Below are positions 1 through 64,000 of a stretch of DNA of 64,000 bases, one piece after another. The stretch spans positions 130,234 through 194,233 of the forward strand of contig JAQUPX010000004.1 in the NCBI GenBank assembly GCA_028716385.1, given 5' to 3'. Position numbers and translations under genes: made by a program. The notes below the pieces were generated by a model. It was not told where the DNA came from, ran no database searches, and worked only from the letters and a program-made list of their open reading frames with translations. This stretch comes from a bacterium (GTDB lineage: Bacteria; Hydrothermota; UBA3073; JACQXS01; JAQTXJ01). Position 1 is the first letter of the stretch; each line of letters begins with the position of its first letter.

Positions 1-15
1 TAAGCAAATATCAAA

Positions 16-1116
16 ATGATTAAATTAATACAACCTGTAGTATCAGAGGATATAATAAAAGAAGTTGTAAAAATTCTAAAATCCGGGTTATTGGTGCAAG
101 GTAAAAACGTTGAAAAATTTGAAAAATCCGTAGCAGACTATCTGAAAGTAAAGTATGCTTTTGCCGTTAATTCGGGGACATCTGCTTTACATTTATCTTT
201 AATTGCTTTAGGAATAAAAGAAAACGATGAAGTGATAATTCCCGATTTTACATTTCCCGCAACCGGCAATGTAGTAGCTTTAACAGGAGCAAAACCTATT
301 TTAGTAGATATTGACTTAAAGACTTACAATATTGATCCTGCAAAAATAGAGAAAAGGATTACATCAAGGACAAAAGCAATTATTCCCGTCCATTTATTTG
401 GGCAACCTGCGGATATGGATGCGATATTAAAAATCGCTAAAAAGTATAATTTATACGTAATAGAAGATGCCGCCTGCGGATTGGGCGCGGAATATAAGAA
501 TAAAAAGTGTGGGACAATGGGAGATGTAAGCTGTTTTAGCTTCCACCCGCGGAAAATCATTACTACCGGGGAAGGCGGAATGATTGTTACCAACCGTGAA
601 GAAACGGCAAACAAAATAAAAGCGTTAAGAAATCATGGGATAGTGAGTAAAGATGGAAAATATAGTTTTGAATATGCAGGTTTTAATTATCGGATGACAG
701 ATTTCCAGGGAGCAATGGGATGGTTGCAGATGGAGAAAATAGAAAAAACTATTAAAGGAAGAAGGGAAGTAGCAGAATTATATGATACTGCCCTCAAAAA
801 TATTGGATTTTTGCAAGTCCCATTACAAATGAAAGCAAATAAACATATTTATCAATCTTATGTGGTGTTATTAAATGATAAGATAGACAGAACTTTTGTG
901 ATTAAAAAATTAAGGGAAAAAGAAATAGAAACAACTATTGGAACTTATGCTCTTCATTGTCAGCCGTTCTACGGGAAAAATTATGGATACAAGGAAGGTA
1001 AATTAGAGAATTCTTACAAAGCATTTAAGCAAAGCCTATGTTTACCATTGTACGAAGAACTTAAAAAAGATACTATAGAAAGCATATCAGCGTATATTAA
1101 AAAGGAAATAAAATAA
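16..1116 (+). CDS. DegT/DnrJ/EryC1/StrS-family PLP-dependent sugar aminotransferase
   Basis: The 366-aa ORF carries the family-typical N-terminal region (…VNSGTSALHLSLIALGI…, FPATGN, SFHPRKIITTGEGG). It sits in a glycan-biosynthesis context. Confidence 0.85.
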   Translation: MIKLIQPVVSEDIIKEVVKILKSGLLVQGKNVEKFEKSVADYLKVKYAFAVNSGTSALHLSLIALGIKENDEVIIPDFTFPATGNVVALTGAKPILVDIDLKTYNIDPAKIEKRITSRTKAIIPVHLFGQPADMDAILKIAKKYNLYVIEDAACGLGAEYKNKKCGTMGDVSCFSFHPRKIITTGEGGMIVTNREETANKIKALRNHGIVSKDGKYSFEYAGFNYRMTDFQGAMGWLQMEKIEKTIKGRREVAELYDTALKNIGFLQVPLQMKANKHIYQSYVVLLNDKIDRTFVIKKLREKEIETTIGTYALHCQPFYGKNYGYKEGKLENSYKAFKQSLCLPLYEELKKDTIESISAYIKKEIK

Positions 1117-1225
1117 TATAAACACATAAATCATATGGAGATAGAAAATTTGAATTAAAAGATTTTTGTGAAATTGTGAAAAATGTATCTTTTGTTTGTG
1201 AAAAGTTAGTATTTTATCGTAAAAA

Positions 1226-2197
1226 ATGATTAAGGTCGAAACGGTAAGTAAATACAATAAAGATAGAATCTATTCGTTTTTAAAATATACCAAATACAGA
1301 AAATTTAATCTTTGGCCTAATGTAACCAATGACAATATAACTGAATTTTTATTTAAAGAAGTCCATAAAATTCAAAATACAGATAAAATTTTTATTGCAA
1401 CTTTAAATGATGAGATAATCACTCTTTTATCTGTTAACAATCTATATTGGGATACACAACATTTTGGTTTTAAATGCGCTAAAATTGATTATCTTCTTAC
1501 GAATAAAAATTTAGATAATTGTATAATTGAAAAATCATTAGAACAAGTTTTAATTATGTTTCAAAGGTATTGTTTAGAATCTAATATTAAATTTGTTTCT
1601 ACCAGTATAGATAGTGGGGATATTATTACTAATCTTGCTGTACAAAGAACAGGTTTTTCTTATATACTAACTTGGATTGATGGTGTTTTTACGGATTCCA
1701 ATAAAGTTCCTGAAGTTAAGGATGATGTAGATGCTGGTATAATCAAAGCAGAAGAAATAGATTACTTTACAAAAATATCTTCTGTTAACTATTTTCAAGG
1801 TGGCAGATTTTATCTTGATAAAAACTTTGACAGGAAGTTAATAAATAAAATGTATGCAAATCTTATCAAATCCTCATATAACAGTAAGGATATTATGCTT
1901 GTTTATAGAATTAATAATCAACCTGTTGGACTTTTTATATGCAAAAAGGTTGTATCATATAAATCTTTTTCAAATTTGAAAGTTGCCCATCTTAGATATC
2001 TAGTTGTTGCCCCAGAATTTAGAAATAGAAAAGTTGCATATGATTTGTTTATAAAGACAATTGAATTTTTAAAAAATAAAAGTGATTTGATAACAACAGG
2101 GCTTGAGATACATAATTTGCCATCTCTTAATTTACATATGAAAATCGGTTTTAAGTTTAATTATACTCATAATGTCTATCATTGTTGGGTAAAATGA
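1226..2197 (+). CDS. hypothetical protein with C-terminal GNAT-like acetyltransferase motif (possible sugar N-acetyltransferase)
   Basis: The 323-aa ORF has a C-terminal 'LRYLVVAPEFRNRKVAYDLF' segment that resembles GNAT motif A. It lies directly downstream of the aminotransferase. Confidence 0.4.
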   Translation: MIKVETVSKYNKDRIYSFLKYTKYRKFNLWPNVTNDNITEFLFKEVHKIQNTDKIFIATLNDEIITLLSVNNLYWDTQHFGFKCAKIDYLLTNKNLDNCIIEKSLEQVLIMFQRYCLESNIKFVSTSIDSGDIITNLAVQRTGFSYILTWIDGVFTDSNKVPEVKDDVDAGIIKAEEIDYFTKISSVNYFQGGRFYLDKNFDRKLINKMYANLIKSSYNSKDIMLVYRINNQPVGLFICKKVVSYKSFSNLKVAHLRYLVVAPEFRNRKVAYDLFIKTIEFLKNKSDLITTGLEIHNLPSLNLHMKIGFKFNYTHNVYHCWVK

Positions 2198-2249
2198 TGT
2201 AAATGTAAAATATGTGGTGTGATTTAGAGTTTGAATAATTAAAGAGGAA

Positions 2250-2343
2250 GCAATAATTGGTGTGGATCGTAACTAAAGATATTGAGACTATATACAATTG
2301 TGGCAGGCATACCTGCAAAATTAATAAGAAAAAGAAAAATATA
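2250..2343 (+). pseudogene. decayed 3' fragment of a hexapeptide-repeat (left-handed beta-helix) sugar O-acetyltransferase
   Basis: Frame-broken translation reads AIIGV.. / ..TIVAGIPAKLIRKRKI*, the typical C-terminus of a hexapeptide acyltransferase. There is no start codon or upstream body. Confidence 0.3.
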
Positions 2344-2348
2344 AAGCG

Positions 2349-3062
2349 ATGGATATAAACTGGAAAGCGTTTTATGAAAAAGAAGCAGGTTTCAAGAGGT
2401 TTATCCCGGAGGAACAACCCGTAAACGTTAGAGGACAATTTATAAGCGAGTTGATTCCTGAAGGTGTTAATACCGTTCTTGATGTCGGTTGTGGGGATGG
2501 ATGGTTATGTAATAAATTAAGCAATAAGTATAAAGTTGCGGGTGTAGATATAGCTTTCCCGCGAGTTGCTTATGCAAAATCTCATTTTAAGAGCGAAGCA
2601 TTTTTAGTGAGTAATATTTATAATTTACCTTTCCCTGATAATTCCTACGATGCGGTTATCTGCAGCGAGACTTTAGAACATATAGAAGATTTTTCATCCG
2701 CGGTTAAAGAACTAATTCGCGTATCTAAAAAATACGTAGTTGCTACGGTTCCGAATAACCAGCCTAAAAGGACGATTTTGTGCCCGCATTGTCTACATAC
2801 TTTTTATCTGGATGGACATATTAATTCTTTTGATGAAAAAAGTTTTGCAGAAGTTTTTGGTAATTTTGGGAAAGTAATTAAGGTAAAAGATAGCACACAA
2901 ATGGGGTTATTTAATCCCAATAAAAAACATCATATAGAGTTTCCCAATTTCGTTTCACAAAATTTACATATCTGGAATTTTTTGCTTTCCCTTGGCTCAA
3001 GATTTTTTCCCATCACGGTAAGAAACGGAGATTTCCTTGGGATTGTGTGTGGAAAGAGGTAA
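2349..3062 (+). CDS. class I SAM-dependent methyltransferase
   Basis: It has the VLDVGCGDGW motif I and a Methyltransf_11-like layout. Confidence 0.8.
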   Translation: MDINWKAFYEKEAGFKRFIPEEQPVNVRGQFISELIPEGVNTVLDVGCGDGWLCNKLSNKYKVAGVDIAFPRVAYAKSHFKSEAFLVSNIYNLPFPDNSYDAVICSETLEHIEDFSSAVKELIRVSKKYVVATVPNNQPKRTILCPHCLHTFYLDGHINSFDEKSFAEVFGNFGKVIKVKDSTQMGLFNPNKKHHIEFPNFVSQNLHIWNFLLSLGSRFFPITVRNGDFLGIVCGKR

Positions 3063-3083
3063 AGATTTCAGATTTTGGAGTGC

Positions 3084-3115
3084 GCCTGTCTGCCGGTAGG
3101 CAGGGATTGGCACGG
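3084..3115. repeat. GC-rich palindromic repeat (gcctgtctgccggtaggcaggg + attggcacgg)
   Basis: This is an imperfect copy of the CCTGCCTGCCGGCAGGCAGG palindrome that recurs at 4774, 14375, 16111 and 35002. Confidence 0.6.
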
Positions 3116-3367
3116 GTAGAATAAAAAAGAAGTTTTAACAGGGATTTGAAGAGACTAGTACGAGATTGAAAATAAAAAGAAAGCGAAAATTATATTGTAA
3201 AAACGATAACAAATGATATATACGAAAAATATGGAAAAGGATTAACTAATTGTTTATTATAATCCGTGTATATTCCGCCTGAGGCGGACTAAAATTTAGT
3301 ATAGTGTTTTCTTGTAATATTTTTTATTCATAAGTATAGTAGCAAAAAAGGTAATCAATTAACTGAT

Positions 3368-4561
3368 ATGAAGAAGCGGCTAAATGAGATAATATGTCGT
3401 AAAAGGACAATAAAGTTAATACTTACAATCTTATCTAAAATCGTTAATCTTTTTCATTCCCATTCAAAAACGAAGTTTGACAGCAAACGTTTAAAAGTCT
3501 TGCATATATCTCCTATATTTTTTGATGTAAATAAGTCTTTGCAGGGAGGAGGGGAGAGGGCACCTTTTGAACTGGCAAAGACAATGGCGAGCTATTGTGA
3601 AACAAAATATATAAGTTTTGGGGAAAAATCCCAGACCTTGAGTTATGATAAATTACCTATAAAAATCTATCCATATATAGGTTTGTTTAATAACGAGAAG
3701 AATAATCCGATTAATTTCCGGTTTTTATCAGAAATAAAATGGGCAGACGTCGTGCACTGTCATCCATACTACAGCATAACTACGGCTTTTACCATACTTG
3801 TTGCAAGATTATTCGGAAAGAAAATATTTGTAACTGATTATGGCGGGTGGGTAATAAATTATAACAAAGAATTACAATTAGACAGATTGGTTGATAAGTT
3901 TCTTGTGATTTCGGAATTTGGAAAACAATTTTTTAATGAGTTTAAGACAAAAAAAGAAGTCATATACCTTGGTATAGATGAAAAAAAGTTTTATTCACTG
4001 CCAAATAAAAAACAGGATTATGTTCTTTATGTAGGCCGTATTTTACCGCATAAGGGAATAAGTTATCTTGTAGAAGCAGTGAATTCACTTAATGTAGAAC
4101 TTCATATCGTTGGCAGCGCATTGCATAAAGGGTATCTAAATTATCTTAAAAACATTGCCGATAAAGAAAGAGTTAAGTTCATAACGGATGTTCCCGATGA
4201 AGTTCTATTGAAAGAATATAACAATGCTATTGTTACGGTTTTACCTTCCGTATATAAGGATATTTACGGAAATGAGCACAAGGGGCCTGAATTGTTGGGG
4301 CTTGTTTTATTGGAATCAATGTTCTGCGAGACTCCCGTTATATGCACAAAAGTCGGGGCAATGCCTGAAATCGTTGGAGAGGGGAAAACCGGGTTTGTTG
4401 TTCCTGCGTGTGATAGTAGCTCACTTGCCGAAAAAATAGATTACTTATTAAAGCATAAGGAAATAGCAAAACAAATGGGTGCAGAAGGGAGAAAGTTTGT
4501 ATTAGAGAACTTTACTATGGATAAAGTGGCGTTGAGGTGCATAACAGAATATAGAAATTAG
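3368..4561 (+). CDS. GT4-family glycosyltransferase (Glycos_transf_1)
   Basis: The C-terminal GT-B signature is present (…LLESMFCETPVICTKVGAMPEIVGEGKTGFVV…). Confidence 0.8.
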   Translation: MKKRLNEIICRKRTIKLILTILSKIVNLFHSHSKTKFDSKRLKVLHISPIFFDVNKSLQGGGERAPFELAKTMASYCETKYISFGEKSQTLSYDKLPIKIYPYIGLFNNEKNNPINFRFLSEIKWADVVHCHPYYSITTAFTILVARLFGKKIFVTDYGGWVINYNKELQLDRLVDKFLVISEFGKQFFNEFKTKKEVIYLGIDEKKFYSLPNKKQDYVLYVGRILPHKGISYLVEAVNSLNVELHIVGSALHKGYLNYLKNIADKERVKFITDVPDEVLLKEYNNAIVTVLPSVYKDIYGNEHKGPELLGLVLLESMFCETPVICTKVGAMPEIVGEGKTGFVVPACDSSSLAEKIDYLLKHKEIAKQMGAEGRKFVLENFTMDKVALRCITEYRN

Positions 4562-4600
4562 GGTATTAGGTTATTATAAGAGTAAAAAAAAGATTAAAAG

Positions 4601-4920
4601 ATTACAGAATGAAACCACAAAAACGAATACAAAAAGAATTATTGCCACGGATAACAGACACAGATTTCCACGGATTAACAAAAAAAAACAAAAAAAGTAT
4701 AACCAAAAGAGTTTATGAGATTACAGATAGAAAAGAAAAACCAGAAAGAATTATTGCCACGGATAACAGACACGCCTGCCTGCCGGCAAGGCAGGGATTT
4801 CCACGGATTAACAAAAAAAAACAAAAAGAGTATAACCAAAAGAGTTTATGAGATTACAGATAGAAAAGAAAAACCAGAAAGAATTATTGCCACGGATAAC
4901 AGACACAGATTTCCACGGAT
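4601..4920 (+). repeat. tandem repeat, about 2.7 units of 112 bp, purine-rich, each unit containing GCCACGGATAACAGACAC…ATTTCCACGGATT
   Basis: Motif starts fall at 4644, 4756 and 4889 (periods 112 and 133). Unit 2 carries a 23-nt GC palindrome insertion at 4774-4796 that units 1 and 3 lack. Confidence 0.85.
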
Positions 4921-4937
4921 AAAATAAAATATTAAAA

Positions 4938-5300
4938 ATGCTATTATACGAAGAAATTACCGAAAAGATAATAAAAGCTTTTTATGAAGTCCATAATGAA
5001 CTAGGGAATGGGTTTTTAGAAAATGTTTATGAAAACGCTTTAATGATAGTATTAAAACAGTATAATCTAAAAGTAGAACAACAAAAAGATATAAATGTGT
5101 ATTTTAGGGATGTTTTGGTAGGTAAATATCGTTCGGATATAATAGTGGAAGATAAGATAATCCTTGAAATTAAATCCGTTTCAAGAATTACAAAAGAATT
5201 CGAAGCACAGTTAATAAATTACTTAAAAGCTACGAATATGAAAATCGGGTTAATATTAAACTTTGGTGATAAAGCAGAGTTTAAAAGGCTGGTATTCTAA
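4938..5300 (+). CDS. GxxExxY-family protein (PD-(D/E)XK nuclease superfamily)
   Basis: The 120-aa ORF contains GFLENVYENAL, which is the GxxExxY signature. It is flanked by the repeat copies described in the findings. Confidence 0.75.
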   Translation: MLLYEEITEKIIKAFYEVHNELGNGFLENVYENALMIVLKQYNLKVEQQKDINVYFRDVLVGKYRSDIIVEDKIILEIKSVSRITKEFEAQLINYLKATNMKIGLILNFGDKAEFKRLVF

Positions 5301-5331
5301 TCCGTGTGTATCCGTGTCTGTTATCCGTGGC
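5301..5331 (-). repeat. inverted copy of the GCCACGGATAACAGACACGGAT…CACGGA element
   Basis: The reverse complement of 5301-5331 is gccacggataacagacacggatacacacgga, which matches the copy at 8352-8388 and the tandem units upstream. Confidence 0.8.
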
Positions 5332-5356
5332 TAATTTTTTGTTGCTATAATTAAAA

Positions 5357-6586
5357 ATGAAAATACTGGCTATTTCTAATTTTTATCCTCCATATTATAT
5401 GGGGGGGTATGAGTTGCGGGCGCAGAATATTCTTAACGGGTTGAAAAGACGTGGACATAAAGTTTTCGTATTAACAAGCACATACGGAATAAATAAAATT
5501 TCTATAAAAGAAAATGTGTATAGAATTTTTAATTATAAACATAAATTTCCTATTTCGTTTATGGAAACGCTTCTTGAAGAAATAAAAGAAACTAGGGAGT
5601 TTAAAAAAGTGATAAAGAAATTACAACCTGATTTGATTTATGTTTTTAATATGAGGTTTATGAGTAAATCTTTACTTAAAAAAGCTTATTCGCTGAAAAT
5701 TCCTGTAGTATATGATATCGGGGATTACTGGCTTATAGATAATAGTTTGTGGGGAAAATGGCTTGATTTTTGGCAATATTCGCCCCGTTTTTTTATTACA
5801 CGGTTTATAAAATTAAAATTGTCCGGGGTAGTTAAAAGACTAAATATAACTCCACTGCTGCCCGTAGATGTGATTCCTTTTGATAAAAAGTACATATATT
5901 TTGTTAGTGAGTTTGTTAAGAATGTTCATATAAAAAAGGGGTTGGGAGTAAAAGATGCTTCTGTTTTTCATCACGGCTTAAATATGGGGTCGATAGTTGT
6001 TAGAGAAAACAAAGGATTTGTAAGTTTACCATTGAAATTATTATATGTAGGAGCAGTGATACATAACAAAGGAGTTCATACTATTGTTGATGCTCTGTCT
6101 ATTTTAAAACAAAAAGGATATGACTGCCATTTGACTATAGTTGGGGGAATTTTTGATACAGAGTATCTCAACAAAATAAAACTTTTGATAGGAGAAGAGA
6201 ATTTGCCTGTAACATTTTTAGGGCAATATCCGCATAACAAAGTTTTGCGTATGTATAAAGATTATGATATTCTAGTGTTTTCCAGTATATGGGATGAACC
6301 GTTCGGAAGAGTAATTGTTGAAGCAATGGCTGCCGGATTGGTTGTATTGGCAACCGCAACAGGTGGAAGTATGGAAGTCTTGAATGACGGAGAAAACTGT
6401 ATTCTATTTGAACCGGGGAATTCCGAAGATTTGGCAAATAAAATAGAAATCTTAAGAAAGAAACCTGAATTATGCGAGAGACTTAGTTCTAACGGTAAAG
6501 AATTTGCTAAAGATTTTGATAAGAAAAATGACATAAAGAAAATTGAAGATTATCTGTATGGGGTAGTAAAAAACTACAAAGCATAA
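5357..6586 (+). CDS. GT4-family glycosyltransferase
   Basis: It has the EAMAAGLVVLATATGGSMEVL…GENCILFEPGN (E-x7-E) GT4 C-terminal motif. Confidence 0.8.
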   Translation: MKILAISNFYPPYYMGGYELRAQNILNGLKRRGHKVFVLTSTYGINKISIKENVYRIFNYKHKFPISFMETLLEEIKETREFKKVIKKLQPDLIYVFNMRFMSKSLLKKAYSLKIPVVYDIGDYWLIDNSLWGKWLDFWQYSPRFFITRFIKLKLSGVVKRLNITPLLPVDVIPFDKKYIYFVSEFVKNVHIKKGLGVKDASVFHHGLNMGSIVVRENKGFVSLPLKLLYVGAVIHNKGVHTIVDALSILKQKGYDCHLTIVGGIFDTEYLNKIKLLIGEENLPVTFLGQYPHNKVLRMYKDYDILVFSSIWDEPFGRVIVEAMAAGLVVLATATGGSMEVLNDGENCILFEPGNSEDLANKIEILRKKPELCERLSSNGKEFAKDFDKKNDIKKIEDYLYGVVKNYKA

Positions 6587-6746
6587 AGTAGAGAGTAGAC
6601 AGTATATAGGAAAAGAAAAATAAACAGTATATTTATGGTGTCAGATTAGAAGATTAAAACCAATGGATTCCAATGAAATTAGGATAAGGATAAGAATTTT
6701 CTAAAAAACTTGACTTCTGGTAAGTATAGTATACAAATTAAAGTAA

Positions 6747-7520
6747 ATGAAAAGGGAAAAGAAAGAAGATAAATTTTTGCTTGAAGAGATGACGTGGGAA
6801 GAAGCAGGGCAAAAATTTAAATCAACGGATATGGTTATATTGCCCGTAGGAAGCACGGAACAGCACAGTCTTCATTTGCCCGTATCCACGGATTCTTTTG
6901 ATGCGTACTGGCTTTCTCAGGAAGTTGCGAAAAGGGTCAAATCTCCAAAACCTATCGTATTACCTCCTGTAAATTATGGTGTTTCGTATCATCATCTTGC
7001 TTTCCCGGGTACTGTATCAATTTCACCTGATACGCTTTCAGCAATTGTATATGAGATAGGATGTTCTCTTGTCGGTTATGGAGTAAAGAAAATACTTGTT
7101 ATAAACGGGCACGGTGGAAACAAAGCGGCTATTGTATGTGCGGCGCAGAAACTTAATTATGAAAAAGATATTAGAGTATTTATAGATTCGGGGGAAATAA
7201 CTTCCAAAGAAGTAAACGAGATAATAAAGACACCCGATGATACACATTCCGGGGAATACGAAACGTCTACTTCATTAGCCAACAGGGAACATTTAGTTCA
7301 TAAAAATAAAATTAAGAAAACTAAATTGAATTTTCCGAGTTCATATTTAAGGTTTGACGACATACATTATGTGCCGTGGGTATTTAAGACTGAAGAAATA
7401 TCGGTGACAGGTGCAATAGGAGACCCAACGAAAGCATCCAAAGAAAAAGGGAAAAAAATATGGGCGGTTCGGATTGAGCATCTTGTTAAATTTATTGAAC
7501 AGGTAAAAGGATTAAAATAA
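6747..7520 (+). CDS. creatininase-family amidohydrolase
   Basis: The N-terminal '…MVILPVGSTEQHSLHLP…' metal-binding signature of creatinine amidohydrolase-like proteins is present. Confidence 0.7.
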   Translation: MKREKKEDKFLLEEMTWEEAGQKFKSTDMVILPVGSTEQHSLHLPVSTDSFDAYWLSQEVAKRVKSPKPIVLPPVNYGVSYHHLAFPGTVSISPDTLSAIVYEIGCSLVGYGVKKILVINGHGGNKAAIVCAAQKLNYEKDIRVFIDSGEITSKEVNEIIKTPDDTHSGEYETSTSLANREHLVHKNKIKKTKLNFPSSYLRFDDIHYVPWVFKTEEISVTGAIGDPTKASKEKGKKIWAVRIEHLVKFIEQVKGLK

Positions 7521-7533
7521 AAGGAGGGTAATT

Positions 7534-8286
7534 ATGTCAGGACATTCAAAATGGTCTACGATAAAACGCAAAAAGGGGAAAGCAGATGCGCAAAAAGGGG
7601 TATTATTTACAAAACTCATTAAAGAAATTACTCTTGCGGCTAAAGAAGGCGGTGGAAATCCGGATATGAATCCGAAACTCAGAACGGCTCTTGATGTTGC
7701 CAAATCTGCCGGTATGCCCAAAGATAATACGGAAAGAGCGATTAAAAGAGGAACAGGTGAGTTAGAGGGTGTTAGTTATGAAGCGTTGAACTATGAGGGG
7801 TATGGTCCGGCAGGAGTCGCAGTGCTTGTTGAGACGGTTACGGACAGCAAAAACAGAACTACATCGGAAATAAGGCATATATTTGCGCAACATGGCGGAA
7901 ATCTTGGTTCAAACGGATGTGTAGCGTGGCAGTTCGTAGATAAAGGGCATATATTTATAGATAGTACGGAAGCAACGGAAGAAAAATTAATAGATGTTTG
8001 CATTGAGAGTGGCGGAGACGATGTTAGTCTTGAAGAGGATACATTTGTCGTTACTACACCTATTGATAAGTTTGAGACGGTAAAAGCGGCTTTAACCAAA
8101 GAGAATATAAAATATAAAGAAGCAGAAATTACTAAAATAGCACAGACGACTATAAGAGTGGAAAGCGCAAAAGTAGCGGAACAAATATTGAAACTTATGG
8201 ATGAGCTTGAAGCACAGGAAGACGTGCAAAAAGCTTATGCCAATTTTGATATACCTGATGAATTTTTGGCAGCACACCAGGGATAG
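7534..8286 (+). CDS. yebC: YebC/PmpR-family transcriptional regulator
   Basis: It begins MSGHSKWSTIKRKKGKADAQKG… and has an AAGGAGG Shine-Dalgarno 6 nt upstream. Confidence 0.9.
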   Translation: MSGHSKWSTIKRKKGKADAQKGVLFTKLIKEITLAAKEGGGNPDMNPKLRTALDVAKSAGMPKDNTERAIKRGTGELEGVSYEALNYEGYGPAGVAVLVETVTDSKNRTTSEIRHIFAQHGGNLGSNGCVAWQFVDKGHIFIDSTEATEEKLIDVCIESGGDDVSLEEDTFVVTTPIDKFETVKAALTKENIKYKEAEITKIAQTTIRVESAKVAEQILKLMDELEAQEDVQKAYANFDIPDEFLAAHQG

Positions 8287-8348
8287 TCGGGAATAGGTAA
8301 CAGTTAATAGTTTGCAGGTTAAAAAACAACAGACAATAGAAAAAAATT

Positions 8349-8388
8349 TTGCCACGGATAACAGACACGGATTAGCACGGATTTCGTA
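8349..8388 (+). repeat. solitary copy of the GCCACGGATAACAGACACGGATTAGCACGGATTTCG repeat
   Basis: It matches the tandem units at 4601-4920 and the inverted copy at 5301-5331. Confidence 0.75.
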
Positions 8389-8413
8389 AAAGATTCAGGG
8401 TTATAAGAACAAA

Positions 8414-8899
8414 ATGAGGATTATAGGTATAGATACGGGATTAAAGACCACAGGTTACGCAATCATAGAAACCAATAAAATTCTGAAGTGTGGGATATGC
8501 GAAACTACGGAAAAAATGTCCTTAGCTGAGCGACTGAAAGTTCTTTATGATAAGATGAAAGCGGTAATGCAGGAGTATTCCCCTGAAATAGCCGTATACG
8601 AAACTGTTTTCTACAAGCAGAATTTTGGAACTTTTAGTAAACTTTCGCATGCGAGGGGAGTTCTTTTGCTGGCGGCTGCGGATATGGGAATAAAAATAAA
8701 AGAATATTCGCCTGCGGAAATAAAAATGGCAGTAACCGGTAACGGCAGGGCGTCAAAAGACCAGATACATAGTATGGTAGAAAGATTAACGGGTGTAAAA
8801 ATATTGCCTTCACTGGATGTCGGGGATGCGCTCGCTTGCGCTTTATGTTATAGAATGCGAGAAGAGAATTCAAGAATATTTTTTTCAAGGATAAAATAA
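8414..8899 (+). CDS. ruvC: crossover junction endodeoxyribonuclease RuvC
   Basis: It begins MRIIGIDTGLKTTGYAIIE… and shows the classic yebC-ruvC-ruvA synteny. Confidence 0.9.
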   Translation: MRIIGIDTGLKTTGYAIIETNKILKCGICETTEKMSLAERLKVLYDKMKAVMQEYSPEIAVYETVFYKQNFGTFSKLSHARGVLLLAAADMGIKIKEYSPAEIKMAVTGNGRASKDQIHSMVERLTGVKILPSLDVGDALACALCYRMREENSRIFFSRIK

Positions 8900-9053
8900 A
8901 ACATTAATGCTGAATTATGAATGCTAAATTAAAAGAAGACAGAGAGGACCTGATAAATCAAGTCCCTACAAAAAATAAAATACTAAATATTAAAGAAAGA
9001 GAATTGATGGTGAGTAATTTTCAGGGAATACTATTAACCGGGAGAGAAGATAG

Positions 9054-9608
9054 ATGATAGAATGGATGGAAGGAAAGATTGCACAGAAAGAGCCTACAAA
9101 TTTAGTGCTTGAAACGGGTAGCATTGCTTTTAACATACATATCCCTTTATCTACTTATGAAAAATTAGGAGAAATAGGGAGTAAAGAGAAAGTTCTCATA
9201 CACGTTGATTTTAATTTTACAAATGAACAGGTTTCGTTATTCGGGTTCAAAACTCCCGGGGAAAGGACTTTTTTTAGGGATTTGCTGCTTGTTCAGGGCA
9301 TAGGTCCTCAAACGGCGATTCGGATGATATCGAGCACAAGTTTTGAACTATTTAAGTCTGCCATAGTAAATGAAGATGATAAAGTTCTTGCTTCAATTAA
9401 AGGAATAGGCGGGAAAAGAGCGCAGAAATTGATTTTTGAGCTGAAAAATAGATATAAAGAAGAAAAAATACAGAATAGTATGGAAGGAAATGCAATACAG
9501 GCGCTTGTTGGATTAGGAATCGCACCTAAAAAAGCAAGAGATATCGTTAGCCAGGTTTCAGGCAAAACGCTGGAAGAATTGATAAAGAATGCTCTTAAGA
9601 AGGTGTAG
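9054..9608 (+). CDS. ruvA: Holliday junction helicase subunit RuvA
   Basis: The 184-aa ORF has the RuvA domain I/II layout and HhH region (…LLLVQGIGPQTAIRMIS…, …IKGIGGKRAQKLI…). Confidence 0.88.
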   Translation: MIEWMEGKIAQKEPTNLVLETGSIAFNIHIPLSTYEKLGEIGSKEKVLIHVDFNFTNEQVSLFGFKTPGERTFFRDLLLVQGIGPQTAIRMISSTSFELFKSAIVNEDDKVLASIKGIGGKRAQKLIFELKNRYKEEKIQNSMEGNAIQALVGLGIAPKKARDIVSQVSGKTLEELIKNALKKV

Positions 9609-9705
9609 GGGAAAAGATGGAAATTAAGGAGTAACTTATTGTAACAAATAGTAACTTGTAGTAACTAAAAAGTCATTAGGGAAAAGAGGACAATTATTCT
9701 GAGAA

Positions 9706-10338
9706 ATGTATTCACTGTTTGTTTTAATCGGAATATTAATTGGATATAACACTGAGATTGGAGTGTGTTTTTCGCCTCATGGTGGATGCAAAAATTCCGT
9801 TATAGATGAAATTAAAAATGCAAAAACAGAAATACTTATAGCAATGTATTATTTTACGGATAATGATATAACCAATGCAGTATGTGAAAGTAAGAAGAGA
9901 GGGGTGAATATCAGAGTAGTGCTTGACAAGAGTCAAAAAACGGGTAAGTATAATAAAAGTATTAGACTCGTAGAAAATGATATACCTGTAAGATATGATA
10001 CGAGAGATGGTTTGATGCACGATAAATTTGCGGTTATAGACGATACGGTATTGGTTACGGGATCATTTAACTGGACAAAGTCGGCGGATGAAAAGAACAG
10101 GGAAAATATTATGATAATTAAAAATCCGGAAGTTGCAAAAATATTTAGAAATGAGTTTGAAGAAATATGGGGAGCTTCTATTGATGCAGAGAAGGGGCAA
10201 AGAATTGTAAACATAAAAACGGATAAAAATAATAAGACCCTGATATTAATTAGTATACTGGTATGTTTATCCGCAATAGGCGGGATAACGGCATTTGCAA
10301 GCAAAAGAAGAAGAAAAAATATAAAGGAAGGGGGATAG
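9706..10338 (+). CDS. phospholipase D-like (HKD) nuclease-family protein, membrane anchored
   Basis: It contains the HKD motif LMHDKFAVID…GSFNWT, followed by a C-terminal TM helix and a basic tail. Confidence 0.7.
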   Translation: MYSLFVLIGILIGYNTEIGVCFSPHGGCKNSVIDEIKNAKTEILIAMYYFTDNDITNAVCESKKRGVNIRVVLDKSQKTGKYNKSIRLVENDIPVRYDTRDGLMHDKFAVIDDTVLVTGSFNWTKSADEKNRENIMIIKNPEVAKIFRNEFEEIWGASIDAEKGQRIVNIKTDKNNKTLILISILVCLSAIGGITAFASKRRRKNIKEGG

Positions 10339-10412
10339 GAATCTCTCCATAGAAAAACTATGGATAGCAATCTCTAATCCAGCATAGCTGGAAAGAGCTT
10401 CCTATAATATTT

Positions 10413-10778
10413 ATGTGGAATATAACAACTGAAACACATTTTTCGGCGGCGCATCACTTAGATGGTTATCACGGAAAATGCTGCGGTATGCATGGGCATA
10501 ATTTTAAGGTTAGTATTACGGTAGAAGCAAAGAAGCTTAAAAAAGAGGGATTTGGTATGGATTTTAGGGTACTAAGGCAGAAATTAGAAGAGGTAGTAAA
10601 TTGTTTTGACCATAAAAACTTAAATGAATTGCCGGAGTTCAAGAAAATAAACCCGAGCGCTGAGAACATAGCAAAAACAATATGGGGCAGGATGAATAAA
10701 AAACTTGATAAGTCCGTAAAATTAAAAGAAATAAAAGTCTGGGAATCCGAAAAAAATTTAGTAACTTATTGTGAATAA
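10413..10778 (+). CDS. queD: 6-carboxy-5,6,7,8-tetrahydropterin synthase QueD
   Basis: The 121-aa ORF has the HFSAAHHL…CCGMHGHNF zinc and catalytic motifs. Confidence 0.85.
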   Translation: MWNITTETHFSAAHHLDGYHGKCCGMHGHNFKVSITVEAKKLKKEGFGMDFRVLRQKLEEVVNCFDHKNLNELPEFKKINPSAENIAKTIWGRMNKKLDKSVKLKEIKVWESEKNLVTYCE

Positions 10779-10788
10779 AAGGAGCAGA

Positions 10789-11610
10789 ATGGAAGACTTA
10801 AAAAAGGCAATAAACAAAACAGTAGATGCCATAAGAAAAGAGACGAAGATGAAGCCGGAAATCGGTATAATACTTGGAACCGGGCTTGGCAAACTTGCCG
10901 GGTCCATAAAAGTAGAAACTTCAATTCCTTACGGCAAGATACCTGATTTTCCTATTTCTACGGTAGAGTCGCACAAAGGCAGGTTATTATTTGGAACGCT
11001 TGGCGGGAAAAAAGTTGTGGCGATGCAGGGAAGATTTCATTACTATGAAGGATATTCAATGCAGGAAGTTACTTTTCCCGTGAGAGTTTTAAAAGCTCTC
11101 GGGTGTAAAATTATGGTTGTATCAAATGCGGCGGGAGGGATAAACCCGTTGTTTAATAGGGGAGACGTGATGTTGATATCCGACCATATAAACTTTTTTC
11201 CTGAACATCCGTTAAGGGGAAAGAACGATGATTCAATAGGTCCTCGTTTCCCGGATATGTTAAATATTTATGACAGGGATTTGTTGGCATTAGCGGAGAA
11301 AGTGGCTCTTGAGCAAAGAATACCCGTTAGAAAAGGCGTTTATTTAGGTTTGCAGGGGCCATGCTTTGAAACATCAGCAGAATACAGAATGATTAAAATA
11401 CTGGGTGCGGATGCCGTGGGAATGTCAACTGTTCCGGAAGTTATAGTGGCAAGACATTGTGGGCTCAAAGTAATAGGGATGTCAATAATTACGGATATGG
11501 GGTTACCGGACATTCTTGAACCCGTATCGGCTGCAGTGGTTATAAAAGCGGCAAATGAAGCAGAACCCAAATTGGCAAAACTTGTTGAAGCAATAATTAA
11601 GGAGGTTTAA
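10789..11610 (+). CDS. purine nucleoside phosphorylase (PNP/MTAP family 2, PunA-like)
   Basis: It carries GIILGTGLG…GRFHYYEG…VSNAAGGI motifs. The start was chosen at the ATG at 10789, preceded by AAAAGGAG; an alternative GTG at 10771 overlaps the queD stop. Confidence 0.82.
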   Translation: MEDLKKAINKTVDAIRKETKMKPEIGIILGTGLGKLAGSIKVETSIPYGKIPDFPISTVESHKGRLLFGTLGGKKVVAMQGRFHYYEGYSMQEVTFPVRVLKALGCKIMVVSNAAGGINPLFNRGDVMLISDHINFFPEHPLRGKNDDSIGPRFPDMLNIYDRDLLALAEKVALEQRIPVRKGVYLGLQGPCFETSAEYRMIKILGADAVGMSTVPEVIVARHCGLKVIGMSIITDMGLPDILEPVSAAVVIKAANEAEPKLAKLVEAIIKEV

Positions 11611-12239
11611 TGAAAAGAATATTAGCAGTAGCGTTATTGGCAGTTGTCTGTGGTAGTTGTGCAAAACAAAAGTCAATAGCCAGGCTTGAACCGGAGAAAG
11701 CTTTCGAGCAGGCGAAAAAAGAGTATACGCTTAAGCATTATGATAAAGCGATAGAGAAGTTCAGAACCGTAATTTTTGAATCTCCTGCCGGTAACTGGAC
11801 TGAAGAATCGCAGTATCTACTTGCGAGGTCAAGTTATTTAAAAAAGAATTACGTTCAGGCGGAGACGGAGTATGATTTTTTTATAAACACGTATCCTAAT
11901 TCAAGATTTATGCAGCAGGCAGAGTATGAGCTTGCCGTATGTTATTTTAAGCATTCGCCACCGTTTTATCTTGAACAAACTGCGACTATAAAGGCAATGC
12001 AGGAATTGGATAAATTTATTGCAAAATATCCCGACAGTGAATACAAGAGTAAAATAGAGAAGAACAAAAAGAGATGTATAGACAAACTTGTTAAAAAGGA
12101 TTTACAGACTGCAAAATTGTATTTAAAGATAGGCAAAACCAAGTCTGCAAATATATATCTGAAATCAATACAGGAAAATTATCCTGAAAATTCCTATTCC
12201 AAAGAAGTAGCAATGTTAATTACAAAATGTTCAAAATAG
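11610..12239 (+). CDS. TPR-repeat lipoprotein-like protein, BamD/YfiO-like
   Basis: It has a signal peptide (MKRILAVALLAVVCGSC) followed by TPR-like repeats. Its start overlaps the PNP stop (TAATG). Confidence 0.5.
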   Translation: MKRILAVALLAVVCGSCAKQKSIARLEPEKAFEQAKKEYTLKHYDKAIEKFRTVIFESPAGNWTEESQYLLARSSYLKKNYVQAETEYDFFINTYPNSRFMQQAEYELAVCYFKHSPPFYLEQTATIKAMQELDKFIAKYPDSEYKSKIEKNKKRCIDKLVKKDLQTAKLYLKIGKTKSANIYLKSIQENYPENSYSKEVAMLITKCSK

Positions 12240-12264
12240 AATAATTCTCTGTGCGCACCATAAC

Positions 12265-14364
12265 TTGGAAACGATATTTATTTTAGCGGGAATATTAACA
12301 TCTGCTACGCCTGTAATACCTTTAACATCCTCAGCATCGGTAGAGTCTACGGAATCCGTAAAAACATATCCCAAAATTACCGACAGTGTTTATGTCTTAC
12401 CTAAGGCGGACAGTCTGGTCATTCTTCAAAAAGGTGGGCAAGCCCTCAAAAAGAAAGACGGGCAGGCTCTCCAAAAGAAAGAGGGAACGTCCACGTATAA
12501 AGGGGATACTTTAGTTTATATGTGGAATGATAAGGTAATATGGTTAAAGGGGGATGCGAATATAAAGACTCCGGAAGTAAGAGCAAATGCGGACACAATA
12601 AAATACGAATTGAATAATGAAATTGTTACGATATGGGGAAATCCGGTTTTGTGGGTTGGCAGCCAGGACTCAATTACAGGTAGAAAGATGAAATATAATT
12701 TGCAAACGGAACAGGGAGTTATTTTAGATGGCAGGACGAAAATGGACAAGGGCTGGTTTGAAGGTAGAATCATAAGAAAAGTAGATACAAGCGCATTAAA
12801 TATAGATTATGGGAAATTTACAACCTGTGAAAGAAGACCACCGCATTATTATTTTTGGGCAAGAGAGTTAAAAGTATATATAGACGATATGATTTATTTA
12901 AAACCTCTTGTATTTTTTGTAGGTGAAATACCTCTTTTTGCGGCACCTTTCTGGTGGTTCCCAATTAAAAAGGGCAGGCAATCGGGGTGGCTGCATCTTC
13001 CAAAAGTAGGTAGTTCATCGGACAAGGGAAAATACATAGAAAACTTATCTTATTATTGGGTAACGAATAAATATTCGGATATTACGGCTACGCTTAATTA
13101 CTTTGAGATACAGGGGTTGCAAAGTTTACTTGAAGGGAGATGGGTTTTTTCGCAGTATTCCAGTGGAGGATTGAACGGGTCGTATATAAAAGAAAGAGAT
13201 ACGGGAGGGCAAAAGGGGAATGAGCGTTGGATGCTGCAATTAAACCACTCCCAGAAAATGGCATCAAGGATGTCTTTAATAGTAAGGGGGAATTTTGAAA
13301 GCGATACAAAGTATGAAACTGATTATAGCGATACGACAGTAGTAAAACTTGATAAAATAATAGACTCATATATGTCTATGAATAAATCCTGGGACAGGGC
13401 TTCCGTTAACTTAATTGTCAGGGAAAGAAAAAATTTAGCTGATACGACAGAAAATAGTGTTCAGAGAACAATTCCCGGAATAACTTACGGGTTAACGCCT
13501 ATTCGTATTTCAAAAGGGTATTTTTCTTATTCGGGAGGAATATCAAACTTAAAATCAGGCACTTTGGATTATCAACAAACATGGGACAACAGTGCAACAT
13601 TTACTCTTCCGTTTAATATTTTTAGGTATATTGCAATTTCTCCATCTACGGGACATAGTTATAGTTTCAAGAAACCAATTCCAAATGTGAAACCATATCA
13701 CTCAAGATATAGTGTAACGGCTTCTACGAATATATACGGAAAGTCCATTTTTAAGCCCGAAATCAGGCATATAAGTTCTCCCAATATTAGTTTTTCATTA
13801 GTAGATACTACAAAATCTCTTTCTTTTGGCGTAAATAATGAATTCCAGTTTGTGTATGGCGAGAAAAAAATCAGTCTTGGGGCAATAAATCTATCGGGGA
13901 ACCGGGATTTTGTGCATAACAAATTTAACGATATAAATATTTATTCTTATTCAAGGGCGATACCGTTAGTAGATTTACAGGCATATTCTACTTATAAGAC
14001 ATCTGAAAAGAAATTAAAATTTGACCGTTTGACAGTGGGGTCAAGTTTGGTACGTAAGACTTTTAATCTTTCTACGACTTATAGCTGGGTTCCTGATACG
14101 CTTGATGAACGAAAAAGTATATGGGGAACGCTTAATGTTAATTTAACGAGAAACTGGAAAGCGTCAATGGCAAGAAGGTATGACATTGTTAATAAAAATA
14201 CGATAGAAGAAAGTTACTCCCTGTATAGAGATTTGCATTGTTGGGATATAGCATTTAGTTTTAATAAATATGGGGAGAACTGGAAGTATAATGTCCAGAT
14301 AAAATTAAAAGCATTGCCCGAGATAAAGTATGAGAAACATTATGAGTCTACAGGGATTGAGTAA
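12265..14364 (+). CDS. LptD-like LPS-assembly outer membrane protein (OstA-like N-terminal domain + beta-barrel)
   Basis: An OstA/LptA-like N-terminal domain (GDTLVYMWNDKVIWLKGDANI…) is followed by a long aromatic-rich body typical of a beta-barrel. The start is uncertain: TTG at 12265 with no signal peptide. Confidence 0.5.
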   Translation: METIFILAGILTSATPVIPLTSSASVESTESVKTYPKITDSVYVLPKADSLVILQKGGQALKKKDGQALQKKEGTSTYKGDTLVYMWNDKVIWLKGDANIKTPEVRANADTIKYELNNEIVTIWGNPVLWVGSQDSITGRKMKYNLQTEQGVILDGRTKMDKGWFEGRIIRKVDTSALNIDYGKFTTCERRPPHYYFWARELKVYIDDMIYLKPLVFFVGEIPLFAAPFWWFPIKKGRQSGWLHLPKVGSSSDKGKYIENLSYYWVTNKYSDITATLNYFEIQGLQSLLEGRWVFSQYSSGGLNGSYIKERDTGGQKGNERWMLQLNHSQKMASRMSLIVRGNFESDTKYETDYSDTTVVKLDKIIDSYMSMNKSWDRASVNLIVRERKNLADTTENSVQRTIPGITYGLTPIRISKGYFSYSGGISNLKSGTLDYQQTWDNSATFTLPFNIFRYIAISPSTGHSYSFKKPIPNVKPYHSRYSVTASTNIYGKSIFKPEIRHISSPNISFSLVDTTKSLSFGVNNEFQFVYGEKKISLGAINLSGNRDFVHNKFNDINIYSYSRAIPLVDLQAYSTYKTSEKKLKFDRLTVGSSLVRKTFNLSTTYSWVPDTLDERKSIWGTLNVNLTRNWKASMARRYDIVNKNTIEESYSLYRDLHCWDIAFSFNKYGENWKYNVQIKLKALPEIKYEKHYESTGIE

Positions 14365-14374
14365 TAAAGATTTT

Positions 14375-14396
14375 GCCTGCCTGACGGGAGGTAGGG
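14375..14396. repeat. degenerate copy of GC palindrome (gcctgcctgacgggaggtaggg)
   Basis: It has the same core as 4774-4796 and lies immediately 3' of the LptD-like gene. Confidence 0.5.
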
Positions 14397-14491
14397 AATT
14401 TAGATTTTGGACTTTGGAATGAAGAGTAATTTGGTAATTAAAATGGTAATTAAAGAGTAACCTGTAGTAACTAGTAGTAATTTTCCCCAAA

Positions 14492-16039
14492 ATGGTAAAA
14501 GCTTTTTTAGAGAAAATCCCTGACAAGAGCGGTGTTTATTTGATGAAGGACAGGGAAGGCAAAATAATATATGTCGGTAAAGCTAAGTGCCTGAAAAATC
14601 GCGTTCAGTCATATTTTAGCGTTACTGCGGATTATAAATCAAACATAATCGCATCTAAAGTTAAGGATATAGATTATGTCATTACAAATTCGGAAATAGA
14701 AGCATTGATACTTGAGGCGAACCTTATAAAGCTTCATTTGCCGCGGTATAATATCAGATTAAAGGACGACAAAAAATATCCATACATAAAGGTAACGGTT
14801 AATGAAACGTTCCCGCGTGTTTTTTCTACGAGAGACGTAAGAGACAGAAGCGCAGTTTATTTTGGCCCTTATACCGATGTAAAAAGTATGAAACGCGCAA
14901 TAAAATATGTAAGGAATATATTTCCTGTTCGTAGTTGTAAAGGAAAGTTTCCGGCTCGTTCCTGTCTTAATTATCATCTTGGCAAGTGTTCTGCCCCGTG
15001 CGAGGGGAAAATTAATAAAGAAGAGTATATGGAATTTGTAAATAATATAATGGCTTTTTTGTCGGGCAAATCGGATGAATTGGGACAAAAACTTAAATCC
15101 GACATAGACAGGCTTTCGAAAGAATTGAAGTTTGAGGAAGCGGCAAAAACAAGAGACAGACTGAGGAGCTTGCAATCTATTACAAATAAGCAGAGAGTTG
15201 TTTTTGACTACAATATAAATATGGATGTATTTGGGTTGGAAAGCGTAGAACATTATGGATGTATTGTTCTTATAATTATCCGTAACGGCAAAATAGTAGG
15301 AACGGAACATTATATGTTACATATCCCGATAAATACGACACAAGGGGAAATAGTAAGGGCATTTATTTTGCAGTATTACAAAAACGCTCCATTTTTGCCT
15401 TCTAAGATATTAACGGAAGAGATAGAAGAAAAAGAGAATTTAGAAAGTTGGTTAAAAGTGGAAATTGTATTCCCGGGGACGGACGAATTAAAGGACTTGA
15501 TAAAATTTGCAAAACAGAATGCGAGTTTCTGGCTGACCACGGGTAGAACGGAAAAATTGCCCGGCTCTCTTGTTGAATTGCAGAAGGTATTAAAGTTAAG
15601 CCGGTTACCCGTAAAAATAGAGGCATTTGATATTTCCAATTTAGGGGATAAATATGCCGTCGGGTCGTCGGTTGCGTTTCAAAATGGCCGTAAATTGTCT
15701 TCCGGGTATCGCAGGTACAGGATAAAAACCGTCAAAGGAGTAGATGATGTAGGGATGATGAGGGAAATTGTTTCCCGCAGAATAAAACACGGAAAGTTGC
15801 CGGACCTTATATTAATTGATGGGGGAACGGGACAAACCCGCGCAGCAAGGGAATGTGTACCTGAGGATATTCCTGTTTTTGGATTGGCAAAGAAGTTTGA
15901 GCAAATACATACGCCGGGAGGGAAAATAATATCATTACCGAAGGGGTCTGTTGCACTGAGGTTACTTCAACAAATAAGAGATGAAGCACATAGGTTTGCG
16001 ATAACATATCATAAGAAGATAAGAGACAGGATTAAGTAG
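14492..16039 (+). CDS. uvrC: excinuclease ABC subunit C (UvrC), lacking C-terminal (HhH)2 domain
   Basis: It has an N-terminal GIY-YIG (GVYLMKDREGKIIYVGKAKCLKNRV), a Cys-rich region, a UvrB-interaction region and an endonuclease V-like domain ending …IRDEAHRFAITYHKK. At 515 aa it is about 90 aa short of typical UvrC. Confidence 0.85.
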   Translation: MVKAFLEKIPDKSGVYLMKDREGKIIYVGKAKCLKNRVQSYFSVTADYKSNIIASKVKDIDYVITNSEIEALILEANLIKLHLPRYNIRLKDDKKYPYIKVTVNETFPRVFSTRDVRDRSAVYFGPYTDVKSMKRAIKYVRNIFPVRSCKGKFPARSCLNYHLGKCSAPCEGKINKEEYMEFVNNIMAFLSGKSDELGQKLKSDIDRLSKELKFEEAAKTRDRLRSLQSITNKQRVVFDYNINMDVFGLESVEHYGCIVLIIIRNGKIVGTEHYMLHIPINTTQGEIVRAFILQYYKNAPFLPSKILTEEIEEKENLESWLKVEIVFPGTDELKDLIKFAKQNASFWLTTGRTEKLPGSLVELQKVLKLSRLPVKIEAFDISNLGDKYAVGSSVAFQNGRKLSSGYRRYRIKTVKGVDDVGMMREIVSRRIKHGKLPDLILIDGGTGQTRAARECVPEDIPVFGLAKKFEQIHTPGGKIISLPKGSVALRLLQQIRDEAHRFAITYHKKIRDRIK

Positions 16040-16090
16040 GAAGTAGATAGTGAAAACCGGAAAAAAACAGACAACAGAATACAAAAAAAT

Positions 16091-16146
16091 TAGCTACGGA
16101 TAACAGACACGCCTGCCTGCCGGCAAGGCAGGGATTTACACGGATT
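16091..16146 (+). repeat. repeat element: TAGCTACGGATAACAGACAC + GC palindrome (16111-16133) + GATTTACACGGATT
   Basis: It is near-identical to unit 2 of the tandem repeat at 4756-4810. Confidence 0.8.
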
Positions 16147-16312
16147 GAGACAGAGAATATAAAGCAGTTAAAAGTGAGAAACGAATAGTATATCAGATTA
16201 CAGATGAAATGGATTCCCGCTTTCGCGGGAATGACAAACGAGGGAAAGAAAATCATACTAAAGGCGGAGGAGGTTTAATAAGGTTGAAAAATCAGGTGGG
16301 TAGGGGAGGGGT

Positions 16313-16786
16313 ATGGGAAAAGGAATTTATTGTTTAGCATTTAATACGAGTTATGGATGGTTGACATTATATGCTACGAATAAAGGGATTAAGGAAATAA
16401 AATTTGGAAAGTGGGGTGATAAGAATTCTGATAAAGCTAAATCTTCTATATTATATGAATTAAAAGAAGATATATTGTGTTATTTAGAAGGGAAAAAAGG
16501 TGGCCGGAAAAGTTTTGAGTATACGCTCGATGCGAAGTTTAGTGATTTCCAGTTGAAATTGTTTAAGGCATTAAAGAAGAATGTTTCTTATGGAGAAACG
16601 ATTAGTTACAAAGAATTAGCGGATAAAATAAAAAGTTCTCCCCGTGCCTGTGGGCAGGCGCTTGGATCAAATCCTTTACCAATAATAATTCCATGTCATC
16701 GTGTAATACAAAAGAACGGTGAATTAGGTGGTTTTGGAGGTGGGATTAAATGGAAGCAAGCGTTAATTAATCTGGAGAAGAGTTAA
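16313..16786 (+). CDS. ogt: methylated-DNA--protein-cysteine methyltransferase (Ogt/MGMT)
   Basis: It has the PCHRV active-site motif (…IIIPCHRVIQKNGELGGFGGG…). Confidence 0.8.
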   Translation: MGKGIYCLAFNTSYGWLTLYATNKGIKEIKFGKWGDKNSDKAKSSILYELKEDILCYLEGKKGGRKSFEYTLDAKFSDFQLKLFKALKKNVSYGETISYKELADKIKSSPRACGQALGSNPLPIIIPCHRVIQKNGELGGFGGGIKWKQALINLEKS

Positions 16787-17009
16787 TAAATAGAAGGAAT
16801 TGGATAATCGTATATTCGTTAAAAGGTAAGATATTGAATAATATTATTTTAACCTTGAGTTGTTATAAAACGACAGATAAACAATTATGGGGCTAAAGCC
16901 CATTGTTTTCTTTGTCCCACCTCCCCCCGTGCTAAAGCACAGGGTAATTGAAATTGAAAAATAATTAACCCTTTATTTATGGTGTTCTATGTGGGGAGTG
17001 AAATTCCTT

Positions 17010-18989
17010 TTAATAGTAAGAATCGGAGTTGTAGCCGTATTTCGATTCTCTTTTTGGCAGGGAGAATTTCTGGTATACGGTTTTGCTTAATTCCTGTAAA
17101 AACGGGGAAGGTTGAAGAACGTTAGTAATCATATAATTTCTTGTTGCCGTCATCGGGTAAGTCAGGATAAGGTGTCTTTTGGCTCTTGTTGTAGCGACAT
17201 AAAAGAGCCGTCTTTCTTCTTCATATTGTTCGTCATTTTCGTAAGCTTTTGATATGGGGAAATGTCCATCGGACATAGATATAATAAATACAACGTCCCA
17301 TTCAAGCCCTTTTGCCCTGTGAACAGTGCTTAGTGTGAGCGCATTTACTTCTTCTTTATGTTTTGGCATATCTATTTCTTCATTCGTTGCAGGTTCTTTC
17401 AATAAGATTTCGGAGAGAAAATCGTTAGTGGAATCATATTGAAGGGAGTGTTGAGCGAGTTGTTTTATATCATTTTCCCTGTCCTGGTAATCCGTATATG
17501 TATAACGTAAGTGGTCTATGTATCCCGCATCGGTTATTTTCTCTATCATATCGGAAGGCCTGTCATTGTCTTTCAGTGTTTTCAATAATTGACAAAAGGA
17601 GTTCCAGCTTGTCATTGATTTTTTAGGTATAAAGGAGGCATTTTCAACACATTCGTTATTTGTTTCGGATATTTTTTTCCAGATTTTTTGGGCATTGGAT
17701 TCTCCGATCCCGTCAAGTAATTTTACTATTCTTTTGAATGCCAGTTCGTCAGTAGGATTAGCAATGAACTTCAGATAAGAGATAACGTCTTTTATGTGTG
17801 CTCTTTCAAAAAACCTTACGCCTGACCTTATGATATAAGGCATTTTGCATTTCAGCAGGTTCATTTCAAGTTCCATTGATTGGAAGTGTGCTCTGTATAA
17901 TACTGCTATTTGTTTCAATTTAATACCTTTATTAAGGAATTCAAAAATTTGCTGGCATACGAATTCTGCTTGCTGGTAGGAGTCTTCAGTTGACACTATC
18001 ATTGGGCGGTCGCCGTCTTTTTTTGTACTGATGAGTCGTTTTTTGAATACGTCTTCGGTATTTTTCACTATTTCGTTGGCAAAGGACAGGACTTGCGGGC
18101 TGCTGCGGTAATTAGTTTCAAGTTTGAAGACTTTTGCATCCGGGTATTTTGTAGTGAATTCTATTATATTTCTGTATTCTGCGCCTCTGAAAGAGTATAT
18201 GCTCTGGACTTCATCTCCGACTACCATAATATTTTTATGGGTAGAAGTCATTTTATATATTATATCCAGCTGTAGTTTATTAGTATCCTGGTATTCATCC
18301 ACGAGTATGTATTTGAATTTTCCCGTTATGGAGGCGTTAACTTCAGGTATATCCAACAATTTATTCCAGTAAGTAAGCAAGTCGTCAAAATCCATTATAT
18401 TTTGTTTTTTCTTTTTGGTATCGTAAAGTTCGAGCACTGAAGTTATTTCTTTAATATTATTTTTTAAGAAAGGGTATCTGTCTTTTATAACCTGTTCGAC
18501 CGAAATTAAGCAATTTTGGGCTAAAGACAGGATTTCAATCAATATATCCGCTTTAGGGAATTTCGTTGATTTTATATCAATGGAAAGTTCTTTGATACAT
18601 TCCGTTGTGAGGGTTTTACAATCTTCCCTGTCTATTATGGTAAAATTGGATAGATAGTTAACGTATCGTGCATATTTTCGTAGAAACCTATTTCCTATAT
18701 GATGGAATGTTCCTCCCCATATTTCTTTTGATTCTTCTCCTAGAAGTAAATTAACTCTATTTAACATTTCTGCGGCGGCTCTCTGGGTGAAAGTAAGAAG
18801 AATCATTTGATAAGGGGATATTCCTCGTTCTAACAAATAAGCAGCTCTATAAGTAAGAACACGTGTTTTTCCGCTGCCTGCGCCGGCGAGCACGAGTGAG
18901 GGGCCATCTTCCGCCTTTACTGCTTTGTATTGTTCGGGATTTAGTTCTTTTTCGTAATCTATATTTTTGGCTTCAGGGGAGGGGGTCAT
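17010..18989 (-). CDS. UvrD/PcrA/Rep-family ATP-dependent DNA helicase
   Basis: It has the Walker A (GAGSGKTRVLTYR), motifs II (DEYQDTN) and …, plus a UvrD C-terminal region. Confidence 0.85.
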   Translation of the reverse strand: MTPSPEAKNIDYEKELNPEQYKAVKAEDGPSLVLAGAGSGKTRVLTYRAAYLLERGISPYQMILLTFTQRAAAEMLNRVNLLLGEESKEIWGGTFHHIGNRFLRKYARYVNYLSNFTIIDREDCKTLTTECIKELSIDIKSTKFPKADILIEILSLAQNCLISVEQVIKDRYPFLKNNIKEITSVLELYDTKKKKQNIMDFDDLLTYWNKLLDIPEVNASITGKFKYILVDEYQDTNKLQLDIIYKMTSTHKNIMVVGDEVQSIYSFRGAEYRNIIEFTTKYPDAKVFKLETNYRSSPQVLSFANEIVKNTEDVFKKRLISTKKDGDRPMIVSTEDSYQQAEFVCQQIFEFLNKGIKLKQIAVLYRAHFQSMELEMNLLKCKMPYIIRSGVRFFERAHIKDVISYLKFIANPTDELAFKRIVKLLDGIGESNAQKIWKKISETNNECVENASFIPKKSMTSWNSFCQLLKTLKDNDRPSDMIEKITDAGYIDHLRYTYTDYQDRENDIKQLAQHSLQYDSTNDFLSEILLKEPATNEEIDMPKHKEEVNALTLSTVHRAKGLEWDVVFIISMSDGHFPISKAYENDEQYEEERRLFYVATTRAKRHLILTYPMTATRNYMITNVLQPSPFLQELSKTVYQKFSLPKRESKYGYNSDSYY

Positions 18990-19387
18990 TCGGATACAAC
19001 CTCTTCATCTTTCTGTTTCCATGCAGGGTCAACTATGCATAAGAAAATCAAATTTTTTTTGCCGATGTTTTTTATTTTCTGGATTGAATTTGGAGGGATG
19101 TAGATTAGTTGTTCTTCCGAGACTCTCTTCTTTTCATTGTCTATATACATTTCGCCTGAGCCTTTTATAATATAATAGACTTCGGAGCTTTTTAACTTAT
19201 GCGGGCGGGTAATTTCACCCGGTTTAACTTTTGCATAAGCAAGGCTGTACCGGAGTTTCAGTGTTTCTTTAAGCGGGTTTAATAATTCTCTTAAAATGGC
19301 ATTATCACCGGAAATTATTTCTTTACATTTTTTCAGGTCTTTTATAAACATAAGGAGTATGCTATGTTTCAGAGAGGTTTTTGTCAA
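18986..19387 (-). CDS. cupin-domain protein
   Basis: The 133-aa ORF has a beta-barrel cupin-like core (…VYYIIKGSGEMYIDNEKKRV…). Confidence 0.5.
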   Translation of the reverse strand: MTKTSLKHSILLMFIKDLKKCKEIISGDNAILRELLNPLKETLKLRYSLAYAKVKPGEITRPHKLKSSEVYYIIKGSGEMYIDNEKKRVSEEQLIYIPPNSIQKIKNIGKKNLIFLCIVDPAWKQKDEEVVSE

Positions 19388-19687
19388 CTTTAAACATAGT
19401 TAATTCCGCCGGAGGCCACTCAACGATAATTGCAATTATTAGTTAATAGGAGTAGAAAAACATTTAAAATATTGGGGCAGTTGCCCAGCCCTGCGAAGCT
19501 GGATAAGTTAGACTAAGTTCCTTGTGGAACAAAGTCTAACTAACAGAGCTGGATTAAAACCCCGATCTACCCAACTTTAAACATAGTTATTTGGAATTCG
19601 TATATTAGTTAAATGGGGAAAACATTAAAAGACTTAATAGATTAAAGCCTAATATTAGAATTGTATGAAATTTCTTTAACTTTCTTA

Positions 19688-19715
19688 TTGACAATTTGCA
19701 ATAAAAAATTATTAT
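19688..19715 (+). promoter_or_regulatory. putative sigma70-like promoter for secDF (TTGACA-N16-TATTAT)
   Basis: TTGACA lies at 19688-19693 and TATTAT at 19710-19715, about 13 bp upstream of the secD ATG. Whether this lineage uses sigma70-type -35/-10 elements is unknown. Confidence 0.3.
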
Positions 19716-19727
19716 AACCAAATTATT

Positions 19728-21338
19728 ATGAAAGCGCAAATTCAAGCGAAAACGATTTTCATTTTACTTGCCACGATACTTGCGGCATGGCAACTTTCTT
19801 ATACAGTAAGGTTTTTCAAACTTACTCCCGGGCAGGAAGAGAATATGACGGAGAAGCAGCTTAAAACTCTTCACACTAAGGCGATAAAGCTTGGATTGGA
19901 TTTGCAGGGTGGAGTTCATTTGGTTTTAAAGGGAAAAGATAAAGAATTATCTAATGATGAAACTCAGGGGGCACTTGGGGTTCTCAGGAACAGAATCGAC
20001 CAGTTTGGCGTATCCGAGCCGCAGATTGCAAAGCAGGGATCAAATCGTATAAGCGTTGATTTGCCGGGTGTTGTAGACGTTCAAAGGGCAAAAGAGATTA
20101 TAGGAAAGACTGCCCAGTTAGAATTCAGGCTTGTAGAGAAGCCGGAATTCACTATGGAAATCCTGAAAAAAATAGATGAGTACGTATATAAATATTATAA
20201 TAAAGGTGGAATAAAAGATACTTCAAGGTTAGCTTTAAATTTAAAAGATACTTCAGGTATTAACGGTATATTCAAAGATAGTGCAAACGACAGTTTTGAA
20301 GTGCTTGAGAATCCAGTTCTTTCTTTAATGGGGAGTGGTTACGTAACGGATACGGATATTCCGGAACTTAAAAAATATCTCAGCACGCCCGGGGTATCTG
20401 AACTTATACCTTCGGACGACGAATTTTTATGGAGCAAGATAGATGAAGTTGAATATGAAAAACGTGCAGAACTTTTACTTGTGAAGAAAGAAGCCTGTCT
20501 CAAGGGAGATGCGATTGTTGATGCGCAACCCGGGATAGGGACTAACAAGAATTCTGCAGGAGCAAGAACGGATTTAACGATGACCGGTAAAGCAAGAAAG
20601 GAATGGGCGCGAATAACGGGCGCAAACGTAAATCGTCGTATTGCGATTGTTATGGATAATATTGTCCAGTCCGCTCCGGTAGTAATAGAGAGAATTGGAG
20701 GGGGAAAGTCCCTGATAGATATGGGAACGTCTCCGTTCAAAGAAGCACAAGACCTTGCACTTATAATCCGTGCAGGAAAATTACCGGCTCCTCTTGAAAT
20801 TGTAGAAGAGAGAACGGTAGGTCCGGCGCTTGGAAAAGACTCCATAAGAGCAGGAATGAAATCTATGCTTATCAGTTCTCTCGTAGTAGTGTTATTTATG
20901 ATTTTCTATTATAAAGGTTGTGGTTTATTGGCTGATTTTGCATTATTCTTTAACATATTCTATTTGCTTGCGATATTATCCGCGTTCAAGGCAACACTTA
21001 CTATGCCGGGTCTTGCGGGTATTGCATTAACGATAGGAATGGGTGTGGACGCCAACATCCTAATATACGAACGTATAAAAGAAGAAATGAGAGCGGGTAA
21101 AACGGTAAGAGCTGCGATTGATGCCGGATATGCAAGGGCTTTTAGCGCAATATTTGACTCTAACGTTACTACCTTAATTGCAGCAATTGTACTTTATTAC
21201 TTTGGTATAGGTCCGGTAAAAGGATTTGGTATTACTCTTGCAATAGGAGTTATTGCCAACTTGTTTACTGCAATCGTAATAACAAAAGTAGTGCTTGATG
21301 TCATAACATTAAGAGGAGCAAAAAGGCTTTCAATATGA
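19728..21338 (+). CDS. secD: protein translocase subunit SecD
   Basis: It has the SecD periplasmic domain and a C-terminal 6-TM segment (…GLAGIALTIGMGVDANILIYERIKEE…). Confidence 0.9.
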   Translation: MKAQIQAKTIFILLATILAAWQLSYTVRFFKLTPGQEENMTEKQLKTLHTKAIKLGLDLQGGVHLVLKGKDKELSNDETQGALGVLRNRIDQFGVSEPQIAKQGSNRISVDLPGVVDVQRAKEIIGKTAQLEFRLVEKPEFTMEILKKIDEYVYKYYNKGGIKDTSRLALNLKDTSGINGIFKDSANDSFEVLENPVLSLMGSGYVTDTDIPELKKYLSTPGVSELIPSDDEFLWSKIDEVEYEKRAELLLVKKEACLKGDAIVDAQPGIGTNKNSAGARTDLTMTGKARKEWARITGANVNRRIAIVMDNIVQSAPVVIERIGGGKSLIDMGTSPFKEAQDLALIIRAGKLPAPLEIVEERTVGPALGKDSIRAGMKSMLISSLVVVLFMIFYYKGCGLLADFALFFNIFYLLAILSAFKATLTMPGLAGIALTIGMGVDANILIYERIKEEMRAGKTVRAAIDAGYARAFSAIFDSNVTTLIAAIVLYYFGIGPVKGFGITLAIGVIANLFTAIVITKVVLDVITLRGAKRLSI

Positions 21339-22234
21339 TAAATATATTTAAGAATTCAAAATATGATTTTATAGGGAAAAGAAAGTACGCTTATATTCTT
21401 TCATTGGCAATAATTATCCCGGGTATAGTATCTTTTATAGTAAAGGGCGGGCCAAAATACGGTATAGATTTTACGGGTGGTTCGCTTGTGAGATTGCATT
21501 TTGAACAACCTATCCCAATAAGTGATTTAAGAGCGAAATTGTCCCAGATGGGATTTAAGGAAGCTGTTATACAGGAAGAAAAGGGAACAAAATATGATTA
21601 TTTAATTAAAACTTATCCAAAAGAAGGCATAGGTAATCAAATAGCAAAGCTCTTTACTCCGTCGCCAACCGTGGTTCAGGAAGACCTTGTTGGTCCGGCA
21701 ATTTCAGAAAATTTCAGGCAAAAGGCTATTTGGGTTGTTTTATTATGCTGGGCGTGTATGCTTGTATATATATGGATAAGGTTCCAGTTCAGATGGGGAG
21801 TATGTGCAGTTATATCCATTGTTCATGACTTAATTCTTACTGCAGGTCTATTATCTATTTTGAATAAAGAATTTACCGCAAGCATATTAGCGGCATTACT
21901 CACGATAATAGGTTATTCCATAAACGACTCTATAGTAATATCCGATAGAATAAGGGAGAATAAGAGATTACTCAGAAAAGTTTCTCTTGCGGACCTTGTA
22001 AATACTTCAATAAATGAAACATTGTCGAGAACGATAATTACAGGGTTATCCACAATGTTTGTATTGGTCATTCTTTTCTTCTTCGGCGGTCCTGTAATTC
22101 ATGATTTTGCATTTACAATGCTTATCGGTATTGTTGTCGGAACATATTCTTCCGTTTATGTAGTTGCTGCTCTTGTTGTTGATTGGGACTTATGGTCTTC
22201 TAAAAAGAAAATTGATGCCAGAAGCTCTAAGTAA
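21335..22234 (+). CDS. secF: protein translocase subunit SecF
   Basis: Its start overlaps the secD stop (ATGA), and it has the SecF TM topology (…GIDFTGGSLV…). Confidence 0.9.
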   Translation: MINIFKNSKYDFIGKRKYAYILSLAIIIPGIVSFIVKGGPKYGIDFTGGSLVRLHFEQPIPISDLRAKLSQMGFKEAVIQEEKGTKYDYLIKTYPKEGIGNQIAKLFTPSPTVVQEDLVGPAISENFRQKAIWVVLLCWACMLVYIWIRFQFRWGVCAVISIVHDLILTAGLLSILNKEFTASILAALLTIIGYSINDSIVISDRIRENKRLLRKVSLADLVNTSINETLSRTIITGLSTMFVLVILFFFGGPVIHDFAFTMLIGIVVGTYSSVYVVAALVVDWDLWSSKKKIDARSSK

Positions 22235-22467
22235 GGTTTTCCCGCAAATAGTAATTAAAAATCCATAGTAACTAATTTGTAATATATTGTAGAATATATT
22301 ATAAAACAAATATTTTTATATCTTACGTAAAGAACAGAAAGTTTAAAGATGTAAAACGGTTTGAACCCGTTCTCTACTAATAAAATTTTGAAAAAGACAG
22401 ACAAGAATGTCTGTCCCACCATGAAAAGAAAAGCCCATATCTTTGGTAGACAGGGGAAAGGGCATAG

Positions 22468-24138
22468 TTATTTAAGGAGAAGAAGCAGTATGGAACTTAC
22501 TACAAGAGTTGCGATGGTAATTGGTGCGCAGACTTTTAAGTAATTAAAAAATGTAATTTTATATCCTCGTTTTTCCGCTAATCCTGCGGTTACGATATTT
22601 GCGGAAGCTCCGACTAATGTTCCATTTCCGCCCAAACAAGCGCCAAGCGCAAGCGCCCACCATAAAGTATTTCCTGCGCCGGGAATTGTGTGTGTCAGAT
22701 ATCCAACTACCGGTAGCATTGTTGCGGTAAATGGGATATTATCCACGATACTTGAAGCAATTGCGGACACCCAGATAATCAATAAGATAGCAGTAGTTAT
22801 ATTTCCACCGGACATCTTGCTTACCGAATTTGCAATCATTTGTATTAGACCTGTGCTTTCTGCGGCTCCGACCACAATAAACAACATCATAAAGAAGACA
22901 AGTGTAGGCCATTCGACTTCTTTCTCAAGGATATCGACGATATTTACCTTGCTTATCAAAAGCAAAAGGGAAGCTCCGACTAAAGCCGCAATGCTAACTT
23001 CCATATGTAAAAATCCGTGAGTTATAAACATAAGAATCACAATTCCTAAGACGATTAAGCTTTTCTTGAGTAGCTGACTATCCGTTATCTTGTATTCTTC
23101 TTTTAGTTTTTTCAAAAGTTCGTCAACGTTATCTATTTTTGCTTTTGCGTATTCTTTACCAAAATAAAACTTCATCATAAATATTAATACAAACATACAG
23201 ACTATTACTATTGGAGCAAGGTGGACTACAAACTGATTAAATGTAAGTCCCGCATAAGAGCCTATCATAATGTTTGGCGGGTCGCCGATTATTGTTGCTG
23301 TCCCACCGATGTTTGAAGCAAGAATCTCAGGGAGGAGGAAGCTAAAAGGATTAATACCAAGAACCACTGCAATTTCAATGGTAACCGGGGCGATAAGAAG
23401 CATAGTAGTTACATTGTCTAAAAAAGCGGATGCGATTGCCGTTATGACAGTAAGAAGAACTACTAAAATCCAGATATTTCCTTTTGCAAGCCGGTAAGAT
23501 TTATAGGCAAGCCACTGGAAGACACCCGTGATTTTCATTATGCCGACAATAATCATCATCCCGAAGAGGAGAAAGACGACATTAAGGTCAATAAATTTCA
23601 TCGCATCTTCAAAGGAAATTATGAAGTATCCCTTATTGAATGAGCCAAAAGTGTATGTGATTAAAAGTATAAGAGCTGCTCCGAGAGAGGCAGCAAGGGT
23701 TCTGTGGCATAAATCAAACCCGATAAGTATGTAAACGAGTAGTAATATAATAACGGATATATAGAAAGCAGGTCCTAAAATATGGTCAATTGTAATATTG
23801 GAGAATAAAGAATAAGTTCCTTCTTTATAGGCTAGTTGAGACTTTTCTATTTCTAATTTATTATTACGATAAGTAGGTTTAGAAGTTTTAATTTCAATAT
23901 TATTAAGGGATTGTAAACTATCAATTTGAATAATAAAACTCCCATCAGAAGAGGTTTTTTCGGTTTTATAATATTTGCCGTCAATTGAAACATCCAATTC
24001 TGCATCGGAAATGAGTTTATTGTAGGAGTCAATTACTTTGCCTGAGATGTTTAGTTTGTTTAAGCTGTCTTGTCCCGTTACTGCAAAGGAATTGTAAGCA
24101 AATAAGAAGAGGCTAAGGAATAATATCTTTTTCAGCAT
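22468..24138 (-). CDS. fusion protein: signal peptide + carboxypeptidase-regulatory-like beta-sandwich domain + ArsB/NhaD (ion transporter superfamily) permease, copy 1
   Basis: The N-terminus (ISGKVIDSYNKLISDAELDVSIDGKYYKTEKTSSDGSF) is CarboxypepD_reg-like. The remainder is a 10-12-TM ArsB/NhaD-type permease (…GNTLWWALALGACLGGNGTLVGASANIV…). Confidence 0.7.
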   Translation of the reverse strand: MLKKILFLSLFLFAYNSFAVTGQDSLNKLNISGKVIDSYNKLISDAELDVSIDGKYYKTEKTSSDGSFIIQIDSLQSLNNIEIKTSKPTYRNNKLEIEKSQLAYKEGTYSLFSNITIDHILGPAFYISVIILLLVYILIGFDLCHRTLAASLGAALILLITYTFGSFNKGYFIISFEDAMKFIDLNVVFLLFGMMIIVGIMKITGVFQWLAYKSYRLAKGNIWILVVLLTVITAIASAFLDNVTTMLLIAPVTIEIAVVLGINPFSFLLPEILASNIGGTATIIGDPPNIMIGSYAGLTFNQFVVHLAPIVIVCMFVLIFMMKFYFGKEYAKAKIDNVDELLKKLKEEYKITDSQLLKKSLIVLGIVILMFITHGFLHMEVSIAALVGASLLLLISKVNIVDILEKEVEWPTLVFFMMLFIVVGAAESTGLIQMIANSVSKMSGGNITTAILLIIWVSAIASSIVDNIPFTATMLPVVGYLTHTIPGAGNTLWWALALGACLGGNGTLVGASANIVTAGLAEKRGYKITFFNYLKVCAPITIATLVVSSILLLLLK

Positions 24139-24554
24139 AATTTTTTATTTGTTTGGACGTATATAGAGAAGTTAATTTATAATACGAAAAAGTCAAGCGC
24201 TTATTGAAAAGCGGGGGATTTTAATATTGTAAGGAGATAATTTTTGGACGCACCCTCCAAACAGATCGGCGGGCAGGGATAAACGCAGATTAACAGGATA
24301 AAACAAAATAGAAGATTATAGATAAAAAAAATACCAAATAAAAAGGTAAGTGAAGAACCCTATCTAAAGACGGGGCTTCCAAAAATAACAAAAACAGTGG
24401 ATTCCCGCTTTCGCGGGAATGACAAATGGGAGACGGATAGGCAAAAAAGCTTTCACCCCTATCTAAAGGCGGGGTATTCAGCCAAAAGACACTTAATAAG
24501 TATGGATTTTCGCAGAAAAAGAGAAACAGAAAATTGCCAGGGTAAAGAGAATGT

Positions 24555-26225
24555 TTATTTAAGGAGGAGCAGTAATATGGAGCTTACTACAAGAGTAGCG
24601 AGGGTAATCGGGGCACAAACTTTCAAGTAATTAAAGAATGTAATTTTGTAACCTCGTTTTTCTGCTAATCCGGCGGTTACGATATTTGCCGAAGCACCGA
24701 CTAATGTTCCATTCCCGCCCAAACAAGCGCCAAGTGAAAGCGCCCACCATAAAGTGTTTCCTGCACCGGGAATGGTATGTGTGAGATATGCCACTATTGG
24801 CAGCATTGTTGCGGTAAATGGAATATTATCTATTATACTTGAAGCAATACCTGAGACCCATATAATTAGCAAGATAGCGATAGTCAGGTTTCCACCCGAT
24901 AATTTGCTTACGGAATTGGCAATCATTTGTATTAGTCCTGTGCTTTCTGCGGCTCCGACCACAATAAACAACATCATAAAGAATATAAGCGTAGGCCATT
25001 CGACTTCTTTTTCCAGCACTTCAACAATATTTACTTTGCTTATCATAAGAAGTAGTGATGCTCCGACTAAAGCCGCAATGCTCACTTCCATATGCAAGAA
25101 CCCGTGAGTTATAAACATAAGGATCACAATTCCTAAAACGATTAAACTTTTCTTGAGTAACTGACTATCGGTTATTTTGTATTCTTCTTTTAGCTTTTTC
25201 AGAAGCGCATCAACGTTTTCTATTTTTGCTTTTGCATACTCTTTGCCAAAATAAAACTTTATCAGAACCAACAATACGACCATACAAACTATTATTATTG
25301 GTGTAAGGTGTACGACAAACTGGTTAAAAGTAAGTCCCGCATAAGAGCCTATCATAATGTTTGGTGGGTCGCCGATGAGAGTTGCAGTCCCGCCCATATT
25401 GGAAGCCATAATCTCGGGAAGAAGGAAACTGAAGGGATTGATTCCAAGTATCATTGTAATTTCAAGAGTAACCGGGGCAATGAGAAGCATAGTCGTTACA
25501 TTATCCAAAAAAGCCGATACTATTGCCGTAATAACGCTAAGAAGAATTACCAAAGTTAGGATGTTCCCTTTTGCAAGCTGGTAAGACTTGTAGGCAAGCC
25601 ACTGGAATACACCCGTGATTTTCATTATGCCGACAATAATCATCATCCCGAAAAGAAGGAAAATGACGTTAAGGTCAATAGCTTTCATAGCATCTTCAAA
25701 GGAAATAACGAAGTATCCTTGATTGAATGAGCCAAAAGTGTATGTTACGAGAAGTACAAGAGCTGCTCCAAGAGAGGCAGCAAGCGTTCTGTGACATAAA
25801 TCAAACCCGATGAGTATATAAACGAGTAGTAATATAATAACGGATATATAGAAAGCAGGTCCTAAAATATGGTCAATTGTGATATCTGAGAAAAAAGAAT
25901 AAGTTCCTTCTTTATAAGCTAGTTGAGACTTTTCTATTTCTAATTTATTATTACGATAAGTAGGTTTAGAAGTTTTAATTTCAATATTATTAAGGGATTG
26001 TAAACTATCAATTTGAATAATAAAACTCCCATCAGAAGAGGTTTTTTCGGTTTTATAATATTTGCCGTCAATTGAAACATCCAATTCTGCATCGGAGATG
26101 AGTTTATTGTAGGAGTCAATTACTTTGCCTGAAATGTTTAGTTTATTTAAGCTGTCTTGTCCCGTTACTGCAAAGGAATTGTAAGCAAATAAGAAGAGGC
26201 TAAGGAAAAATATCTTTTTTAACAT
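24555..26225 (-). CDS. fusion protein: carboxypeptidase-regulatory-like domain + ArsB/NhaD permease, copy 2 (tandem paralogue)
   Basis: It is 556 aa, the same length as copy 1, and collinear with it, with roughly 90% aa identity by eye. Confidence 0.7.
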   Translation of the reverse strand: MLKKIFFLSLFLFAYNSFAVTGQDSLNKLNISGKVIDSYNKLISDAELDVSIDGKYYKTEKTSSDGSFIIQIDSLQSLNNIEIKTSKPTYRNNKLEIEKSQLAYKEGTYSFFSDITIDHILGPAFYISVIILLLVYILIGFDLCHRTLAASLGAALVLLVTYTFGSFNQGYFVISFEDAMKAIDLNVIFLLFGMMIIVGIMKITGVFQWLAYKSYQLAKGNILTLVILLSVITAIVSAFLDNVTTMLLIAPVTLEITMILGINPFSFLLPEIMASNMGGTATLIGDPPNIMIGSYAGLTFNQFVVHLTPIIIVCMVVLLVLIKFYFGKEYAKAKIENVDALLKKLKEEYKITDSQLLKKSLIVLGIVILMFITHGFLHMEVSIAALVGASLLLMISKVNIVEVLEKEVEWPTLIFFMMLFIVVGAAESTGLIQMIANSVSKLSGGNLTIAILLIIWVSGIASSIIDNIPFTATMLPIVAYLTHTIPGAGNTLWWALSLGACLGGNGTLVGASANIVTAGLAEKRGYKITFFNYLKVCAPITLATLVVSSILLLLLK

Positions 26226-26352
26226 AATTTATTAATACGGAGAATTTAATTTATAATATAAAAAAGTCAACTATAAGTTATAAGTTAGTAAGTTTTGATA
26301 ACTTTTCATTTTAACTTGACTTATACAAATATTTGGTGTTAAGTATCCTAAA

Positions 26353-27309
26353 ATGCTTATAAATTTCTTTAGTATATTTTTAAAATACTTTATTGATATT
26401 TTGCCTTCGTTGATACTCGGGTTCACCTTAAGCGGGATAATTCATGAATTTGTTCCCCAGAATTTAATCAACAAGCATCTTACCGGAAAGGGAATTAAGC
26501 CGATTTTACTTACTACTCTTATAGGTATGATATTACCGTTATGTTGTTTTGGTGCTTTGCCCGTGGCATTAAGTTTTAGAAAAAAGGGAGTTCCTTTAGG
26601 CCCGATACTTGCGTTTATTGTCGCTACCCCGGCAACCTCATTGACGGCTATTCTTGTTACGTGGAGACTGCTTGGCCCGTTAGTTACTTTGTATCTTTGT
26701 CTGGCGGTTATATTAATGGGGTTAGTAATTGGTATAATAGGGAACAGCCTGCCATTTAAGCCGGTGGAAGCAGTAACGGAAGGTTGTCCTATGTGTAATG
26801 AATGTTCGGACGTGGAAAAACATCAACATCATAAAAAAGGGATAAAAAGTCGTATTATTTCTATAATTACTTTTGGGTTTGTAGACGTTCTGAAAGATTT
26901 ATGGCGTGAGTTACTACTAGGTATAATTTTAGCTGCAGCCGTTGCATCCATAACGCCATTAGGGGACATCGTAAAACAGTATCTTACGGGGTGGCAGGCT
27001 TATGTGTATGCTTTAATTTTTGGATTACTTATTTATGTTTGTTCTACGGCGAGTGTTCCTCTAGTTCATGCATTAATTTCCAAAGGGTTAAGCGTTGGCG
27101 CAGGGTTGGTAATTCTTTTAGCGGGTCCCGTTACTTCTTACGGAACGATATTAGTTCTGAAAAAAGAATTCGGATGGAGAGTATTGATAATTTATTTGTT
27201 AGTTATTTCCGTATTTTCATTGCTGTTAGGATATGTATTTAGTTTGATTGCACCGCCTGACTTCTGCTCAAAACTGCCCGCTGTGTTTAATGGACAAGAA
27301 TGCCATTGA
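26353..27309 (+). CDS. DUF318/UPF0718-family permease with Cys/His-rich central loop
   Basis: Two 4-TM halves are separated by the loop EGCPMCNECSDVEKHQHHKKG. Confidence 0.55.
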   Translation: MLINFFSIFLKYFIDILPSLILGFTLSGIIHEFVPQNLINKHLTGKGIKPILLTTLIGMILPLCCFGALPVALSFRKKGVPLGPILAFIVATPATSLTAILVTWRLLGPLVTLYLCLAVILMGLVIGIIGNSLPFKPVEAVTEGCPMCNECSDVEKHQHHKKGIKSRIISIITFGFVDVLKDLWRELLLGIILAAAVASITPLGDIVKQYLTGWQAYVYALIFGLLIYVCSTASVPLVHALISKGLSVGAGLVILLAGPVTSYGTILVLKKEFGWRVLIIYLLVISVFSLLLGYVFSLIAPPDFCSKLPAVFNGQECH

Positions 27310-27332
27310 GGATACGGCAATAAAAATTTGGT

Positions 27333-28529
27333 GTGAAAATCATTATGAAAACGGAATTAGGTATTGATATATGTGTTAAAAATAAGTTTACGTTATTTAA
27401 GAATGAAAGGCTTGGACTATTAATAAACTCTGCGTCTGTAGATTCGGAACTCAGGTATACCCAGGATTTATTTATAAACAGAAAGTGCAAGGTTACTGCT
27501 TTATTTGGTCCTGAACATGGCATTAAGAGTGATGCGCAGGCTTTTATAAAGACAAAGGGAGTTTGCGACAAGAAAACAGGAATACCGATTTTTAGTCTTT
27601 ACGGTGAAACGCTTGAGCCGACAAGAGAAATGTTAAAAGGCATTGATATAATGGTAATAGACTTGCAGGATATAGGGACTCGTTATTATACGTATATATG
27701 GACAATGGCGCTTGTTATGAAAGCGTGCGCAAAATATAATAAAAAGGTTATAGTGTTAGATAGGCCGAACCCGATAAATGGAGTAATGCTTGAAGGCACG
27801 ATATTAAATACAAAATTATCTTCATTTGTGGGGATATATCCGATTCCTGTAAGACATGGAATGACAGTAGGGGAGTTAGCAAAAATGTTTAACGAAGAGT
27901 TTGAGATAGGCGCGAACCTTCAAGTTGTTAAAATGAAGAATTGGCAGAGAAAAATGTGGATGAATGAAACGAGATTGCATTGGGTATTGCCGTCGCCTAA
28001 TATGCCAACACTTGAAACTGCCACAGTATATGCGGGAATGTGTTTATTGGAAGGGACCAACATATCTGAAGGCAGGGGAACGACAAAGCCATTTGAAATC
28101 TTTGGTGCGCCGTGGATTAAAGAGGATGAGCTATGCAAAGAGTTGGAAAAAGAAAACTTACCGGGTGTTAAATTCAGACCTCTTTCTTTTATACCTGTTG
28201 CGGATAAGTTTAAGAAAGAGAGATGTGGTGGTGCGCAGATGCATATTCCGGATAGAAATGTTTTTTCAAGTTTTATTACGGGAATAAGTATAATTAAAAC
28301 GATAAAAAGATTATATCCTAAATTTTTTGAATGGAAGAAACCGCCTTATGAGCCTGTGATAGGGTATACGTTCCCGAACTCTATGCCGATTGATTTATTG
28401 GTAGGCAATTCTGATATAAGAACCCGGATAGATAAAAATTGTCTACCTTCAAAAGAAGTTTTGCAGAAAGAGTGGAAAAAGGGATTACTTAAGTTTGATG
28501 AAACAAGGGAAAAGTATTTGCTTTATTAG
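27333..28529 (+). CDS. DUF1343-family protein (NamZ-like exo-beta-N-acetylmuramidase family)
   Basis: The N-terminal …LGLLINSASVD…ALFGPEHG… segment is typical of DUF1343. Confidence 0.65.
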   Translation: MKIIMKTELGIDICVKNKFTLFKNERLGLLINSASVDSELRYTQDLFINRKCKVTALFGPEHGIKSDAQAFIKTKGVCDKKTGIPIFSLYGETLEPTREMLKGIDIMVIDLQDIGTRYYTYIWTMALVMKACAKYNKKVIVLDRPNPINGVMLEGTILNTKLSSFVGIYPIPVRHGMTVGELAKMFNEEFEIGANLQVVKMKNWQRKMWMNETRLHWVLPSPNMPTLETATVYAGMCLLEGTNISEGRGTTKPFEIFGAPWIKEDELCKELEKENLPGVKFRPLSFIPVADKFKKERCGGAQMHIPDRNVFSSFITGISIIKTIKRLYPKFFEWKKPPYEPVIGYTFPNSMPIDLLVGNSDIRTRIDKNCLPSKEVLQKEWKKGLLKFDETREKYLLY

Positions 28530-28541
28530 ATTGTAAATAAT

Positions 28542-28790
28542 ATGAAAAAATCAGAAGGAGAGGAATTTGTAATCATTTTTGAAGGGCAGCAAATGGATGC
28601 CATTTTTCTAAAGGGTTTATTAGAGCAAGAGGAAATCCCGGTATTTTTAAAAGATGAAATAATGGGAAGTATGTATCCGTCATTTGTTGTTGGGGGAGTT
28701 AAAGTTATTATCAGGAAAGAAGACCTTGAAAAGGCGCAGCCTATAATCAGGGAGTTTTCAGACAACCATTACGAAAAGCCACAGGATTAG
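28542..28790 (+). CDS. DUF2007-domain protein
   Basis: The 82-aa ORF has a small alpha/beta domain (…EIPVFLKDE…). Confidence 0.5.
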   Translation: MKKSEGEEFVIIFEGQQMDAIFLKGLLEQEEIPVFLKDEIMGSMYPSFVVGGVKVIIRKEDLEKAQPIIREFSDNHYEKPQD

Positions 28791-28798
28791 ATAATTTT

Positions 28799-31700
28799 CT
28801 ATTGCATAATCACAAATTTTCTGGTAGCGGTAAATTCACCGGCTTTTAGTTTATAGAAATAAACCCCCGAAGGCAATTTCTTCCTTTCCAGTTTCACTTT
28901 TTTATAACCCGGAGTTTCATATTTATTTACTAAGGTATTTACTTTTTGTCCTAATAAGTTGTAAACATTCAATTCGACCAATGAAGCTTCCGGAAGTGAA
29001 TATTTAATTTCCGTTTCTAGTTTAAATGGGTTGGGTTCATTAGAGAACAGTTCATATTTTCGTGGGAGTATCATTCCCGTATCTTCAACCCCAGGAGAAA
29101 GGAGCCATTCTACAATTCTGTGCATAAGTTCATTTCTTGTTGATGCCAAATCTATTGCTTCAAAGCCAAATGGCAGAGTAACTGTTTTCCAGAGTGCAGA
29201 ATTATAATTAAACGCAACTCCTGCATATCCTTCCCCTGTATAATCTTTATATTTGAAAATAGAATCTTTTACCCCGGGTCCACCAGTTTTAAGCGCTGAT
29301 TGCATAAACTGATTATTGGCCCCGGTTCCGCCTTCTATTGCAAAGGTAAGCCCATTGCTTATGTATTTTCCGTTTATTCCGATTACTGTATCTATATTAA
29401 TTCCGGTAATTACTTTATTGATTCCCAGTCTTGAAAAAATACCAACGTCAGATATTCCCTGACTGGACAAAAATAATTTTCCTTTATGAGGATAAAGATA
29501 AAGGTTTATATTGTTTTGTTCTTCCGTTGAAAAAGCAGTTGAATTGTAATATTCCGGTTCCCATAAAACACTATCGCAGGTTGTTCCTGTAAGCCAGATA
29601 ACAATAGAATATTGATTTAAGATGGAAGTATCGGGAGAGCCGTAACAAAATACATCCCACACATCGTAAGTATAGCTGTTAGCATCAAGCGCTTCGGTAT
29701 AGTATTTTTCATAAGGTTTTGTATTCCCTAATGGCGGTCTATTATAGTTATCATCATCTACGACAAGAATAGTAGCCGTTTTTGCAAATGTTTTTGTAGT
29801 AAATTCCATTAGATTGACGTATTGTTTTTTATTCCCGAGTTTATCTTTTGCCGTAAGGTTTACATTGTAAAACTTTTCCTGAGCAGTCGGTGTTATCCAT
29901 GAATTACCATAAATGTTATCTCCTGCCAGGATATCAGCATGTGTCCCATCATCGTAGAAATTAATGTTTGTTATGGTTGTTCCTATTGGGCTTTCAATAT
30001 TAACGACAACAGAATCCACTCCGGAGCCATCTATAAGTGTAGCTCTTAAAATAACCATAGAGCCTGCCGACAGTAAAGGTGAAATTACCGTTGGAGAATG
30101 CAAAAACGGACCTTTATCATCCGTAATTTCGAGGTCAATAGTATCTTTCCATTCTCCGACAGTTGAGTCGCGGAGTGTAAGAATTAGCGGGACGGTAGTG
30201 TCATACGCATCTTCAAAAATTTTTATTTTATAATTCTGAACGATTGTTTGTCCCGTATCAAGGGTGCCTAAGATATGTGTTGTATCCAATATTTTTATAT
30301 AAGATGGTGCAGTTAGTGTTCCCAATATACCATATATAGGGCAGATTCCTTTATTTTTAATCGTAATTTCTATATTTACCGAGTCGTTTGGCGATAGGAT
30401 AGTATCTGAACCTTGAATTTGCCAGTTATCTATCACAAGTGGGCCCATAGTAGTGAAGGTTGAGCCATTATTTATTAAAGTTGTATCTCCCAAATTATCT
30501 TTCGCAAAAACATCTATAAAATAATGTTTTCCACTTGAAGAAGTTTTCCATATATTCCCGTAAGTATGGTCATTAGACGAACCGTCATTATGTAATCCAT
30601 CGTCATAAAGTTGTATATTTGTGCATAAGCTTTCATCAGGAGATTCTATATCCGCACTAATTGTTTGTATTCCATCTTTATCATAACTATATGCGAGTAT
30701 CGTTACCGAATCTCCCGGGTTTACGACGGGTGGAATTGCTTTAATCCCATTAACAATAGGGCATTGAGGGAGGTATCCGTTATTGAATTGTGTTATTGCA
30801 TTTTGTGCATTTTTTTTCAAATCAGTTAAATTATCTGCACACACGACAGCAATTGTAAAATCTACTTCTTCGCCCGGTTGTAATAGAGTATAAGGTCCGG
30901 AAGAAGATAATTGTCTTACATCACGGGGGGTATCAATTGAGCAAAACGTTGTTTGTTTTAATTTTTCGTATTTTAATGAGTCTTGTCCGTCTCTATCCAC
31001 AAGGGAATCTGTTAGTGTCCACGATGAGAATCCGGTAAATCCAATATTCCCCGGGGTCTCACATAATATGCATCCTATATATCCGGCGGTAGTTTTCCAA
31101 TCTTTCTCATAGCCATCGGAATCAAAAGAATAACCAAGGTTTAATGTTTTATCATACCCTATTAAGTCATCATTACATCCCCCGCCGATAGTATCATATC
31201 CTATGTCATTATCCATAAAATATCCGAAATATACATTTTTCAGGGGGAACGAATTCATATTTTTAATTTTATAATTGATATAAATATAGTTTTTATTTTC
31301 CGGCATATTAAACGAGTAAGTTCTTTGTTCCACTCTTATACCGAGTCCCATACTGCCATAAGGCCCTATATCGTTAACCCATATAACCATTGCATCTTCT
31401 GCCGGAATCCAGTCTCCGGAAACGGCGTAAGTATCTTCATTTGAAATAATATCTCCTTTTGCGGGGTCAAGTTGCATGTCCATAGGTCGGCGCGAGTTTA
31501 TAGTTGTATCTGCAAAACACCATAATGCCTGATAGGCTTCTTTGGACATACCGGGTTGTTTAAAAACAAGATTCCCCTCGTGTGTATACCCGTGAGGTAA
31601 TAATTGACTGCTGAACGTTAATCCTTTGACTCCAATATCTCCTGCTTCGCCGGCATTTTGAAGTTCAGGAATGGACATTGCGCCAATATCAGATTGATAA

Positions 31701-32149
31701 GCACCTCTACTTAAATTTGGTGTCCATACTGTGTCTCCGCTTGAAGAGTCCACAACGGGATATAGGGCGCCAATCCAAGGGCCTGCTTCATAAACATAAT
31801 ATTGTTGGGAATCAGCAGGGTATTCACCTGTTTTTCCACGTGTTAGCGAATTATTATAATATACTGACATTCTTGTTTGCTGTTCATATGATGCATCGTA
31901 TTTACTTATAGAATCAGTTGGGGGGCGAGCAAATAAGCCACCCTGGAGTGTATTTGAAACAGTCCAGTCGCGTAGATTACCAACTCCCGTCCAGTATAAT
32001 ACCCACCAGTCTGCAGGTTTATCAGTAATTATGCCTTTGTTATGAATTGTTTTTTTATTTAATTCTAATTTGCTTGAGTTATAGCACCATCCGGTATTTA
32101 TGCAAAAATTAGAAATTAAAATTGCCAATAAAATTTTACCTTTTTTCAT
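28799..32149 (-). CDS. large secreted multidomain protein with T9SS (Por) C-terminal sorting domain
   Basis: It has a signal peptide, a GGGAGG Shine-Dalgarno upstream, and a C-terminal …NPFKLETEIKYSLPEASLVELNVYNLLGQKV…GVYFYKLKAG…ATRKFVIMQ segment that matches the Por_Secre_tail pattern. Confidence 0.6.
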   Translation of the reverse strand: MKKGKILLAILISNFCINTGWCYNSSKLELNKKTIHNKGIITDKPADWWVLYWTGVGNLRDWTVSNTLQGGLFARPPTDSISKYDASYEQQTRMSVYYNNSLTRGKTGEYPADSQQYYVYEAGPWIGALYPVVDSSSGDTVWTPNLSRGAYQSDIGAMSIPELQNAGEAGDIGVKGLTFSSQLLPHGYTHEGNLVFKQPGMSKEAYQALWCFADTTINSRRPMDMQLDPAKGDIISNEDTYAVSGDWIPAEDAMVIWVNDIGPYGSMGLGIRVEQRTYSFNMPENKNYIYINYKIKNMNSFPLKNVYFGYFMDNDIGYDTIGGGCNDDLIGYDKTLNLGYSFDSDGYEKDWKTTAGYIGCILCETPGNIGFTGFSSWTLTDSLVDRDGQDSLKYEKLKQTTFCSIDTPRDVRQLSSSGPYTLLQPGEEVDFTIAVVCADNLTDLKKNAQNAITQFNNGYLPQCPIVNGIKAIPPVVNPGDSVTILAYSYDKDGIQTISADIESPDESLCTNIQLYDDGLHNDGSSNDHTYGNIWKTSSSGKHYFIDVFAKDNLGDTTLINNGSTFTTMGPLVIDNWQIQGSDTILSPNDSVNIEITIKNKGICPIYGILGTLTAPSYIKILDTTHILGTLDTGQTIVQNYKIKIFEDAYDTTVPLILTLRDSTVGEWKDTIDLEITDDKGPFLHSPTVISPLLSAGSMVILRATLIDGSGVDSVVVNIESPIGTTITNINFYDDGTHADILAGDNIYGNSWITPTAQEKFYNVNLTAKDKLGNKKQYVNLMEFTTKTFAKTATILVVDDDNYNRPPLGNTKPYEKYYTEALDANSYTYDVWDVFCYGSPDTSILNQYSIVIWLTGTTCDSVLWEPEYYNSTAFSTEEQNNINLYLYPHKGKLFLSSQGISDVGIFSRLGINKVITGINIDTVIGINGKYISNGLTFAIEGGTGANNQFMQSALKTGGPGVKDSIFKYKDYTGEGYAGVAFNYNSALWKTVTLPFGFEAIDLASTRNELMHRIVEWLLSPGVEDTGMILPRKYELFSNEPNPFKLETEIKYSLPEASLVELNVYNLLGQKVNTLVNKYETPGYKKVKLERKKLPSGVYFYKLKAGEFTATRKFVIMQ

Positions 32150-32252
32150 AAGATTCCTCCCTGAAATATTTTATTTAATATATTGTAGTATTTATATTTG
32201 GCAACTTATTTATTTGGAGGAATTTTCAGAATATAAAAAAGGTAATTATTTT

Positions 32253-34787
32253 CTACCTCATCAGCACAAGTTTTTGAGTTTCTCTATAGTTACCTGCCTG
32301 AAATTTAGCAAAATAGATACCCGATTTTAGTTTTTCCGAATTTATTTCTGACGTATAATGACCTAAATTTTTTATTTCATTCACCAATGTTTTTACGCAT
32401 CTGCCGGAGATATCGTATAGTTTTAAAGACACGTTAGTTGCGGTTGGCAAATAATAGCTAATGGTTGTTGATTTCGAGAACGGGTTCGGATAATTCTTAT
32501 ATAGTGTGAAGACTTTATCGGTTGTTTTTTCCTCAAAAGCCGGGCCGTGTTTCGAGGAATAACATACATAAGCATTTATCATCAAGTCACCCGGTAATTT
32601 TTTATTCTTTCCATAATCTAGCGTCCAGCCTGTATCCGTAGCCGTATAATCGTAATAATTAACAACATTTTCATAAGTCACATTTTTGGAGTGGCTTGAG
32701 TCCGTGCATAATGCAATACCCAACCATTGAGATGGATGTGGGGAGGAGACGGTTATGTAAAATTCCTCATCCATTGCGATAGAAGAGTCGAAATCAATGT
32801 ATTCCCAATCCGGGGAAAAATGAGATGCCGTAATTTGTTTCTGACAAACAAGGGAGGTAGGGTATCCTTCATAGTCATCCGTATATACTGAGATTACAAG
32901 GTCTGTTGAATTGGATGTGCTATCTTTATATAGCATTACGCGGGCTTTTTTTAGCGTGCAAAGTTCTGCAGGCTGGAATCTTACGGCATAACTCCAGATA
33001 CTATCAGGATTTCCTCTGTATCCCGGGTAATAATGGTATTGAGGAAAACTATCGTCATATGCTAAAAGATACAATCCTGTATCCGGCTCAACTATTCCGA
33101 CAGAATCAAAAGCAGCTTTTATTACGGATTCAATATTGGAATAGGCTGATGGATAAAGGTCAATAGCGGATTGGATTAATGAATATCTTAAATCAATAAA
33201 ATATGAAGTCTGGACAAGGTAAGTTGTTAATGCCCTATACCATAGTTGTTCGGTTGTATCTTTAGTGATTAAGTTACTCATAAGGTAGCCTGCGTGAGCG
33301 GGGATTAGCATATTATAATGAACTCCTCCATTATCCGTACTGGAGTTTTTGGGATAATATATATATTCTCTCATATGGACAGGAAGTGGTCTTGTCCCGC
33401 CACCCCCATTGTGAGGATTTGTCAAATCTCTTAATGCATCTCCCGGGGTTCCGGGGGTATAACAGTCTTCTCCTGTGAGCCAGTCTTCTCTATCAATCAT
33501 ACAACCGAAGAAATCCGAGAATGCTTCATTAAGTGCGCCGTGTTGTCCAAGATATACAAGGTCTGCGGTTGATTGGATTACGGCGTGAGTCATTTCATGT
33601 GCCGTAACATCGAGAGCTCCTGCAAGACAGGAGAGCAAAGAGTCGTCACCATCTCCGAAAACCATATATCTACCATTCCAGGAAGCATTATTATAATTAT
33701 GCAAGTAGTGGACTACGCTTAATAGTGAAGCACCCGAATCATTCCAGCTATTCCTGTCGAAGGTGTTGTAATAGTATGTGTAAACGCTATCCATATTATA
33801 TTGTGCGCTTACTCCTGCGGGCAAACGTGAATTGTCATTGAAATTTTTATCTCCGTTAGGGTCTACTATAAGAGTCGCGGAATCAGTTCGCCACTTGTCA
33901 TGACAATCCCATGCGCTTATTGTCCCGTTGGTGTAGTTTTTTCGTAACGTATCGCGGTTAGGTAAAGCTCCTTGCCACATTGGTTTTGAGACATTGACAA
34001 GATAGTAATTATCGGACGATTGGTATATACTGAGATTTACGGTATCTCCGTTAACAAGAATACCCGTTCCGTCCGTTTCGCCATCGTATTTAATATTATC
34101 GTATTTGAATATAACGTTAGGATTTTTTGCATCTATAAAATATTCCCAGTCTCCCTGTGGAAATTCGGTTTTTAGGTTTACATTCCATACAAGAAAGTAT
34201 TGGCCATTAGTATTATAAATAGTGAGTTTACAGGTTGGCTCTTGTAAAAAATCCCCGGTATGTTTTAAGTCTTCTTTAGCTTTTGCAATGGCCATTTGTG
34301 CCGGAACCGTTGGAGTTACGTCAATAGTGGGGGTGGGCTCATACCTACCGTTAACCAGATATATATTGGAATTTTTATCAAAATGGACTATAAGTTGGCT
34401 TGCCCATATAGGAACTTCTTTATAGTACTGGTCTAATTTTAGATGAGTCATTCCTAATTTGTCTTTATTTTGAGTATGTAATTTTAATTCACTTGTGGGG
34501 TCGCTTAGTTTGAAAAGTTCCTTATATTTTCCTATAAATTCAATTGCATTTGCCATTTTATCTGCTTTAGACGTAGTTGAAAAGGTACCTTTTAGAAAAG
34601 TGAGGGTACCATTATCTCCATTAAATTTAACGTCTATTTTTTGTTTAGAATCATTTTTTAATGTCTGTATTAAAGTTTCTTGATTATTTACCGGTTCTTT
34701 TTTATTTTGGGGTAGTTTTTTACTCATACCGTATAAAGAAACCGTAGATAGGCAGATAATAAAAAGATACAACGATATTTTATTCAT
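32253..34787 (-). CDS. M4 (thermolysin-like) zinc metalloprotease with propeptide and T9SS C-terminal sorting domain
   Basis: VTAHEMTHAV…NEAFSD matches the thermolysin HExxH…E zinc motif. The C-terminus is NPFSKSTTISYYLPTATNVSLKLYDISGRCV…GIYFAKFQAGNYRETQKLVLMR. The start was set at the internal ATG at 34787, which has AAGGAGG 5 nt upstream and a signal peptide MNKISLYLFIICL; the ORF track extends to 34853. Confidence 0.8.
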   Translation of the reverse strand: MNKISLYLFIICLSTVSLYGMSKKLPQNKKEPVNNQETLIQTLKNDSKQKIDVKFNGDNGTLTFLKGTFSTTSKADKMANAIEFIGKYKELFKLSDPTSELKLHTQNKDKLGMTHLKLDQYYKEVPIWASQLIVHFDKNSNIYLVNGRYEPTPTIDVTPTVPAQMAIAKAKEDLKHTGDFLQEPTCKLTIYNTNGQYFLVWNVNLKTEFPQGDWEYFIDAKNPNVIFKYDNIKYDGETDGTGILVNGDTVNLSIYQSSDNYYLVNVSKPMWQGALPNRDTLRKNYTNGTISAWDCHDKWRTDSATLIVDPNGDKNFNDNSRLPAGVSAQYNMDSVYTYYYNTFDRNSWNDSGASLLSVVHYLHNYNNASWNGRYMVFGDGDDSLLSCLAGALDVTAHEMTHAVIQSTADLVYLGQHGALNEAFSDFFGCMIDREDWLTGEDCYTPGTPGDALRDLTNPHNGGGGTRPLPVHMREYIYYPKNSSTDNGGVHYNMLIPAHAGYLMSNLITKDTTEQLWYRALTTYLVQTSYFIDLRYSLIQSAIDLYPSAYSNIESVIKAAFDSVGIVEPDTGLYLLAYDDSFPQYHYYPGYRGNPDSIWSYAVRFQPAELCTLKKARVMLYKDSTSNSTDLVISVYTDDYEGYPTSLVCQKQITASHFSPDWEYIDFDSSIAMDEEFYITVSSPHPSQWLGIALCTDSSHSKNVTYENVVNYYDYTATDTGWTLDYGKNKKLPGDLMINAYVCYSSKHGPAFEEKTTDKVFTLYKNYPNPFSKSTTISYYLPTATNVSLKLYDISGRCVKTLVNEIKNLGHYTSEINSEKLKSGIYFAKFQAGNYRETQKLVLMR

Positions 34788-34979
34788 TCGACCTCCTTTT
34801 TTAAATAGTGAGTTTATAAATATATATGTGTGGCGAAATAGGTGTCTTGTCAATGCCTTTTATTTGTTTTTTCGTGGAATAAACATTAAGAATTATTGAT
34901 AAATAATTAAGTTGACAGTTAAGAATATTTTTTTAATATGTAAAATTAAATAAGGATAAAGGGAAAAATAAAAAATGAT

Positions 34980-35033
34980 GCCCCTGTAGCTCAGATGGAT
35001 ACCTGCCTGCCGGCAGGCAGGGAGCACCGGTTT
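34980..35033 (+). pseudogene. partial 5' copy of tRNA-Arg (acceptor, D-arm, 5' anticodon stem) interrupted by a 20-nt perfect palindrome
   Basis: gcccctgtagctcagatggata + [cctgcctgccggcaggcagg] + gagcaccggttt is identical to tRNA positions 1-33 apart from the insertion at 35002-35021. It diverges after the anticodon stem. Confidence 0.75.
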
Positions 35034-35046
35034 AAGGCGGTAATAG

Positions 35047-35310
35047 TTGACAAATATGTATGTTTATGTAATAACAAACGATAAGAAAAGAATATATGTT
35101 GGAATGTCAAAAGACCCTAAAAATCGTTTAATAGAACATAATGCAGGGAAAACAAAGTCAACAAAAGGATTTAGACCATGGAAGTTGATGTATATTCAAG
35201 AATGTAAAGATCGGGTGGAAGGAAGAAAACTTGAGAAAAACTTAAAATCCGGATCAAAAAAGGAAGAATTAAAAAAGATGTTAAAATGCCCCTGTAGCTC
35301 AGATGGATAG
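35047..35310 (+). CDS. small GIY-YIG nuclease-domain protein (YhbQ/UPF0213-like)
   Basis: The 87-aa ORF carries YVYVITNDKKRIYVGMSKDPKNRLIEHNAG, the GIY-x10-YVG…R…E…N core. Its 3' end overlaps the first 23 nt of the tRNA. Confidence 0.72.
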   Translation: MTNMYVYVITNDKKRIYVGMSKDPKNRLIEHNAGKTKSTKGFRPWKLMYIQECKDRVEGRKLEKNLKSGSKKEELKKMLKCPCSSDG

Positions 35311-35361
35311 AGCACCGGTTTCCTAAATCGGTTGTCGCGCGTTCGACTCGCGCCAGGGGTA
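35288..35361 (+). tRNA. tRNA-Arg (anticodon CCU)
   Basis: Manual fold gives a 7-bp acceptor gcccctg/caggggt, D-arm gctc-agatggata-gagc, anticodon stem ccggt/atcgg with loop ttCCTaa, V-loop ttgtc and T-arm gcgcg-ttcgact-cgcgc. CCA is not encoded. Confidence 0.85.
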
Positions 35362-35412
35362 GTATTAAAAATTAATCCGCCTGAGGCGGAGCAAAAATAA
35401 AAAGGGGTTAAA

Positions 35413-36720
35413 ATGAAAGCATATATAGAAAAAATTGCGGATTATAAGGATAAAGAGGTAGAAATTAGTGGCTGGTTGTATAACAAACGTTCAAGCGGGA
35501 AAATACATTTTCTTGAAGTTCGTGACGGGACCGGATTTATACAGGTAGTTGTGGTAAAAGGACAGGTAGATGAAGGGGTGTTTGAACTTTGCGATAAAAT
35601 TTCACAGGAATCTTCAATTAAAGTTGTTGGTAATGTCAGGGAAGAACCTCGCGCGCCGGGAGGATACGAATTAGACTTGAAATCCATCCAGGTTATAGCG
35701 CAGGCAGAGGTTTACCCGTTACAGAAAAAAGAGCATGGCATTGATTTCCTTTTATCGAACAGGCATTTATGGCTCAGGTCAAAAGCGCCGTGGGCAATTA
35801 TCAGAATCAGAGACGAAGTAATTCGTAGTATTATAGATTTTTTTCACTCAAAAGACTTTATTAAATTAGATGCTCCTATTTTTACCCCTTCTGCCTGTGA
35901 AGGCACTACGACTCTTTTTGAGGTCCCTTATTTTGACCAGAAAGTTTATTTATCTCAATCTGGCCAGTTGTATGGGGAAGCAGGATGTATGGCATTTAAT
36001 AAGATATATACATTCGGACCTACTTTCCGTGCGGAAGCTTCCAAGACTCGTAGGCATCTTACCGAGTTCTGGCAAATAGAACCTGAAGTTGCTTATGCAA
36101 AGCTTGATGACATTATGGAGTTAGCAGAACAATTTGTGACTTATATAGTCCAGAGAGTCCTTGCAAATAGGCAGAAAGAACTTAAAATGTTAGAAAGAGA
36201 TGTTACTATACTTGAAAAAATAAAAGTGCCTTTTTATCGTATAAGCTACAGTGAGGCAATTGAAATGGTTAAAAAACAGTCTGTTTCAGGGGGGGAAGTC
36301 CCTATACTTCAATGGGGAGATGATTTTGGGGCTCCACAGGAAACATATATAGCTTCTCAATTTGATAAACCAGTTTTTGTGCATCGTTATCCTACAAAAT
36401 GTAAAGCATTTTATATGAAACCTGACCCTGAAAACCCTGATGTTGTGTTATGTACGGATTTGCTTGCTTCCGAAGGTTATGGAGAAATAATAGGTGGCTC
36501 GCAAAGAGAAGAAAATATACAAGCATTAGAGAAAAAAATAGAAAAAGAAGGCTTGCCCAAAGAAGCCCATGAATGGTATCTTGATTTAAGAAGATATGGT
36601 TCTGTCCCACATTCGGGATTTGGACTTGGTCTTGAAAGATTAGTAACTTGGATATGTGGATTACATCATATTCGTGAAACGATACCATTTCCAAGAACTA
36701 TAGATAGGGTGTCCCCATAA
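35413..36720 (+). CDS. asnS: asparagine--tRNA ligase (class IIb; could be an archaeal-type AspRS)
   Basis: It has an N-terminal OB anticodon-binding domain and the class II motifs FRAEASKTRRHLTEFWQIEPE and GGSQREE. Its length of 435 aa is typical of short AsnRS. Confidence 0.72.
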   Translation: MKAYIEKIADYKDKEVEISGWLYNKRSSGKIHFLEVRDGTGFIQVVVVKGQVDEGVFELCDKISQESSIKVVGNVREEPRAPGGYELDLKSIQVIAQAEVYPLQKKEHGIDFLLSNRHLWLRSKAPWAIIRIRDEVIRSIIDFFHSKDFIKLDAPIFTPSACEGTTTLFEVPYFDQKVYLSQSGQLYGEAGCMAFNKIYTFGPTFRAEASKTRRHLTEFWQIEPEVAYAKLDDIMELAEQFVTYIVQRVLANRQKELKMLERDVTILEKIKVPFYRISYSEAIEMVKKQSVSGGEVPILQWGDDFGAPQETYIASQFDKPVFVHRYPTKCKAFYMKPDPENPDVVLCTDLLASEGYGEIIGGSQREENIQALEKKIEKEGLPKEAHEWYLDLRRYGSVPHSGFGLGLERLVTWICGLHHIRETIPFPRTIDRVSP

Positions 36721-36797
36721 CAAAATCAAATATCAAAATGTAAAAATCAAAAATTAGAAACAATAAAATTTTAAATCGTTTTTATTAGGAGTAAAAT

Positions 36798-37901
36798 ATG
36801 AAAAGGACCAAATTGAAACTCAAAAATCAAAACTCAAAAATCAAAAATTCCAATACTTCCTTTGAGTTAGAGGTTAAGGAGTATAAGTTTAGGATAGAGG
36901 AATTTCTTAAAGGGTATTTAGAGGGAGAGAAAAAGAAGTTAGCGTCTATAAGTCCCGCATCTTTACAAATAATGGACTTTGTAATTGAATTTTGTATGAG
37001 AGGCGGGAAGCGATTGAGAGCGGTATTACTTATAAAGGGATACGAGGCAGTAGGCGGAAAAAAAGAAACAGAAATCGTTCATACTTCTATATGTATGGAG
37101 TTAATGGAAGCTTTTTTGCTTATACATGATGATATTATAGACAATGATCCCATAAGGAGAGGCGGTCCTTCTTTTCATAAACTCGTGGAAGAATGGAAGA
37201 AAGATAAAGCATTTGGAGTCTCTGCGGGCATAATGGCGGGGGATATGTTGTCGAATCTTGGCGCAAGCGTTATTCTATCTTCCAAATTTGGGGAGGGGTG
37301 TAAACTAGGGGCATTAAAAGAATATAACGAATCTTTGCTTAGTTGTTTCCAGGGGGAATTATATGATGTAATTCTTGAAAACGAGAACAAGGTTAGCGAA
37401 GCGCAACTTTTAAAAATGATAGGTTTGAAGACTTCATCATACACTACCGTTGCACCGCTTGTTATGGGGGCTATTCTTGGTGGAGCGACCGATGCTAAGA
37501 TCAAGGTTTTCCGGGAGTTTGGGATTTTATTAGGGGCTGCTTTCCAAATTACGGATGATATTCTTGGTTCATTCGGGGAAGAGAAAAAGCTTGGCAAACC
37601 GGTAAATTCCGACATCAGGCAGGGCAAGAAAACGCTTTTATCCATATATGCTTTAGATAATGCTTCTTCATCCGAGACGAAGGTATTAAAAAGAAATTTA
37701 GGAAATAAGAATTTAACAGAAAAGGATTTTGATGATGTAAGAGAAATATTTATTAAGACCGGTGCTCTGGATTATGCAAAGAGCAAGGCAAGAGGATATA
37801 TTTCAAAAGCCAAGAATCTTTTAATATCGGCAAAATTTGAATCCGAACCTACTGAATTTTTATTGGAATTATCTGATTTTATGATTACCAGAAAATTATA
37901 A
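36798..37901 (+). CDS. polyprenyl diphosphate synthase (trans-isoprenyl diphosphate synthase family)
   Basis: It has the FARM motif LIHDDIIDND and the SARM motif ITDDILG. Confidence 0.8.
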   Translation: MKRTKLKLKNQNSKIKNSNTSFELEVKEYKFRIEEFLKGYLEGEKKKLASISPASLQIMDFVIEFCMRGGKRLRAVLLIKGYEAVGGKKETEIVHTSICMELMEAFLLIHDDIIDNDPIRRGGPSFHKLVEEWKKDKAFGVSAGIMAGDMLSNLGASVILSSKFGEGCKLGALKEYNESLLSCFQGELYDVILENENKVSEAQLLKMIGLKTSSYTTVAPLVMGAILGGATDAKIKVFREFGILLGAAFQITDDILGSFGEEKKLGKPVNSDIRQGKKTLLSIYALDNASSSETKVLKRNLGNKNLTEKDFDDVREIFIKTGALDYAKSKARGYISKAKNLLISAKFESEPTEFLLELSDFMITRKL

Positions 37902-37933
37902 AATCCAATCAATCACTGCTTTTCTTACGGTGG

Positions 37934-38479
37934 TTAGGTGTGGCGGGGTGTCCCATATTTAAGTATCTGTTTTTTTAACAAATCAGGTAATAAGTTTACC
38001 AATTTGGGTTGATTTTCAACAAGTCTCATAATATCAGCCAGGTCTTTTTGTCGTTTACTTGGTCTTCGTGCGGTATCCTCGTATGCCCATATTTTTCCTT
38101 GTAAAACATCTTCAACACGGGCAACGGATATTTTATAACCCAACACGGTTTTTACTTTTGCCTTAGGAATAAACTTTTGGTATCTTGGGTCAGTTTGGAG
38201 CTGAATACGGATATCGGATTTTTTACTGTTTATATTTATACTATGAGCTTCTTTAGAAATGGGAAAATGTTCTCCTATTGTTTTGAGTAAAGTATCAATT
38301 TTCGCAGCTAATATAACTATATCCATATCAAGACTGACAACAGGCTCAGAATAAACATTAACAGCTAGTCCACCGATTACACAAAATTTTATATGTTTAC
38401 TCTCAAGTATATCAATAAATTCTTTTAATAAATCATATTCGCTATTAGTGACTTTATTAAAAAAGGATTTGCCTGTCAT
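37934..38479 (-). CDS. hypothetical protein with minimal nucleotidyltransferase-fold motif
   Basis: FCVIGGLAVNVY…SLDMDIVI fits the hG[GS]…[DE]h[DE]h pattern. No partner gene is evident. Confidence 0.35.
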   Translation of the reverse strand: MTGKSFFNKVTNSEYDLLKEFIDILESKHIKFCVIGGLAVNVYSEPVVSLDMDIVILAAKIDTLLKTIGEHFPISKEAHSININSKKSDIRIQLQTDPRYQKFIPKAKVKTVLGYKISVARVEDVLQGKIWAYEDTARRPSKRQKDLADIMRLVENQPKLVNLLPDLLKKQILKYGTPRHT

Positions 38480-38494
38480 AGGATAAAAAAAGGA

Positions 38495-40429
38495 TTAGTT
38501 TTTATCGTTAACTTTGTTGAGTCCGAAATCTACGGTGCCGGTTAGGGTTGTCCCGTCTTTATTGTCTCCCGACAATGCGGGTATTTCCAGATAAGTTGTA
38601 TTTGGTGGGATAGTTGTTGACCATAATATAGGACTATTAGAAGAAGCGGAGATTTCTTTATTCTTATACCACTTATCCTTATAGTTTTTGAAATCGGCTG
38701 TTTTAATGAAGTATTTTCCGGCAGGGAGTCCCGTTAAAGTATGCCCTTCCGGGGTATATTCTGCGATTTGAACTATATGACCGGATAAATCATAAGCTAT
38801 AACTTTTCCGCCAAAGATTGGATTTTTTGTTTTTTCGTCGTAAACTTTAACAGAGACTTTTGATTTTCTTGGTGCTACACTGAAATTAAAATCAACAGGA
38901 GTTACGCCCGTTATTTTAATAAGTTCTGTTTTATTATCATTAAAGGTAGTTCCGCCTCCGAGCCATATAGCGGAGAATTCGGTTCCGGGCGCAAAAGCGC
39001 AGACTTTGTATTCTCCCACAGGAAGGCCCAATATTTTATAACCTCCGGTGAATGTATTTTTAGAAGAGAAGGTCTCGCCTGTTTTTGTATTAAAAGCTAT
39101 GATATAAAATCTTGTGCTATCCCCGGACAGCAGGTTAGCATTACAGAATACGAACCCCTGAATTATTCCGGCTGGTTCAAGTTTGAAATTAACATTTATA
39201 GTAATCGAACCTGATGTTACAGCGATTTTTTGGACATTTTCAGGTTTATATGTATTTTTATAATATTTACCATAATAAGCTTTATTTAGATAAGGCACAA
39301 AAGCGTTAATTTTTAAGATATATTCTCCCTGTGGGAGGTTATGAATTTCGTAATATCCATTAGAGCCGTGTGAAATTTCTGAGCCTTCAACTTTGTTCCA
39401 GCGGGTATCATAGATTTCAAAATCATAATTTTCCAAAGGAATATTATTTTTATCTTTCACCGTTCCCGAAATTATCCCTTCTTGTTTTAACTGAAAATCT
39501 ATATTTTTAACGGTATCTTCTTCTTTTACGGTTATGTATGTGGCAATTAGCGGGTTATTTGTATCTTTCCAATATTTCCACGCATATTGACTTACTTTAG
39601 GCAAGGGTTTTACTTTTACCATATAATTATCTGCGGGTAATCCTGAAATCACATAATTACCTGCAGAATCTACTTGTTTTTCAACGGATTTATTATTTCC
39701 GATTACCTGTATCCATGTTTGTGCGACCGGGGTAACTTTTCCGCAAATTGTGCCGCCTTTTTTAACTTCAAAATTTACTCCTTTTATGGTATCGAGGATA
39801 ATGTTAATCGTAATCAGGGTATCGCTATGGGATGTTCCTATCCAGCCTTCCGGTTCCATAAATACATGATATTTCCCGGGTTCTAATCCACTTACGGTGT
39901 ATTCGCCGATTGAATCTGTTTGGCTGACATAATCCACATAAGTATTTTTTGATTTGTATAGTTTCAGGAAGAACGGGTTATTTGGTATTGGGGTTTTCGA
40001 ATTTTTTTCTATAAGTTTTCCTTTTATTACTGCTCCTTTATCAAGCAGAAAATTAATTTCCGAGGTAACGCTGTTCTCTTTTACTATGACAACATTAGCA
40101 TCTTCCCAGTTATATACATTTTTATAATATTCTCCGACATATTTTCCGCCGGTTGCATATTCGCCGGAGTGGATTCGTAATATATACATTCCGGGAAGGA
40201 TATCAGAGATAGCGTATCCGCCTCTAATGTTTGTAGTAGCGCCATTTACCAGATATCCATATTTATCGTAAGCTATAACGGGGACGCCCGGTATCGAGTT
40301 TTTTGCGCCACTTTCATAGACCAGTCCTTCTATTTTTTTTATTGGCGAGGATAATTTCTGAACAACCGGTTCTTGTTTAGCGCATCCGGCTACCAGCAAA
40401 ACGCTTATAAGGAAAAGATAAGGTTTCAT
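38495..40429 (-). CDS. lipoprotein with tandem carboxypeptidase-regulatory-like (Cna-B/CarboxypepD_reg) beta-sandwich repeats
   Basis: It has a lipobox (LLVAGC) and at least five repeats of the G.V.D…G.P…A.V……T…G.Y.I..L..G.Y type. Confidence 0.55.
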   Translation of the reverse strand: MKPYLFLISVLLVAGCAKQEPVVQKLSSPIKKIEGLVYESGAKNSIPGVPVIAYDKYGYLVNGATTNIRGGYAISDILPGMYILRIHSGEYATGGKYVGEYYKNVYNWEDANVVIVKENSVTSEINFLLDKGAVIKGKLIEKNSKTPIPNNPFFLKLYKSKNTYVDYVSQTDSIGEYTVSGLEPGKYHVFMEPEGWIGTSHSDTLITINIILDTIKGVNFEVKKGGTICGKVTPVAQTWIQVIGNNKSVEKQVDSAGNYVISGLPADNYMVKVKPLPKVSQYAWKYWKDTNNPLIATYITVKEEDTVKNIDFQLKQEGIISGTVKDKNNIPLENYDFEIYDTRWNKVEGSEISHGSNGYYEIHNLPQGEYILKINAFVPYLNKAYYGKYYKNTYKPENVQKIAVTSGSITINVNFKLEPAGIIQGFVFCNANLLSGDSTRFYIIAFNTKTGETFSSKNTFTGGYKILGLPVGEYKVCAFAPGTEFSAIWLGGGTTFNDNKTELIKITGVTPVDFNFSVAPRKSKVSVKVYDEKTKNPIFGGKVIAYDLSGHIVQIAEYTPEGHTLTGLPAGKYFIKTADFKNYKDKWYKNKEISASSNSPILWSTTIPPNTTYLEIPALSGDNKDGTTLTGTVDFGLNKVNDKN

Positions 40430-40438
40430 TTATAAAGA

Positions 40439-41764
40439 CTATAGAGCTGTTGTCATTAGTTGCACGGGTATTTTTGAGCGCAAGTCTGCGAGCATTTCCG
40501 CTTCTTTTGCCGTTCTTTTTTCCTGTTCCAGGTCCCATGACACTCTTGCTTTTACCTGTTCGAGTGGTTTCTTTTCGTATTTGGTTTTGTTTTTATCGTA
40601 ATACGTTTTTAATTCTTCCTCAGTGGGACTGCATTTTGCGTTAATTTCTTTTTCTCTATATTGTTGAATCAATAAAACTTCCTGTCTTTCTACGAGTTGT
40701 TTTTTTATATCATCTCTCTGGTCAAATTTATATCTTGCGGCAGCGGCGGGTAGAAACTTTTCAAAAATAAGCCATCCATCCATATAATCTTTTATAGCTT
40801 TTTCGTTATCAAATTTTCTGCCTCTAGCCATTTCCATATCTGCTTTTTTCTTAAAATCGTCTACTGTAATTACGCCACCGGTCCATTTAACGAGAGCAGT
40901 TGATTTGTCACTTTCTTTTATATCATTTTTTATAATCTTTTTCATAGCATAGCGATTGTAACGCATACGAGCCATAGTTTTCAGGTATTTCAGATAACCA
41001 TCGCTTAATTTTCTGGTTTGTTCGCCTTTTAGCTTTTCTATTATTTTATCTTTTTCTTTTGAAAACTCAGGTAGAGGTTTGTTTATTTTCTCATTGAGTT
41101 TTATTATGCGATAGTTCTGAACGGGATAGGCAGAAGGTTTTGCAAATATTTTACGGTGCCAAGGTATCATAGGAGAAGGTATTGGACGTGAAAAAGCGCC
41201 AACGTTATGTAAAGAGAAGGCAATTTTTTCTATTTCTTTATCGCCGCTTCCTCTTGTAATGTCTGTGCCTCCTCCGCCGTATTTCGCCGAATAATCTTCA
41301 GAGTATTTAACTGCAAGGTCAGTAAAACTTTTTCCTTTTCTTAATTCTTTATATACTTTAATTGCAGTATCTTTATCTTTTATGGTCATTTGAGATATTT
41401 TCAGTGTAGGGGTCATACGATGCCATTCTTTTACCAGTATCCATGTGCGTGGAGTTTTTACTTTTTGAAGAACTATTTTTTCGTAGAGGGCATTTATAGT
41501 TAGTCTGTTGGTGAGGTCTGTCATAGCCGCAGTTGTGAGGGTATCAAATCTTTTTGCTTTAGCGTCTACGAGCATAAGTTTATTTGTAACCAGTTGTTCC
41601 ATAGCTTTATTTTTGAGGGAATCGATATTTGTGCCTGCACCGGGTTGATATACTTTATTAAATTCAGCCATAGTAATAACTTCGGTACCTACTTTAGCAA
41701 TTACCTTATTGCTATCATTGGGCGCAGCGGATAAAAGCCCCGAAATGAGTAAAATTGCAACCAT
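40439..41764 (-). CDS. SurA/PrsA-like peptidyl-prolyl cis-trans isomerase (parvulin domain)
   Basis: It has a signal peptide, a SurA-N-like region and a parvulin segment (…KGKSFTDLAVKYSED…GG…). Confidence 0.6.
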   Translation of the reverse strand: MVAILLISGLLSAAPNDSNKVIAKVGTEVITMAEFNKVYQPGAGTNIDSLKNKAMEQLVTNKLMLVDAKAKRFDTLTTAAMTDLTNRLTINALYEKIVLQKVKTPRTWILVKEWHRMTPTLKISQMTIKDKDTAIKVYKELRKGKSFTDLAVKYSEDYSAKYGGGGTDITRGSGDKEIEKIAFSLHNVGAFSRPIPSPMIPWHRKIFAKPSAYPVQNYRIIKLNEKINKPLPEFSKEKDKIIEKLKGEQTRKLSDGYLKYLKTMARMRYNRYAMKKIIKNDIKESDKSTALVKWTGGVITVDDFKKKADMEMARGRKFDNEKAIKDYMDGWLIFEKFLPAAAARYKFDQRDDIKKQLVERQEVLLIQQYREKEINAKCSPTEEELKTYYDKNKTKYEKKPLEQVKARVSWDLEQEKRTAKEAEMLADLRSKIPVQLMTTAL

Positions 41765-41874
41765 TTTTCCTCCTTGATTAACGAGAAATAATTATTGTTT
41801 TATAATTAAATATTAACATCCTATAATTAGAGATATTCTAGTAAAAGTCAAGCATTATTTTTACTGGAGTTTAT

Positions 41875-41975
41875 GGGGCGTTTTTGTAAAAGAATTGGGC
41901 TTTGCTCTGAATATCCAGCTGAGCTGGAAAGAGCTTGACTATAATCTTCCTTTCGGAACAAAGTCCAACTAACCA
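41875..41975 (+). repeat. hairpin-repeat element (family with 19474-19570 and 10379-10400)
   Basis: ccagc-N-gctgg and ttcc-N4-ggaa stems and a GGAACAAAGTCnAACTAAC tail are shared among the copies. Confidence 0.6.
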
Positions 41976-42220
41976 CACGATTTCCACGAGAATAAACTAC
42001 AACACAAAACAGAAAGATTTTTTGCACACAGAATTGCACAGATTAATACAGATTGACACAGAATTCCTAAGGGCAGGGCTAAAGATCCCCTCCAAAAAGA
42101 AGGCGGACAGGCAAGGGCTTCGTATCGTATAATGTTTTTGACGAAACAAACTCCAACTAAAAAAGCATTGACAAAAGACTTATTTTGTTGCATAAAGAAA
42201 TGAATAGTATGTAAATATTA

Positions 42221-43819
42221 ATGTTACATAAGGGGATTATGAAAAGGATATCGTTATTTTGTATAGGAGTAACCGTATTCTTTTTCGGAATGCCTGTTAT
42301 GGCGGATACAACTTATGTCATTGGAACTATTAGCAATGATACGGTATGGAATACAGCAGGTAGTCCATATATTGTAACGGGTAATTTATTGATTGACAGT
42401 TCTGCGACTTTAGACGTTGAACCCGGGGTTGCAATCTTTATTAATAGTCTTAAAAACATAACTGTAAAAGGGGTTTTAAGTGCTGTGGGGACTTCAACGG
42501 ATTCAATTATTATTACCAAATATCAAGGTAGTTGGGGGAGACTCCGGATTAAGCCATCTGCAAGATGCAGCTTAAAATATTGTAGGATTGAATATGCAGA
42601 AAGTTCTGCCATTTATAATGAAAGCGATGATTCTATTTATGTGGGATATAGTAATATAGAAAACAACTTTACTTGGTGTATTATTGGAGGGGGTATTTAT
42701 AATTCAGGGACAATTACTATAACAAATAATAGAATATATAAAAATTATGCAGGGCTAGGGGCAGCAGGCATTTGGAACAACAACTATGCGATTGCTATCA
42801 TAAAAAATAATATTATATCCGACAATACTGTTGGAATGGATGGTTCGGAGACAGGAATTATTAATTTGGGGACAGCCATTATAACTGATAATATTATATG
42901 CAATAATGGGAGCACTTTTGAAACCGGTGGAGGTATTGGTAACTGGTCTGGAGGAACAGCTACGATAATGAATAATACGATATATAATAATCCTGTTGGT
43001 GTCTGGAATGATGGTTTTGCCGAAATAATAAACAATAATATATACGATAATTGTGGAAATGGCGCAGGAGGCATCCGTAATCATGGACCGGCTATTATAA
43101 CGGGAAATAATATTTCCAATAACTGGGGCGGGGGACTTTGTAATACCTATGATTCCGTTATAATAACTAATAATGCCATATCTTACAATGAATGTTCAAT
43201 GTGGGCTTATGGTAATAATATTGATAATAGCGGTTCAAATGTGATTATTAAATACAACACAATAATTGATACAGGTTTTGGTTATTATGCTAATGATACA
43301 TTGCCTTCTATTTATAATTCCGGAGCAGGTGTCGTTATATGCAGTACGAATATTTATGCCAAATATTGTTCTGTTTATAATGATAGTACGGATAGTTTAA
43401 TTGCCCGTTACAATTACTGGGGAACAACGGATACCGGTATTATTGATACGAGAATATGGGATTTTTATGATAATTCTTCAAAAGGGATAGTTATATATAA
43501 GCCTTTTCTTGATGATTCGTTTAAGGTGGGAGTTAAAGAACAGTCAATAGTTAACAGGCAACAGTTAACAGTAACTACAAAACCGAATCCGTTTATTCAG
43601 TCAACAGTCATAAGTTATCAGTTACCTGTCGGTGGAAAAGTATCTTTAGTATTATACGATATTGCAGGCAGTTGCGTGAAGATGCTCGTGAATGAGGAAA
43701 AGCAGGTGGGGAGTTATAGTGTTTGCGTGGATGCGAAGGAGTTAAAAGCGGGGATTTATTTCATAAAACTGAAAACCGGAAATTATCAAGAGACAAAGAA
43801 AGTGGTATTGATGAGGTGA
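42221..43819 (+). CDS. right-handed parallel beta-helix repeat protein with T9SS C-terminal sorting domain
   Basis: It has a signal peptide, about 12 beta-helix-like repeats (NN.I..N…G.G.GIWN…) and a C-terminal NPFIQSTVISYQLPVGGKVSLVLYDIAGSCV…KVVLMR. Confidence 0.7.
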   Translation: MLHKGIMKRISLFCIGVTVFFFGMPVMADTTYVIGTISNDTVWNTAGSPYIVTGNLLIDSSATLDVEPGVAIFINSLKNITVKGVLSAVGTSTDSIIITKYQGSWGRLRIKPSARCSLKYCRIEYAESSAIYNESDDSIYVGYSNIENNFTWCIIGGGIYNSGTITITNNRIYKNYAGLGAAGIWNNNYAIAIIKNNIISDNTVGMDGSETGIINLGTAIITDNIICNNGSTFETGGGIGNWSGGTATIMNNTIYNNPVGVWNDGFAEIINNNIYDNCGNGAGGIRNHGPAIITGNNISNNWGGGLCNTYDSVIITNNAISYNECSMWAYGNNIDNSGSNVIIKYNTIIDTGFGYYANDTLPSIYNSGAGVVICSTNIYAKYCSVYNDSTDSLIARYNYWGTTDTGIIDTRIWDFYDNSSKGIVIYKPFLDDSFKVGVKEQSIVNRQQLTVTTKPNPFIQSTVISYQLPVGGKVSLVLYDIAGSCVKMLVNEEKQVGSYSVCVDAKELKAGIYFIKLKTGNYQETKKVVLMR

Positions 43820-43858
43820 CGAGAGAATGAGTCGAATATAGGCATATAGGAGGATCAA

Positions 43859-45550
43859 GTGTTATGTTTTGGGATTGTTATATTGTATATTAATCTTGCG
43901 ATACCAAAGTCTAATATAGTTGTTTCGGCTCAAAATGCCGTGTATTGTTTAGACAGCGATGGCGTTCTTAAATGGAGTTTCCCGCATACTCTTGTTTATA
44001 ATGAAATATCAGCCCCGGCGATTGGCAATTTAGATAATTTTGGTAATCCTAAGATTGCTGTAGGAGCAGACAAGTTGTACTATTTTAATTGTGATGGCAA
44101 TGTGAAATGGTCATATAGCGGTTCATTCTGGCTTTGTTCTCCTGTGATGGCAAATGTGGATACTACGGGAAATGCGGAAATAATTACAGCGGATTCATCT
44201 ACTCTTTATTGTTTCAACAGTGATGGAAGTATAAAATGGTCATACCCGATATCCGGGAATTATTCATCAGAATGGATTGGACCTGCAGTAGCTACCGCAA
44301 ATGTAGATACGAACGGCGTGCCGTCAGTTTTTGCAGTTACACCGACAAATGTATATTGTATGAATGGTAATGGAACATTAAAGTGGTCGTATCCTATGCC
44401 GGGGGATTATTTAGTAGGTATAGGAGTGTCTGATATTGATTTAGACGGGAATGTGGATATTATAGTAAATACTAATGTATATTCCAGCGATGTTTATTAT
44501 TTGTATTGTCTAAAAACGGATGGAACGCTTAAATGGAGTTATAGCGGGAATGGGTTTATATCGCAACCTGCCATAGCTGACATAAATAAAGATAGCCAAC
44601 AGGAAATAGTTGTGCATAATTCAGAGGTTACACCCAAAACAGTTATAGCCTTTCAAGAAAATACTTCCCATAATGGTTTAAATGTAGTATGGACAGCTGT
44701 GGTAGAAGACATTACTTCAATTTCTGCTCCTCCACCCGTAATATGTGATATTGATGGAGATGGCGACAAGGATGTTTTGTGGGTTGGCTGTATAAATTCT
44801 CCACCTACCGGTACATTGTATATATTAAACGGTATGGATGGTAAACACCCTGACAATTCGGGGGCAACTTGTTATACGGATAATAATTTTGCAAGCAGAA
44901 CACTTTGTGAGCATGGATGTTCGGTAGCAGATATTGACGGGGACGGATATGTAGAAATAGTTGGGATTAGTCCTAATTCAGGAGATACGTATGGGGTAGC
45001 AGCTATAGAATGTGATGCCTCCTGGGCAACGGGCAGAAATATATTTTCTTCTCAGCTTTATCATATCAGCGAGGTAAATGATAATGTAAGTATACCCAAT
45101 GTTGAGACTGCTAACTGGAAAAGCCATAATACATGGCTTACGCAATTGACTACCGGGGGAACCGGTTTTGGAAATCCTACTTTGAAATGGAGTTATTCAA
45201 ATTCTACATTTGGGTGGATTGTAGCTTCTATAAGCATAGCTCCTCTTTCTGATATATCTGGTGTGGAAGAAAATTCGGATTTGGGATTTTTGAATGTGGG
45301 ACTGAAAATAAAAAAGAATCCATTTGTGCAATCAACAATGATTAGTTATCAGTTACCTGTTGGGGGAAAAGTATCTTTAAATTTATATGATGTTTCAGGT
45401 AGTTGCGTGAAGACGCTCGTGAATGAGGAAAAGCAGGTGGGGAGTTATAGTGTTTGCGTGGATGCGAAGGAGTTAAGAGCGGGAATATATTTTGTGAAGT
45501 TAAGAACAGGAAATTATCAAGAGACAAAGAAAGTGGTATTGATGAGGTAA
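43859..45550 (+). CDS. PQQ/FG-GAP-like beta-propeller repeat protein with T9SS C-terminal sorting domain
   Basis: The repeated unit is YC(L/F/M)(D/N)SDG.LKWSYP, seen at least six times. The CTD is about 90% identical to that of the 42221 gene. Confidence 0.65.
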   Translation: MLCFGIVILYINLAIPKSNIVVSAQNAVYCLDSDGVLKWSFPHTLVYNEISAPAIGNLDNFGNPKIAVGADKLYYFNCDGNVKWSYSGSFWLCSPVMANVDTTGNAEIITADSSTLYCFNSDGSIKWSYPISGNYSSEWIGPAVATANVDTNGVPSVFAVTPTNVYCMNGNGTLKWSYPMPGDYLVGIGVSDIDLDGNVDIIVNTNVYSSDVYYLYCLKTDGTLKWSYSGNGFISQPAIADINKDSQQEIVVHNSEVTPKTVIAFQENTSHNGLNVVWTAVVEDITSISAPPPVICDIDGDGDKDVLWVGCINSPPTGTLYILNGMDGKHPDNSGATCYTDNNFASRTLCEHGCSVADIDGDGYVEIVGISPNSGDTYGVAAIECDASWATGRNIFSSQLYHISEVNDNVSIPNVETANWKSHNTWLTQLTTGGTGFGNPTLKWSYSNSTFGWIVASISIAPLSDISGVEENSDLGFLNVGLKIKKNPFVQSTMISYQLPVGGKVSLNLYDVSGSCVKTLVNEEKQVGSYSVCVDAKELRAGIYFVKLRTGNYQETKKVVLMR

Positions 45551-45600
45551 AACATTAAGTTTTTTTATATTTTAATTTTTGATTTGAAAAAGGGGGGATC

Positions 45601-47109
45601 ATGAAAAAGGTAATTTGTTTGTTAAGTTTTTTGTTTTTGTTTGTTGCTGAAACTAGGGCGCAGGTGTTTCAAATTTCCGTTGCCGACAGCAGTCAGATTT
45701 ATCCTGATGTAGCATTTGACGGGACTAATTTCTGGACGGTATGGGCAGATAATAGAAACGGGACTTCCCGTATTTATGGGGCAAGAATAGCGACAGATGG
45801 AACGGTATTAGATACAAACGGAATACTGCTTGCAAGTTTGCCGGACACCGATTATACAATGCCTTCGGTGGCATTTGGAGACAGTGTTTTTTGTGTGGCT
45901 TTTCATATCTCCGGAGGATATGATACAACACCAGTATATTGTTCATTTAAAGATGTTGGTGCTGTAAGGTTTCAAAGGGGAGGAAATATAATAGATACTA
46001 TCCCTAATTTTATATATGGGTGGTCAGGAATGGGTTATTATGTACGATATTCCGATATGCCAATTGTTATGTTTGGCAAGAAACATTTCTTTTTCTCATT
46101 GTCAATGAACACCGGTTCCTCTATGGAAGGATTTTGGGATTCTGAAATTCAAAGTTTAGGTGATACCTGTATGGCAGGTGCGATAGGGTTGCCGGGATTT
46201 CATTCATGGGCACCTACCGGTGTATGGAATGGTGAAAAGTTTTTTATAGTATGGACTCAAAACCCATGTGATACGTTTGTATTTGGGATAGGAGGGGCTT
46301 TTATTGACGATAGTTTAATCGGGCAATCCGTAGATTCATCTCAATTCAAAGTTAGAAGTGATAAAGAAGTTCCTATGGATATGCTTTTGGGTGGTTGTTC
46401 GGAAAGAAGTAAAGAGCTTGCTTTTGGGAGTAACCATTATCTATTAGTTTCAGAAACGGAGCTGCATTATAAAAATAAAATCTGGTATGACATTCTTTCT
46501 GACTCAGGGAAACCAATAAATTCTTTGCCTACTATAATTGATACGGGTAATTCTGTTGACCAGCGATTGCCTACCTGTGCATACAATAATGGAAAATTTA
46601 TTGCAGTGTGGCAAAATTCAATTAGTGGAGACACTAACTTGTACGGGATTATAATAGATACACTTGGTGGAATTATTGATTCCGGTCATATAGACAAGAG
46701 TCCATTTTGCCAAAAACAACCATCTCTTGCAACCGGTGCCGGGAAAACCTTACTTGTTTGGTCGGATAACAGGAACGGAAATTTTGACATATACGGAATG
46801 TTTATAGGAGACACTTTGGGAGTTAAAGAAAATTCGGATTTGGGATTTTTGAATGTGGGACTGAAAATAAAAAAGAATCCATTTGTGCAATCAACAATGA
46901 TTAGTTATCAGTTACCTGTTGGGGGAAAAGTATCTTTAGCAGTATATGATGTTTCGGGCAGGTGTGTGAAGACGCTGGTAAACGGAATCAAGGAAGCAGG
47001 GCAGTATAAAGCAGAAATAAATGCAGAGAACTTAAAAGCGGGGATTTATTTCGTAAGTGTAAAAACCGGAGATTATAAGGAAACGAAGAAGCTGATTATT
47101 TTGAAGTGA
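45601..47109 (+). CDS. secreted repeat (beta-propeller-like) protein with T9SS C-terminal sorting domain
   Basis: It has a signal peptide, repeats of the …P.VA..G…LVVW.DNRNG..DIYG..I type, and a CTD whose first ~110 nt are identical to 45269-45379. Confidence 0.6.
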   Translation: MKKVICLLSFLFLFVAETRAQVFQISVADSSQIYPDVAFDGTNFWTVWADNRNGTSRIYGARIATDGTVLDTNGILLASLPDTDYTMPSVAFGDSVFCVAFHISGGYDTTPVYCSFKDVGAVRFQRGGNIIDTIPNFIYGWSGMGYYVRYSDMPIVMFGKKHFFFSLSMNTGSSMEGFWDSEIQSLGDTCMAGAIGLPGFHSWAPTGVWNGEKFFIVWTQNPCDTFVFGIGGAFIDDSLIGQSVDSSQFKVRSDKEVPMDMLLGGCSERSKELAFGSNHYLLVSETELHYKNKIWYDILSDSGKPINSLPTIIDTGNSVDQRLPTCAYNNGKFIAVWQNSISGDTNLYGIIIDTLGGIIDSGHIDKSPFCQKQPSLATGAGKTLLVWSDNRNGNFDIYGMFIGDTLGVKENSDLGFLNVGLKIKKNPFVQSTMISYQLPVGGKVSLAVYDVSGRCVKTLVNGIKEAGQYKAEINAENLKAGIYFVSVKTGDYKETKKLIILK

Positions 47110-47288
47110 TTTTTTAGTATTTGATATTAGAATTAGTTGCCGCCTACCAGGGAAAATGGCAATTATGGGCTAAAGCCCAAGAAGTTATGGGATGCTGATT
47201 CCCTGCAGGGTAATTTAAAATCAGGGAAAATCCCAGTGTATATTATCTTGACAAATATGAAACGTATCATATTTATTGGCAATAAATT

Positions 47289-48506
47289 ATGCAAAGACTA
47301 CTTGCAGAAGTCATAAAAATCAGGAAGCTTAAACCTAAGCAGGATGATAATTTTTTAGTTTCCCCTGTAAGATGTAAGGTAATAATAAGAGGTAGTGCAT
47401 TTAAGGGGTTTAAGCTCCCTCCTCATGTAAAAATGAAAAGAGGTTGGATTAAAAGAATGTGTGTTTCTCCTTGGGAAATAAGGGAAAAAGATTTCATTGT
47501 CCTTACGCCTGAAGAAACGAAACTTTTTATTCCTAAGATAAAAGGAGATAGAAATGCTGACGGATTCAAAGAAGGTATATTGGAAAATGAATTTCTGAAA
47601 ATTTTAGTTTTACCTCATTACGGGGTAAAAATCAGCAGTTTAATTTACAAAGCAAACAAAGAAGATAAATTTAAGCCTGCCCTTAAATATTTTAAAGATG
47701 AACACGTTGATATGGGGGGAGCGGATAATTTAATAGATGAAGAGTTCCCGGGAAGTTTGTTGAATGCCGATTTTAAAGTAAAATCAAAAGGTTTATACGA
47801 ATACGAGAAAAATAAATTAAAAATTATTAAACGTATGAAACTATTAGATGGATTGCCAATCTTACACATAGGCATAGAAATAAAAAGTAAAAAAGAAAAA
47901 GAAATAAACTTTTGGCAAAGACTTTCATTTAAAATAGCAAACAATTGGTGGGAAAATGTTGTATCCGTACCGACTAATGAGGGTCTTAAACAGACATGGC
48001 ATTCAAAAACGGCGTATATTAAGATATCAGGCGAACATTATGGATTGAATCTAGGGGCTTTTCTTTTTGCCTCACCTCTGAGAAAAAACAAAAAAGAAAA
48101 TAATACCGGAAACTTACTCTGGGCAGCTAACCCTGCTTTGTTAGACTTTTTAACTGTCGCCAATGAACGAACTGCAATGAGAATTATGCCTCGTTTTTTC
48201 CCATATAAATTAAAAAAGAACGAATCGGTTAAATATAATCTCCTGTGGGCTGTTGGCGAGTCCTCAGAAATAAGTTCCAATCTAATTGCAATAGGATCAA
48301 GGGCCGTTCTGCCAAATAATAAAATTCTTTTTTCTATTATAGCAAAAAGCAAGAAACGAATAAATCGTGCAAAGATTTACGTTAATGAAAAAGAAGAGAA
48401 TATTTCATTGAAACCATTAACTATAAAAGGGGTAGGCAACTTTTTAACGGGTAAGATAGTAATTAGCGCTTCTCCCGATGTACCAATAAAATTTAAATTA
48501 CTATGA
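47289..48506 (+). CDS. hypothetical protein (first gene of 3-gene operon)
   Basis: The 405-aa ORF has no recognisable motif. Its stop overlaps the next gene's start (ATGA). Confidence 0.45.
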   Translation: MQRLLAEVIKIRKLKPKQDDNFLVSPVRCKVIIRGSAFKGFKLPPHVKMKRGWIKRMCVSPWEIREKDFIVLTPEETKLFIPKIKGDRNADGFKEGILENEFLKILVLPHYGVKISSLIYKANKEDKFKPALKYFKDEHVDMGGADNLIDEEFPGSLLNADFKVKSKGLYEYEKNKLKIIKRMKLLDGLPILHIGIEIKSKKEKEINFWQRLSFKIANNWWENVVSVPTNEGLKQTWHSKTAYIKISGEHYGLNLGAFLFASPLRKNKKENNTGNLLWAANPALLDFLTVANERTAMRIMPRFFPYKLKKNESVKYNLLWAVGESSEISSNLIAIGSRAVLPNNKILFSIIAKSKKRINRAKIYVNEKEENISLKPLTIKGVGNFLTGKIVISASPDVPIKFKLL

Positions 48507-49723
48507 TTCAAAAAACTTTTACATTTGGCTATGAGTGGGAAATTCCTATACTTACTAATGATTTAATGCCGGTTAAGGATAAAGACGTTGATGATATAGC
48601 GCACAAGCTGAGAAACAAATTTCCGTGGTCAAGGACAGGTTATGACTTTATATCAAGAGATGGCAAAATGCTTGAGATTAAAAGTGGAATATTGAACTCT
48701 TATAAGGAATTAATAGAAAAAACTTCACTCCAAATGGAGGAACTAAAAAATCTATGCAAAGAAAAAGGCGTTGTTTTCTTCCCGATAGGTACTCATCCTG
48801 TGATTGGAGGAGCTTGTGGGTTACATGTGCATATTGGAAGTATATATAACATAAAAGAATTAACCTTAATTGCGAACTCAAGTGTACGATATTTACCTTG
48901 TTTTGCAGCACTTGCAGCTAATTCACCCGTATGGGAATTTGAAGCAAAAGAATATAAAAGTTATAGGGTGAAAAAATTTGCAAATTGGGCTTCTAATATC
49001 AGAGGAATTACAAAACCGGAATTCGTTCAAAGAGATTGGGCAGACGATGTTTGTGTATCAATAATAAGAAGTGGACATCCGACAATTGAATTAAGAATTG
49101 GGGATTCTCCGTCTTCAGTTCAGTTCGCTATAGAATACGTGGGTTTTGTAGTTGCTTTTTTTGCGAACTTAATCAAAAATGAGCGTATGAATCTCACCCA
49201 TCAAGCATATGTTGAATCAATAGAAAACAGATGGAGAGCGACAAAACTTGGTTTACAAGCCGTTTTCCTCTGGGACGGGAAAAAAATTGAAGTAACGGAT
49301 GTCTTAAAAAAGATGCTTGAAACGGCAGATTTTGAATCGCTCGGCATTGATAGTCCAAACCTGATTAAGAAAATGCTTAAACTTCGTCAAACTCAAGCAG
49401 ACTGGCAGCTGTTACTTTATAAGTATAATAACGACACTCATTCATTTGCAAAAACAATAAGTAATGAAATAATGCGAGGAGACGTATTAAAAGATTATCT
49501 TTCCAAGGCAATTGAACTCCCGCCTGAAAAATGTTTATCAATTGAAAATTATATTTTAGAAAATATAGGGATTGAAACTCCTTATTTAGAGTTATACGAG
49601 TTGCTTCAATTACCGCATCAGGTTATTCAGCAAAAGTTAGAAAACCTTGAAAAATCAGGGCATATTAAAATTCAAAAGAATCAGGAAAAAGGGATTGTAT
49701 ATAGTCGTGTCTTTCATTCCTAA
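48503..49723 (+). CDS. GCS2-family (YbdK-like) carboxylate-amine ligase fused to C-terminal winged-helix domain
   Basis: It has FTFGYEWEI near the N-terminus, GLHVHIG, and PTIELRIGD (compare RPTLEIRxxD in YbdK). The C-terminal ~90 aa look wHTH-like (…ENLEKSGHIKIQKNQEKGIVYSRV). Confidence 0.5.
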   Translation: MIQKTFTFGYEWEIPILTNDLMPVKDKDVDDIAHKLRNKFPWSRTGYDFISRDGKMLEIKSGILNSYKELIEKTSLQMEELKNLCKEKGVVFFPIGTHPVIGGACGLHVHIGSIYNIKELTLIANSSVRYLPCFAALAANSPVWEFEAKEYKSYRVKKFANWASNIRGITKPEFVQRDWADDVCVSIIRSGHPTIELRIGDSPSSVQFAIEYVGFVVAFFANLIKNERMNLTHQAYVESIENRWRATKLGLQAVFLWDGKKIEVTDVLKKMLETADFESLGIDSPNLIKKMLKLRQTQADWQLLLYKYNNDTHSFAKTISNEIMRGDVLKDYLSKAIELPPEKCLSIENYILENIGIETPYLELYELLQLPHQVIQQKLENLEKSGHIKIQKNQEKGIVYSRVFHS

Positions 49724-49794
49724 AGAAAACAGTGCATTGTATTTTCTATTAACATGATGGAATCTTAGAGGCTCAATCTCAGACCACTCATTAA

Positions 49795-52152
49795 TTGACA
49801 TCTTCTACAAATTGTTTTAATATCTATTCAACTGTGAAGAATAGAATTGTTTTTGCCATAATAATAACCGGTTTATCGGGTGTTATCGGGCAATTGCTTT
49901 TTATCAGGGAACTGCTTATCGTTTTCCACGGGAATGAATTTTCTATAGGGATCGTGTTGGCTAACTGGTTATTACTGGAAGGGTTGGGGGCTTTATTAAT
50001 CAGCAGGATAAGGATTTTTAAAAATAGAAATACGGTTAGTTCTGTTTTTGTCCTGTTTCAGCTTGTTTTTTCCGTTTATTTACCGATTGCCGTTTTATTA
50101 ATCCGCAACCTTAAATCTATTTTTGGAATAATGCCGGCAGAGACTTTAGGTTTGCTGCCTATTTTTTATTCATCGTTTCTTTTTTTGTTGCCTGCAAGTA
50201 TCTGTCATGGAGCGTTGTTTACGCTTTGCTGCAAACTGTACGATAATGAATTCCCTAACGCCGGCGGTAAGTCCATAGGTGTTGCATATATATACGAGAC
50301 GGCAGGTTCAATTATCGGGAGTTTGTTGTTTTCTATTGTGCTTGTAAGGTATTTTGATTCTTTTTATATAGTTTTTGGAGTAATGATTTTGAATGTTTTG
50401 ATGGTAATGGTATTGCAGTGGGGTTATAAGAGTCTATTCTCAAAGGTTTTGAACGGCATAGCGATTATCTTATTTGTAAGCGGTATTTATTTTATTTTCA
50501 AGGTGGATAAAATACGGCAATTTTCCGTTTCCAGCCAGTTTTTATCAAAGAATGTCGTGTTCTATAAAAACTCCATATACGGGAATACTGCGGTTATCAA
50601 AAGCGAGGAGCAATACAGTTTTTTATATAACGGGGTTCCAAACGTAAATGTGCCTGTTCCGGATGTTTCGTTTATTGAAGATTTCGTAAATTTTCCATTA
50701 TTGTCGCATCCTGCGCCAGAATCGGTGTTAATCATTGGGGGAGGAGCGGGCGGCGTGATAGACAAGATATTGAAGTATGACATTACGTCCATTGATTATC
50801 TTGAGCTTGACCCGTTGTTAATATCTACAATCAAGCAGTTCCCGACACCGATGACTTCTAATGAGCTTAGTTCGGAAAGAGTTCATATTAAATATGAGGA
50901 TGGCAGGTTATTTTTGAGGAAAAAGGAGCATGGGCAGTATGATTTAATTTTTATCGGGGTATCCGATCCTGTCAGCCTTCAATCAAACAGGTTTTTTACG
51001 GAGGAATTTTTTAAATTAGCCGGGCGAAGGTTAAATCCCGGAGGCATATTAACCATAACTTTACCGGGGTCGTTAGAGTATATGGGGAAGGAACTTGCGG
51101 ATTTGAATTTATGTATTTATACAACGATAAAAAAAGTTTATCCGTATGTAAAAGTAATCCCGGGGGATTTCAATATGTTTTTGTGCAGTAACTCGGATAT
51201 ATCGGTAATCCCGGATACAATACTAAAGCATTTAACTGAGAGAGGAGTTGAATCGAGTGTTTTTACGGAGGGGTATGTAAAATACAGGCTTGACAGTTAT
51301 AAAGAAAAGAAGTTTTTGAGTTCTATTTCAAAGGAGAAAACAGGGATAAACAGGGATTCCCGTCCTATCGGGGTATTTTACAGTCTTGCTTACTGGAGTG
51401 CACTTTTCAACCCTGGTATGGATAAAGTATTTAATTTATTTTTAAGATTTAATTTGTGGTTTTTTGTTTTGCTTGTGGGGATAATTAGTTTATGTTTTTT
51501 TATTATTAGTATTAAGCGTAAGAATAAAGGTAGTCAGGTGATTATACCTTTTTGTATTTTCACGACAGGTTTTACGGGAATGGTATTTAGTTTGGCGATA
51601 ATCTTTGCTTTCCAGTCGGTGTACGGGTATGTTTTCAAGGAGATAGGGATATTAACGGCGGCTTTTATGGGAGGAGGGTTGGTTGGAGGGTTAATTACTA
51701 CTGTGTTTTTGCGTGAAGAAAAAAAGAATTATAAGAGTTTAATATTTTTTGAATTATGTTTGGTATTGTTTGCGTTGCTGTTTCGGTTTATTATAGTGCC
51801 GTGGAGTTTGATTTTTGTGGTTTTATGTTTTGTGATTGGTTTACTGGTGAGTGCTGAATTTCCGCTTGCGAACAAGATATATTTAGAGAATTCCGTGGGC
51901 ATTGAGAGAAGTGTTGGGGTACTTTACTTGTTTGATTTATTGGGAGGGTGGTTTGCGGGTCTTATAACGGGAATAATTATGTTGCCGGTAATGGGGCTTT
52001 GGGGAACTTGTGTAGCGGTAGCGGTTTTAAAGATTAGTAGTATGGGGTTGATTAAACAGGTAACAATAAACAGTAAAAAAAATAAAAAACATAGAATGTG
52101 TTTGAAATTATACAGACAACAAAAGAGAGGTTTCCCCCGCAGGTTATGCTAA
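49795..52152 (+). CDS. polytopic membrane protein with embedded spermidine-synthase-like (aminopropyl/methyl-transferase fold) domain
   Basis: Several N-terminal TM helices, a central SpeE-like domain (VLIIGGGAGGVIDKILKY … DLIFIGVSDP) and C-terminal TM helices are visible. A likelier start is the GTG at 49834 (MKNRIVFAII…). Confidence 0.7.
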   Translation: MTSSTNCFNIYSTVKNRIVFAIIITGLSGVIGQLLFIRELLIVFHGNEFSIGIVLANWLLLEGLGALLISRIRIFKNRNTVSSVFVLFQLVFSVYLPIAVLLIRNLKSIFGIMPAETLGLLPIFYSSFLFLLPASICHGALFTLCCKLYDNEFPNAGGKSIGVAYIYETAGSIIGSLLFSIVLVRYFDSFYIVFGVMILNVLMVMVLQWGYKSLFSKVLNGIAIILFVSGIYFIFKVDKIRQFSVSSQFLSKNVVFYKNSIYGNTAVIKSEEQYSFLYNGVPNVNVPVPDVSFIEDFVNFPLLSHPAPESVLIIGGGAGGVIDKILKYDITSIDYLELDPLLISTIKQFPTPMTSNELSSERVHIKYEDGRLFLRKKEHGQYDLIFIGVSDPVSLQSNRFFTEEFFKLAGRRLNPGGILTITLPGSLEYMGKELADLNLCIYTTIKKVYPYVKVIPGDFNMFLCSNSDISVIPDTILKHLTERGVESSVFTEGYVKYRLDSYKEKKFLSSISKEKTGINRDSRPIGVFYSLAYWSALFNPGMDKVFNLFLRFNLWFFVLLVGIISLCFFIISIKRKNKGSQVIIPFCIFTTGFTGMVFSLAIIFAFQSVYGYVFKEIGILTAAFMGGGLVGGLITTVFLREEKKNYKSLIFFELCLVLFALLFRFIIVPWSLIFVVLCFVIGLLVSAEFPLANKIYLENSVGIERSVGVLYLFDLLGGWFAGLITGIIMLPVMGLWGTCVAVAVLKISSMGLIKQVTINSKKNKKHRMCLKLYRQQKRGFPRRLC

Positions 52153-52233
52153 ACAAACTGGCAAGCAGGATCTCAGAGAACGTCCCGCCAAAGCGGGATA
52201 AACTCCGAACAGAAAAAAGGACAAAGAATTTTT

Positions 52234-54933
52234 TTATTTTTCTTTTGGCATAGATACTGTAAGGACTGATTTGGCGAAATATTTATTTGCCACTCTTTGA
52301 ACATCTTTAGCTGTAACTTTCTGAATATTATCTAAAAACTTGTCAAAAAATTGATATCCAAACCCAAGTGTTTCCCAAGAGACTGCTTTTGATATTTGTT
52401 GAGCGTTAGTTTGATTGTAGATAGGGTATAAGTTTATCATTTCTTTTTTGAAATCTTCCATTTCTTTGTCAGTCAGGGGTTCGTTTTTCAATCTCTCAAC
52501 TTCTTTTTTTAAGATGGATACCACTTCTTTGTATTTTTCCTGAGAAGTCTGGACAGTGATTATAAATGTAGATGGGTCTATACTAATAGGTTGATATCCA
52601 TAAGCATAATATACTAGATCTTTTTCACCCCGTAAAGCTTTATATAACCTGGAACAATTGCCTCCAAAAATATTAGTAATTACATTTAGAACATAAAAAT
52701 CTTCATCTGCACCTTTTACTGTTGGAAAACCCCATAAAATCATTACTTGTGGGTGAGAATAATAGTTAAAGACTTCCTTGCACTCAGACAATTCAGGTTC
52801 AGGAGGGATTTCAGGTGTAAATATTTCTTTGGATTTGAATTCCTTAAATGCTTTTTCAACCGTTCTTACAATCTCTTTTTTATCAAAATCACCAAAAATA
52901 CCTATAACCATATTGTTTGGAACCACAAATTTTTCATAATACGATTTTATATCATTTCTAGTAAGTTTTGAAACATTTTTTTCTGTGCCCAATAAGGTTA
53001 ATCTATAAGGATGTTTGGTATATAACTGTTGAGAAAAAAATTGTTCGGCCAGAGTCTCGGGATTTTCTTTCTGTCTATTAATATCAGCAATAATGTCTTT
53101 TCGTAGTTTCTCAATTTCTTTTTCCGGAAAAGTTGAATTACAGAGAATATCTGCTAAGACATCCATAACCTGATCTATATCGTTCTTTAAAATATCAGTT
53201 GTCAGACAGGATATGTCTTTACTCGTTGCAAAACTAATAGAACTTCCTCTTTTTTCAAATTCTTCCGATATTTCTTCGGCAGTTCGTTTTTTTGTTCCTC
53301 TAAGCAACATTTTTGCTACGAAATTAGTAATTCCATTATTCTCTTCTGTCTCATATCTGGTCCCGGTTTTAAAAGCTACTTCAATGGAAGCTGTAGGGAA
53401 ATTAGAATTTCTTTTTAATAATAAAGTAATCCCATTATCCAGTTTGATTTTTTGAATTTCTTCTTTTATTTGTTTTTCAGAAAGGGTGTCTTTAGTTGCA
53501 GGTTTTTCCGAGCCGATTGGTTTTACTGTTACAATAACCATATTTTCATCATAAAAATATTTATTAGCTACTCTTTTTATGTCTTCTTTAGTGACTTTTT
53601 GGATTTTTGGGATATAAGTATCATCATAAAAACTCGGGTCATTAGTAGCAATCCAATTTTCTCCAATATTGGATGCTTGAGTTTCTATGTCTTGTGAATA
53701 AAGAAGTTTTCTAGCCATAATTCTTTTTTTAGATTTTTTGAGTTCATAGTCAGAAATTTCATTTTGGCGGACATTTTTAATTTCCGCAGAAATAATCTTT
53801 TTTATTTCTTCTACATTTTGTGGGTCAGATGTTTCCGTACCAATTATAAAAGCTCCTTTTACATAGGAAGGTGTACTAGAATAACCATAAATATAATTAA
53901 CCAGTTGTTTTTCTTCTTTTAAAATCTTATTAAATCTAGAATTTTTGTCTCCGCCTAAAACATCTGCAAGTATATCCAGAGGGTACATATCTTCGTCAAA
54001 AGTATCAACGGTATGATAGCCTATTGTAAGATTCGTAGCGCTAGCATCTAATTCAGTTTCTACAACTCTTTTATTTATTTGTTGAGGTTCTACAGGCAAT
54101 ATTGGGAAATCTATTGATTTTTTTTCAAAATTCTTGAATGCTTCTTTTATTTTTAGAAGCACCGTATCTTTATCGAAATCTCCCACTACCACAAAAAGCA
54201 TATTATTAGGAACATAAAATTTTTTATAATACGCCAAGATATCGTCACGAGTGAGTTTTTTGAAAAGTTCAGCATAACCGATTATTGGGTATTGAACAGG
54301 ATGAATTTTATAAAGGGTATTATTAAAAATCTGATTAGCTTTTCGCTCGGGAACTTCGCGCATTAATATTTCTTTGAGAATCACTCCTTTTTCCCTTGCA
54401 ATTGCGGTAGAATCAAAAGCGCAATTTGTCAACCAGTCAGCCAACATTCCTAGAGCCTCGTTAAAGTATTTGCTATTTACGGTTATCTTATAACAAGTAC
54501 ACTCAAAGGAGGTATATGCATTATAATCGGCTCCAATTTCCTGTTTTAATTTATTAAAATATTCTTCCGTATGATTTCTTGTAGTTCCGCCAGCCATTAT
54601 GTGTTCAAAGTAATGCGATAGCCCGGAGCCAAGATGTTTGCCTTCATAAAGACTACCTGCTTTAACGTAAGCGCGTAAAGCGGTTATTTTTGCCGTATGA
54701 TTTTCTTTAATCAGAACAGTCATTCCATTATCCAGAGTAAATTCTGAAATATCATTTTGAGCAATAAGAACAACCGGGCTCATAATAAATATTAAATAAA
54801 GAATGGTGGATTTAAGGTGTTTTGCAAACATTACAAACCTCCTATTTTTGGCGGTTTCAGTTTCGTTTCTAAAGAGTTTATAAAAAAACAAATATATTAA
54901 CTTGTAACTTACTTTATTGAAATTTTTTGTCAA
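52234..54933 (-). CDS. M16-family (pitrilysin/insulinase-like) zinc peptidase, tandem M16 active + inactive halves
   Basis: It has the HxxEH motif HYFEHIMAGGT…E in its N-terminal half. The 899-aa length is consistent with a two-unit fusion, and it carries a signal peptide. Confidence 0.8.
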   Translation of the reverse strand: MTKNFNKVSYKLIYLFFYKLFRNETETAKNRRFVMFAKHLKSTILYLIFIMSPVVLIAQNDISEFTLDNGMTVLIKENHTAKITALRAYVKAGSLYEGKHLGSGLSHYFEHIMAGGTTRNHTEEYFNKLKQEIGADYNAYTSFECTCYKITVNSKYFNEALGMLADWLTNCAFDSTAIAREKGVILKEILMREVPERKANQIFNNTLYKIHPVQYPIIGYAELFKKLTRDDILAYYKKFYVPNNMLFVVVGDFDKDTVLLKIKEAFKNFEKKSIDFPILPVEPQQINKRVVETELDASATNLTIGYHTVDTFDEDMYPLDILADVLGGDKNSRFNKILKEEKQLVNYIYGYSSTPSYVKGAFIIGTETSDPQNVEEIKKIISAEIKNVRQNEISDYELKKSKKRIMARKLLYSQDIETQASNIGENWIATNDPSFYDDTYIPKIQKVTKEDIKRVANKYFYDENMVIVTVKPIGSEKPATKDTLSEKQIKEEIQKIKLDNGITLLLKRNSNFPTASIEVAFKTGTRYETEENNGITNFVAKMLLRGTKKRTAEEISEEFEKRGSSISFATSKDISCLTTDILKNDIDQVMDVLADILCNSTFPEKEIEKLRKDIIADINRQKENPETLAEQFFSQQLYTKHPYRLTLLGTEKNVSKLTRNDIKSYYEKFVVPNNMVIGIFGDFDKKEIVRTVEKAFKEFKSKEIFTPEIPPEPELSECKEVFNYYSHPQVMILWGFPTVKGADEDFYVLNVITNIFGGNCSRLYKALRGEKDLVYYAYGYQPISIDPSTFIITVQTSQEKYKEVVSILKKEVERLKNEPLTDKEMEDFKKEMINLYPIYNQTNAQQISKAVSWETLGFGYQFFDKFLDNIQKVTAKDVQRVANKYFAKSVLTVSMPKEK

Positions 54934-55092
54934 GCAGATAAAGATAATACTGATAGGGAGGCAAAGAAAAACAGATTATATCGTACTGCAGAGGTGCAGA
55001 GTTTAAAATAGAGAAAGAATAAAAAAGAGAATAAAATAGGAAGTAAAAAGGAAGCGGCGTAGAGTTTTGAACCCTGTCAGAGATTATTTTAT

Positions 55093-55647
55093 TTATTTTC
55101 GCAACTTCAGGCAATATTTTTTTTGTATAGCAATGTTGTCCAATATAGAGTGGAGTGACTTGGATTTCTCTTTAATTTCTAACCCTTTAGAATTTTTTTT
55201 CGCTATAGTCAATGCTTTTTTTAATTCTTCAATCTCTAAAACGGTTGATGCAATACAATAATAACTTTTCGAACGTCCTTCATTAAATTCTTGTAACATC
55301 TCTCTTAGTAATTGTTCTCTAATTTTTTGTAACTTTTCAAATTCAGGCACTTTATTTTTTTGAATAAAGGCAATGTCATCTTCAAGTTTTTGGTAACATT
55401 TGAATGAATCAAATTTTTTCCCGGCTTCTCTATGTTTTTCCCATTTTTCACATATTTTACTTTCTTGACAATCCCAACAAAATTCGATTTCTTTTTTCTT
55501 TATTGCACAAGTGATAAAAGGACAACCGACAGCCATTCTGTCTTTACTTTTGCAACCGAAGCATCGACTTTTCGTATCCATATGATAACTTGGACAAAGT
55601 CGGCAAGAAAGCCCACATATTCCAATCTCAGGATATTTTATTTTCAT
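55093..55647 (-). CDS. DUF3795-family cysteine-rich protein
   Basis: CGLSCRLCPSYH…CFGCKS…CPFITC…CWDCQESKIC is the multi-Cys pattern of DUF3795. Confidence 0.55.
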   Translation of the reverse strand: MKIKYPEIGICGLSCRLCPSYHMDTKSRCFGCKSKDRMAVGCPFITCAIKKKEIEFCWDCQESKICEKWEKHREAGKKFDSFKCYQKLEDDIAFIQKNKVPEFEKLQKIREQLLREMLQEFNEGRSKSYYCIASTVLEIEELKKALTIAKKNSKGLEIKEKSKSLHSILDNIAIQKKYCLKLRK

Positions 55648-55672
55648 AACATTTAAGTGAATAGTTTTTCTT

Positions 55673-56392
55673 TTAGGGTTTAAAGATAGGGATGGGGGAT
55701 TTTTTATGGGCAGAGCATTGAATTAATTTATTAACTTTGGAGAGAACGGATTTATTTATTCCTTTATAATTGCCTGTTTCTATTGCGATAATAGTTTTAT
55801 CCAGTTCTTTATAAGTAATTCCCATTTCGTTTTCATCCGTCTGTCCTTCCCATAGTCCTGCGGAAGGCGCTTTTTCTATGATAGCGGGTGGGATTTTTAA
55901 TTCTTTTGCAAGCTGCCAGACTTCCGTTTTCAAAAGTCCGCCGATAGGTAACAAATCAACTCCGCCGTCCCCATATTTTGTGAAGTATCCTACGGCTATT
56001 TCGCTTTTATTTCCTGTTCCGGCGACAAGGTAGTTCAGTTTATTGGCGAAGTAGTAAAGAATAAGCATTCGTAGTCTTGGTTTTAAGTTGGCGGAAGCAA
56101 GAAGATTAGCTTCAGGTAAAATCTTTGTAAGTTCGTAATAGATAGAATCTATTTTTATTTCTTTTGTTTTGATGTTGAATTTTTTAGCCAAGAGGTTGGC
56201 ATCTTTTAGGTCTTTTGCAGAACTGTGGCAGGGAATTATAATGGCTAAGACATTGTTTTTGAAAGCTTTTTGAGCTAAGACCGATACTACGGCAGAATCT
56301 ACACCACCGGACAATCCGATTACTACGCCTTTTGAGTTGGCTTTTTCGACCTGAAATTTAAGCCAGTCAGTTATTTTATTTGCAAGAGACAT
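55673..56392 (-). CDS. nadE: NH3-dependent NAD+ synthetase
   Basis: It has the PP-loop GLSGGVDSAVV and a length of 239 aa. Confidence 0.85.
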   Translation of the reverse strand: MSLANKITDWLKFQVEKANSKGVVIGLSGGVDSAVVSVLAQKAFKNNVLAIIIPCHSSAKDLKDANLLAKKFNIKTKEIKIDSIYYELTKILPEANLLASANLKPRLRMLILYYFANKLNYLVAGTGNKSEIAVGYFTKYGDGGVDLLPIGGLLKTEVWQLAKELKIPPAIIEKAPSAGLWEGQTDENEMGITYKELDKTIIAIETGNYKGINKSVLSKVNKLIQCSAHKKSPIPIFKP

Positions 56393-56519
56393 AACAATAA
56401 ATTAAACATATAAAAATAAATACATTGCCACAAAGGCACTAAAACACAAAAGAGTAATCACGAAATAAAAATAAATCTTCTGAAGAATAAAGAACATATG
56501 ATAATATAGAATTTATACG

Positions 56520-57443
56520 TTAGAATTTCCAATTTAAGCCTACATAGGGAGCGTAGTCGTATTTGAAGTCACCCATTTCAGTAATAGGAATAGCGCAGGT
56601 TGCTTCCAGAAGTAACTCGTGCAGGGTTTTTTGGTAAAGTGATCCGCCTTCTGAAACCGTTTGTAGGAGTCGGTATTTAAGTCCGGGGTAACACCTTAAG
56701 GAATAATAATATGTATCGCCTGCGGTGGATGCGAGTCCGTCAAGTTCGCATAGAATAAAAACTTTATTGAATATTGCAGGAGACTCAAGGGTAAAGTTAT
56801 AAAAAATCTCATCAGTTATATTTTCATCTTTTGATAAAAGTCCGTTAGACCAGTAACCGAAAGTCAGGTAAGCTGCGCCTTTGCTATCTCCAAATCTTCC
56901 CAGAATACCTAATTCAAGGTCCGTAGAACTTTTAGTTGGCGAGAAGAAAGCTGATTTATCGCCTGTGGGGAATCTTACACCCAGGAATGGAGAGAATTCA
57001 AGATAATAAGTACCTACAAAACCCATTTCTTTTGTTGGATTAAAAAGATTATATTTAGTATCCAGTGTGATACCTCCGGGTGCAAATTTTGAATATGTGG
57101 TATCAAGCTTCATATTTTCATAAGTTACAGGTATGGTTAATCGGAGTGTCCAATTTTTTTCAAACCCGTAATCGATCTGGAGTATATTAACCATTCGTGT
57201 AAAGGAGGAATCCGTACCGATTGGTATATAAGTTGTATCGTTTAAACGTTGGGAAGTGTAATTTATATACATAAAATGTTCTCTAAACATAAGTCCGAGA
57301 GAAGGCATTGTTGTGGGTGTTGCGCCAACGATAGGTTCTGCCATGGTGCTAGTGTTTACGAGTGTAAGCAATCCGGCGAGCAATGCGAATTTTTTGATAA
57401 AATTATTTTCTAAAAGCATCTTCGATATGTTGAATTTTTTCAT
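56520..57443 (-). CDS. putative outer-membrane beta-barrel protein
   Basis: It has a signal peptide, alternating amphipathic strands and a C-terminal …YVGLNWKF aromatic terminus. Confidence 0.4.
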   Translation of the reverse strand: MKKFNISKMLLENNFIKKFALLAGLLTLVNTSTMAEPIVGATPTTMPSLGLMFREHFMYINYTSQRLNDTTYIPIGTDSSFTRMVNILQIDYGFEKNWTLRLTIPVTYENMKLDTTYSKFAPGGITLDTKYNLFNPTKEMGFVGTYYLEFSPFLGVRFPTGDKSAFFSPTKSSTDLELGILGRFGDSKGAAYLTFGYWSNGLLSKDENITDEIFYNFTLESPAIFNKVFILCELDGLASTAGDTYYYSLRCYPGLKYRLLQTVSEGGSLYQKTLHELLLEATCAIPITEMGDFKYDYAPYVGLNWKF

Positions 57444-57741
57444 TTTTCACCCCTATAACATCAAATCTGACGTTACATTTTCCGAATAATTTACGTTTAA
57501 GGAGATAAGCTTGAGCGACATCAATGATATTGCTGGCTTTATTGCGGTCAACTTTTTCAATAGGTTCACCGAAATCATTATTTGTATTGGATTTAACTTC
57601 TACGAAAACGATAACACCTTTTTTCTCGCATATAACATCTACTTCTTTATGATGAAAGCGATAATTTCTCTCAAGTGTTATATAGCCTTTATTTTCAAGG
57701 TACTTTACTGCAAGGTTTTCACCGGCAGCACCTGTCTTCAT
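57403..57741 (-). CDS. yraN: YraN-family (UPF0102) endonuclease
   Basis: It begins GENLAVKYLENKGYITLERNYRFHHKEVDVICEKKGVIVFVEVK. Confidence 0.8.
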   Translation of the reverse strand: MKTGAAGENLAVKYLENKGYITLERNYRFHHKEVDVICEKKGVIVFVEVKSNTNNDFGEPIEKVDRNKASNIIDVAQAYLLKRKLFGKCNVRFDVIGVKNEKIQHIEDAFRK

Positions 57742-58034
57742 CTCTTTTTCTTGCGCAGGTAATAAAGTTTACCTCTACGAACCTTTTCGTGTCCTAAGAC
57801 AGAAATTTTTTCTATTGAGGGAGAATGTAATGGGTATATACGTTCGACTCCGAAGCCTTCGATTATAGCTCGTACGGTAAAAGTGCTTGTGATACCGCTA
57901 TTATTGCGAGCTATTACGATACCTTCGAATTTTTGTTTACGTATATGTTCGCCTTCCATTAATTTTGTTTGTACTCTAACGACATCGCCTATATTAAGTT
58001 TAGGCAAAGTAGTAGTTGTAGTTAATGTGTCCAT
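57738..58034 (-). CDS. rplS: 50S ribosomal protein L19
   Basis: …FEGIVIARNNSGITSTFTVR…GVERIYPLHSP… is diagnostic of L19. Confidence 0.9.
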   Translation of the reverse strand: MDTLTTTTTLPKLNIGDVVRVQTKLMEGEHIRKQKFEGIVIARNNSGITSTFTVRAIIEGFGVERIYPLHSPSIEKISVLGHEKVRRGKLYYLRKKKR

Positions 58035-58681
58035 TGTTTCCTATTAGTGGAGTTCCACTGATTAATTTTTGTATGATGACCTGAGGTTAATATTTCCGGG
58101 ACTTTAACGCCTTCGACTTCAGCGGGTTTTGTGTATAAAGGTGGGTCTAGTTCACCGAGAGAATCAGCGAACATAGACTCGGGGTTTTTAAGGACACCCG
58201 GGATAAGCCTGGTAATAGATTCAACGATAGACATACAGGCGAGTTCACCACCAGAGAGGACATAATTTCCGATAGAGATTTCCATCATAGTCTTATCGGG
58301 GTATTCCATATTAATTATATCTTTGACTCTTTCGTCAACGCCCTGGTATCTGCCACAAATAAATATCAAATGAGATTCTTCCGAAAGTTCCTGTGCCAAT
58401 GATTGATTGTACAATTTACCTGCGGGGGTAAGTAGAACAACTCTGGCATCGGGAGTCATAACTGAGCGAACAGCTTTAAGAATGGGTTCTGCTTTTAAAA
58501 CCATTCCAGAACTACCTCCATAAGGATAATCATCAACTTTACGATGAATATCATTAGTGAAATTTCTCAAATCCCAGACATTAATGGAGACAATTTTTTT
58601 AGACTTAGCAATTCTAATTGTTCCCCAGTCGAAAGGACTTTCGAACATTTTTGGAAAAATGGTAAAAATATCAATCTGCAT
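58022..58681 (-). CDS. trmD: tRNA (guanine37-N1)-methyltransferase
   Basis: It begins [13 protein letters not shown]…DDYPYGGSSGMVLKAEPI and has the SPOUT fold. Confidence 0.9.
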   Translation of the reverse strand: MQIDIFTIFPKMFESPFDWGTIRIAKSKKIVSINVWDLRNFTNDIHRKVDDYPYGGSSGMVLKAEPILKAVRSVMTPDARVVLLTPAGKLYNQSLAQELSEESHLIFICGRYQGVDERVKDIINMEYPDKTMMEISIGNYVLSGGELACMSIVESITRLIPGVLKNPESMFADSLGELDPPLYTKPAEVEGVKVPEILTSGHHTKINQWNSTNRKQWTH

Positions 58682-58911
58682 TACTCAAGAATCTCCAATA
58701 CTGCGCGTCTTCCACTTTTCATAGATGCGGCAGTCAATATTGTCCTCATAGCTCTCGCGGTTTTACCTTCTTTACCGATAACCTTACCGAGGTCAGTTTT
58801 TTCAACCCTCAGTTCATAAACGACTGTGCGTTCACCTTCAATTTCCGTAACTTTTACTTCATCGGGTGCATCCACAAGGCTTTTAGCCATTGCTTCTATT
58901 AGATTTTTCAT
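58681..58911 (-). CDS. KH-domain RNA-binding protein (YlqC/UPF0109-like)
   Basis: It has the …[18 protein letters not shown]… GxxG KH motif and lies between rpsP and trmD. Confidence 0.75.
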
Positions 58912-59145
58912 TTAATTCGCCTCCTTGCGCTTAAGCAATTTAGATACTATCACAGTAGGCTGGGCTCCTTTTTTAATCCACTCCTGAGCTTTAATCGAGT
59001 CCAGTTCTAATTTCCCCCCGCGTGGGTCATACGTACCGAGATTATCTATATACTTACCATTCCTTGGACTTCTTGAATCCATAACAACGACTCTATAATA
59101 CGGGCTATTAGTTTTTCCCGTTCTAAATAATCTAATTTTAACCAT
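58912..59145 (-). CDS. rpsP: 30S ribosomal protein S16
   Basis: It begins MVKIRLFRTGKTNSPYYRVVVMDSRSPRNGKYIDNLGTYDP. Confidence 0.9.
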   Translation of the reverse strand: MVKIRLFRTGKTNSPYYRVVVMDSRSPRNGKYIDNLGTYDPRGGKLELDSIKAQEWIKKGAQPTVIVSKLLKRKEAN

Positions 59146-59520
59146 AGTTTTTGCAATTTATACTTTATTACAAGAATGTCAAGATATAAATTGAAAAAAA
59201 TGGATAACGGAATACAGAAAATTAACCATAGAGGGCACAGAAGAAAAATATAATTCAGAATTGAAAGATAACAAAATAGAGATAAAAAACATAGAGAGCG
59301 CAGAGTATAAAAGCCAGAGAACAGAAAATCTAGACCTGCCAAAAGGAACGTTATAGAAGCAGAATTAACAGGATAAAAAAGAGTTAAAAGACAGAGAAAA
59401 GATAAAGAATCATAAATCGGAGTTGAGCCTTCCCGAAAAAAAGTTGACAGAGGGATTGAAGTCTAATAAAGTAATAAGTAATTTTATATATATATACATA
59501 AGGGTAAAAAGAGGTTTACT

Positions 59521-60003
59521 ATGGAAGAAATAAAAATACCGAAAGAGTATTTTATTAATATTGAGGGGTTGCGTGAAGGGGTAAATGAATTCAAGTATAC
59601 TACGGATGGTTTGTATTTAGAGATAGGTGAACTGCAAAAAGGTATCGAGATTCAGCTAAAAGTAACAAAGATAGTTAAGAGGCTTATAGTTAAAGGGAAA
59701 ATAATTTTTAGTTTAGAGTTGGAGTGTGCAAGATGTCTGGAGAAATATATAATTAAATTTACTGAAGGTATAAGCAGTGTTTTTCTTCCGAACAATCCTT
59801 CCGGTATAAAATCAGAAGAAGAAACGGAAGACCCTGATGTCAATTTTTATACAGGAAAGACAATAAGTTTAGTACAACTAATCAGAGACATAATTCTTCT
59901 TGCGATTCCAATTAAGCCACTTTGCAGTGTTTCTTGCAAGGGGATTTGTCCCGTATGCGGTAAAAATCTGAATGAGGCAGATTGTGGGTGTCCCCGGGAA
60001 TAA
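59521..60003 (+). CDS. yceD: YceD/DUF177-family protein
   Basis: It has the C-terminal CxxC…C.C zinc ribbon (CKGICPVCGKNLNEADCGC). Confidence 0.8.
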   Translation: MEEIKIPKEYFINIEGLREGVNEFKYTTDGLYLEIGELQKGIEIQLKVTKIVKRLIVKGKIIFSLELECARCLEKYIIKFTEGISSVFLPNNPSGIKSEEETEDPDVNFYTGKTISLVQLIRDIILLAIPIKPLCSVSCKGICPVCGKNLNEADCGCPRE

Positions 60004-60953
60004 AGATGAAAGCAGCATTTAAGATATTATTGAGGGTAGGAATAACTGCGTTATTGCTTTTTTTAGTATTACACAAGGTAGATTTTGACAAAATATTACA
60101 TATTCTCAGGAATGCGAATATGGGATTTTTGTGGGCAGCATTTTTTTGTAATATTTTGTTGTTTCTCTTGTGTGCCATGCGATGGCATTATCTTCTTTTA
60201 GACCACGGCATAAAAGTTAATTATTTCCACACGGTATTATATTATCTTATAGGATTTTTCTATAATAATTTTCTTCCTACAGTAATTGGTGGTGGGGTAG
60301 TTCGCGCTTTTTATGCAGGGAAGAGGAATAATAAAACGAAGCAAGCATTTTCGTCTATGCTTGTAGAAACGATTATCGGCGGGTGGACGTTAATTCTTTA
60401 CTCCATAGTTATGGCTGTATTGTGGCTGAGTGGGCACAGGAAAATAATTTTATCCATACTTGTTATTTTTATCGGGGCAACTATTGCCATATTTTTATTT
60501 TTTGAACGTAGATTTATGGGGAAGTTCCGGGGTATTGTAGAAAAGATAAAAGTATTTAATTTAGGGGAACAATTAAAGGAACTTTATAACGAGATGTATT
60601 TTTATAAAACAAAGAAAGGGTCAATAATTAAAGTTATTATAATTTCTTTTGGGATGCAATCGCTTCTTGGAGTTATGAATTTTTTTATAGGGTTGGCTCT
60701 TGGGTTTAAAATACCTTTTATGAGTTATATGGTATATCCTGCTATAATAGGGGTAATTACAGCTTTACCGATTACAATAAACGGATTAGGATTAAGAGAA
60801 TGGGGATATAAAGTTTTCTTTCATTTCAATGGTCTTTCGGGGGAGCAGGCAATTACGTTATCATTAGTGTTCTGGTTTATTGGAGTAATAGCCAGTTTTC
60901 TGGGTGCAATTGCATTTCTTTTTGTAAAGTTTGAGAAACAACAAGAGAAATAA
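59982..60953 (+). CDS. UPF0104/LPG-synthase-TM-like ('flippase-like') membrane protein
   Basis: It is an 8-TM protein (…FFYNNFLPTVIGGGVVRAFYAGKR…). Confidence 0.6.
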   Translation: MWVSPGIKMKAAFKILLRVGITALLLFLVLHKVDFDKILHILRNANMGFLWAAFFCNILLFLLCAMRWHYLLLDHGIKVNYFHTVLYYLIGFFYNNFLPTVIGGGVVRAFYAGKRNNKTKQAFSSMLVETIIGGWTLILYSIVMAVLWLSGHRKIILSILVIFIGATIAIFLFFERRFMGKFRGIVEKIKVFNLGEQLKELYNEMYFYKTKKGSIIKVIIISFGMQSLLGVMNFFIGLALGFKIPFMSYMVYPAIIGVITALPITINGLGLREWGYKVFFHFNGLSGEQAITLSLVFWFIGVIASFLGAIAFLFVKFEKQQEK

Positions 60954-61083
60954 CATTAAACTACAGGGAACACAGAGAAAAGACAGTTATCCACCAAACG
61001 GACTGGCAGACAGGTAGGTTTAACAGAGAAAAGATAAACTTATGCAGAGGACACGGAGAGAATAAAAAAAATAGATAGAAAAC

Positions 61084-62019
61084 GTGATTAAGAATGAGCC
61101 AATGAAAATCTGCATAATCGGACCCGGGAAAGTAGGAACTGCGCTCGGGGAAGCTTTCCAAAAAGCAGGTTATGAGATTGTAGGAATAGTATCAGAAAAG
61201 AAATCAAAAATTAAAAATCTTCCGCAGAGCGGGATAACAATCCCTAAGGACTATCGTCCAAGGGCTTGTAAAAATATAAAAATAACAGAAAGAGAACAGA
61301 AAAAATTAGAAGAGCTTCAAAGGTGTATAAAGTTGACGGGATGCAAGGCATGGTCGGATAATCCAAAAGATTTAGTAAAGAAGGCGGATTTAGTTTTGAT
61401 TACGGTTCCGGATTCTGCGATAAAGGAAGTAGTTTCTGAAATAAGAAAAGCCATAAAACCGGACACAATACTTGTTCATACTTCGGGTAGTTTATCTGCG
61501 AGTATTTTAGGAGTAAAAAATGGTATAGCGATGCATCCTATATCGGCATTTGCGGGAGGAAAGTTATTTTTCGGTACGTATTTTTCCATAGAGGGCAATA
61601 TAAAGATTGGGAAAAAACTTGTTTGTTCACTAGGGGGGGTACCGATTGTAATTTCCCCGAAATTAAAGAAATCGTTATATCATTCGGGGTTGAATTTTGG
61701 CGCTGCTTATTTTGTTACGCTCCTCAGTATAGGTAAAGAGTTACTTGAATTGAGCGGGTTTGAAGAATCGGAGAAGGTAATCTTATCGCTTGCGGAATCT
61801 GTTTTAGCGAATGCGAAGCAGTTCGGGATTAAGAATTCGTTTACGGGGCCGATAGCGAGAGGGGATAAGAGGGTAGTGGAAGAAGAGTTAAAAGTCGTAA
61901 AGAAATCGGCGCCGGAGATAGCAAAGATATATGAGCTACTGATAAAAGAAACGGAGAAAGAAACAAAAAAGAATTCTCACGCAAAGTCGCAAAGAACGGA
62001 GAGAACAGAAAAAAAGTAA
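61084..62019 (+). CDS. Rossmann-fold NAD(P)-binding protein, DUF2520-like
   Basis: It has an N-terminal ICIIGPGKVGTALG dinucleotide-binding motif and a C-terminal DUF2520-like region. A ~55-aa insert follows beta2. Confidence 0.5.
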   Translation: MIKNEPMKICIIGPGKVGTALGEAFQKAGYEIVGIVSEKKSKIKNLPQSGITIPKDYRPRACKNIKITEREQKKLEELQRCIKLTGCKAWSDNPKDLVKKADLVLITVPDSAIKEVVSEIRKAIKPDTILVHTSGSLSASILGVKNGIAMHPISAFAGGKLFFGTYFSIEGNIKIGKKLVCSLGGVPIVISPKLKKSLYHSGLNFGAAYFVTLLSIGKELLELSGFEESEKVILSLAESVLANAKQFGIKNSFTGPIARGDKRVVEEELKVVKKSAPEIAKIYELLIKETEKETKKNSHAKSQRTERTEKK

Positions 62020-62182
62020 AGAATTCTTTGGACGCAGATAAACGCAGATTAATTGGATTTAAAAGAAAACAGAACTTCTAGAGTTAAAACGGAAAAGAGA
62101 AACAGACATAATTGGGATCAACAGACTGGGACTAACGCAGATAATAGAAGATTAGACCTACAAATATAATAAATATTAATTT

Positions 62183-64000
62183 ATGAAACTTGCACTTAGT
62201 GATGATATTCAGTATGTAAAAGGGGTAGGGCCTGAAGTCGCGAAGCTTTTTAAGAATCTCGGCATAAAGGTTGTGGAAGATTTGCTTACATTGTCTCCCA
62301 GAAGGTATGCAGAGAAAGTATTTATAAAGGATATACAGAACGTGCAGAACATACAAAACATAGAAGACATACAGGATATGCAGAATGTGAAACCTGAAAA
62401 TCTTTCCGACTTGCAATCGGGAAAGGAAGTACGTGTAAGCGGCAGGATTATAGAAACGGGTATAAAACATACAGGTTCGGGAAAATTATTTGTAGTTAAA
62501 ATATCAGACGGAACGGGCGTTATCAGTTGTGTGTTTTTTCATTATTCGCCCAAGATGAGAGAAAGGTTTAAGTGGGGGTTAACGGTTTCGGCGGAAGGAA
62601 CGGTATCTAACTGGGGGTGGGATTTACAGCTTATTAATCCGGACATCAGTTTAGCCGTCAGCGATGAAAGAGATAAATATTTACCTGTTTATCCTTTGAC
62701 GGGTTGGTTAACGCATTCGCGTATCAGGAAAATAATAAGAGCAATTTTGGATACGAAGATTGAAATTCCGGAAACGCTTCCTGCGTATTTAATAGAAGAA
62801 AGGCATCTTTTAAGCAGAGAGACTGCGATTCGTAATTTACATTTTCCGCCAAACATAGAATATGTAAAATCAGTCCGTGAAAGGTTGGGATTTGAAGAGT
62901 TGTTTTTGCTTGAGATTATGGTTGCTTTGAGGAAAAGAGAAATCCAGAACAACGGGATTAAGTTTCAGAAGGGAAGTGTTCTGGCGAGAAAATTTTTCAA
63001 TCTGTTGACGTCTGAAAAGCCCGGCTTCAATTTAACTAAGGCTCAGACGAGGGTTTGCTGGGAAATATTTACGGATATGGAGAGCGACAAAAAAATGAAC
63101 AGGTTATTGCAGGGCGATGTTGGTTCGGGAAAGACAATTGTTGCGATACTTGCTATGCTGAAAGCGATTGAGTCGGGGTACCAGGCAATTCTTATGGCAC
63201 CGACGGAAATTCTTGCGGAGCAACATTATTTTTGTTTGAATCAATATTTATCGAAAATAGGTGTAGAGAGCAGTTTATTGATGGGGAAGACGCCTAAAAA
63301 GGCAAGGGATAAAATATTAGAAGATATAAAAAGCGGAAAAAGCCAGATAATTATAGGAACGCATGCTTTAATTGAGGGGAAAGTTGAGTTTAAAAATCCC
63401 GGGTTAATAGTAATAGACGAGCAGCATAAGTTTGGTGTTGCGCAGCGGTCAAAGCTTATGGAAAAGGGGACGCTTCCTGATACGCTTGTGTTGACGGCTA
63501 CGCCGATTCCGCGTTCGTTATCTTTGATATTCTATGGCAATTTGGATATTTCAATTATTGATGAATTGCCGCCGGGAGTCAAGCCGATTACTACAAAATG
63601 GAGATATGAGAATGAAATCGAGGAAGTGTGGAAGTTTGTGATTTCGGAGCTTTTAATAGGGCACCAGGCGTATATTGTTTATCCGATTATTGAAGAATCC
63701 GAGAAGTTAGATTTAAAAGCGGCGCAGGAAGCGTATGAAACGTTAAAAGAAACGGCTTTTAAGGAGTTCAAAGTAGGATTACTGCACGGGCGAATGAAGA
63801 GTGATGAAAAGGCAAGGGTAATGGAAGATTTCAGGAAAGGCGAGATACAGGTGCTTGTTGCGACGACTATAATTGAAGTAGGGATTGACGTGCCGAATGC
63901 GAGTTGTATGGTAATAGAGCATTCGGAGCGATTTGGGCTTGCGCAGCTGCATCAGTTGCGAGGCAGGCTTAATCGAGGGTCAAAGAAATCTTATTGTATT
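62183..64000 (+). CDS. recG: ATP-dependent DNA helicase RecG (3' partial; runs off window)
   Basis: It has an N-terminal wedge/OB region, the helicase motif I GDVGSGKT, DEQHKFGV and motif VI QLRGR. No stop occurs before the window end. Confidence 0.88.
   Translation, partial: MKLALSDDIQYVKGVGPEVAKLFKNLGIKVVEDLLTLSPRRYAEKVFIKDIQNVQNIQNIEDIQDMQNVKPENLSDLQSGKEVRVSGRIIETGIKHTGSGKLFVVKISDGTGVISCVFFHYSPKMRERFKWGLTVSAEGTVSNWGWDLQLINPDISLAVSDERDKYLPVYPLTGWLTHSRIRKIIRAILDTKIEIPETLPAYLIEERHLLSRETAIRNLHFPPNIEYVKSVRERLGFEELFLLEIMVALRKREIQNNGIKFQKGSVLARKFFNLLTSEKPGFNLTKAQTRVCWEIFTDMESDKKMNRLLQGDVGSGKTIVAILAMLKAIESGYQAILMAPTEILAEQHYFCLNQYLSKIGVESSLLMGKTPKKARDKILEDIKSGKSQIIIGTHALIEGKVEFKNPGLIVIDEQHKFGVAQRSKLMEKGTLPDTLVLTATPIPRSLSLIFYGNLDISIIDELPPGVKPITTKWRYENEIEEVWKFVISELLIGHQAYIVYPIIEESEKLDLKAAQEAYETLKETAFKEFKVGLLHGRMKSDEKARVMEDFRKGEIQVLVATTIIEVGIDVPNASCMVIEHSERFGLAQLHQLRGRLNRGSKKSYCI

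Follow-up and report, generated by a model that had tools for sequence, protein, structure and literature searches.

A GxxExxY nuclease gene between inverted heptamer arrays in a bacterial glycan locus, a candidate copy of a small mobile cassette

Positions 4878-5340 of the window, the 64,000-nucleotide stretch of bacterial DNA that was analysed, hold a GxxExxY gene framed by inverted arrays of a phased heptamer. The same unit of gene plus arms was found in many bacterial lineages, and it therefore looks like an undescribed small mobile cassette and not like a local accident. We lean, by a little, towards reading 4878-5340 as one copy of a widespread and apparently undescribed class of selfish nuclease cassettes, about 0.5 kb long and bounded by iterons. 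The features of the locus are as follows.

3083..3125, + strand: degenerate arm-like stretch with a variant of the palindrome, GCGCCTGTCTGCCGGTAGGCAGGGATTGGCACGGGTAG (weak evidence)
3368..4561, + strand: GT4 glycosyltransferase, left wall of the slot (Pfam Glycos_transf_1, E 1e-34)
4586..4877, + strand: tandemly amplified left end, with two and a half units of 119, 112 and 133 nt (TRF, repeat search)
4774..4795, no strand: 22-nt palindrome GCCTGCCTGCCGGCAAGGCAGG inside the second arm copy (sequence; same insert at 16111-16132)
4878..4920, + strand: proximal left arm, AGAATTATT-GCCACGGATAACAGACACAGATTTCCACGGAT (repeat search; local alignment with 5300-5340)
4938..5300, + strand: GxxExxY gene, predicted minimal PD-(D/E)XK nuclease of 120 aa (profile match, AF2 model, conserved residues)
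5300..5340, - strand: right arm, reverse complement of the left arm (repeat search, local alignment)
5357..6586, + strand: GT4 glycosyltransferase, right wall of the slot (domain match; orthologue P0242)
8342..8384, + strand: solo forward arm, A-run plus TTTTGCCACGGATAACAGACACGGATTAGCACGGATT, 30 nt 5' of ruvC (18-mer match)
16084..16146, + strand: solo forward arm, 1 mismatch, interrupted by the 22-nt palindrome (16111-16132), between uvrC and an ogt-like gene (18-mer match)

The nuclease gene and the repeats around it

The ORF at 4938-5300, which the initial annotation had recognised as a GxxExxY (PD-(D/E)XK) gene between two GT4 genes, was matched by PF13366 PDDEXK_3 (E 3.6e-40, 137.4 bits against a Pfam cut-off of 22) and by TIGR04256 GxxExxY (E 2.3e-40, 137.6 bits against an NCBIfam cut-off of 35), with a profile alignment spanning residues 6-119 of the 120-aa protein. 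The name-giving motif lies at G25-E28-Y31, and E28, D67, E77 and K79 are all intact. Among 83 distinct family members, E28, D67 and K79 were invariant and E77 was present in 82. The best PDB folds for the AF2 model (pLDDT 93.6) were Cas4, lambda exonuclease, splicing endonuclease and the catalytic domain of a homing endonuclease (I-Bth0305I). With its catalytic residues kept and its nuclease fold, GxxExxY is predicted to be an active nuclease enzyme, and its gene is, as judged from sequence comparison, under strong purifying selection. PD-(D/E)XK is the only domain of the lone ORF in the cassette, where no DDE, HUH (Y1), serine or tyrosine transposase was detected; PHROGs gave no match and PADLOC a single faint match to Cas4. 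The closest non-self relative in the databases has 67% identity, no near-identical second copy of the gene was found there, and the identical protein was recovered only in two short Logan contigs, both broken within the upstream repeat. GxxExxY (PF13366) and the four-helix-bundle family (PF05635) are among the commonest small 'hypothetical' families of environmental bacteria, often with dozens of paralogues per genome, and the searchable literature yielded no functional account of GxxExxY.

The neighbourhood encodes GT4, methyltransferase, creatininase, YebC and RuvC proteins and no integrase. No rRNA is present in the window, in which an Rfam scan at gathering thresholds returned one tRNA alone; a permissive Rfam scan of 4500-5400 gave zero matches, and a promoter and terminator scan gave counts not above those of shuffled sequences.

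The repeat is marked by the 18-mer GCCACGGATAACAGACAC, found on the + strand at 4644, 4756, 4889, 8351 and, with 1 mismatch, 16093; its sole reverse copy in the window is at 5314-5331. These 6 matches compare with 0.02 expected, and for the core heptamer CACGGAT the count is 17, where 3.6 would be expected. Upstream of the gene stand three forward copies of GCCACGGATAACAGACAC...CACGGAT, and downstream one reverse-complement copy. The tandem units that had been noticed upstream were recovered by TRF (4633-4920, period 133, 2.4 copies), and the repeat search gave distances of 112 and 133 nt from one unit start to the next, plus an extra partial unit from 4586. Each consists of a forward arm (4644-4675; 4756-4808) and about 80 nt of A-rich spacer with a AGATTACAGAT mini-motif, and what sets the 133-nt unit apart from the 112-nt one is the 22-nt palindrome within its arm. 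This palindrome is a separate miniature repeat, with related 20-mers at 3085, 14376 and 35002.

The proximal left arm carries heptamers at 4891, 4904 and 4914 and ends 17 nt ahead of the ATG, while the right arm begins on the final base of the stop codon, has CACGGAT on the - strand at 5300, 5310 and 5323, and shows GGC plus TAATTTTTT at its outer end. The framing by terminal inverted repeats described earlier was borne out, since 4889-4920 and 5300-5331 are 88% complementary over 32 nt; an extended pair, 4627-4677 and 5298-5348, is 76% complementary over 51 nt. The MFE fold of 4880-5345 brings the arms into pairing (z = -5.9).

The two solo copies reported with this framing are real, but they are single forward arms and not miniature two-ended elements: away from the gene, the 64 kb contain only single forward arms and no two-ended gene-less copy. 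The arm at 8342-8384 is missing from the orthologous yebC-ruvC spacer of the close relative L234, which has a different palindrome there. The arm-like stretch at 3083-3125 and a lone reverse heptamer at 3262-3268 may be a relic. The long arm pattern had one match among 185,579 species genomes, in the related MAG L003, where a solo arm adjoins unrelated genes, and the 18-mer had zero matches in viral contigs. Other spacers in the window hold related arrays, and intergenic heptamers number 16 on the + strand and 3 on the - strand, a suggestive replication-strand bias from too few independent sites.

Arms and gene across the family

The survey comprised 84 non-redundant GxxExxY loci from unrelated metagenomes. 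Its 80 metagenome loci, the best among 582 matches, represent a single clade (48-62% identity) and not the family at large. CRCRGAT heptamers were found within 150 nt of the gene in 78 of the 84 loci, in arrays of 2-4 units phased at 9-10 nt (10 nt in 162 cases and 9 nt in 65). The arms were forward upstream and reverse downstream in 45 loci and the opposite in 9, and heptamer density was 22/kb in forward orientation just upstream and 16/kb in reverse just downstream, falling to about 0.5/kb past 500 nt. The top 7-mers found de novo in the flanks were CACGGAT, CGCGGAT, CGCAGAT and CACAGAT upstream, with their complements downstream. Two or more heptamers were present in 68.5% of gene-adjacent spacers against 11.9% of the remaining spacers of the same loci (OR 16, p 6e-10), and the inverted flanks were above the 99th percentile of shuffles in 63 of 80 loci and above the 95th percentile of cross-locus pairs in 45 of 80. 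The checks proposed in the initial annotation, whether homologues are flanked by repeats of the same type and whether such repeats are equally common elsewhere, thus came out in favour of a cassette. Many loci had another layout, with no arms but forward ones, with forward arms flanking the gene on either side, or with forward-reverse palindromes on each side.

Arms of the same kind accompanied homologues at 48-67% identity in other lineages and phyla, and distant viral homologues (41-42% identity) had arms divergent to match. The arms co-diverge with the GxxExxY protein and are intrinsic to the cassettes across the family and across phyla. The choice of base at the R positions correlated weakly with host GC (rho 0.23-0.30).

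Between the two arms of a locus, identity was 97-100% at heptamer positions 1, 3, 5, 6 and 7 but lower at the two R positions (74-80%) and in the spacers (77%), and the differences included 82 G:U-compatible transitions against 108 A:C transitions. In this comparison the constraint falls on the motif (C.C.GAT) and not on pairing. A CsrA site and a DnaA box were considered as the identity of the heptamer and dropped, because position 4 varies (G/A/T) and the spacers vary.

Nine cassettes with 80-90% nucleotide identity to one another had flanks without similarity. Their similarity starts at (T)TCAGCC and stops at GGCTGAAT, which are the outer ends of the arms, where a GCC cap is carried. The median cassette size was 483 bp, and that of the window is 463 bp. 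The cassettes occupy short spacers of host operons in sense orientation, often in glycan loci; in 51 loci the two neighbouring genes run in the direction of the cassette, and in 1 both are antisense to it. Since the arms are translated in some database entries, proteins there have acquired spurious N- and C-terminal extensions. At the level of sequence, these comparisons show arms and gene to be a unit common to unrelated genomic contexts, and they support the view that the unit at 4878-5340 behaves as mobile. The ends often read TA/TTCAGCC...GGCTGAA/TA, in which the TA, being palindromic, could equally be a continuation of the inverted repeat; the loci compared gave neither an empty site nor a target-site duplication or an excision product.

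Slot turnover and gene-less arrays

In L234 the flanks of the GT4-GT4 slot are 82-90% identical to those of the window. The upstream GT4 gene has 85% nucleotide identity to its L234 orthologue up to position 4539, and similarity returns at 5349, 8 nt short of the following ATG; P0242, the orthologue of the GT4 gene at 5357-6586, has 69% amino acid identity, with gene order preserved. The slot of L234 has neither the GxxExxY gene nor these repeats. It holds a four-helix-bundle gene (23S rRNA IVS protein, PF05635) with its own, different inverted arrays, so the slot is polymorphic between relatives with both alleles filled. The comparison of orthologous loci suggested in the initial annotation likewise came out in favour of a cassette. 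The gmd-fcl spacer is a second slot used by both GxxExxY and four-helix-bundle cassettes, and as these alleles show, slots evidently turn over between cassette types. P0243, from a more distant WOR-3 relative, was examined as an empty site, having no cassette before the GT4 gene, and was rejected because its gene order differs.

CRCRGAT arrays also occur without the gene. At least 120 stretches of IMG/VR contain them, none encoding GxxExxY, so that the arrays may well not require a linked gene; no GxxExxY gene was found within 1.08 Mb of array-bearing viral loci. Such gene-less arrays far outnumber GxxExxY gene copies, and they include 54 forward-reverse palindromic pairs with loops of at most 60 nt. 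No recurrent partner gene was found beside the orphan viral arrays, where a Pfam search of small ORFs gave one amidase and a sub-threshold MTH865 match. Some phage-like contigs have arrays upstream of nearly every gene. The orphan arrays have a weak sense bias, with 30 sense and 20 antisense.

Possible mechanism, rival explanations and known systems

If the unit is a selfish cassette, its gene would be expressed through read-through from the host operon, and the nuclease would recognise the phased CRCRGAT heptamers (here CACGGAT) as iterons at both ends and then promote the spread or retention of its own cassette. As to how the cassette moves, we infer that the likeliest route would be homing-like, with cutting at arrays or at gene-less forward-reverse palindromes and repair from a filled copy, the arms serving as homology; cut-and-paste would be less likely. 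The three upstream arm copies would represent local tandem amplification, which took the left end back to 4586, and the solo arms at 8351 and 16093 would be half-ends shed or copied nearby. It counts against a selfish cassette that a recombinase or transposase is absent and that a 120-aa nuclease alone is incapable of strand transfer. The abundance of arrays without the gene weighs on the same side, as do the failure to see an empty site, a target-site duplication or an excision product and the lack of a near-identical second gene copy in the databases. Furthermore, four-helix-bundle cassettes have the same architecture without a nuclease, and the architecture may therefore reflect a mechanism acting in trans or at the RNA level.

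An explanation at the RNA level, which we regard as unlikely though deserving of attention, would make the unit an element like the 23S rRNA IVS: the arms would pair in the operon transcript, RNase III would cut the stem, the ORF mRNA would be released or insulated, and the host operon would tolerate the insertion, so that the arms would be kept for pairing and not for protein binding. The sense orientation in operons (51 to 1), the pairing of the arms in the MFE fold, the perfectly complementary period-7 arrays of four-helix-bundle cassettes and the precedent of the Coxiella IVS (PMC4990558) all speak for it. However, G:U-compatible transitions were not in excess (82 vs 108 A:C), the R positions and spacers are free to differ between arms while C.C.GAT is fixed, many loci are forward-only, forward on both sides or palindromic on each side, solo arms exist, and no Rfam family matched. 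Pairing in RNA would also be compatible with the cassette explanation as a secondary property. Somewhat more doubtful is an arrangement like REP/RAYT, in which it is the arrays that are dispersed, upheld or spread by GxxExxY as a single-copy enzyme resident in the genome and flanked, as RAYT genes are, by inverted copies of its substrate. This would fit the inverted arrays on both sides of the gene, the solo arms near it in the window, the excess of gene-less arrays over gene copies and the 54 palindromes, which resemble REPIN doublets. Yet gene and arms occur with sharp ends in unrelated contexts and give way to something else at an orthologous slot, whereas RAYTs are inherited vertically; the nuclease belongs to PD-(D/E)XK and not to HUH, the arms are not individually palindromic, and array-bearing viral loci lack the gene within 1.08 Mb.

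The initial annotation had proposed that a genome-specific, non-autonomous MITE captured the gene. Its terminal inverted repeats, its small size, the extra arm copies in the window and the lineage restriction of the exact arm sequence (the single match among 185,579 species genomes) are in line with this, but arms of the same kind on 48-67% identical homologues in other lineages mean that the cassette had its arms ancestrally and did not gain them by local capture. Moreover, the window has no gene-less two-ended copy, and an element with coding capacity is not a MITE. What stands of that proposal is a discrete unit with inverted repeats at its ends and the behaviour of a mobile element; the genome-specific capture we consider very improbable. 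It is most improbable of all that the repeat is generic intergenic punctuation of this genome and the gene lies between copies by chance, as the solo copies beside ruvC and uvrC/ogt, the related arrays in other spacers of the window and the phage-like contigs with arrays upstream of nearly every gene might suggest. The enrichment over other spacers of the same loci (OR 16), the repetition of the framing in unrelated phyla, the sole reverse copy of the window abutting the stop codon, the coincidence of unit ends with arm ends and the relative's slot without these arms all stand against it.

Several known systems resemble the putative selfish cassette in part. RAYTs, which belong to the HUH Y1 enzymes, are inherited vertically and present in single copy, and REP units are small hairpins. 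The likeness of REP/REPIN and RAYT systems lies in a gene between inverted short repeats that also occur gene-less in intergenic spacers, partly as inverted doublets; the difference lies in gene-plus-arms units in unrelated contexts and a PD-(D/E)XK enzyme. MITEs, such as the Correia elements of Neisseria, are non-coding, rely on a transposase encoded elsewhere and have defined target-site duplications. They share terminal inverted repeats, small size and an intergenic position within transcription units, and the gene-less forward-reverse palindromes resemble them, whereas the GxxExxY cassette encodes a nuclease in a conserved and intact ORF. Homing endonuclease genes of the free-standing kind, among them PD-(D/E)XK enzymes such as I-Ssp6803I, are likewise small, sporadic, selfish nuclease genes that fill a given site in one genome and are missing from it in another, but they target one conserved host sequence and lack the terminal inverted iteron arrays that bound the GxxExxY cassette. 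Integron cassettes are also compact promoter-less ORFs inserted in sense and exchanged at a fixed slot; they carry one attC, at the 3' end, and depend on an integron integrase and attI, in contrast to GxxExxY, with inverted arrays at both ends and a neighbourhood without integrase.

The closest parallel in architecture is with the 23S rRNA IVS (PF05635 S23p; Coxiella burnetii, Leptospira), which has an ORF of about 120 aa of uncharacterised role, terminal inverted repeats and heptamers beside the ORF, and lies in sense in a host transcription unit. In Coxiella, RNase III cuts the stem formed by the 28-bp terminal inverted repeats of the IVS, whose small ORF is preceded by GACAGAT heptamers, and 23S rRNA IVSs have long been suspected of being mobile (PMC4990558). 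Four-helix-bundle genes in operons have the same architecture and use slots in common with GxxExxY cassettes. The IVS protein is, however, a four-helix bundle and GxxExxY a PD-(D/E)XK nuclease (PF13366); the IVS sits in an rRNA helix and the GxxExxY cassette in an mRNA operon spacer between GT4 genes; and the IVS arms are strictly complementary with period 7, whereas GxxExxY arms have a period of 9-10, a C.C.GAT core and non-complementary R positions. The IVS stem is cut by RNase III, while the GxxExxY arms, though complementary, have substitutions without sign of selection for pairing.

It is conceivable, and we put it forward only tentatively, that GxxExxY and four-helix-bundle cassettes, the 23S rRNA IVS included, form one unrecognised superfamily of operon-embedded micro-mobile elements, each with an ORF of about 120 codons between protein-specific inverted phased arrays, in which the GxxExxY nuclease would read CRCRGAT iterons phased at 9-10 bp and home into gene-less palindromes. 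If true, this would account for thousands of 'hypothetical' paralogues and for scattered orphan arrays in bacterial and phage genomes. The sharply bounded unit offers a concrete test substrate in arm DNA or RNA, for example GCCACGGATAACAGACACGGATTAGCACGGAT, and a link to the nature of 23S rRNA intervening sequences with an ORF, a puzzle now 30 years old. The GT4-GT4 and gmd-fcl spacers of glycan operons stand out as cassette exchange slots, which matters for the reading of variation in polysaccharide loci.

Inverted arms of the GxxExxY gene

The ORF at 4938-5300, with GT4 glycosyltransferase genes on either side, encodes a 120-aa product matching the profiles PF13366 (PDDEXK_3, E 3.6e-40) and TIGR04256 (GxxExxY, E 2.3e-40). 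A motif search of the window for the 18-mer GCCACGGATAACAGACAC located the following copies:

4644, forward strand, 18-mer
4756, forward strand, 18-mer
4889, forward strand, 18-mer
8351, forward strand, 18-mer
16093, forward strand, 18-mer with one mismatch
5314-5331, reverse strand, 18-mer

Five copies are thus on the forward strand and one on the reverse, against 0.02 matches expected by chance; the core heptamer CACGGAT, with an expectation of 3.6, has 17 occurrences. The framing of the gene by inverted repeats, proposed in the initial annotation, is therefore real and far above chance. The inverted pair (4889-4920 and 5300-5331, 32 nt, 88% complementary) widens to 4878-4920 and 5300-5340 with its A/T-run cap, the right arm overlaps the stop codon by one base, and the copy measures 463 bp from arm to arm. 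The tandem repeat units described upstream are also present; they are 112-133 nt long, contain the upstream copies of the 18-mer, and in the longer one the arm is interrupted by a 22-nt palindrome. Solo copies exist as noted, but each is a single forward arm. Two short-read Logan contigs of the same organism (L001 and L002) start within the proximal arm, 60 and 47 nt before the ATG, which indicates that tandem arm copies break assemblies; arm copy number in MAGs may be mis-assembled.

The closest homologues are framed by repeats similar in kind though not in sequence (an example is ttttGCCGCAGATTTCGCGGAT on the upstream side with TAAaaaATCCGTGAAAATCCGCGGA on the downstream side). One of these genes belongs to an hsdM restriction locus; the others sit in polysaccharide operons, with an epimerase gene on either side. 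The comparison was extended to 80 diverse metagenome loci, the best 80 of 582 matches (48-62% identity to the window protein), and, with viral and look-up loci, to 84 non-redundant loci. Counted without prior assumption, the top 7-mers of the upstream flank were CACGGAT, CGCGGAT, CGCAGAT and CACAGAT, and those of the downstream flank were their reverse complements. Within 150 nt of the gene, 78 of the 84 loci had one or more CRC[AGT]GAT heptamers, and the remaining 6 had variants such as CACAGAC and ACAGGAT. Density was 22/kb for forward heptamers just upstream and 16/kb for reverse heptamers just downstream, falling to about 0.5/kb past 500 nt; 45 loci were laid out forward-upstream and reverse-downstream, and 9 the opposite way. 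Successive heptamers were spaced by 10 nt in 162 cases and by 9 nt in 65, and at least two were present in 68.5% of gene-adjacent spacers versus 11.9% of other spacers of the same loci (OR 16, p 6e-10). When the upstream flank was aligned with the reverse-complemented downstream flank, 63 of 80 loci scored above the 99th percentile of shuffles and 45 of 80 above the 95th percentile of cross-locus pairs; the two arms of a locus thus match one another. Repeat framing is thus a property of the GxxExxY family across phyla, not peculiar to this genome: the cassette idea of the initial annotation was right in essence, but capture by a MITE was the wrong framing.

The arms also enter protein annotation. 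The extra C-terminal residues of longer database proteins (134-160 aa) are the reverse arm read through, and one clade has its start codon within the left arm, where CAGATGAAC yields MNTD... Many deposited GxxExxY proteins of 135-165 aa (P0011, P0013, P0024, P0041 and others) are extended N- or C-terminally by translated arms, with tails such as ...NISDNQRKSVAKE and ...IRENPCKSVAG. These extensions are an annotation artefact.

A discrete unit in operon slots

Gene and arms change place together, as a discrete unit. Nine loci (L028, L030, L031, L032, L034, L035, L037, L039 and L040) are 80-90% identical in nucleotides over the gene, with no detectable similarity among their flanks; similarity starts at (T)TCAGCCRCAGAT and stops at ATCTGYGGCTGAAT, the outer ends of the arms. 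Arm-to-arm size has a median of 483 bp (IQR 454-566) over 63 loci. Both neighbours are co-directional with the cassette in 51 loci and both antisense in 1, with median gaps of 70 and 55 nt, suggesting that cassettes sit in operons as promoter-less passengers. In L034 the cassette lies directly upstream of a Cas2-like ORF (...YDISDNKKRTRVAKILLDYGTR, from our own translation of the DNA), and thus appears inserted within a CRISPR-cas adaptation operon; a GxxExxY match mistaken for cas4 has been noted (PMC8934634).

The slot itself turns over between close relatives. P0242, the orthologue of the downstream GT4 (69% identical), is encoded on contigs sharing the window's gene order (methyltransferase, GT4, slot, GT4, creatininase, YebC, RuvC, RuvA). 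DNA flanking the slot is 82-90% identical, whereas nothing aligns between window 4540-5348 and 5104-5950 of the relative's contig (L234), where a four-helix-bundle gene (PF05635, '23S rRNA intervening sequence protein') has its own inverted arrays of ACTGTAA-type units. Arms therefore move together with the ORF rather than belonging to the host site. The yebC-ruvC spacer holds a solo CACGGAT arm in the window and a different palindrome in the relative, and a second shared slot, gmd|fcl, is occupied by GxxExxY in L009/L010 and by a four-helix-bundle gene in L231-L233. No empty site, target duplication or near-identical second copy was found among the loci and database matches compared. Separately, a 52-nt stretch after the methyltransferase gene (window 3060-3110) is 83% identical to one after ruvC (L234 9535-9586), a further dispersed intergenic repeat common to both genomes.

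DNA motif, RNA stem and the encoded proteins

The arms could be kept for pairing in the transcript: they would pair in a read-through transcript according to the predicted fold, and the sense bias of cassettes fits an RNA role. However, of 190 transitions between paired arm positions, 82 were G:U-compatible and 108 gave A:C, and arm-to-arm identity was 97-100% at heptamer positions 1, 3, 5, 6 and 7 but 74-80% at the two purine positions and 77% in spacers. Purine choice tracks host GC weakly. This pattern argues against selection for arm pairing in GxxExxY cassettes and points to constraint on a motif, C.C.GAT, phased at intervals of 9-10 bp, the appearance expected of a protein-binding iteron array.

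For four-helix-bundle cassettes, whose arrays are perfectly complementary, the RNA-stem reading remains more natural. A consensus probe (PF05635 by Pfam, E 1.6e-52) was used to fetch five independent loci, all in sense orientation between operon genes. Forward and reverse arrays flank each gene, and their repeats keep a strict period of 7 but vary from locus to locus:

GGTTTTA, TTAGCAG, GTGACAA and GTAACGA, array units at the loci fetched with the probe; with ACTGTAA added, array units over L224, L226, L228, L229, L231-L233 and L234 5135-5935

Their architecture matches that of the 23S rRNA intervening sequence (IVS), but they are sited in mRNA operons. The Coxiella IVS, with an S23p ORF, tandem GACAGAT heptamers and a 28-bp stem of terminal inverted repeats that RNase III cuts (PMC4990558), is the closest described relative of the cassette architecture; a mobile-element hypothesis for IVS goes back to 1993 (PMC4990558). 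The Coxiella ORF is decaying, whereas the GxxExxY ORF is under purifying selection. Residues E28, Y31, D67, K79 and Q91 do not vary among 83 distinct GxxExxY sequences, 82 of which also have E77, and the AF2 model is confident (pLDDT 93.6). Its top solved-structure matches (TM-scores ~0.55) are Cas4 SSO0001, lambda exonuclease, tRNA-splicing endonucleases and a homing-endonuclease catalytic domain; no solved structure related by sequence was found. The kept catalytic residues and predicted fold indicate a probably active minimal nuclease.

Orphan arrays, other small elements and the proposed cycle

An IMG/VR scan for three phased heptamers returned at least 120 stretches, with no GxxExxY gene within 1.08 Mb of viral DNA around those listed; about half of the listed arrays are forward-reverse palindromes with loops of at most 60 nt. 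In three phage-like contigs (L151, L134 and L137), with no GxxExxY gene nearby, nearly every gene is preceded, at 10-50 nt and in its own orientation, by a forward CRCRGAT array, which often forms a pair with a CRCRGAG array. Orphan arrays overall show little sense bias, and no recurrent partner gene was found beside them on the viral contigs listed. Such arrays may have arisen as non-autonomous derivatives, may serve as targets, or may be independent of the cassettes.

A separate miniature palindromic repeat, the 20-nt perfect palindrome CCTGCCTGCCGGCAGGCAGG and close variants, occurs in the window as clean insertions, one interrupting a tRNA half copy and two interrupting CACGGAT arms:

35002-35021, palindrome
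3085-3104, palindrome
14376-14395, palindrome
4774-4795, palindrome
16111-16132, palindrome

Another dispersed hairpin repeat, GGATTCCCGCTTTCGCGGGAATGAC, has identical copies in two intergenic spacers (16211-16235 and 24399-24423). A second arm family, GCACACAGAATTGCACAGATTAATACAGATTGACACAGAAT, is found at 42024-42064 and at 1735-1775 of L003 (MAG STC_131), which also carries a near-identical solo arm of the CACGGAT type (1625-1655); the window has CGCAGAT-type arrays at 62033-62049 and 24284. At 34981-35362, a small GIY-YIG nuclease ORF (~35056-35310, forward strand, PF01541 E 3e-16) is placed between a duplicated 5' half of tRNA-Arg(CCT) (34981-35033), which stops in the anticodon loop, and the intact gene (35287-35362), into which its last codons extend. 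The arrangement resembles a tiny nuclease cassette of a second kind, one targeting a tRNA gene and carrying a replacement half.

The identity and boundaries of the GxxExxY unit rest on tool results. We propose that the gene would be expressed by read-through from the host operon, that the nuclease would recognise the arms as iterons, and that the cassette may spread in a homing-like manner; the window copy has an amplified left end, and half-arms were probably shed nearby. The orphan arrays and the nuclease-free four-helix-bundle cassettes limit confidence that the cassette is moved by its own nuclease. No description of the GxxExxY-arm association was found in the searchable literature. The window unit is typical of iteron-bounded GxxExxY nuclease cassettes, a class that spans phyla, and the nearest known kind is that of inverted-repeat-bounded small-ORF selfish elements, with the 23S IVS as the known example.

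Follow-up and report, generated by a model that had tools for sequence, protein, structure and literature searches.

The 64-kb window (the whole stretch of bacterial DNA that was analyzed) has a GC content of 35.9% and includes, at 34980-35362, a tRNA-Arg(CCT) locus in which an intact tRNA gene is preceded by a small nuclease gene and by a disabled duplicate of its own 5′ part (Table 1). The duplicate is split by a 20-nt palindrome, CCTGCCTGCCGGCAGGCAGG (referred to here as PAL), in which G and C make up 80% of the bases by our own count. The nuclease gene lies 34 bases from this exact PAL copy, and its stop codon falls within the D-loop of the intact tRNA-Arg. An identical protein at NCBI is titled “GIY-YIG nuclease family protein.” In the closest relatives, the contigs end exactly at the tRNA-Arg gene (L001 and L244) or synteny is lost.

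PAL occurs five times in the window: once exactly, twice as an imperfect 21-nt variant, and twice in decayed form. The number expected by chance is 0, as a search of 100 shuffled versions of the window gave 0.00 matches. The first-pass annotation had described a palindrome of about 90% GC at these five sites; all five are present at its coordinates, but only the copy in the tRNA-Arg duplicate is a perfect 20-mer, and the GC content was overstated. One of the degenerate relatives that it proposed, at 24267-24278, fits a PAL arm with at most 1 mismatch, but the sites near 42095 and 61010 have no match within 2 mismatches.

Two comparisons of filled and empty sites within the window, both put forward in the same annotation, held up when the repeats were aligned. 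In the tandem array, 21 bases are found only in unit 2 and are absent from units 1 and 3 and from a fourth copy of the repeat at 8340-8418; relative to the CACGGATT version at 8363, unit 2 carries a clean 21-mer insertion between G^G. In the tRNA, the 34-nt duplicate is 100% identical to the intact gene except that 20 extra nt separate GGATA from GAGC, again a clean insertion. The 21-nt copy at 16112 belongs to the same repeat family as the copy at 4775 and occupies the same position in it, and these two insertions thus need not be independent.

Table 1. Features of the window that bear on PAL and on the tRNA-Arg locus
Feature	Position	Strand	Details
Decayed PAL, 2 mismatches (both C-to-T on the + strand)	3085..3104	.	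22 nt past methyltransferase gene
Tandem array of 133-nt units, 2.4 units	4633..4920	+	Gives empty/filled comparison
PAL variant of 21 nt, CCTGCCTGCCGGCAAGGCAGG, one extra A	4775..4795	+	In unit 2 of the 133-nt tandem array; units 1 and 3 empty
Decayed PAL, 3 mismatches, 7-bp stem kept	14376..14395	.	11 nt past LptD-like gene, upstream of uvrC
PAL variant of 21 nt, CCTGCCTGCCGGCAAGGCAGG	16112..16132	+	In dispersed copy of CACGGATAACAGACAC...GATTTNCACGGATT repeat; family D4, 84% identity over 76 nt
Possible solo PAL right arm, CGGCGGGCAGGG, 1 mismatch	24267..24278	+	Weak evidence
Disabled duplicate of tRNA-Arg(CCT) nt 1-34	34980..35033 (34980-35001 + 35022-35033, PAL between)	+	Identical to 35287-35320 bar the insertion; family D13
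Exact PAL, CCTGCCTGCCGGCAGGCAGG	35002..35021	.	0 mismatches, hairpin fold; in D-loop/D-stem junction of duplicated tRNA-Arg 5′ part
Mini GIY-YIG nuclease gene, 85 codons from ATG	35056..35310	+	PF01541, E=1.9e-16; translation
Intact tRNA-Arg(CCT), target and retained copy	35287..35362	+	ARAGORN; Rfam tRNA, 61.3 bits

Nuclease genes beside duplicated tRNA genes

The arrangement at tRNA-Arg recurs in other genomes. We collected 80 metagenomic loci, chosen only by the similarity (43 to 57%) of their protein to the 85-aa GIY-YIG protein of the window, and a tRNA gene adjoins the nuclease gene in 67 of them. An exact PAL lies within 130 nt in 41 of the 80 loci, and a PAL with up to 3 mismatches lies there in 54; a PAL-like 20-mer is absent from 26. 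A GC-rich palindromic insert of some kind is found in the duplicated part of the tRNA at about 63 of the 80 loci by our own count. The nuclease gene sits beside a tRNA gene, part or all of that tRNA gene is duplicated across the nuclease gene, and the disabled copy is split by PAL. This layout recurs with Arg, Lys, Phe, Asn, Leu, Met, Val, Glu, Gly, and Ser tRNAs.

The usual PAL site at these loci is position 21^22 of the duplicated, disabled tRNA piece, as in the window. PAL usually follows A21, at the junction of the D-loop and the D-stem, and otherwise lies at other helix junctions. More than 40 paralogous comparisons of a pseudo-tRNA with its intact counterpart show clean 20-nt insertions, with tRNA numbering contiguous on both sides, and the left flank of PAL differs from the intact tRNA at only 5 of 446 nt. 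Greater divergence to the right of PAL than to the left, used as a test for chimeric pseudo-tRNAs, is a confounded measure, since the duplication ends inside the scored stretch. Merged or nested copies are found at L171 and L172.

Other hairpins occupy the same tRNA sites at L185, L200, L216, and L228. The hairpins other than PAL include TCCGCC-N3-GGCGGA and ATTCCCGC-N4-GCGGGAAT.

Members of the nuclease family are 77 to 85 aa long and consist of the catalytic domain only, with Y4, Y14, G16, R24, H28, and E60 invariant. The family profile matches the UPF0213 structures 1zg2 and 1ywl and the structure-specific endonuclease SLX1. Decayed copies also occur, one with a frameshift (L119) and one reduced to a remnant (L095). 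The proteins encoded beside an exact PAL have a median identity of 53% and a minimum of 33%, although the palindrome itself matches at 20 of 20 positions in 41 of 41 loci. This speaks for constraint on PAL or its continual renewal and against a neutral scar.

Phages were considered as the main vehicle and rejected: the nuclease is on only 2 viral contigs, although PAL is on 42 viral stretches.

Solo copies in bacterial genomes

Exact matches to PAL were sought in 185,579 species genomes (596 Gb) and found in at least 120 stretches, where a rough estimate allows at most a few chance occurrences of an exact 20-mer. The matches listed span Patescibacteria, Omnitrophota, Bacteroidota, Planctomycetota, Nitrospirota, and others, with the identical 20-mer in more than 10 phyla; among the Bacteroidota listed are seven cultured isolates. 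The flanks of PAL are mutually unrelated in these stretches. A relative syntenic with L117 (L249; 87 to 91% identical) is without both of the PAL copies of L117, thus providing two orthologous empty sites. The first-pass annotation had named a tiny mobile palindromic element as one possibility; the unrelated flanks, the more than 40 clean insertions, and the two orthologous empty sites support it. By the same annotation, mobility would lack support if all copies belonged to one homologous repeat family, and they do not.

The solo copies are mostly intergenic, although some lie in the loops of other hairpins, inside PAL itself (nested at L022, L049, and L025), or in frame in conserved genes. 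The in-frame copies encode LPAGRQ or LPAGKAG in FtsK-, GatB-, RfbB-, TrmD-, and S6-like genes, and a GatB ortholog that is 94% identical has no insert. The one in-gene insertion that could be sized is not clean, as PAL plus TG replaces 10 nt. PAL suggests one origin for small in-frame insertions in essential proteins.

The base at position −1 is A in 46% of the sites, and the flanks are otherwise random. Flanking stems of at least 6 bp are found at 14.7% of the sites and at 6.3% of controls; strict targeting of hairpin loops was rejected, because this enrichment is only about 2.3-fold. A duplication of nearby flanking sequence accompanies about 10% of solo PALs, compared with 1% of controls, and flank duplication thus applies to a subset of the solo copies only. 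The layout of duplication and plug is also found without an ORF, at the 3′ end of gatB in L117.

A role for PAL as a general boundary of small-ORF cassettes was rejected as well, since a GIY-YIG or GxxExxY ORF is near only a minority of sites. Clustering of the small ORFs near PAL in search of an “autonomous element” was dominated by coding coincidences in high-GC phages, and the ORFs between paired PALs include nothing recurrent.

How the palindrome may spread

PAL is a genuine 20-nt hairpin element that has been inserted repeatedly. We consider it somewhat probable (roughly 55%) that PAL belongs to a family of selfish elements built on a tRNA-invading, ~80-aa GIY-YIG nuclease of the UPF0213/SLX1 (structure-specific) type, as their cis component and also as a free-living “satellite,” and we infer that it is moved by the nuclease. 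The catalytic domain would probably cut DNA stem-loops or cruciforms, including the hairpins of tRNA genes and PAL, at the stem-loop junction. Repair of the break would duplicate the target region and PAL would plug the old copy, such that one working tRNA is kept and the old copy becomes uncuttable. From time to time, the same activity may also carry PAL by itself to further sites that are hairpin-like or flanked by A. With tRNA genes as universal landing pads, the proposed nuclease-plus-PAL unit could cross phylum borders, which may be why the 20-mer is identical everywhere.

Several points weigh against this explanation. A catalytic domain of 80 aa has no obvious means to recognize a specific 20-bp sequence. 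The intact tRNA stays beside the nuclease gene, where it should remain cuttable, and a simple homing model fails here. Furthermore, the majority of solo PALs lack a GIY-YIG gene in their vicinity; such a gene is adjacent to PAL at only about 4 of 105 low-GC genomic sites and at 1 of the 5 sites in the window. The 26 GIY-YIG loci without a PAL-like 20-mer, the other hairpins at the same tRNA sites (L200, L216, and L228), the in-gene insertion that is not clean, and the rarity of flank duplication at solo PALs also count against it.

A broader and more tentative proposal is that PAL and the ~80-aa SLX1-like protein form a previously unrecognized kind of mobile system, in which the nuclease might cut DNA hairpins and PAL might be excised and reinserted as a unit or serve as a plug for the break. 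If this is true, cellular genomes would have no known autonomous-in-cis mobile DNA smaller than PAL, which would cross phyla riding on tRNA genes and lengthen essential proteins by LPAGRQ.

The association with the nuclease could instead be indirect, with PAL being a mobile mini-hairpin that a different enzyme moves, and the disabled tRNA fragments made by the GIY-YIG elements being its best neutral landing pads, as hairpins with a TA^G junction. PAL does far outnumber the nuclease genes and is mostly distant from them, several unrelated hairpins are in the same pseudo-tRNAs, and the non-tRNA sites show a general bias for A^ and hairpin loops. However, in the alignments of pseudo-tRNA and intact tRNA, every duplicated piece that reaches the usual insertion site bears a palindromic insert, including duplicates young enough that their flanks have not yet diverged from the intact tRNA, which is not expected if PAL came later and independently. 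In the tandem arrays at L164, L170, and L194, which repeat pseudo-tRNA, PAL, and ORF, no unit lacks PAL, and no transposase, RAYT, HUH, or integrase gene was found among the 50 ORFs of the 64-kb window. We regard an indirect link as unlikely.

PAL might also be a repair product that is made anew at each nuclease break, for example by addition of the 10-nt CCTGCCTGCC to both 3′ ends, which are then joined. Such an origin would fit the perfect two-fold symmetry and the lack of target duplication, the short forms with outer ends only (CCTGCAGG in L237/L238), the 19-mers that lack one central base (L182 and L197), and the 21-mer, which is made up of one arm of 10 nt and one of 11 nt. It would also fit the sized in-gene event, in which target bases were lost as they are after end resection. 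We find it improbable: a template or enzyme that adds a fixed 10-mer is neither known nor seen, no PAL arm was found inside the nuclease gene of the window, and truncated or arm-only forms are few. Nested and tandem PALs are explained equally well by insertion of the whole unit.

It is more doubtful still that PAL is mainly a selected functional site, such as an RNA hairpin that stabilizes or ends transcripts or a protein-binding site, that spread by recombination and not by transposition. In favor of such a role, four of the five copies in the window fall between genes, directly past stop codons, both changes in the copy at 3085 keep G-U pairing on the sense strand, and PAL is constant while the adjoining proteins diverge. 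An intrinsic terminator was nevertheless rejected, since the sense strand has no T run after PAL, terminator-like sites are at chance level (9, with 8.0 expected), and terminator calls flag PAL only on the antisense strand. Nor does a selected site agree with insertions in frame within essential genes and within disabled tRNA pieces, with a distance to the downstream ORF that varies from 10 to 78 nt while the position in the tRNA is fixed, or with the complete absence of PAL from related genomes.

A chance match, an assembly or sequencing artifact, or a mere stretch within a single family of longer repeats is hardly credible: the two 21-mers of the window do share a longer repeat (family D4) and some high-GC and viral matches are coding coincidences in homologous phage proteins, but the copy numbers exceed chance both in the window and in the 596-Gb scan, and the copies have unrelated flanks, include decayed forms, keep the same reading frame in genes, and occur in the seven cultured isolates.

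Relation to known elements

No published description of PAL was found in the literature that could be searched. Free-standing GIY-YIG homing endonuclease genes, such as that of phage T4 SegB, resemble the nuclease gene described here in lying among or beside tRNA genes and share the conserved Tyr, Tyr, Arg, His, Glu motif, and the decaying and remnant nuclease copies (L119 and L095) recall the homing endonuclease life cycle. Such enzymes have a separate DNA-binding domain, as in SegB and I-TevI, with which they read a long asymmetric target, whereas the PAL-linked nuclease is a catalytic domain alone of ~80 aa that is nearer to UPF0213 and SLX1 and targets at least 10 tRNA species. We know of no homing endonuclease for which either partial target duplication or a fixed palindrome has been described.

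Like the REP and REPIN sequences (20 to 40 nt), PAL is a short palindromic repeat with many copies per genome, most of them intergenic. In REPs, the palindrome is imperfect and headed by GTAG; they stay outside genes, are confined to one species or clade, and have as partner a single-copy RAYT gene that the repeat flanks. PAL, in contrast, begins with CCTG, is perfectly palindromic, enters genes, and is common to more than 10 phyla among the matches listed. HIP1, an 8-nt sequence (GCGATCGC) that is over-represented in the genes and spacers of cyanobacteria, differs from PAL in sequence and length, and filled and empty PAL sites differ by a 20-nt insertion instead of point changes. MITEs such as Correia/NEMIS have terminal inverted repeats on either side of an internal segment, are ~50 to 500 bp long, and duplicate their target site, whereas PAL as a whole is 20 to 21 nt and has no target-site duplication in the more than 40 comparisons of pseudo-tRNA and intact tRNA. 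The analogy with REP, HIP1, and Correia elements drawn in the first-pass annotation is thus only a loose one, because PAL does not share the defining features of those families.

PAL resembles IS200/IS605 elements in its hairpin, its lack of a target-site duplication, and its defined base context, and it may plausibly prefer targets that are hairpins or single stranded. IS200/IS605 elements depend on a Y1 HUH transposase and on two different subterminal hairpins, and they insert 3′ of a fixed 4- to 5-nt target. PAL has one symmetric hairpin and no target bias beyond A^, and the window has no HUH gene.

Rickettsia palindromic elements (RPEs) are ~100 to 150 bp long, have family-specific sequences, and are found in Rickettsia only; Ogata and coworkers reportedly described in 2000 that they lie in frame in conserved protein genes and also in noncoding DNA. 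PAL is similar in entering conserved protein genes in frame but differs in being 20 nt long, in adding about 4 to 7 codons, and in spanning many phyla. RPEs are mentioned in a MITE review (PMC10969869).

The palindromic GC clusters found in fungal mitochondria (GC42 and the M, G, and V clusters of yeast, the Neurospora PstI palindromes, and double-hairpin elements) are like PAL in being short, GC rich, and scattered in AT-rich genomes, with sporadic presence and absence, merged or nested copies, and occasional insertion into genes. GC clusters are exchanged between species, the nuclease of a neighboring selfish element has been proposed as their mobilizer, and GC42 carries a putative AG target-site duplication (PMC4478555). 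PAL differs in being bacterial and chromosomal, in its length (20 nt compared with ~30 to 50 nt), in being identical across phyla, and in having no target-site duplication. It also has a specific and statistically tight partner gene and target, tRNA position 21^22.

The spread of mitochondrial GC clusters has been debated for decades, and no enzyme has been identified. If the link between PAL and the nuclease holds, the two would be a testable enzyme-substrate pair for the spread of very short GC-rich palindromes in AT-rich genomes. They would also establish that selfish elements of one class, targeting tRNA genes, are widespread among phyla that include Patescibacteria, Bacteroidota, and Omnitrophota; this class would account for recurrent assembly breaks and “partial tRNA” calls in metagenome-assembled genomes. 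So small a nuclease, if it acts on a defined hairpin of 20 bp, might be a useful tool. Cultured hosts for testing include several Flavobacteriaceae and Pedobacter glucosidilyticus, in whose strains a PAL variant is repeated in tandem 3 or 4 times.

Palindrome copies and empty sites in the window

The 20-nt palindrome CCTGCCTGCCGGCAGGCAGG (PAL) has a counted GC content of 80%, lower than the ~90% given by the first-pass annotation, in a window whose overall GC content is 35.9%. All five copies reported from the sequence lie where they were placed, but only the exact copy is a perfect palindrome. Among three proposed degenerate relatives, the one at 24267-24278 resembles a PAL arm (1 mismatch), but the other two do not. 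No match with up to 3 mismatches was found in 100 shuffles of the window.

Palindrome copies and neighbouring features of the window
Feature	Position	Basis or remark
PAL, exact	35002-35021	search for CCTGCCTGCCGGCAGGCAGG with up to 3 mismatches
PAL, 2 mismatches	3085-3104	search for CCTGCCTGCCGGCAGGCAGG with up to 3 mismatches
PAL, 3 mismatches	14376-14395	search for CCTGCCTGCCGGCAGGCAGG with up to 3 mismatches
21-nt PAL variant with an extra A, CCTGCCTGCCGGCAAGGCAGG	4775-4795	hairpin scan
21-nt PAL variant with an extra A, CCTGCCTGCCGGCAAGGCAGG	16112-16132	hairpin scan
Disabled tRNA-Arg(CCT) piece	34980-35033
Intact tRNA-Arg(CCT) gene	35287-35362
GIY-YIG ORF, 85 codons	35056-35310	starts 34 bases after exact PAL; stop codon in D-loop of intact tRNA-Arg
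35 nt 5' of disabled tRNA piece	34945-34979	D13
3' end of GIY-YIG ORF	35253-35286	D13
GxxExxY-type nuclease gene	4938-5300	directly after tandem array with 21-mer
CACGGAT / CACAGATT-type spacer repeats	4633-4930, 8340-8418, 16093-16168, 24278-24308, 42020-42065, 62037-62067
Second GC hairpin, TCCGCCTGAGGCGGA	3274-3288, 35376-35390
Third hairpin, ATTCCCGCTTTCGCGGGAAT (two copies) and TCCCGCCAAAGCGGGA (once)	16213-16232, 24401-24420, 52183-52198	ATTCCCGCTTTCGCGGGAAT copies with common flanks (D16)
CitMHS-type paralogs (D2) and tandem secreted-protein genes (D1)	22468-26225 and 42221-47109

PAL is inserted DNA, and both of the before/after comparisons made from the sequence were borne out. In the 133-nt tandem array, 21 bases are present in unit 2 and absent from units 1 and 3, as they are from a further copy of this repeat (8340-8418); relative to the CACGGATT version at 8363, unit 2 carries a clean 21-mer insertion between G^G. 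In the disabled tRNA piece, the first 34 nt of tRNA-Arg(CCT) are duplicated with zero changes, and 20 extra bases between GGATA and GAGC are the sole difference from the intact gene. The 21-mer at 16112 belongs to the same repeat family (D4) as the copy at 4775 and occupies the same position within it, so these two variants may, judging by their placement, descend from a single insertion.

The 35 nt 5' of the disabled piece are weakly similar to the 3' end of the GIY-YIG ORF (75% over 57 nt, tRNA part included), a resemblance that may be a relic of an older tandem-array unit or a chance match between A-rich sequences. The 50 ORFs of the window yielded no transposase, RAYT, or integrase. The GxxExxY-type gene encodes a PD-(D/E)XK nuclease (PF13366, TIGR04256), a family for which no general link to PAL was found. 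Gene-to-gene spacers are full of purine-rich short repeats, including the tandem array, and repeats of this type also lie beside PAL in other phyla (L028, L030, and L090). Elsewhere, a 300-nt stretch at one gene end is 86% identical between two tandem CitMHS-type transporter paralogs, and three tandem genes for secreted proteins have type-9 sorting tails in common.

A GIY-YIG gene beside duplicated tRNA genes

The window GIY-YIG protein has the catalytic residues of that family, and a second domain is absent. NCBI names an identical protein “GIY-YIG nuclease family protein,” and an NCBIfam search with the window protein gave no model at the cut-off. A six-member profile matches the solved UPF0213 proteins 1zg2 and 1ywl and, next, SLX1, a structure-specific endonuclease.

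PAL is an integral and recurrent part of tRNA-abutting GIY-YIG units. Unrelated loci selected by PAL repeat the order of a tRNA 5' part with PAL, a middle segment, and the intact tRNA, in which the middle segment is a GIY-YIG ORF, a frameshifted relic of it, a remnant of 22 nt, or a short spacer. L044 (WWE3, Lys), L119 (Gly), L095 (Ser), L035 (Val), and L158 (viral) are among the loci organised in this way. A further 80 metagenomic loci were picked solely for a relative of the window protein (43-57% identity), which removes the bias of selecting by PAL. A tRNA gene lies directly downstream in 57 of the 80 and upstream only in 10; exact PAL is found within 130 nt in 41 and PAL with up to 3 mismatches in 54. 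Proteins beside exact PAL have a median pairwise identity of 53% (minimum, 33%), and the 20-mer is unchanged in 41/41 loci.

One copy of the duplicated target region is intact and the other is plugged, and alignment of the two gives a clean 20-nt insertion with zero tRNA bases duplicated or lost. The position of PAL is fixed by tRNA structure. The commonest insertion point is raw tRNA position 20-23, ...GG(A/T)TA^GAGC, the D-loop/D-stem junction; the remaining points (positions 9, 12-15, 32, 39, 44, 55, and 64-67) are all at or beside helix junctions. Where the tRNA is upstream of the ORF, PAL lies in a duplicated 3' piece downstream (L194, L198, and L232). PAL lies anywhere from 10 to 78 nt from the ORF, which argues that the position is set by the tRNA and not by the ORF. 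Whole units also occur in tandem arrays (L164, L170, and L194).

Where exact PAL is missing from a GIY-YIG locus, a variant often occupies its place in the tRNA: a 19-mer (L182 and L197), CCTGCAGG (L237 and L238), nested inserts (L166, L171, and L174), other GC hairpins with CCT...AGG ends (L185, L228, and L168), or an unlike palindrome (L200 and L201). The second GC hairpin of the window, with two copies versus 0.07 expected, has one copy 13 nt 3' of tRNA-Arg. Elsewhere, disabled tRNA pieces next to GIY-YIG genes (L228 and L185) have its relatives TCCGCCAAAGGCGGACAGG and TCCGCCTACCGGCGGACAGG as inserts, and TCCGCCTACCGGCGGACAGG differs from PAL at only 6/20 positions. The third hairpin, ATTCCCGCTTTCGCGGGAAT, presumably matches the ATTCCC-N8-GGGAAT pattern of Neisseria dRS3 repeats.

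Distribution and landing sites

PAL is not private to the genome of the window. An exact scan of 185,579 species (596 Gb), each represented by a single genome, for the 20- or 21-mer returned at least 120 stretches, against a rough chance expectation of a few at most for the 20-mer. Hosts among the matches listed include many Patescibacteria lineages, Omnitrophota, Bacteroidota, Planctomycetota, Verrucomicrobia, Elusimicrobia, Thermodesulfovibrionales, and delta-proteobacterial and Bdellovibrio-like bins, among others; seven are cultured Bacteroidota isolates (Winogradskyella, Flagellimonas, Longitalea, Flavivirga, Aquiflexum, Agriterribacter, and Aestuariivivens). Flanks of sites in different genomes show no kinship among these matches. 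PAL was also found in 42 viral-contig stretches, part of the high-GC viral matches being coding coincidences. Other loci also have variants of PAL, among them 19-, 21-, and 22-mers and forms with point mutations. The window itself comes from a WOR-3/Stahlbacteria-like lineage, with an AsnRS 67% identical to named relatives and with type-9 secretion tails. In ~40 kb from WOR-3-type relatives, PAL was not found even at 4 mismatches.

Among the matches listed, 79 of 103 sites in loci of <50% GC are outside any long open frame. In-frame copies occur in conserved genes (FtsK-like, GatB, dTDP-glucose dehydratase, TrmD, ribosomal protein S6, and others), encoding xLPAGRQx from the 20-mer or LPAGKAG from the 21-mer, and these residues map to gapped loop regions in solved homologs. 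Other copies are in the loops of hairpins, adjoining the 3' strand of the stem (L023, L076, and L104), at the exact centre of another palindrome (L091), nested within PAL itself (L022, L025, and L049), or between short tandem repeats. Among the low-GC matches listed, an A is immediately 5' of PAL at 46% of sites, and A...T flanks surround it at 25/91. Flank pairing of ≥6 bp is found at 14.7% of PAL sites versus 6.3% of control positions.

An orthologous comparison is provided by a Shapirobacteria-like genome (L117) with two copies and a syntenic stretch (L249; 87-91% DNA identity over 8 kb) with none. The L117 gatB product reads IETDD-LPAGRQV-VY, versus IETDD-GQT-VY in the ortholog with 94% identity and in ten others. 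At the DNA level, CGGTCAAACT is replaced by PAL+TG (net, +12 nt), so that insertion within the gene was not clean, presumably reflecting survival of frame-preserving variants only. At the gatB 3' end (reverse strand, about 5100-5240, versus L249 6490-6570), the terminal ~55 nt are present twice: a new working copy ends the gene and is followed by 7 nt and then by the old copy, split as TCTGCCAA^PAL^TCCAAAACTGGC... The arrangement is the duplicate-and-plug one of the tRNA loci, except that no nuclease ORF is present.

A probable mechanism and its parallels

The nuclease, SLX1-like and consisting of the catalytic domain only, probably reads DNA structure and not sequence, which would account for the range of tRNA targets and junction positions. 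We infer that it would cut tRNA-gene hairpins, perhaps when heavy transcription or replication separates the strands, and that repair would duplicate the target and plug the break in the old copy with PAL. PAL itself folds as a strong hairpin and might also move by itself to further sites that are A-flanked or form hairpins. Selection would purge insertions that disable needed genes, so that what remains is copies in spacers, in disabled tRNA pieces, and, rarely, in frame. Carriage on the nuclease/tRNA unit would account for the identity of PAL across phyla.

Weak points of the nuclease model are that the intact tRNA would stay cuttable and that an 80-aa protein has no obvious means to read 20 bp. 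A different mobiliser, with the disabled tRNA pieces serving as landing pads, is possible but unlikely. It is more doubtful that PAL is a repair product made anew by addition of the same 10 nt to both break ends, which would account for its perfect symmetry but corresponds to no known activity. A purely functional RNA or DNA site is improbable: spacer positions are consistent with it, but the in-gene copies, the pseudo-tRNA copies, and the absence from relatives are at odds with it, and PAL is not terminator-like. Chance, an artefact, or a single repeat family can practically be discounted.

The nearest parallel to the partner gene of the nuclease model is T4 SegB, which has a DNA-binding domain and, to our knowledge, is accompanied by neither a palindrome nor a target duplication. 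SegB, encoded within a tRNA cluster, is a homing endonuclease of the GIY-YIG family, and its site includes the conserved T-psi-C motif (PMC2330249). In behaviour, PAL most resembles the palindromic GC clusters of fungal mitochondria. These clusters proliferate, cross species, and merge, and a helper role has been suggested for intron-encoded endonucleases; they differ from PAL in having a target duplication (PMC4478555). REP/RAYT, MITE/Correia, HIP1, RPE, and IS200/IS605-derived elements each have at least one defining feature that PAL lacks. A literature search, with subscription journals mostly outside its coverage, found no published description of PAL or of its GIY-YIG/tRNA link.

The cultured Pedobacter glucosidilyticus is an experimentally tractable host. 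Two strains (L250, JMTN01000032.1, and L251, CP043329.1; about 1260-1900) have tandem copies of the PAL variant CCTGCCTGCCGTTAGGTAGG within a disabled tRNA-Arg(CCT), 3 in one strain and 4 in the other. After this piece come the intact tRNA, a GIY-YIG gene, and another disabled tRNA, whose insert is nested. In L019 (3990-4225), a tRNA 5' half with PAL in the D-arm and its apparent 3' half flank an intact tRNA-Met gene. Full-length tRNA copies with a PAL-like insert at position 39 or 9 lie beside an intact copy in L227 (1389-1482) and L215 (1731-1825); one of them is a tRNA of unknown type according to ARAGORN, and such copies may be misannotated as intron-containing tRNAs. Two contigs from other samples, L001 (1-135) and L244 (1-60), begin exactly at or inside tRNA-Arg, and their AsnRS is identical to that of the window in one and 75% identical in the other, which suggests that the duplicated tRNA piece causes short-read assemblies to break.

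Follow-up and report, generated by a model that had tools for sequence, protein, structure and literature searches.

Two tandem genes on the minus strand of the window (the whole 64,000-nucleotide stretch of bacterial DNA that was analysed) appear to encode transporters of a widespread prokaryotic family that, as judged from sequence comparison, is more closely related than any other in prokaryotes to OCA2, the human albinism protein. In the explanation that we prefer, and to which we assign a probability of roughly 0.7 taken as a whole, the pair are tandem paralogues that both function and are transcribed independently of each other. Their duplication is older than the split from the related MAG L084, and their promoters and first ~400 nt, which cover the signal peptide, a β-sandwich domain and the start of the first transmembrane helix (TM1), have been repeatedly homogenised by gene conversion, independently in each lineage.

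Gene organisation and family membership

The original prediction described two collinear 556-residue genes differing by scattered conservative substitutions, and both open reading frames are found where it had placed them (Table 1), with zero indels between them, 92% amino-acid identity and 97% positives. Its term 'near-identical' is too strong for copies with a DNA identity of 88.6% (191 differences) and a dS of 0.50. Each protein starts with a signal peptide that reads as Sec type (MLKK, a hydrophobic core and SFA|V), followed by an all-β domain and then directly by TM1 at residue 123. In a family alignment, signal peptide, N-terminal domain and permease core align throughout 30 diverse members.

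Table 1 Features of the tandem pair (window coordinates; residue numbers refer to each protein)
Feature	Coordinates	Strand	Evidence
Copy A, OCA2/P-permease-like transporter, 556 aa, distal to the ArsP_1 neighbour	22468..24138	-	ORF; CitMHS 284.9 bits; AF2 pLDDT 84; 36% identity to OCA2
Copy B, 556-aa paralogue, proximal to the ArsP_1 neighbour	24555..26225	-	ORF; 92% aa / 88.6% nt identity to copy A
Copy A signal peptide, residues 1-19, MLKKILFLSLFLFAYNSFA|V	24082..24138	-	Read from sequence; AF2 helix 2-17, low-confidence linker 17-25
Copy B signal peptide, residues 1-19	26169..26225	-	Differs from copy A only by I6F
Copy A predicted periplasmic transthyretin/CarboxypepD_reg-like β-sandwich, residues 27-116	23791..24060	-	8 strands, pLDDT 95.5; Foldseek; PF13620 18.2 bits, sub-threshold
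Copy B predicted periplasmic β-sandwich, residues 27-116	25878..26147	-	Only L111F and N114D differ from copy A
Copy A permease core, residues 123-556	22468..23772	-	Foldseek to ArsB 10tp TMt 0.80; hhalign to OCA2 probability 100%, 41% identity
Copy B permease core, residues 123-556	24555..25859	-	Pfam match; alignment to copy A; residue mapping
Homogenised (gene-converted) 5′ module at copy A, comprising the promoter block and nt 1-407 of the gene	23732..24196	-	2.7% versus 14.2% divergence; 97% within versus 82-84.5% between genomes
Homogenised 5′ module at copy B	25819..26270	-	Same divergence and four-gene comparisons
Copy A conserved promoter block, TTGACT-16 nt-TAACTT	24172..24196	-	Exact two-copy motif; kept in L084
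Copy B conserved promoter block, TTGACT-16 nt-TAAATT	26246..26270	-	Two-copy motif; kept in L084
Terminator-like hairpins 3′ of copy B (24471-24454 and 24420-24401)	24401..24471	-	Inside ~300 nt of repeat-derived sequence without counterpart in MAG L084

Of the 120 top-ranking database clusters, about 115 have the same architecture, as do about 27 GTDB species spread over several bacterial phyla and the archaea; the database names are limited to 'ArsB/NhaD', 'SLC13' or 'citrate transporter'. The suggestion that the fusion is unusual or novel, which called for a survey of its occurrence elsewhere, is thereby overturned: the clade is common, annotated and uncharacterised, and the window pair appear to be ordinary members of a large family already deposited under uninformative names. 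Tandem pairs also recur within it (L001, L004, L082 and L084). Around half of the other lineages carry a Usp gene 3′ of the permease; it is absent here, and regulation may differ for that reason.

Since each copy has its own promoter block and terminator-like hairpins lie between the two, we consider them to be independently transcribed. The window contains exactly two copies of the promoter block, against an expectation of none, and the block is found 5′ of both genes in L084 too. It had been placed at 24172 and 26255, the second of which is off by 9 nt. The reported duplication of the 3′ flank holds for ~30 nt beyond the stop codon, the remainder of the quoted range being coding or unalignable. 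Likewise, the 416-nt gap between the genes, said to be filled with repeat families, does contain one hairpin repeat that also occurs at 16210-16238 and 52183-52198, alongside the terminator-like hairpins and an internal 18-nt direct repeat, but is not wholly made up of window-wide families.

Permease core and likely substrate

The HMM check proposed for both proteins succeeded for the permease and fell below threshold for CarboxypepD_reg (see below). Pfam CitMHS (PF03600) is matched at 284.9 and 284.4 bits (cutoff 31.9) and over the entire model (positions 1-336 of 336), which places both proteins in the CitMHS family and the IT superfamily; Na_sulph_symp, DctM and ArsB (55 bits) are further Pfam matches. 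The full-length AF2 model (pLDDT 84) displays the IT-superfamily elevator fold, with five TMs and a hairpin repeated twice in inverted orientation and with scaffold and transport domains. By homology to ArsB, the core would comprise 10 TMs and two re-entrant hairpins. Foldseek superposes the model on ArsB with a TMt of 0.80 and on VcINDY, NaCT, NaS1 and Pho90 with TMt values of 0.6-0.7. The core motifs are FLDNVTT (HP1), GDPPN (L1), DNIPFTAT (HP2) and GASAN (L2). Both the fold and the solved relatives ArsB and VcINDY/SLC13 point to a dimeric elevator-type secondary transporter, in which the substrate site would be formed by the two hairpin tips (D241-N242-V243 and D466-N467) and two broken-helix loops (GDPPN289 and GASAN514).

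Similarity to OCA2 extends over the full length of the core and is stronger than that to any other characterised family. BLASTP aligns residues 127-554 at 36% identity (E 4e-87, 276 bits) and hhalign at 41% identity (probability 100%, E 1.4e-88), while ArsB reaches 66 bits and DASS proteins in the PDB at most 35. OCA2 residues N442, V443, M446, N476, N489 and N741, which include both hairpin-tip asparagines, are identical in the two copies (N242, V243, M246, N276, N289 and N467, respectively) and show little or no variation within the family; at the position of I473, copy A has L and copy B has M. Mutation has identified V443, M446, I473, N476 and N489 as residues needed for OCA2-dependent chloride conductance (PMC10372470), although the OCA2 substrate itself is disputed between chloride and a modelled dicarboxylate (PMC10372470). 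Because the site residues match OCA2 and the metalloid and proton residues of ArsB are lost, the likely job of the window proteins would be the ion-coupled, OCA2-like movement of a small anion, the most likely class of substrate, rather than arsenite efflux. Gene context within the window gives no hint of the substrate.

It is very improbable that these are ArsB-type arsenite/antimonite-proton antiporters, despite a database name of 'ArsB/NhaD family transporter', the Pfam ArsB match, a nearest solved structure that is ArsB itself and a neighbouring permease assigned to Pfam ArsP_1. Scores against the NCBIfam ArsB models are more than fourfold short of the cutoffs (PRK15445, 97.6 versus 457; TIGR00935, 91.3 versus 415). 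ArsB binds metalloid and couples protons through N111, D112, D148, N158, N337 and S380 (PMC13381914), of which only N111 and N337 are kept; D112→V243, D148→G279, N158→D286 and S380→A511 remove the other four, including both proposed proton-coupling aspartates. Neither arsR, arsC nor arsA was found in the window overview, and the ArsP_1 neighbour is nearest to the SO_0444 Cu/Zn efflux family. Some other cation-coupled carrier, such as an NhaD/NhaB-like Na+/H+ antiporter, a CitMHS metal-citrate or DASS di-/tricarboxylate symporter, or an Lsi2-like silicic-acid/H+ antiporter, is a possible but unlikely reading. CitMHS, Na_sulph_symp and DctM all match in Pfam, acidic residues precede both hairpin-tip asparagines and could, with the L1 GDPPN, bind a cation, modelling of OCA2 pointed to a dicarboxylate (PMC10372470) and Lsi2 and OCA2 are members of one family (PMC13142308). 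Against this stand the exact agreement of the site residues with OCA2, the absence of the DASS SNT motif and NCBIfam scores far under their cutoffs, with weak matches for NhaB (34 versus 640) and DASS (TIGR00785, 107.6 and 104.8 versus 198.6) and 12 versus 260 for citMHS. 

N-terminal β-sandwich domain

The ~110-residue CarboxypepD_reg-like domain proposed at the N terminus is real, with an extent of residues 27-116, and is no mere long pre-sequence. Modelled in isolation by AF2, it forms an eight-stranded prealbumin-like β-sandwich (pLDDT 95.5) of the CarboxypepD_reg/transthyretin-like clan, and Foldseek matches it with probability 1.0 and TMq 0.58-0.75 to the regulatory domains of carboxypeptidases D/N, the SusC NTE, the teneurin TTR-like domain and intradiol-dioxygenase cores. 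PF13620 (CarboxypepD_reg) scores 13.5 bits with the whole protein and 18.2 bits with the isolated domain, below the gathering threshold of 32.3, and the assignment therefore rests on structure prediction together with better-scoring family members, 13 of 23 of whose N-domains match PF13620 at E≤0.01 (best 4e-7). A profile of the domain retrieves 10,462 representative clusters, the best 150 of which by score are mostly multi-repeat surface-type giants.

Fusion of this domain to an ArsB/NhaD/CitMHS-type permease, and its periplasmic placement, also agree with the original prediction: because the N and C termini of ArsB both lie on the periplasmic side in its solved structure (PMC13381914), the sandwich is strongly predicted to be exposed in the periplasm with no need for an extra TM. 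A positive-inside count of loop charges gave no informative signal on topology. The domain is the fast-evolving, least conserved part of the protein family-wide (14-36% identity, versus about 60% for the core), its conserved residues (G33, G66, K87 and Y109) are solely structural and it sits right before the scaffold helix TM1. Given these features we speculate that it is most plausibly a structural, dimer-interface or envelope-contact module rather than a catalytic one.

Duplication and gene conversion

The dN/dS comparison, suggested as a means to decide between gene conversion and diversification, gave a mixed answer. Omega is 0.08 between the copies, indicating strong purifying selection on both, and only the promoter and the first ~400 nt show conversion. 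There, dS is 0.12 versus 0.63 in the core (omega 0.09 versus 0.077), and divergence is 2.7% versus 14.2% downstream (2ΔlnL = 52), with an identical run of 179 nt. Comparison of the four genes of the window and L084, where the positional orthologue of copy B lies at 5291-6961, shows that the 5′ region is 97% identical within each genome and 82-84.5% identical between them; in the core, positional orthologues are closer than paralogues. The L084 tract reaches ~nt 666, past the domain boundary. In three distant tandem pairs the mosaic is the opposite, with N-domains at 48%, 57% and 83% identity and cores at 91%, 82.5% and 98.8%, which suggests that domain and core evolve as separable modules.

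Other accounts of the pair fit these data less well. Stronger constraint on the first ~400 nt, at the level of protein or mRNA, in place of gene conversion is hardly tenable: omega is indeed alike in both parts, but the deficit lies at synonymous sites, the 5′ region is far less alike between genomes than within each and the N-domain is the least conserved part of the family. To an assembly artefact, in which two strain variants of one gene were joined head to tail, we give next to no credence. The source appears to be a MAG and related assemblies break exactly inside the pair, but the independent assembly L084 has the two copies in matching order and synteny, separated by an intergenic sequence of its own; moreover, the closer kinship of positional orthologues in the core, a core dS far above strain-level variation, the separate promoters and the hairpins between the copies all speak against it. 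Rather doubtful, finally, is an obligate A:B heterodimer, in which selection on a dimer contact made by the periplasmic domains and TM1 would keep the 5′ module identical, as opposed to neutral conversion anchored at the 5′ end. Relatives in the IT superfamily are dimeric, the OCA2 β-sandwiches have been modelled as part of the dimer interface (PMC10372470), tandem pairs recur and the 5′ part was homogenised independently in two lineages. However, the N-domains are the more divergent part in the three distant pairs, the L084 tract exceeds the domain boundary and the promoters are homogenised too, as expected of a tract anchored in conserved 5′ sequence. Gene conversion between two functional genes remains our preferred explanation.

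Implications

For the window itself the outcome is chiefly deflationary, as the 'unusual fusion' is an ordinary family member. The family as a prokaryotic counterpart of OCA2 includes cultured thermophiles and would be tractable for structural work and transport assays on the OCA2 transport question. The published claim that OCA2 is the sole IT-superfamily member with an extracytoplasmic β-sandwich was based on solved structures, and falls once prokaryotic sequences are counted, whether the likeness is inherited or convergent. The pair also provides a clean case of 5′-restricted concerted evolution, in which the copies are kept alike in promoter, signal peptide and periplasmic domain but grow apart in the core, itself under purifying selection.

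That the periplasmic sandwich of the clade and the luminal 'GOLD-like' sandwich of OCA2 are one ancestral module, diverged past sequence recognition, is a long shot. Homology between them was not detected by hhalign (probability 0.08%), and their common ancestry is unsupported because OCA2 resembles prokaryotic members that lack the N-domain just as closely as those that have it. If it were true, the OCA2 architecture of exported sandwich plus P-permease core would be prokaryotic in origin, the sandwich would contribute to transport (at the dimer interface or in gating) rather than to ER-to-Golgi trafficking, the eukaryote-specific role proposed for it, and thermophilic members, e.g. from Hippea or Thermodesulfatator, would be direct experimental models for the OCA2 mechanism.

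Comparison with known transport systems

Individual features of the window proteins are found in several transporter families. SusC-type TonB-dependent transporters carry a small, periplasmic CarboxypepD_reg-like sandwich at the N terminus (NTE; PDB 9hfj; Foldseek TMt 0.78), but are outer-membrane β-barrels and not inner-membrane elevator carriers, so that the likeness is limited to domain type and placement. The magnetosome membrane transporter MamN (NF040989) is the top NCBIfam model, with 183.5 and 187.6 bits over residues 127-522, and as the best-scoring model would put the window proteins in the same sub-branch of the ArsB/NhaD group; the scores are far below the equivalog cutoff of 500, magnetosome genes were not found in the window overview and the MamN model starts at the core, without a β-sandwich. 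DASS/SLC13 carriers (VcINDY, NaCT, NaDC and NaS1) have the same dimeric elevator fold and a site of two hairpin tips and two broken helices, but share 14-18% identity, and in DASS proteins the N terminus is cytoplasmic, with an additional TM at that end.

The best structural match is ArsB (PDB 10tp), whose 10 TMs, two hairpins, periplasmic termini and cytoplasmic linker (PMC13381914) form an inverted repeat of the same kind, with hairpin-tip asparagines in common (N111/N337, corresponding to N242/N467). It differs in having neither N-terminal domain nor signal peptide and is only ~22% identical.

The most extensive similarity is to OCA2, the melanosomal anion conductance of the pink-eyed dilution locus and itself a Pfam CitMHS protein. 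Where the window proteins have a signal peptide, OCA2 carries an uncleaved TM anchor together with a long, disordered N-tail in the cytosol; its cytoplasmic linker is ~80 residues longer and its sandwich is described as GOLD-like, unlike the CarboxypepD_reg-like sandwich of the window proteins. The original prediction knew of no characterised transporter with such an N-terminal fusion, yet OCA2, like the window proteins, places an eight-stranded extracytoplasmic (luminal or periplasmic) β-sandwich right before the first core helix (PMC10372470), and the homologous cores carry the identical motifs FLDNVTTMLL, IGDPPN, DNIPFTATM and GACLGGNGTL.GASAN.

Domain architecture of a widespread permease family

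The two tandem permease paralogues, copies A and B, are new members of a widespread permease clade that resembles the human P protein, OCA2, and carries a periplasmic transthyretin-like domain. Each copy comprises a predicted signal peptide, an N-terminal β-sandwich (the N-domain, residues 27–116) and a permease core (residues 123–556). Some 115 of the best 120 clusters at 90% identity encode proteins of 550–630 aa with a query coverage of 93–100%. The sources of these clusters are Hippea, Thermodesulfatator, many metagenome-assembled genomes (MAGs) and archaea (Altiarchaeota, Methanotrichaceae, Hydrothermarchaeaceae), and database annotation goes no further than ‘ArsB/NhaD family transporter’, ‘SLC13 family permease’ or ‘citrate transporter’. 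Signal peptide, sandwich and core are conserved throughout the family multiple alignment, in which G33, G66 and K87 of the N-domain are invariant and Y109 is nearly so. In the GTDB species representatives, about 27 loci align from residue ~4–31 onward, among them Desulfobacterota/Thermodesulfobacteriota, Nitrospinota, Nitrospirae, Acidobacteriota and Gammaproteobacteria; the next 50 align only from residue ~121–145 and are plain permeases, i.e., cores that lack the N-domain. The original prediction took the fusion to be unusual and named a common annotated family as the finding that would overturn this; such a family is what we find across bacteria and archaea, and the claim of novelty therefore fails.

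Both copies match Pfam CitMHS across the whole model (285 bits), with weaker matches to ArsB, Na_sulph_symp and DctM. No NCBIfam model attains its cutoff in either copy, the top models being MamN (183–188 bits against a cutoff of 500, on which we reject a MamN identity), DASS (108 against 199) and ArsB. A full-length AlphaFold2 model, built with a 30-sequence family alignment (pLDDT 84, pTM 0.78), consists of a helix at residues 2–17, a low-confidence linker, the eight β-strands of the N-domain, a helix at 123–140 and an all-helical core. Its top PDB match in Foldseek is ArsB (10tp, TMt 0.80), with VcINDY/SLC13/Pho90 elevator dimers ranking next. The most likely function is dimeric, elevator-type, ion-coupled transport at an OCA2-type site, for which we infer a small anion as the substrate.

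The CarboxypepD_reg-like fold originally proposed for the N-domain is borne out, although the Pfam match in the window proteins is itself marginal (residues 31–93, 13.5 bits against a cutoff of 32.3). The isolated N-domain is modelled with a pLDDT of 95.5, and Foldseek returns transthyretin-like sandwiches at TMq 0.58–0.75, including the regulatory domains of carboxypeptidases N and D, the SusC NTE, the teneurin TTR-like domain and intradiol-dioxygenase cores. Across the family, the N-domains of 13 of 23 members match PF13620 (best E = 4e-7). The possibility that the N terminus is a mere long pre-sequence is rejected by the eight-stranded sandwich seen in both the full-length and the isolated-domain models. 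A search of a 1.84-billion representative library with the N-domain profile retrieved 10,462 representative clusters, of which the best 150 are mostly giant proteins with many CarboxypepD_reg-like repeats; this confirms the superfamily and makes it impossible to count fusions from the N-domain profile. In the family member P0107 (629 aa), the first β-hairpin segment of the N-domain is repeated in tandem several additional times at alignment columns 90–200 (repeat unit ...RVIDTQGEPVSEAKVNL...); this protein also has precomputed Pfam matches to Dioxygenase_C and CarboxypepD_reg.

The N terminus of the copies reads MLKK, a hydrophobic core and SFA|V, a pattern that reads as a putative Sec signal and is in keeping with the signal peptide first proposed. 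In the 2026 cryo-EM structure of ArsB, ten transmembrane helices and two hairpins are arranged with both termini in the periplasm and the inter-repeat linker in the cytoplasm (PMC13381914). Because the ArsB N terminus is periplasmic, a signal peptide and an exported N-domain fit the fold without an additional transmembrane helix. A positive-inside count of loop charges on the copies gave no informative topology signal, and the predicted topology is based on the signal peptide and on the arrangement in the ArsB structure, which together support the proposed periplasmic location of the N-domain. As we infer its role, the sandwich is most likely a structural or interface module.

Coordinates and strands of the features discussed (positions in the window unless a locus from another genome is named)
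Feature	Position	Strand	Remark
Copy A ORF	22468–24138	-	556 aa
Copy B ORF	24555–26225	-	556 aa
Promoter block copies	24172–24196 and 26246–26270	-	Exact motif count in window
ArsP_1-family permease, divergent neighbour	26353–27309	+	Closest NCBIfam model: SO_0444 Cu/Zn efflux family
Asparaginyl-tRNA synthetase	35413–36720	+
Usp genes beside permease	L081 8677–9120; L082 3301–4245 and 6437–7384	Same as permease

Evolution of the tandem pair

In a protein alignment, copies A and B share 92% amino-acid identity and 97% positives with zero indels, while their DNA differs at 191 positions (88.6% identity), giving whole-gene values of dS = 0.50, dN = 0.040 and omega = 0.08 (Nei–Gojobori). Strong purifying selection acts on both. 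The genes are collinear, as originally described, but ‘near-identical’ is an overstatement because of this DNA identity and dS. The differences fall into a mosaic: nt 1–407 contain 11 (2.7%) and nt 408–1671 contain 180 (14.2%), with dS values of 0.12 and 0.63, respectively. The likelihood ratio is 2ΔlnL = 52, and the longest identical run is 179 nt, compared with a maximum of 113 in 20,000 permutations.

Could the pair be an assembly artefact? The ArsP_1–NamZ–DUF2007 synteny beside it is kept in two related MAGs (L083 and L084), and a four-gene comparison separates the histories of the two parts. Over nt 1–407, within-genome paralogues are 97.3% and 97.1% identical and all between-genome pairs 82–84.5%; over nt 408–1077, positional orthologues reach 88.8% and 87.0%, against 85.1% for the window paralogues. 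The duplication thus took place before the window lineage and the related MAG split, and the two lineages have separately homogenised their 5′ modules, promoter included. On the synteny and the four-gene comparison, we reject an artefact. In L084 the conversion tract extends to about nt 666; conversion is thus 5′-biased, with the domain boundary no strict limit. The dN/dS comparison originally put forward to decide between conversion and diversification returns the low overall omega, with conversion seen only in the 5′ module. Both related contigs break inside the pair, leaving truncated genes (L083 9001–10160 and L084 7081–8159) whose database entries read ‘SLC13 family permease, partial’. 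This serves as a practical warning that short-read MAGs systematically under-assemble tandem paralogues of this kind.

L001, L004 and L082 (Thermodesulfatator autotrophicus) likewise have fused-type genes paired in tandem or nearly so, and there the mosaic is the reverse of that in the window: N-domain identities are 83%, 57% and 48%, and core identities 98.8%, 82.5% and 91%, respectively. This pattern fits an N-domain that is normally the fast-evolving module. Either the N-domain would be very fast-evolving or swapped, or else the cores would have been homogenised.

A duplicated promoter-proximal block had been noted, and it occurs exactly twice in the window, with 0 expected (coding strand, TTGACT-16 nt-TAACTT/TAAATT). 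The reported duplication of the 3′ flank holds for ~30 alignable nt past the stop codon and not for the remainder. Within the 416-nt gap (24139–24554), the coding strand has two terminator-like hairpins, and there is also an 18-nt direct repeat; CCCCG(C/T)CTTTAGATAGGG occurs twice. The hairpin repeat of the gap, ATTCCCGCGAAAGCGGGAAT, recurs elsewhere in the window as a 29-nt exact match at 16210–16238 and with one mismatch at 52183–52198. In L084 the corresponding gap is 119 nt; the ~300 nt missing there are made up of hairpin elements in the window and look like a REP/MITE-like insertion that now provides the terminator-like hairpins. An Rfam search of the leaders and the gap gave no match at E ≤ 1, and hence no riboswitch or known RNA. 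With its own promoter block and the terminator-like hairpins in the gap, each copy appears to be a separate transcription unit.

Genomic neighbourhood

The divergent ArsP_1 neighbour scores 215.6 bits against the SO_0444 Cu/Zn efflux family (cutoff 300) and has a vicinal Cys pair (LPLCCFG) and a central Cys/His-rich loop (CPMCNECSDVEKHQHH). As this neighbour is closest to SO_0444, an arsenic context is absent and we reject an arsenic island. In other lineages, 13 of the 25 fused-family loci scanned have a universal stress protein (Usp) gene 3′ of the permease, directly after it on the same strand and with single or tandem domains, which suggests that permease and Usp form a conserved regulatory pair there. 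A tblastn search found no Usp in the window, the sole match (29.6 bits) being spurious and within another gene, and a literature search on ArsB/NhaD permease–Usp operons found nothing relevant.

The remainder of the window holds housekeeping genes and five T9SS-tailed proteins, the Por_Secre_tail sorting domain being present in 5 of 35 large ORFs scanned, including 28799–32149 and 38495–40429. The 644-aa product of the latter had been called a lipoprotein; with a T9SS type A sorting domain at 31 bits (cutoff 23), it is more likely a T9SS cargo. For the asparaginyl-tRNA synthetase, Candidatus Stahlbacteria and candidate division WOR-3 are the nearest named relatives (67% identity), and this assigns the window to an uncultivated lineage of the WOR-3 group.

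Comparison with known transporters

Lsi2 transporters probably have motifs of the ND/GNPQN type and would differ in this from the fused permease family. In a HMMER alignment with ArsB, the hairpin-tip N111 and N337 correspond to N242 and N467 of the copies, whereas D112, D148, N158 and S380, including both proposed proton-coupling aspartates, are replaced by V243, G279, D286 and A511. With four site residues replaced and a score of 98 bits against a cutoff of 457, we reject ArsB orthology.

The nearest characterised relative is human OCA2, in which a CitMHS-type core follows a luminal eight-stranded β-sandwich, and which has been stated to be the sole IT-superfamily member with such a sandwich (PMC10372470). 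An approximate human OCA2 bait retrieved P0271 (99% identical to the bait) and mouse P0353, and all comparisons used these database entries, never the bait sequence. Residues 127–554 of copy A align with P0271 at 36% identity (E = 4e-87), and profile–profile comparison of the cores gives a probability of 100% (E = 1.4e-88, 41% identity). The motifs FLDNVTTMLL, IGDPPN, DNIPFTATM and GACLGGNGTL.GASAN are common to both. The mapped OCA2 residues are the hairpin-tip N442 and N741, and V443, M446, I473, N476 and N489, the mutation of which abolishes chloride conductance (PMC10372470). Both copies share six of the seven with OCA2, and the family keeps these six with little or no variation; at the I473 position, copy A has L and copy B has M. 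A comparison by hhalign detected no homology of the prokaryotic N-domain to the luminal domain of OCA2 (probability 0.08%), and OCA2 has no special affinity for fused over plain permeases (~35% identity to both, p = 0.09). Given the undetectable sandwich similarity and this equal identity, the parallel with OCA2 consists of a homologous core joined to an analogous, possibly convergent, extracytoplasmic sandwich.
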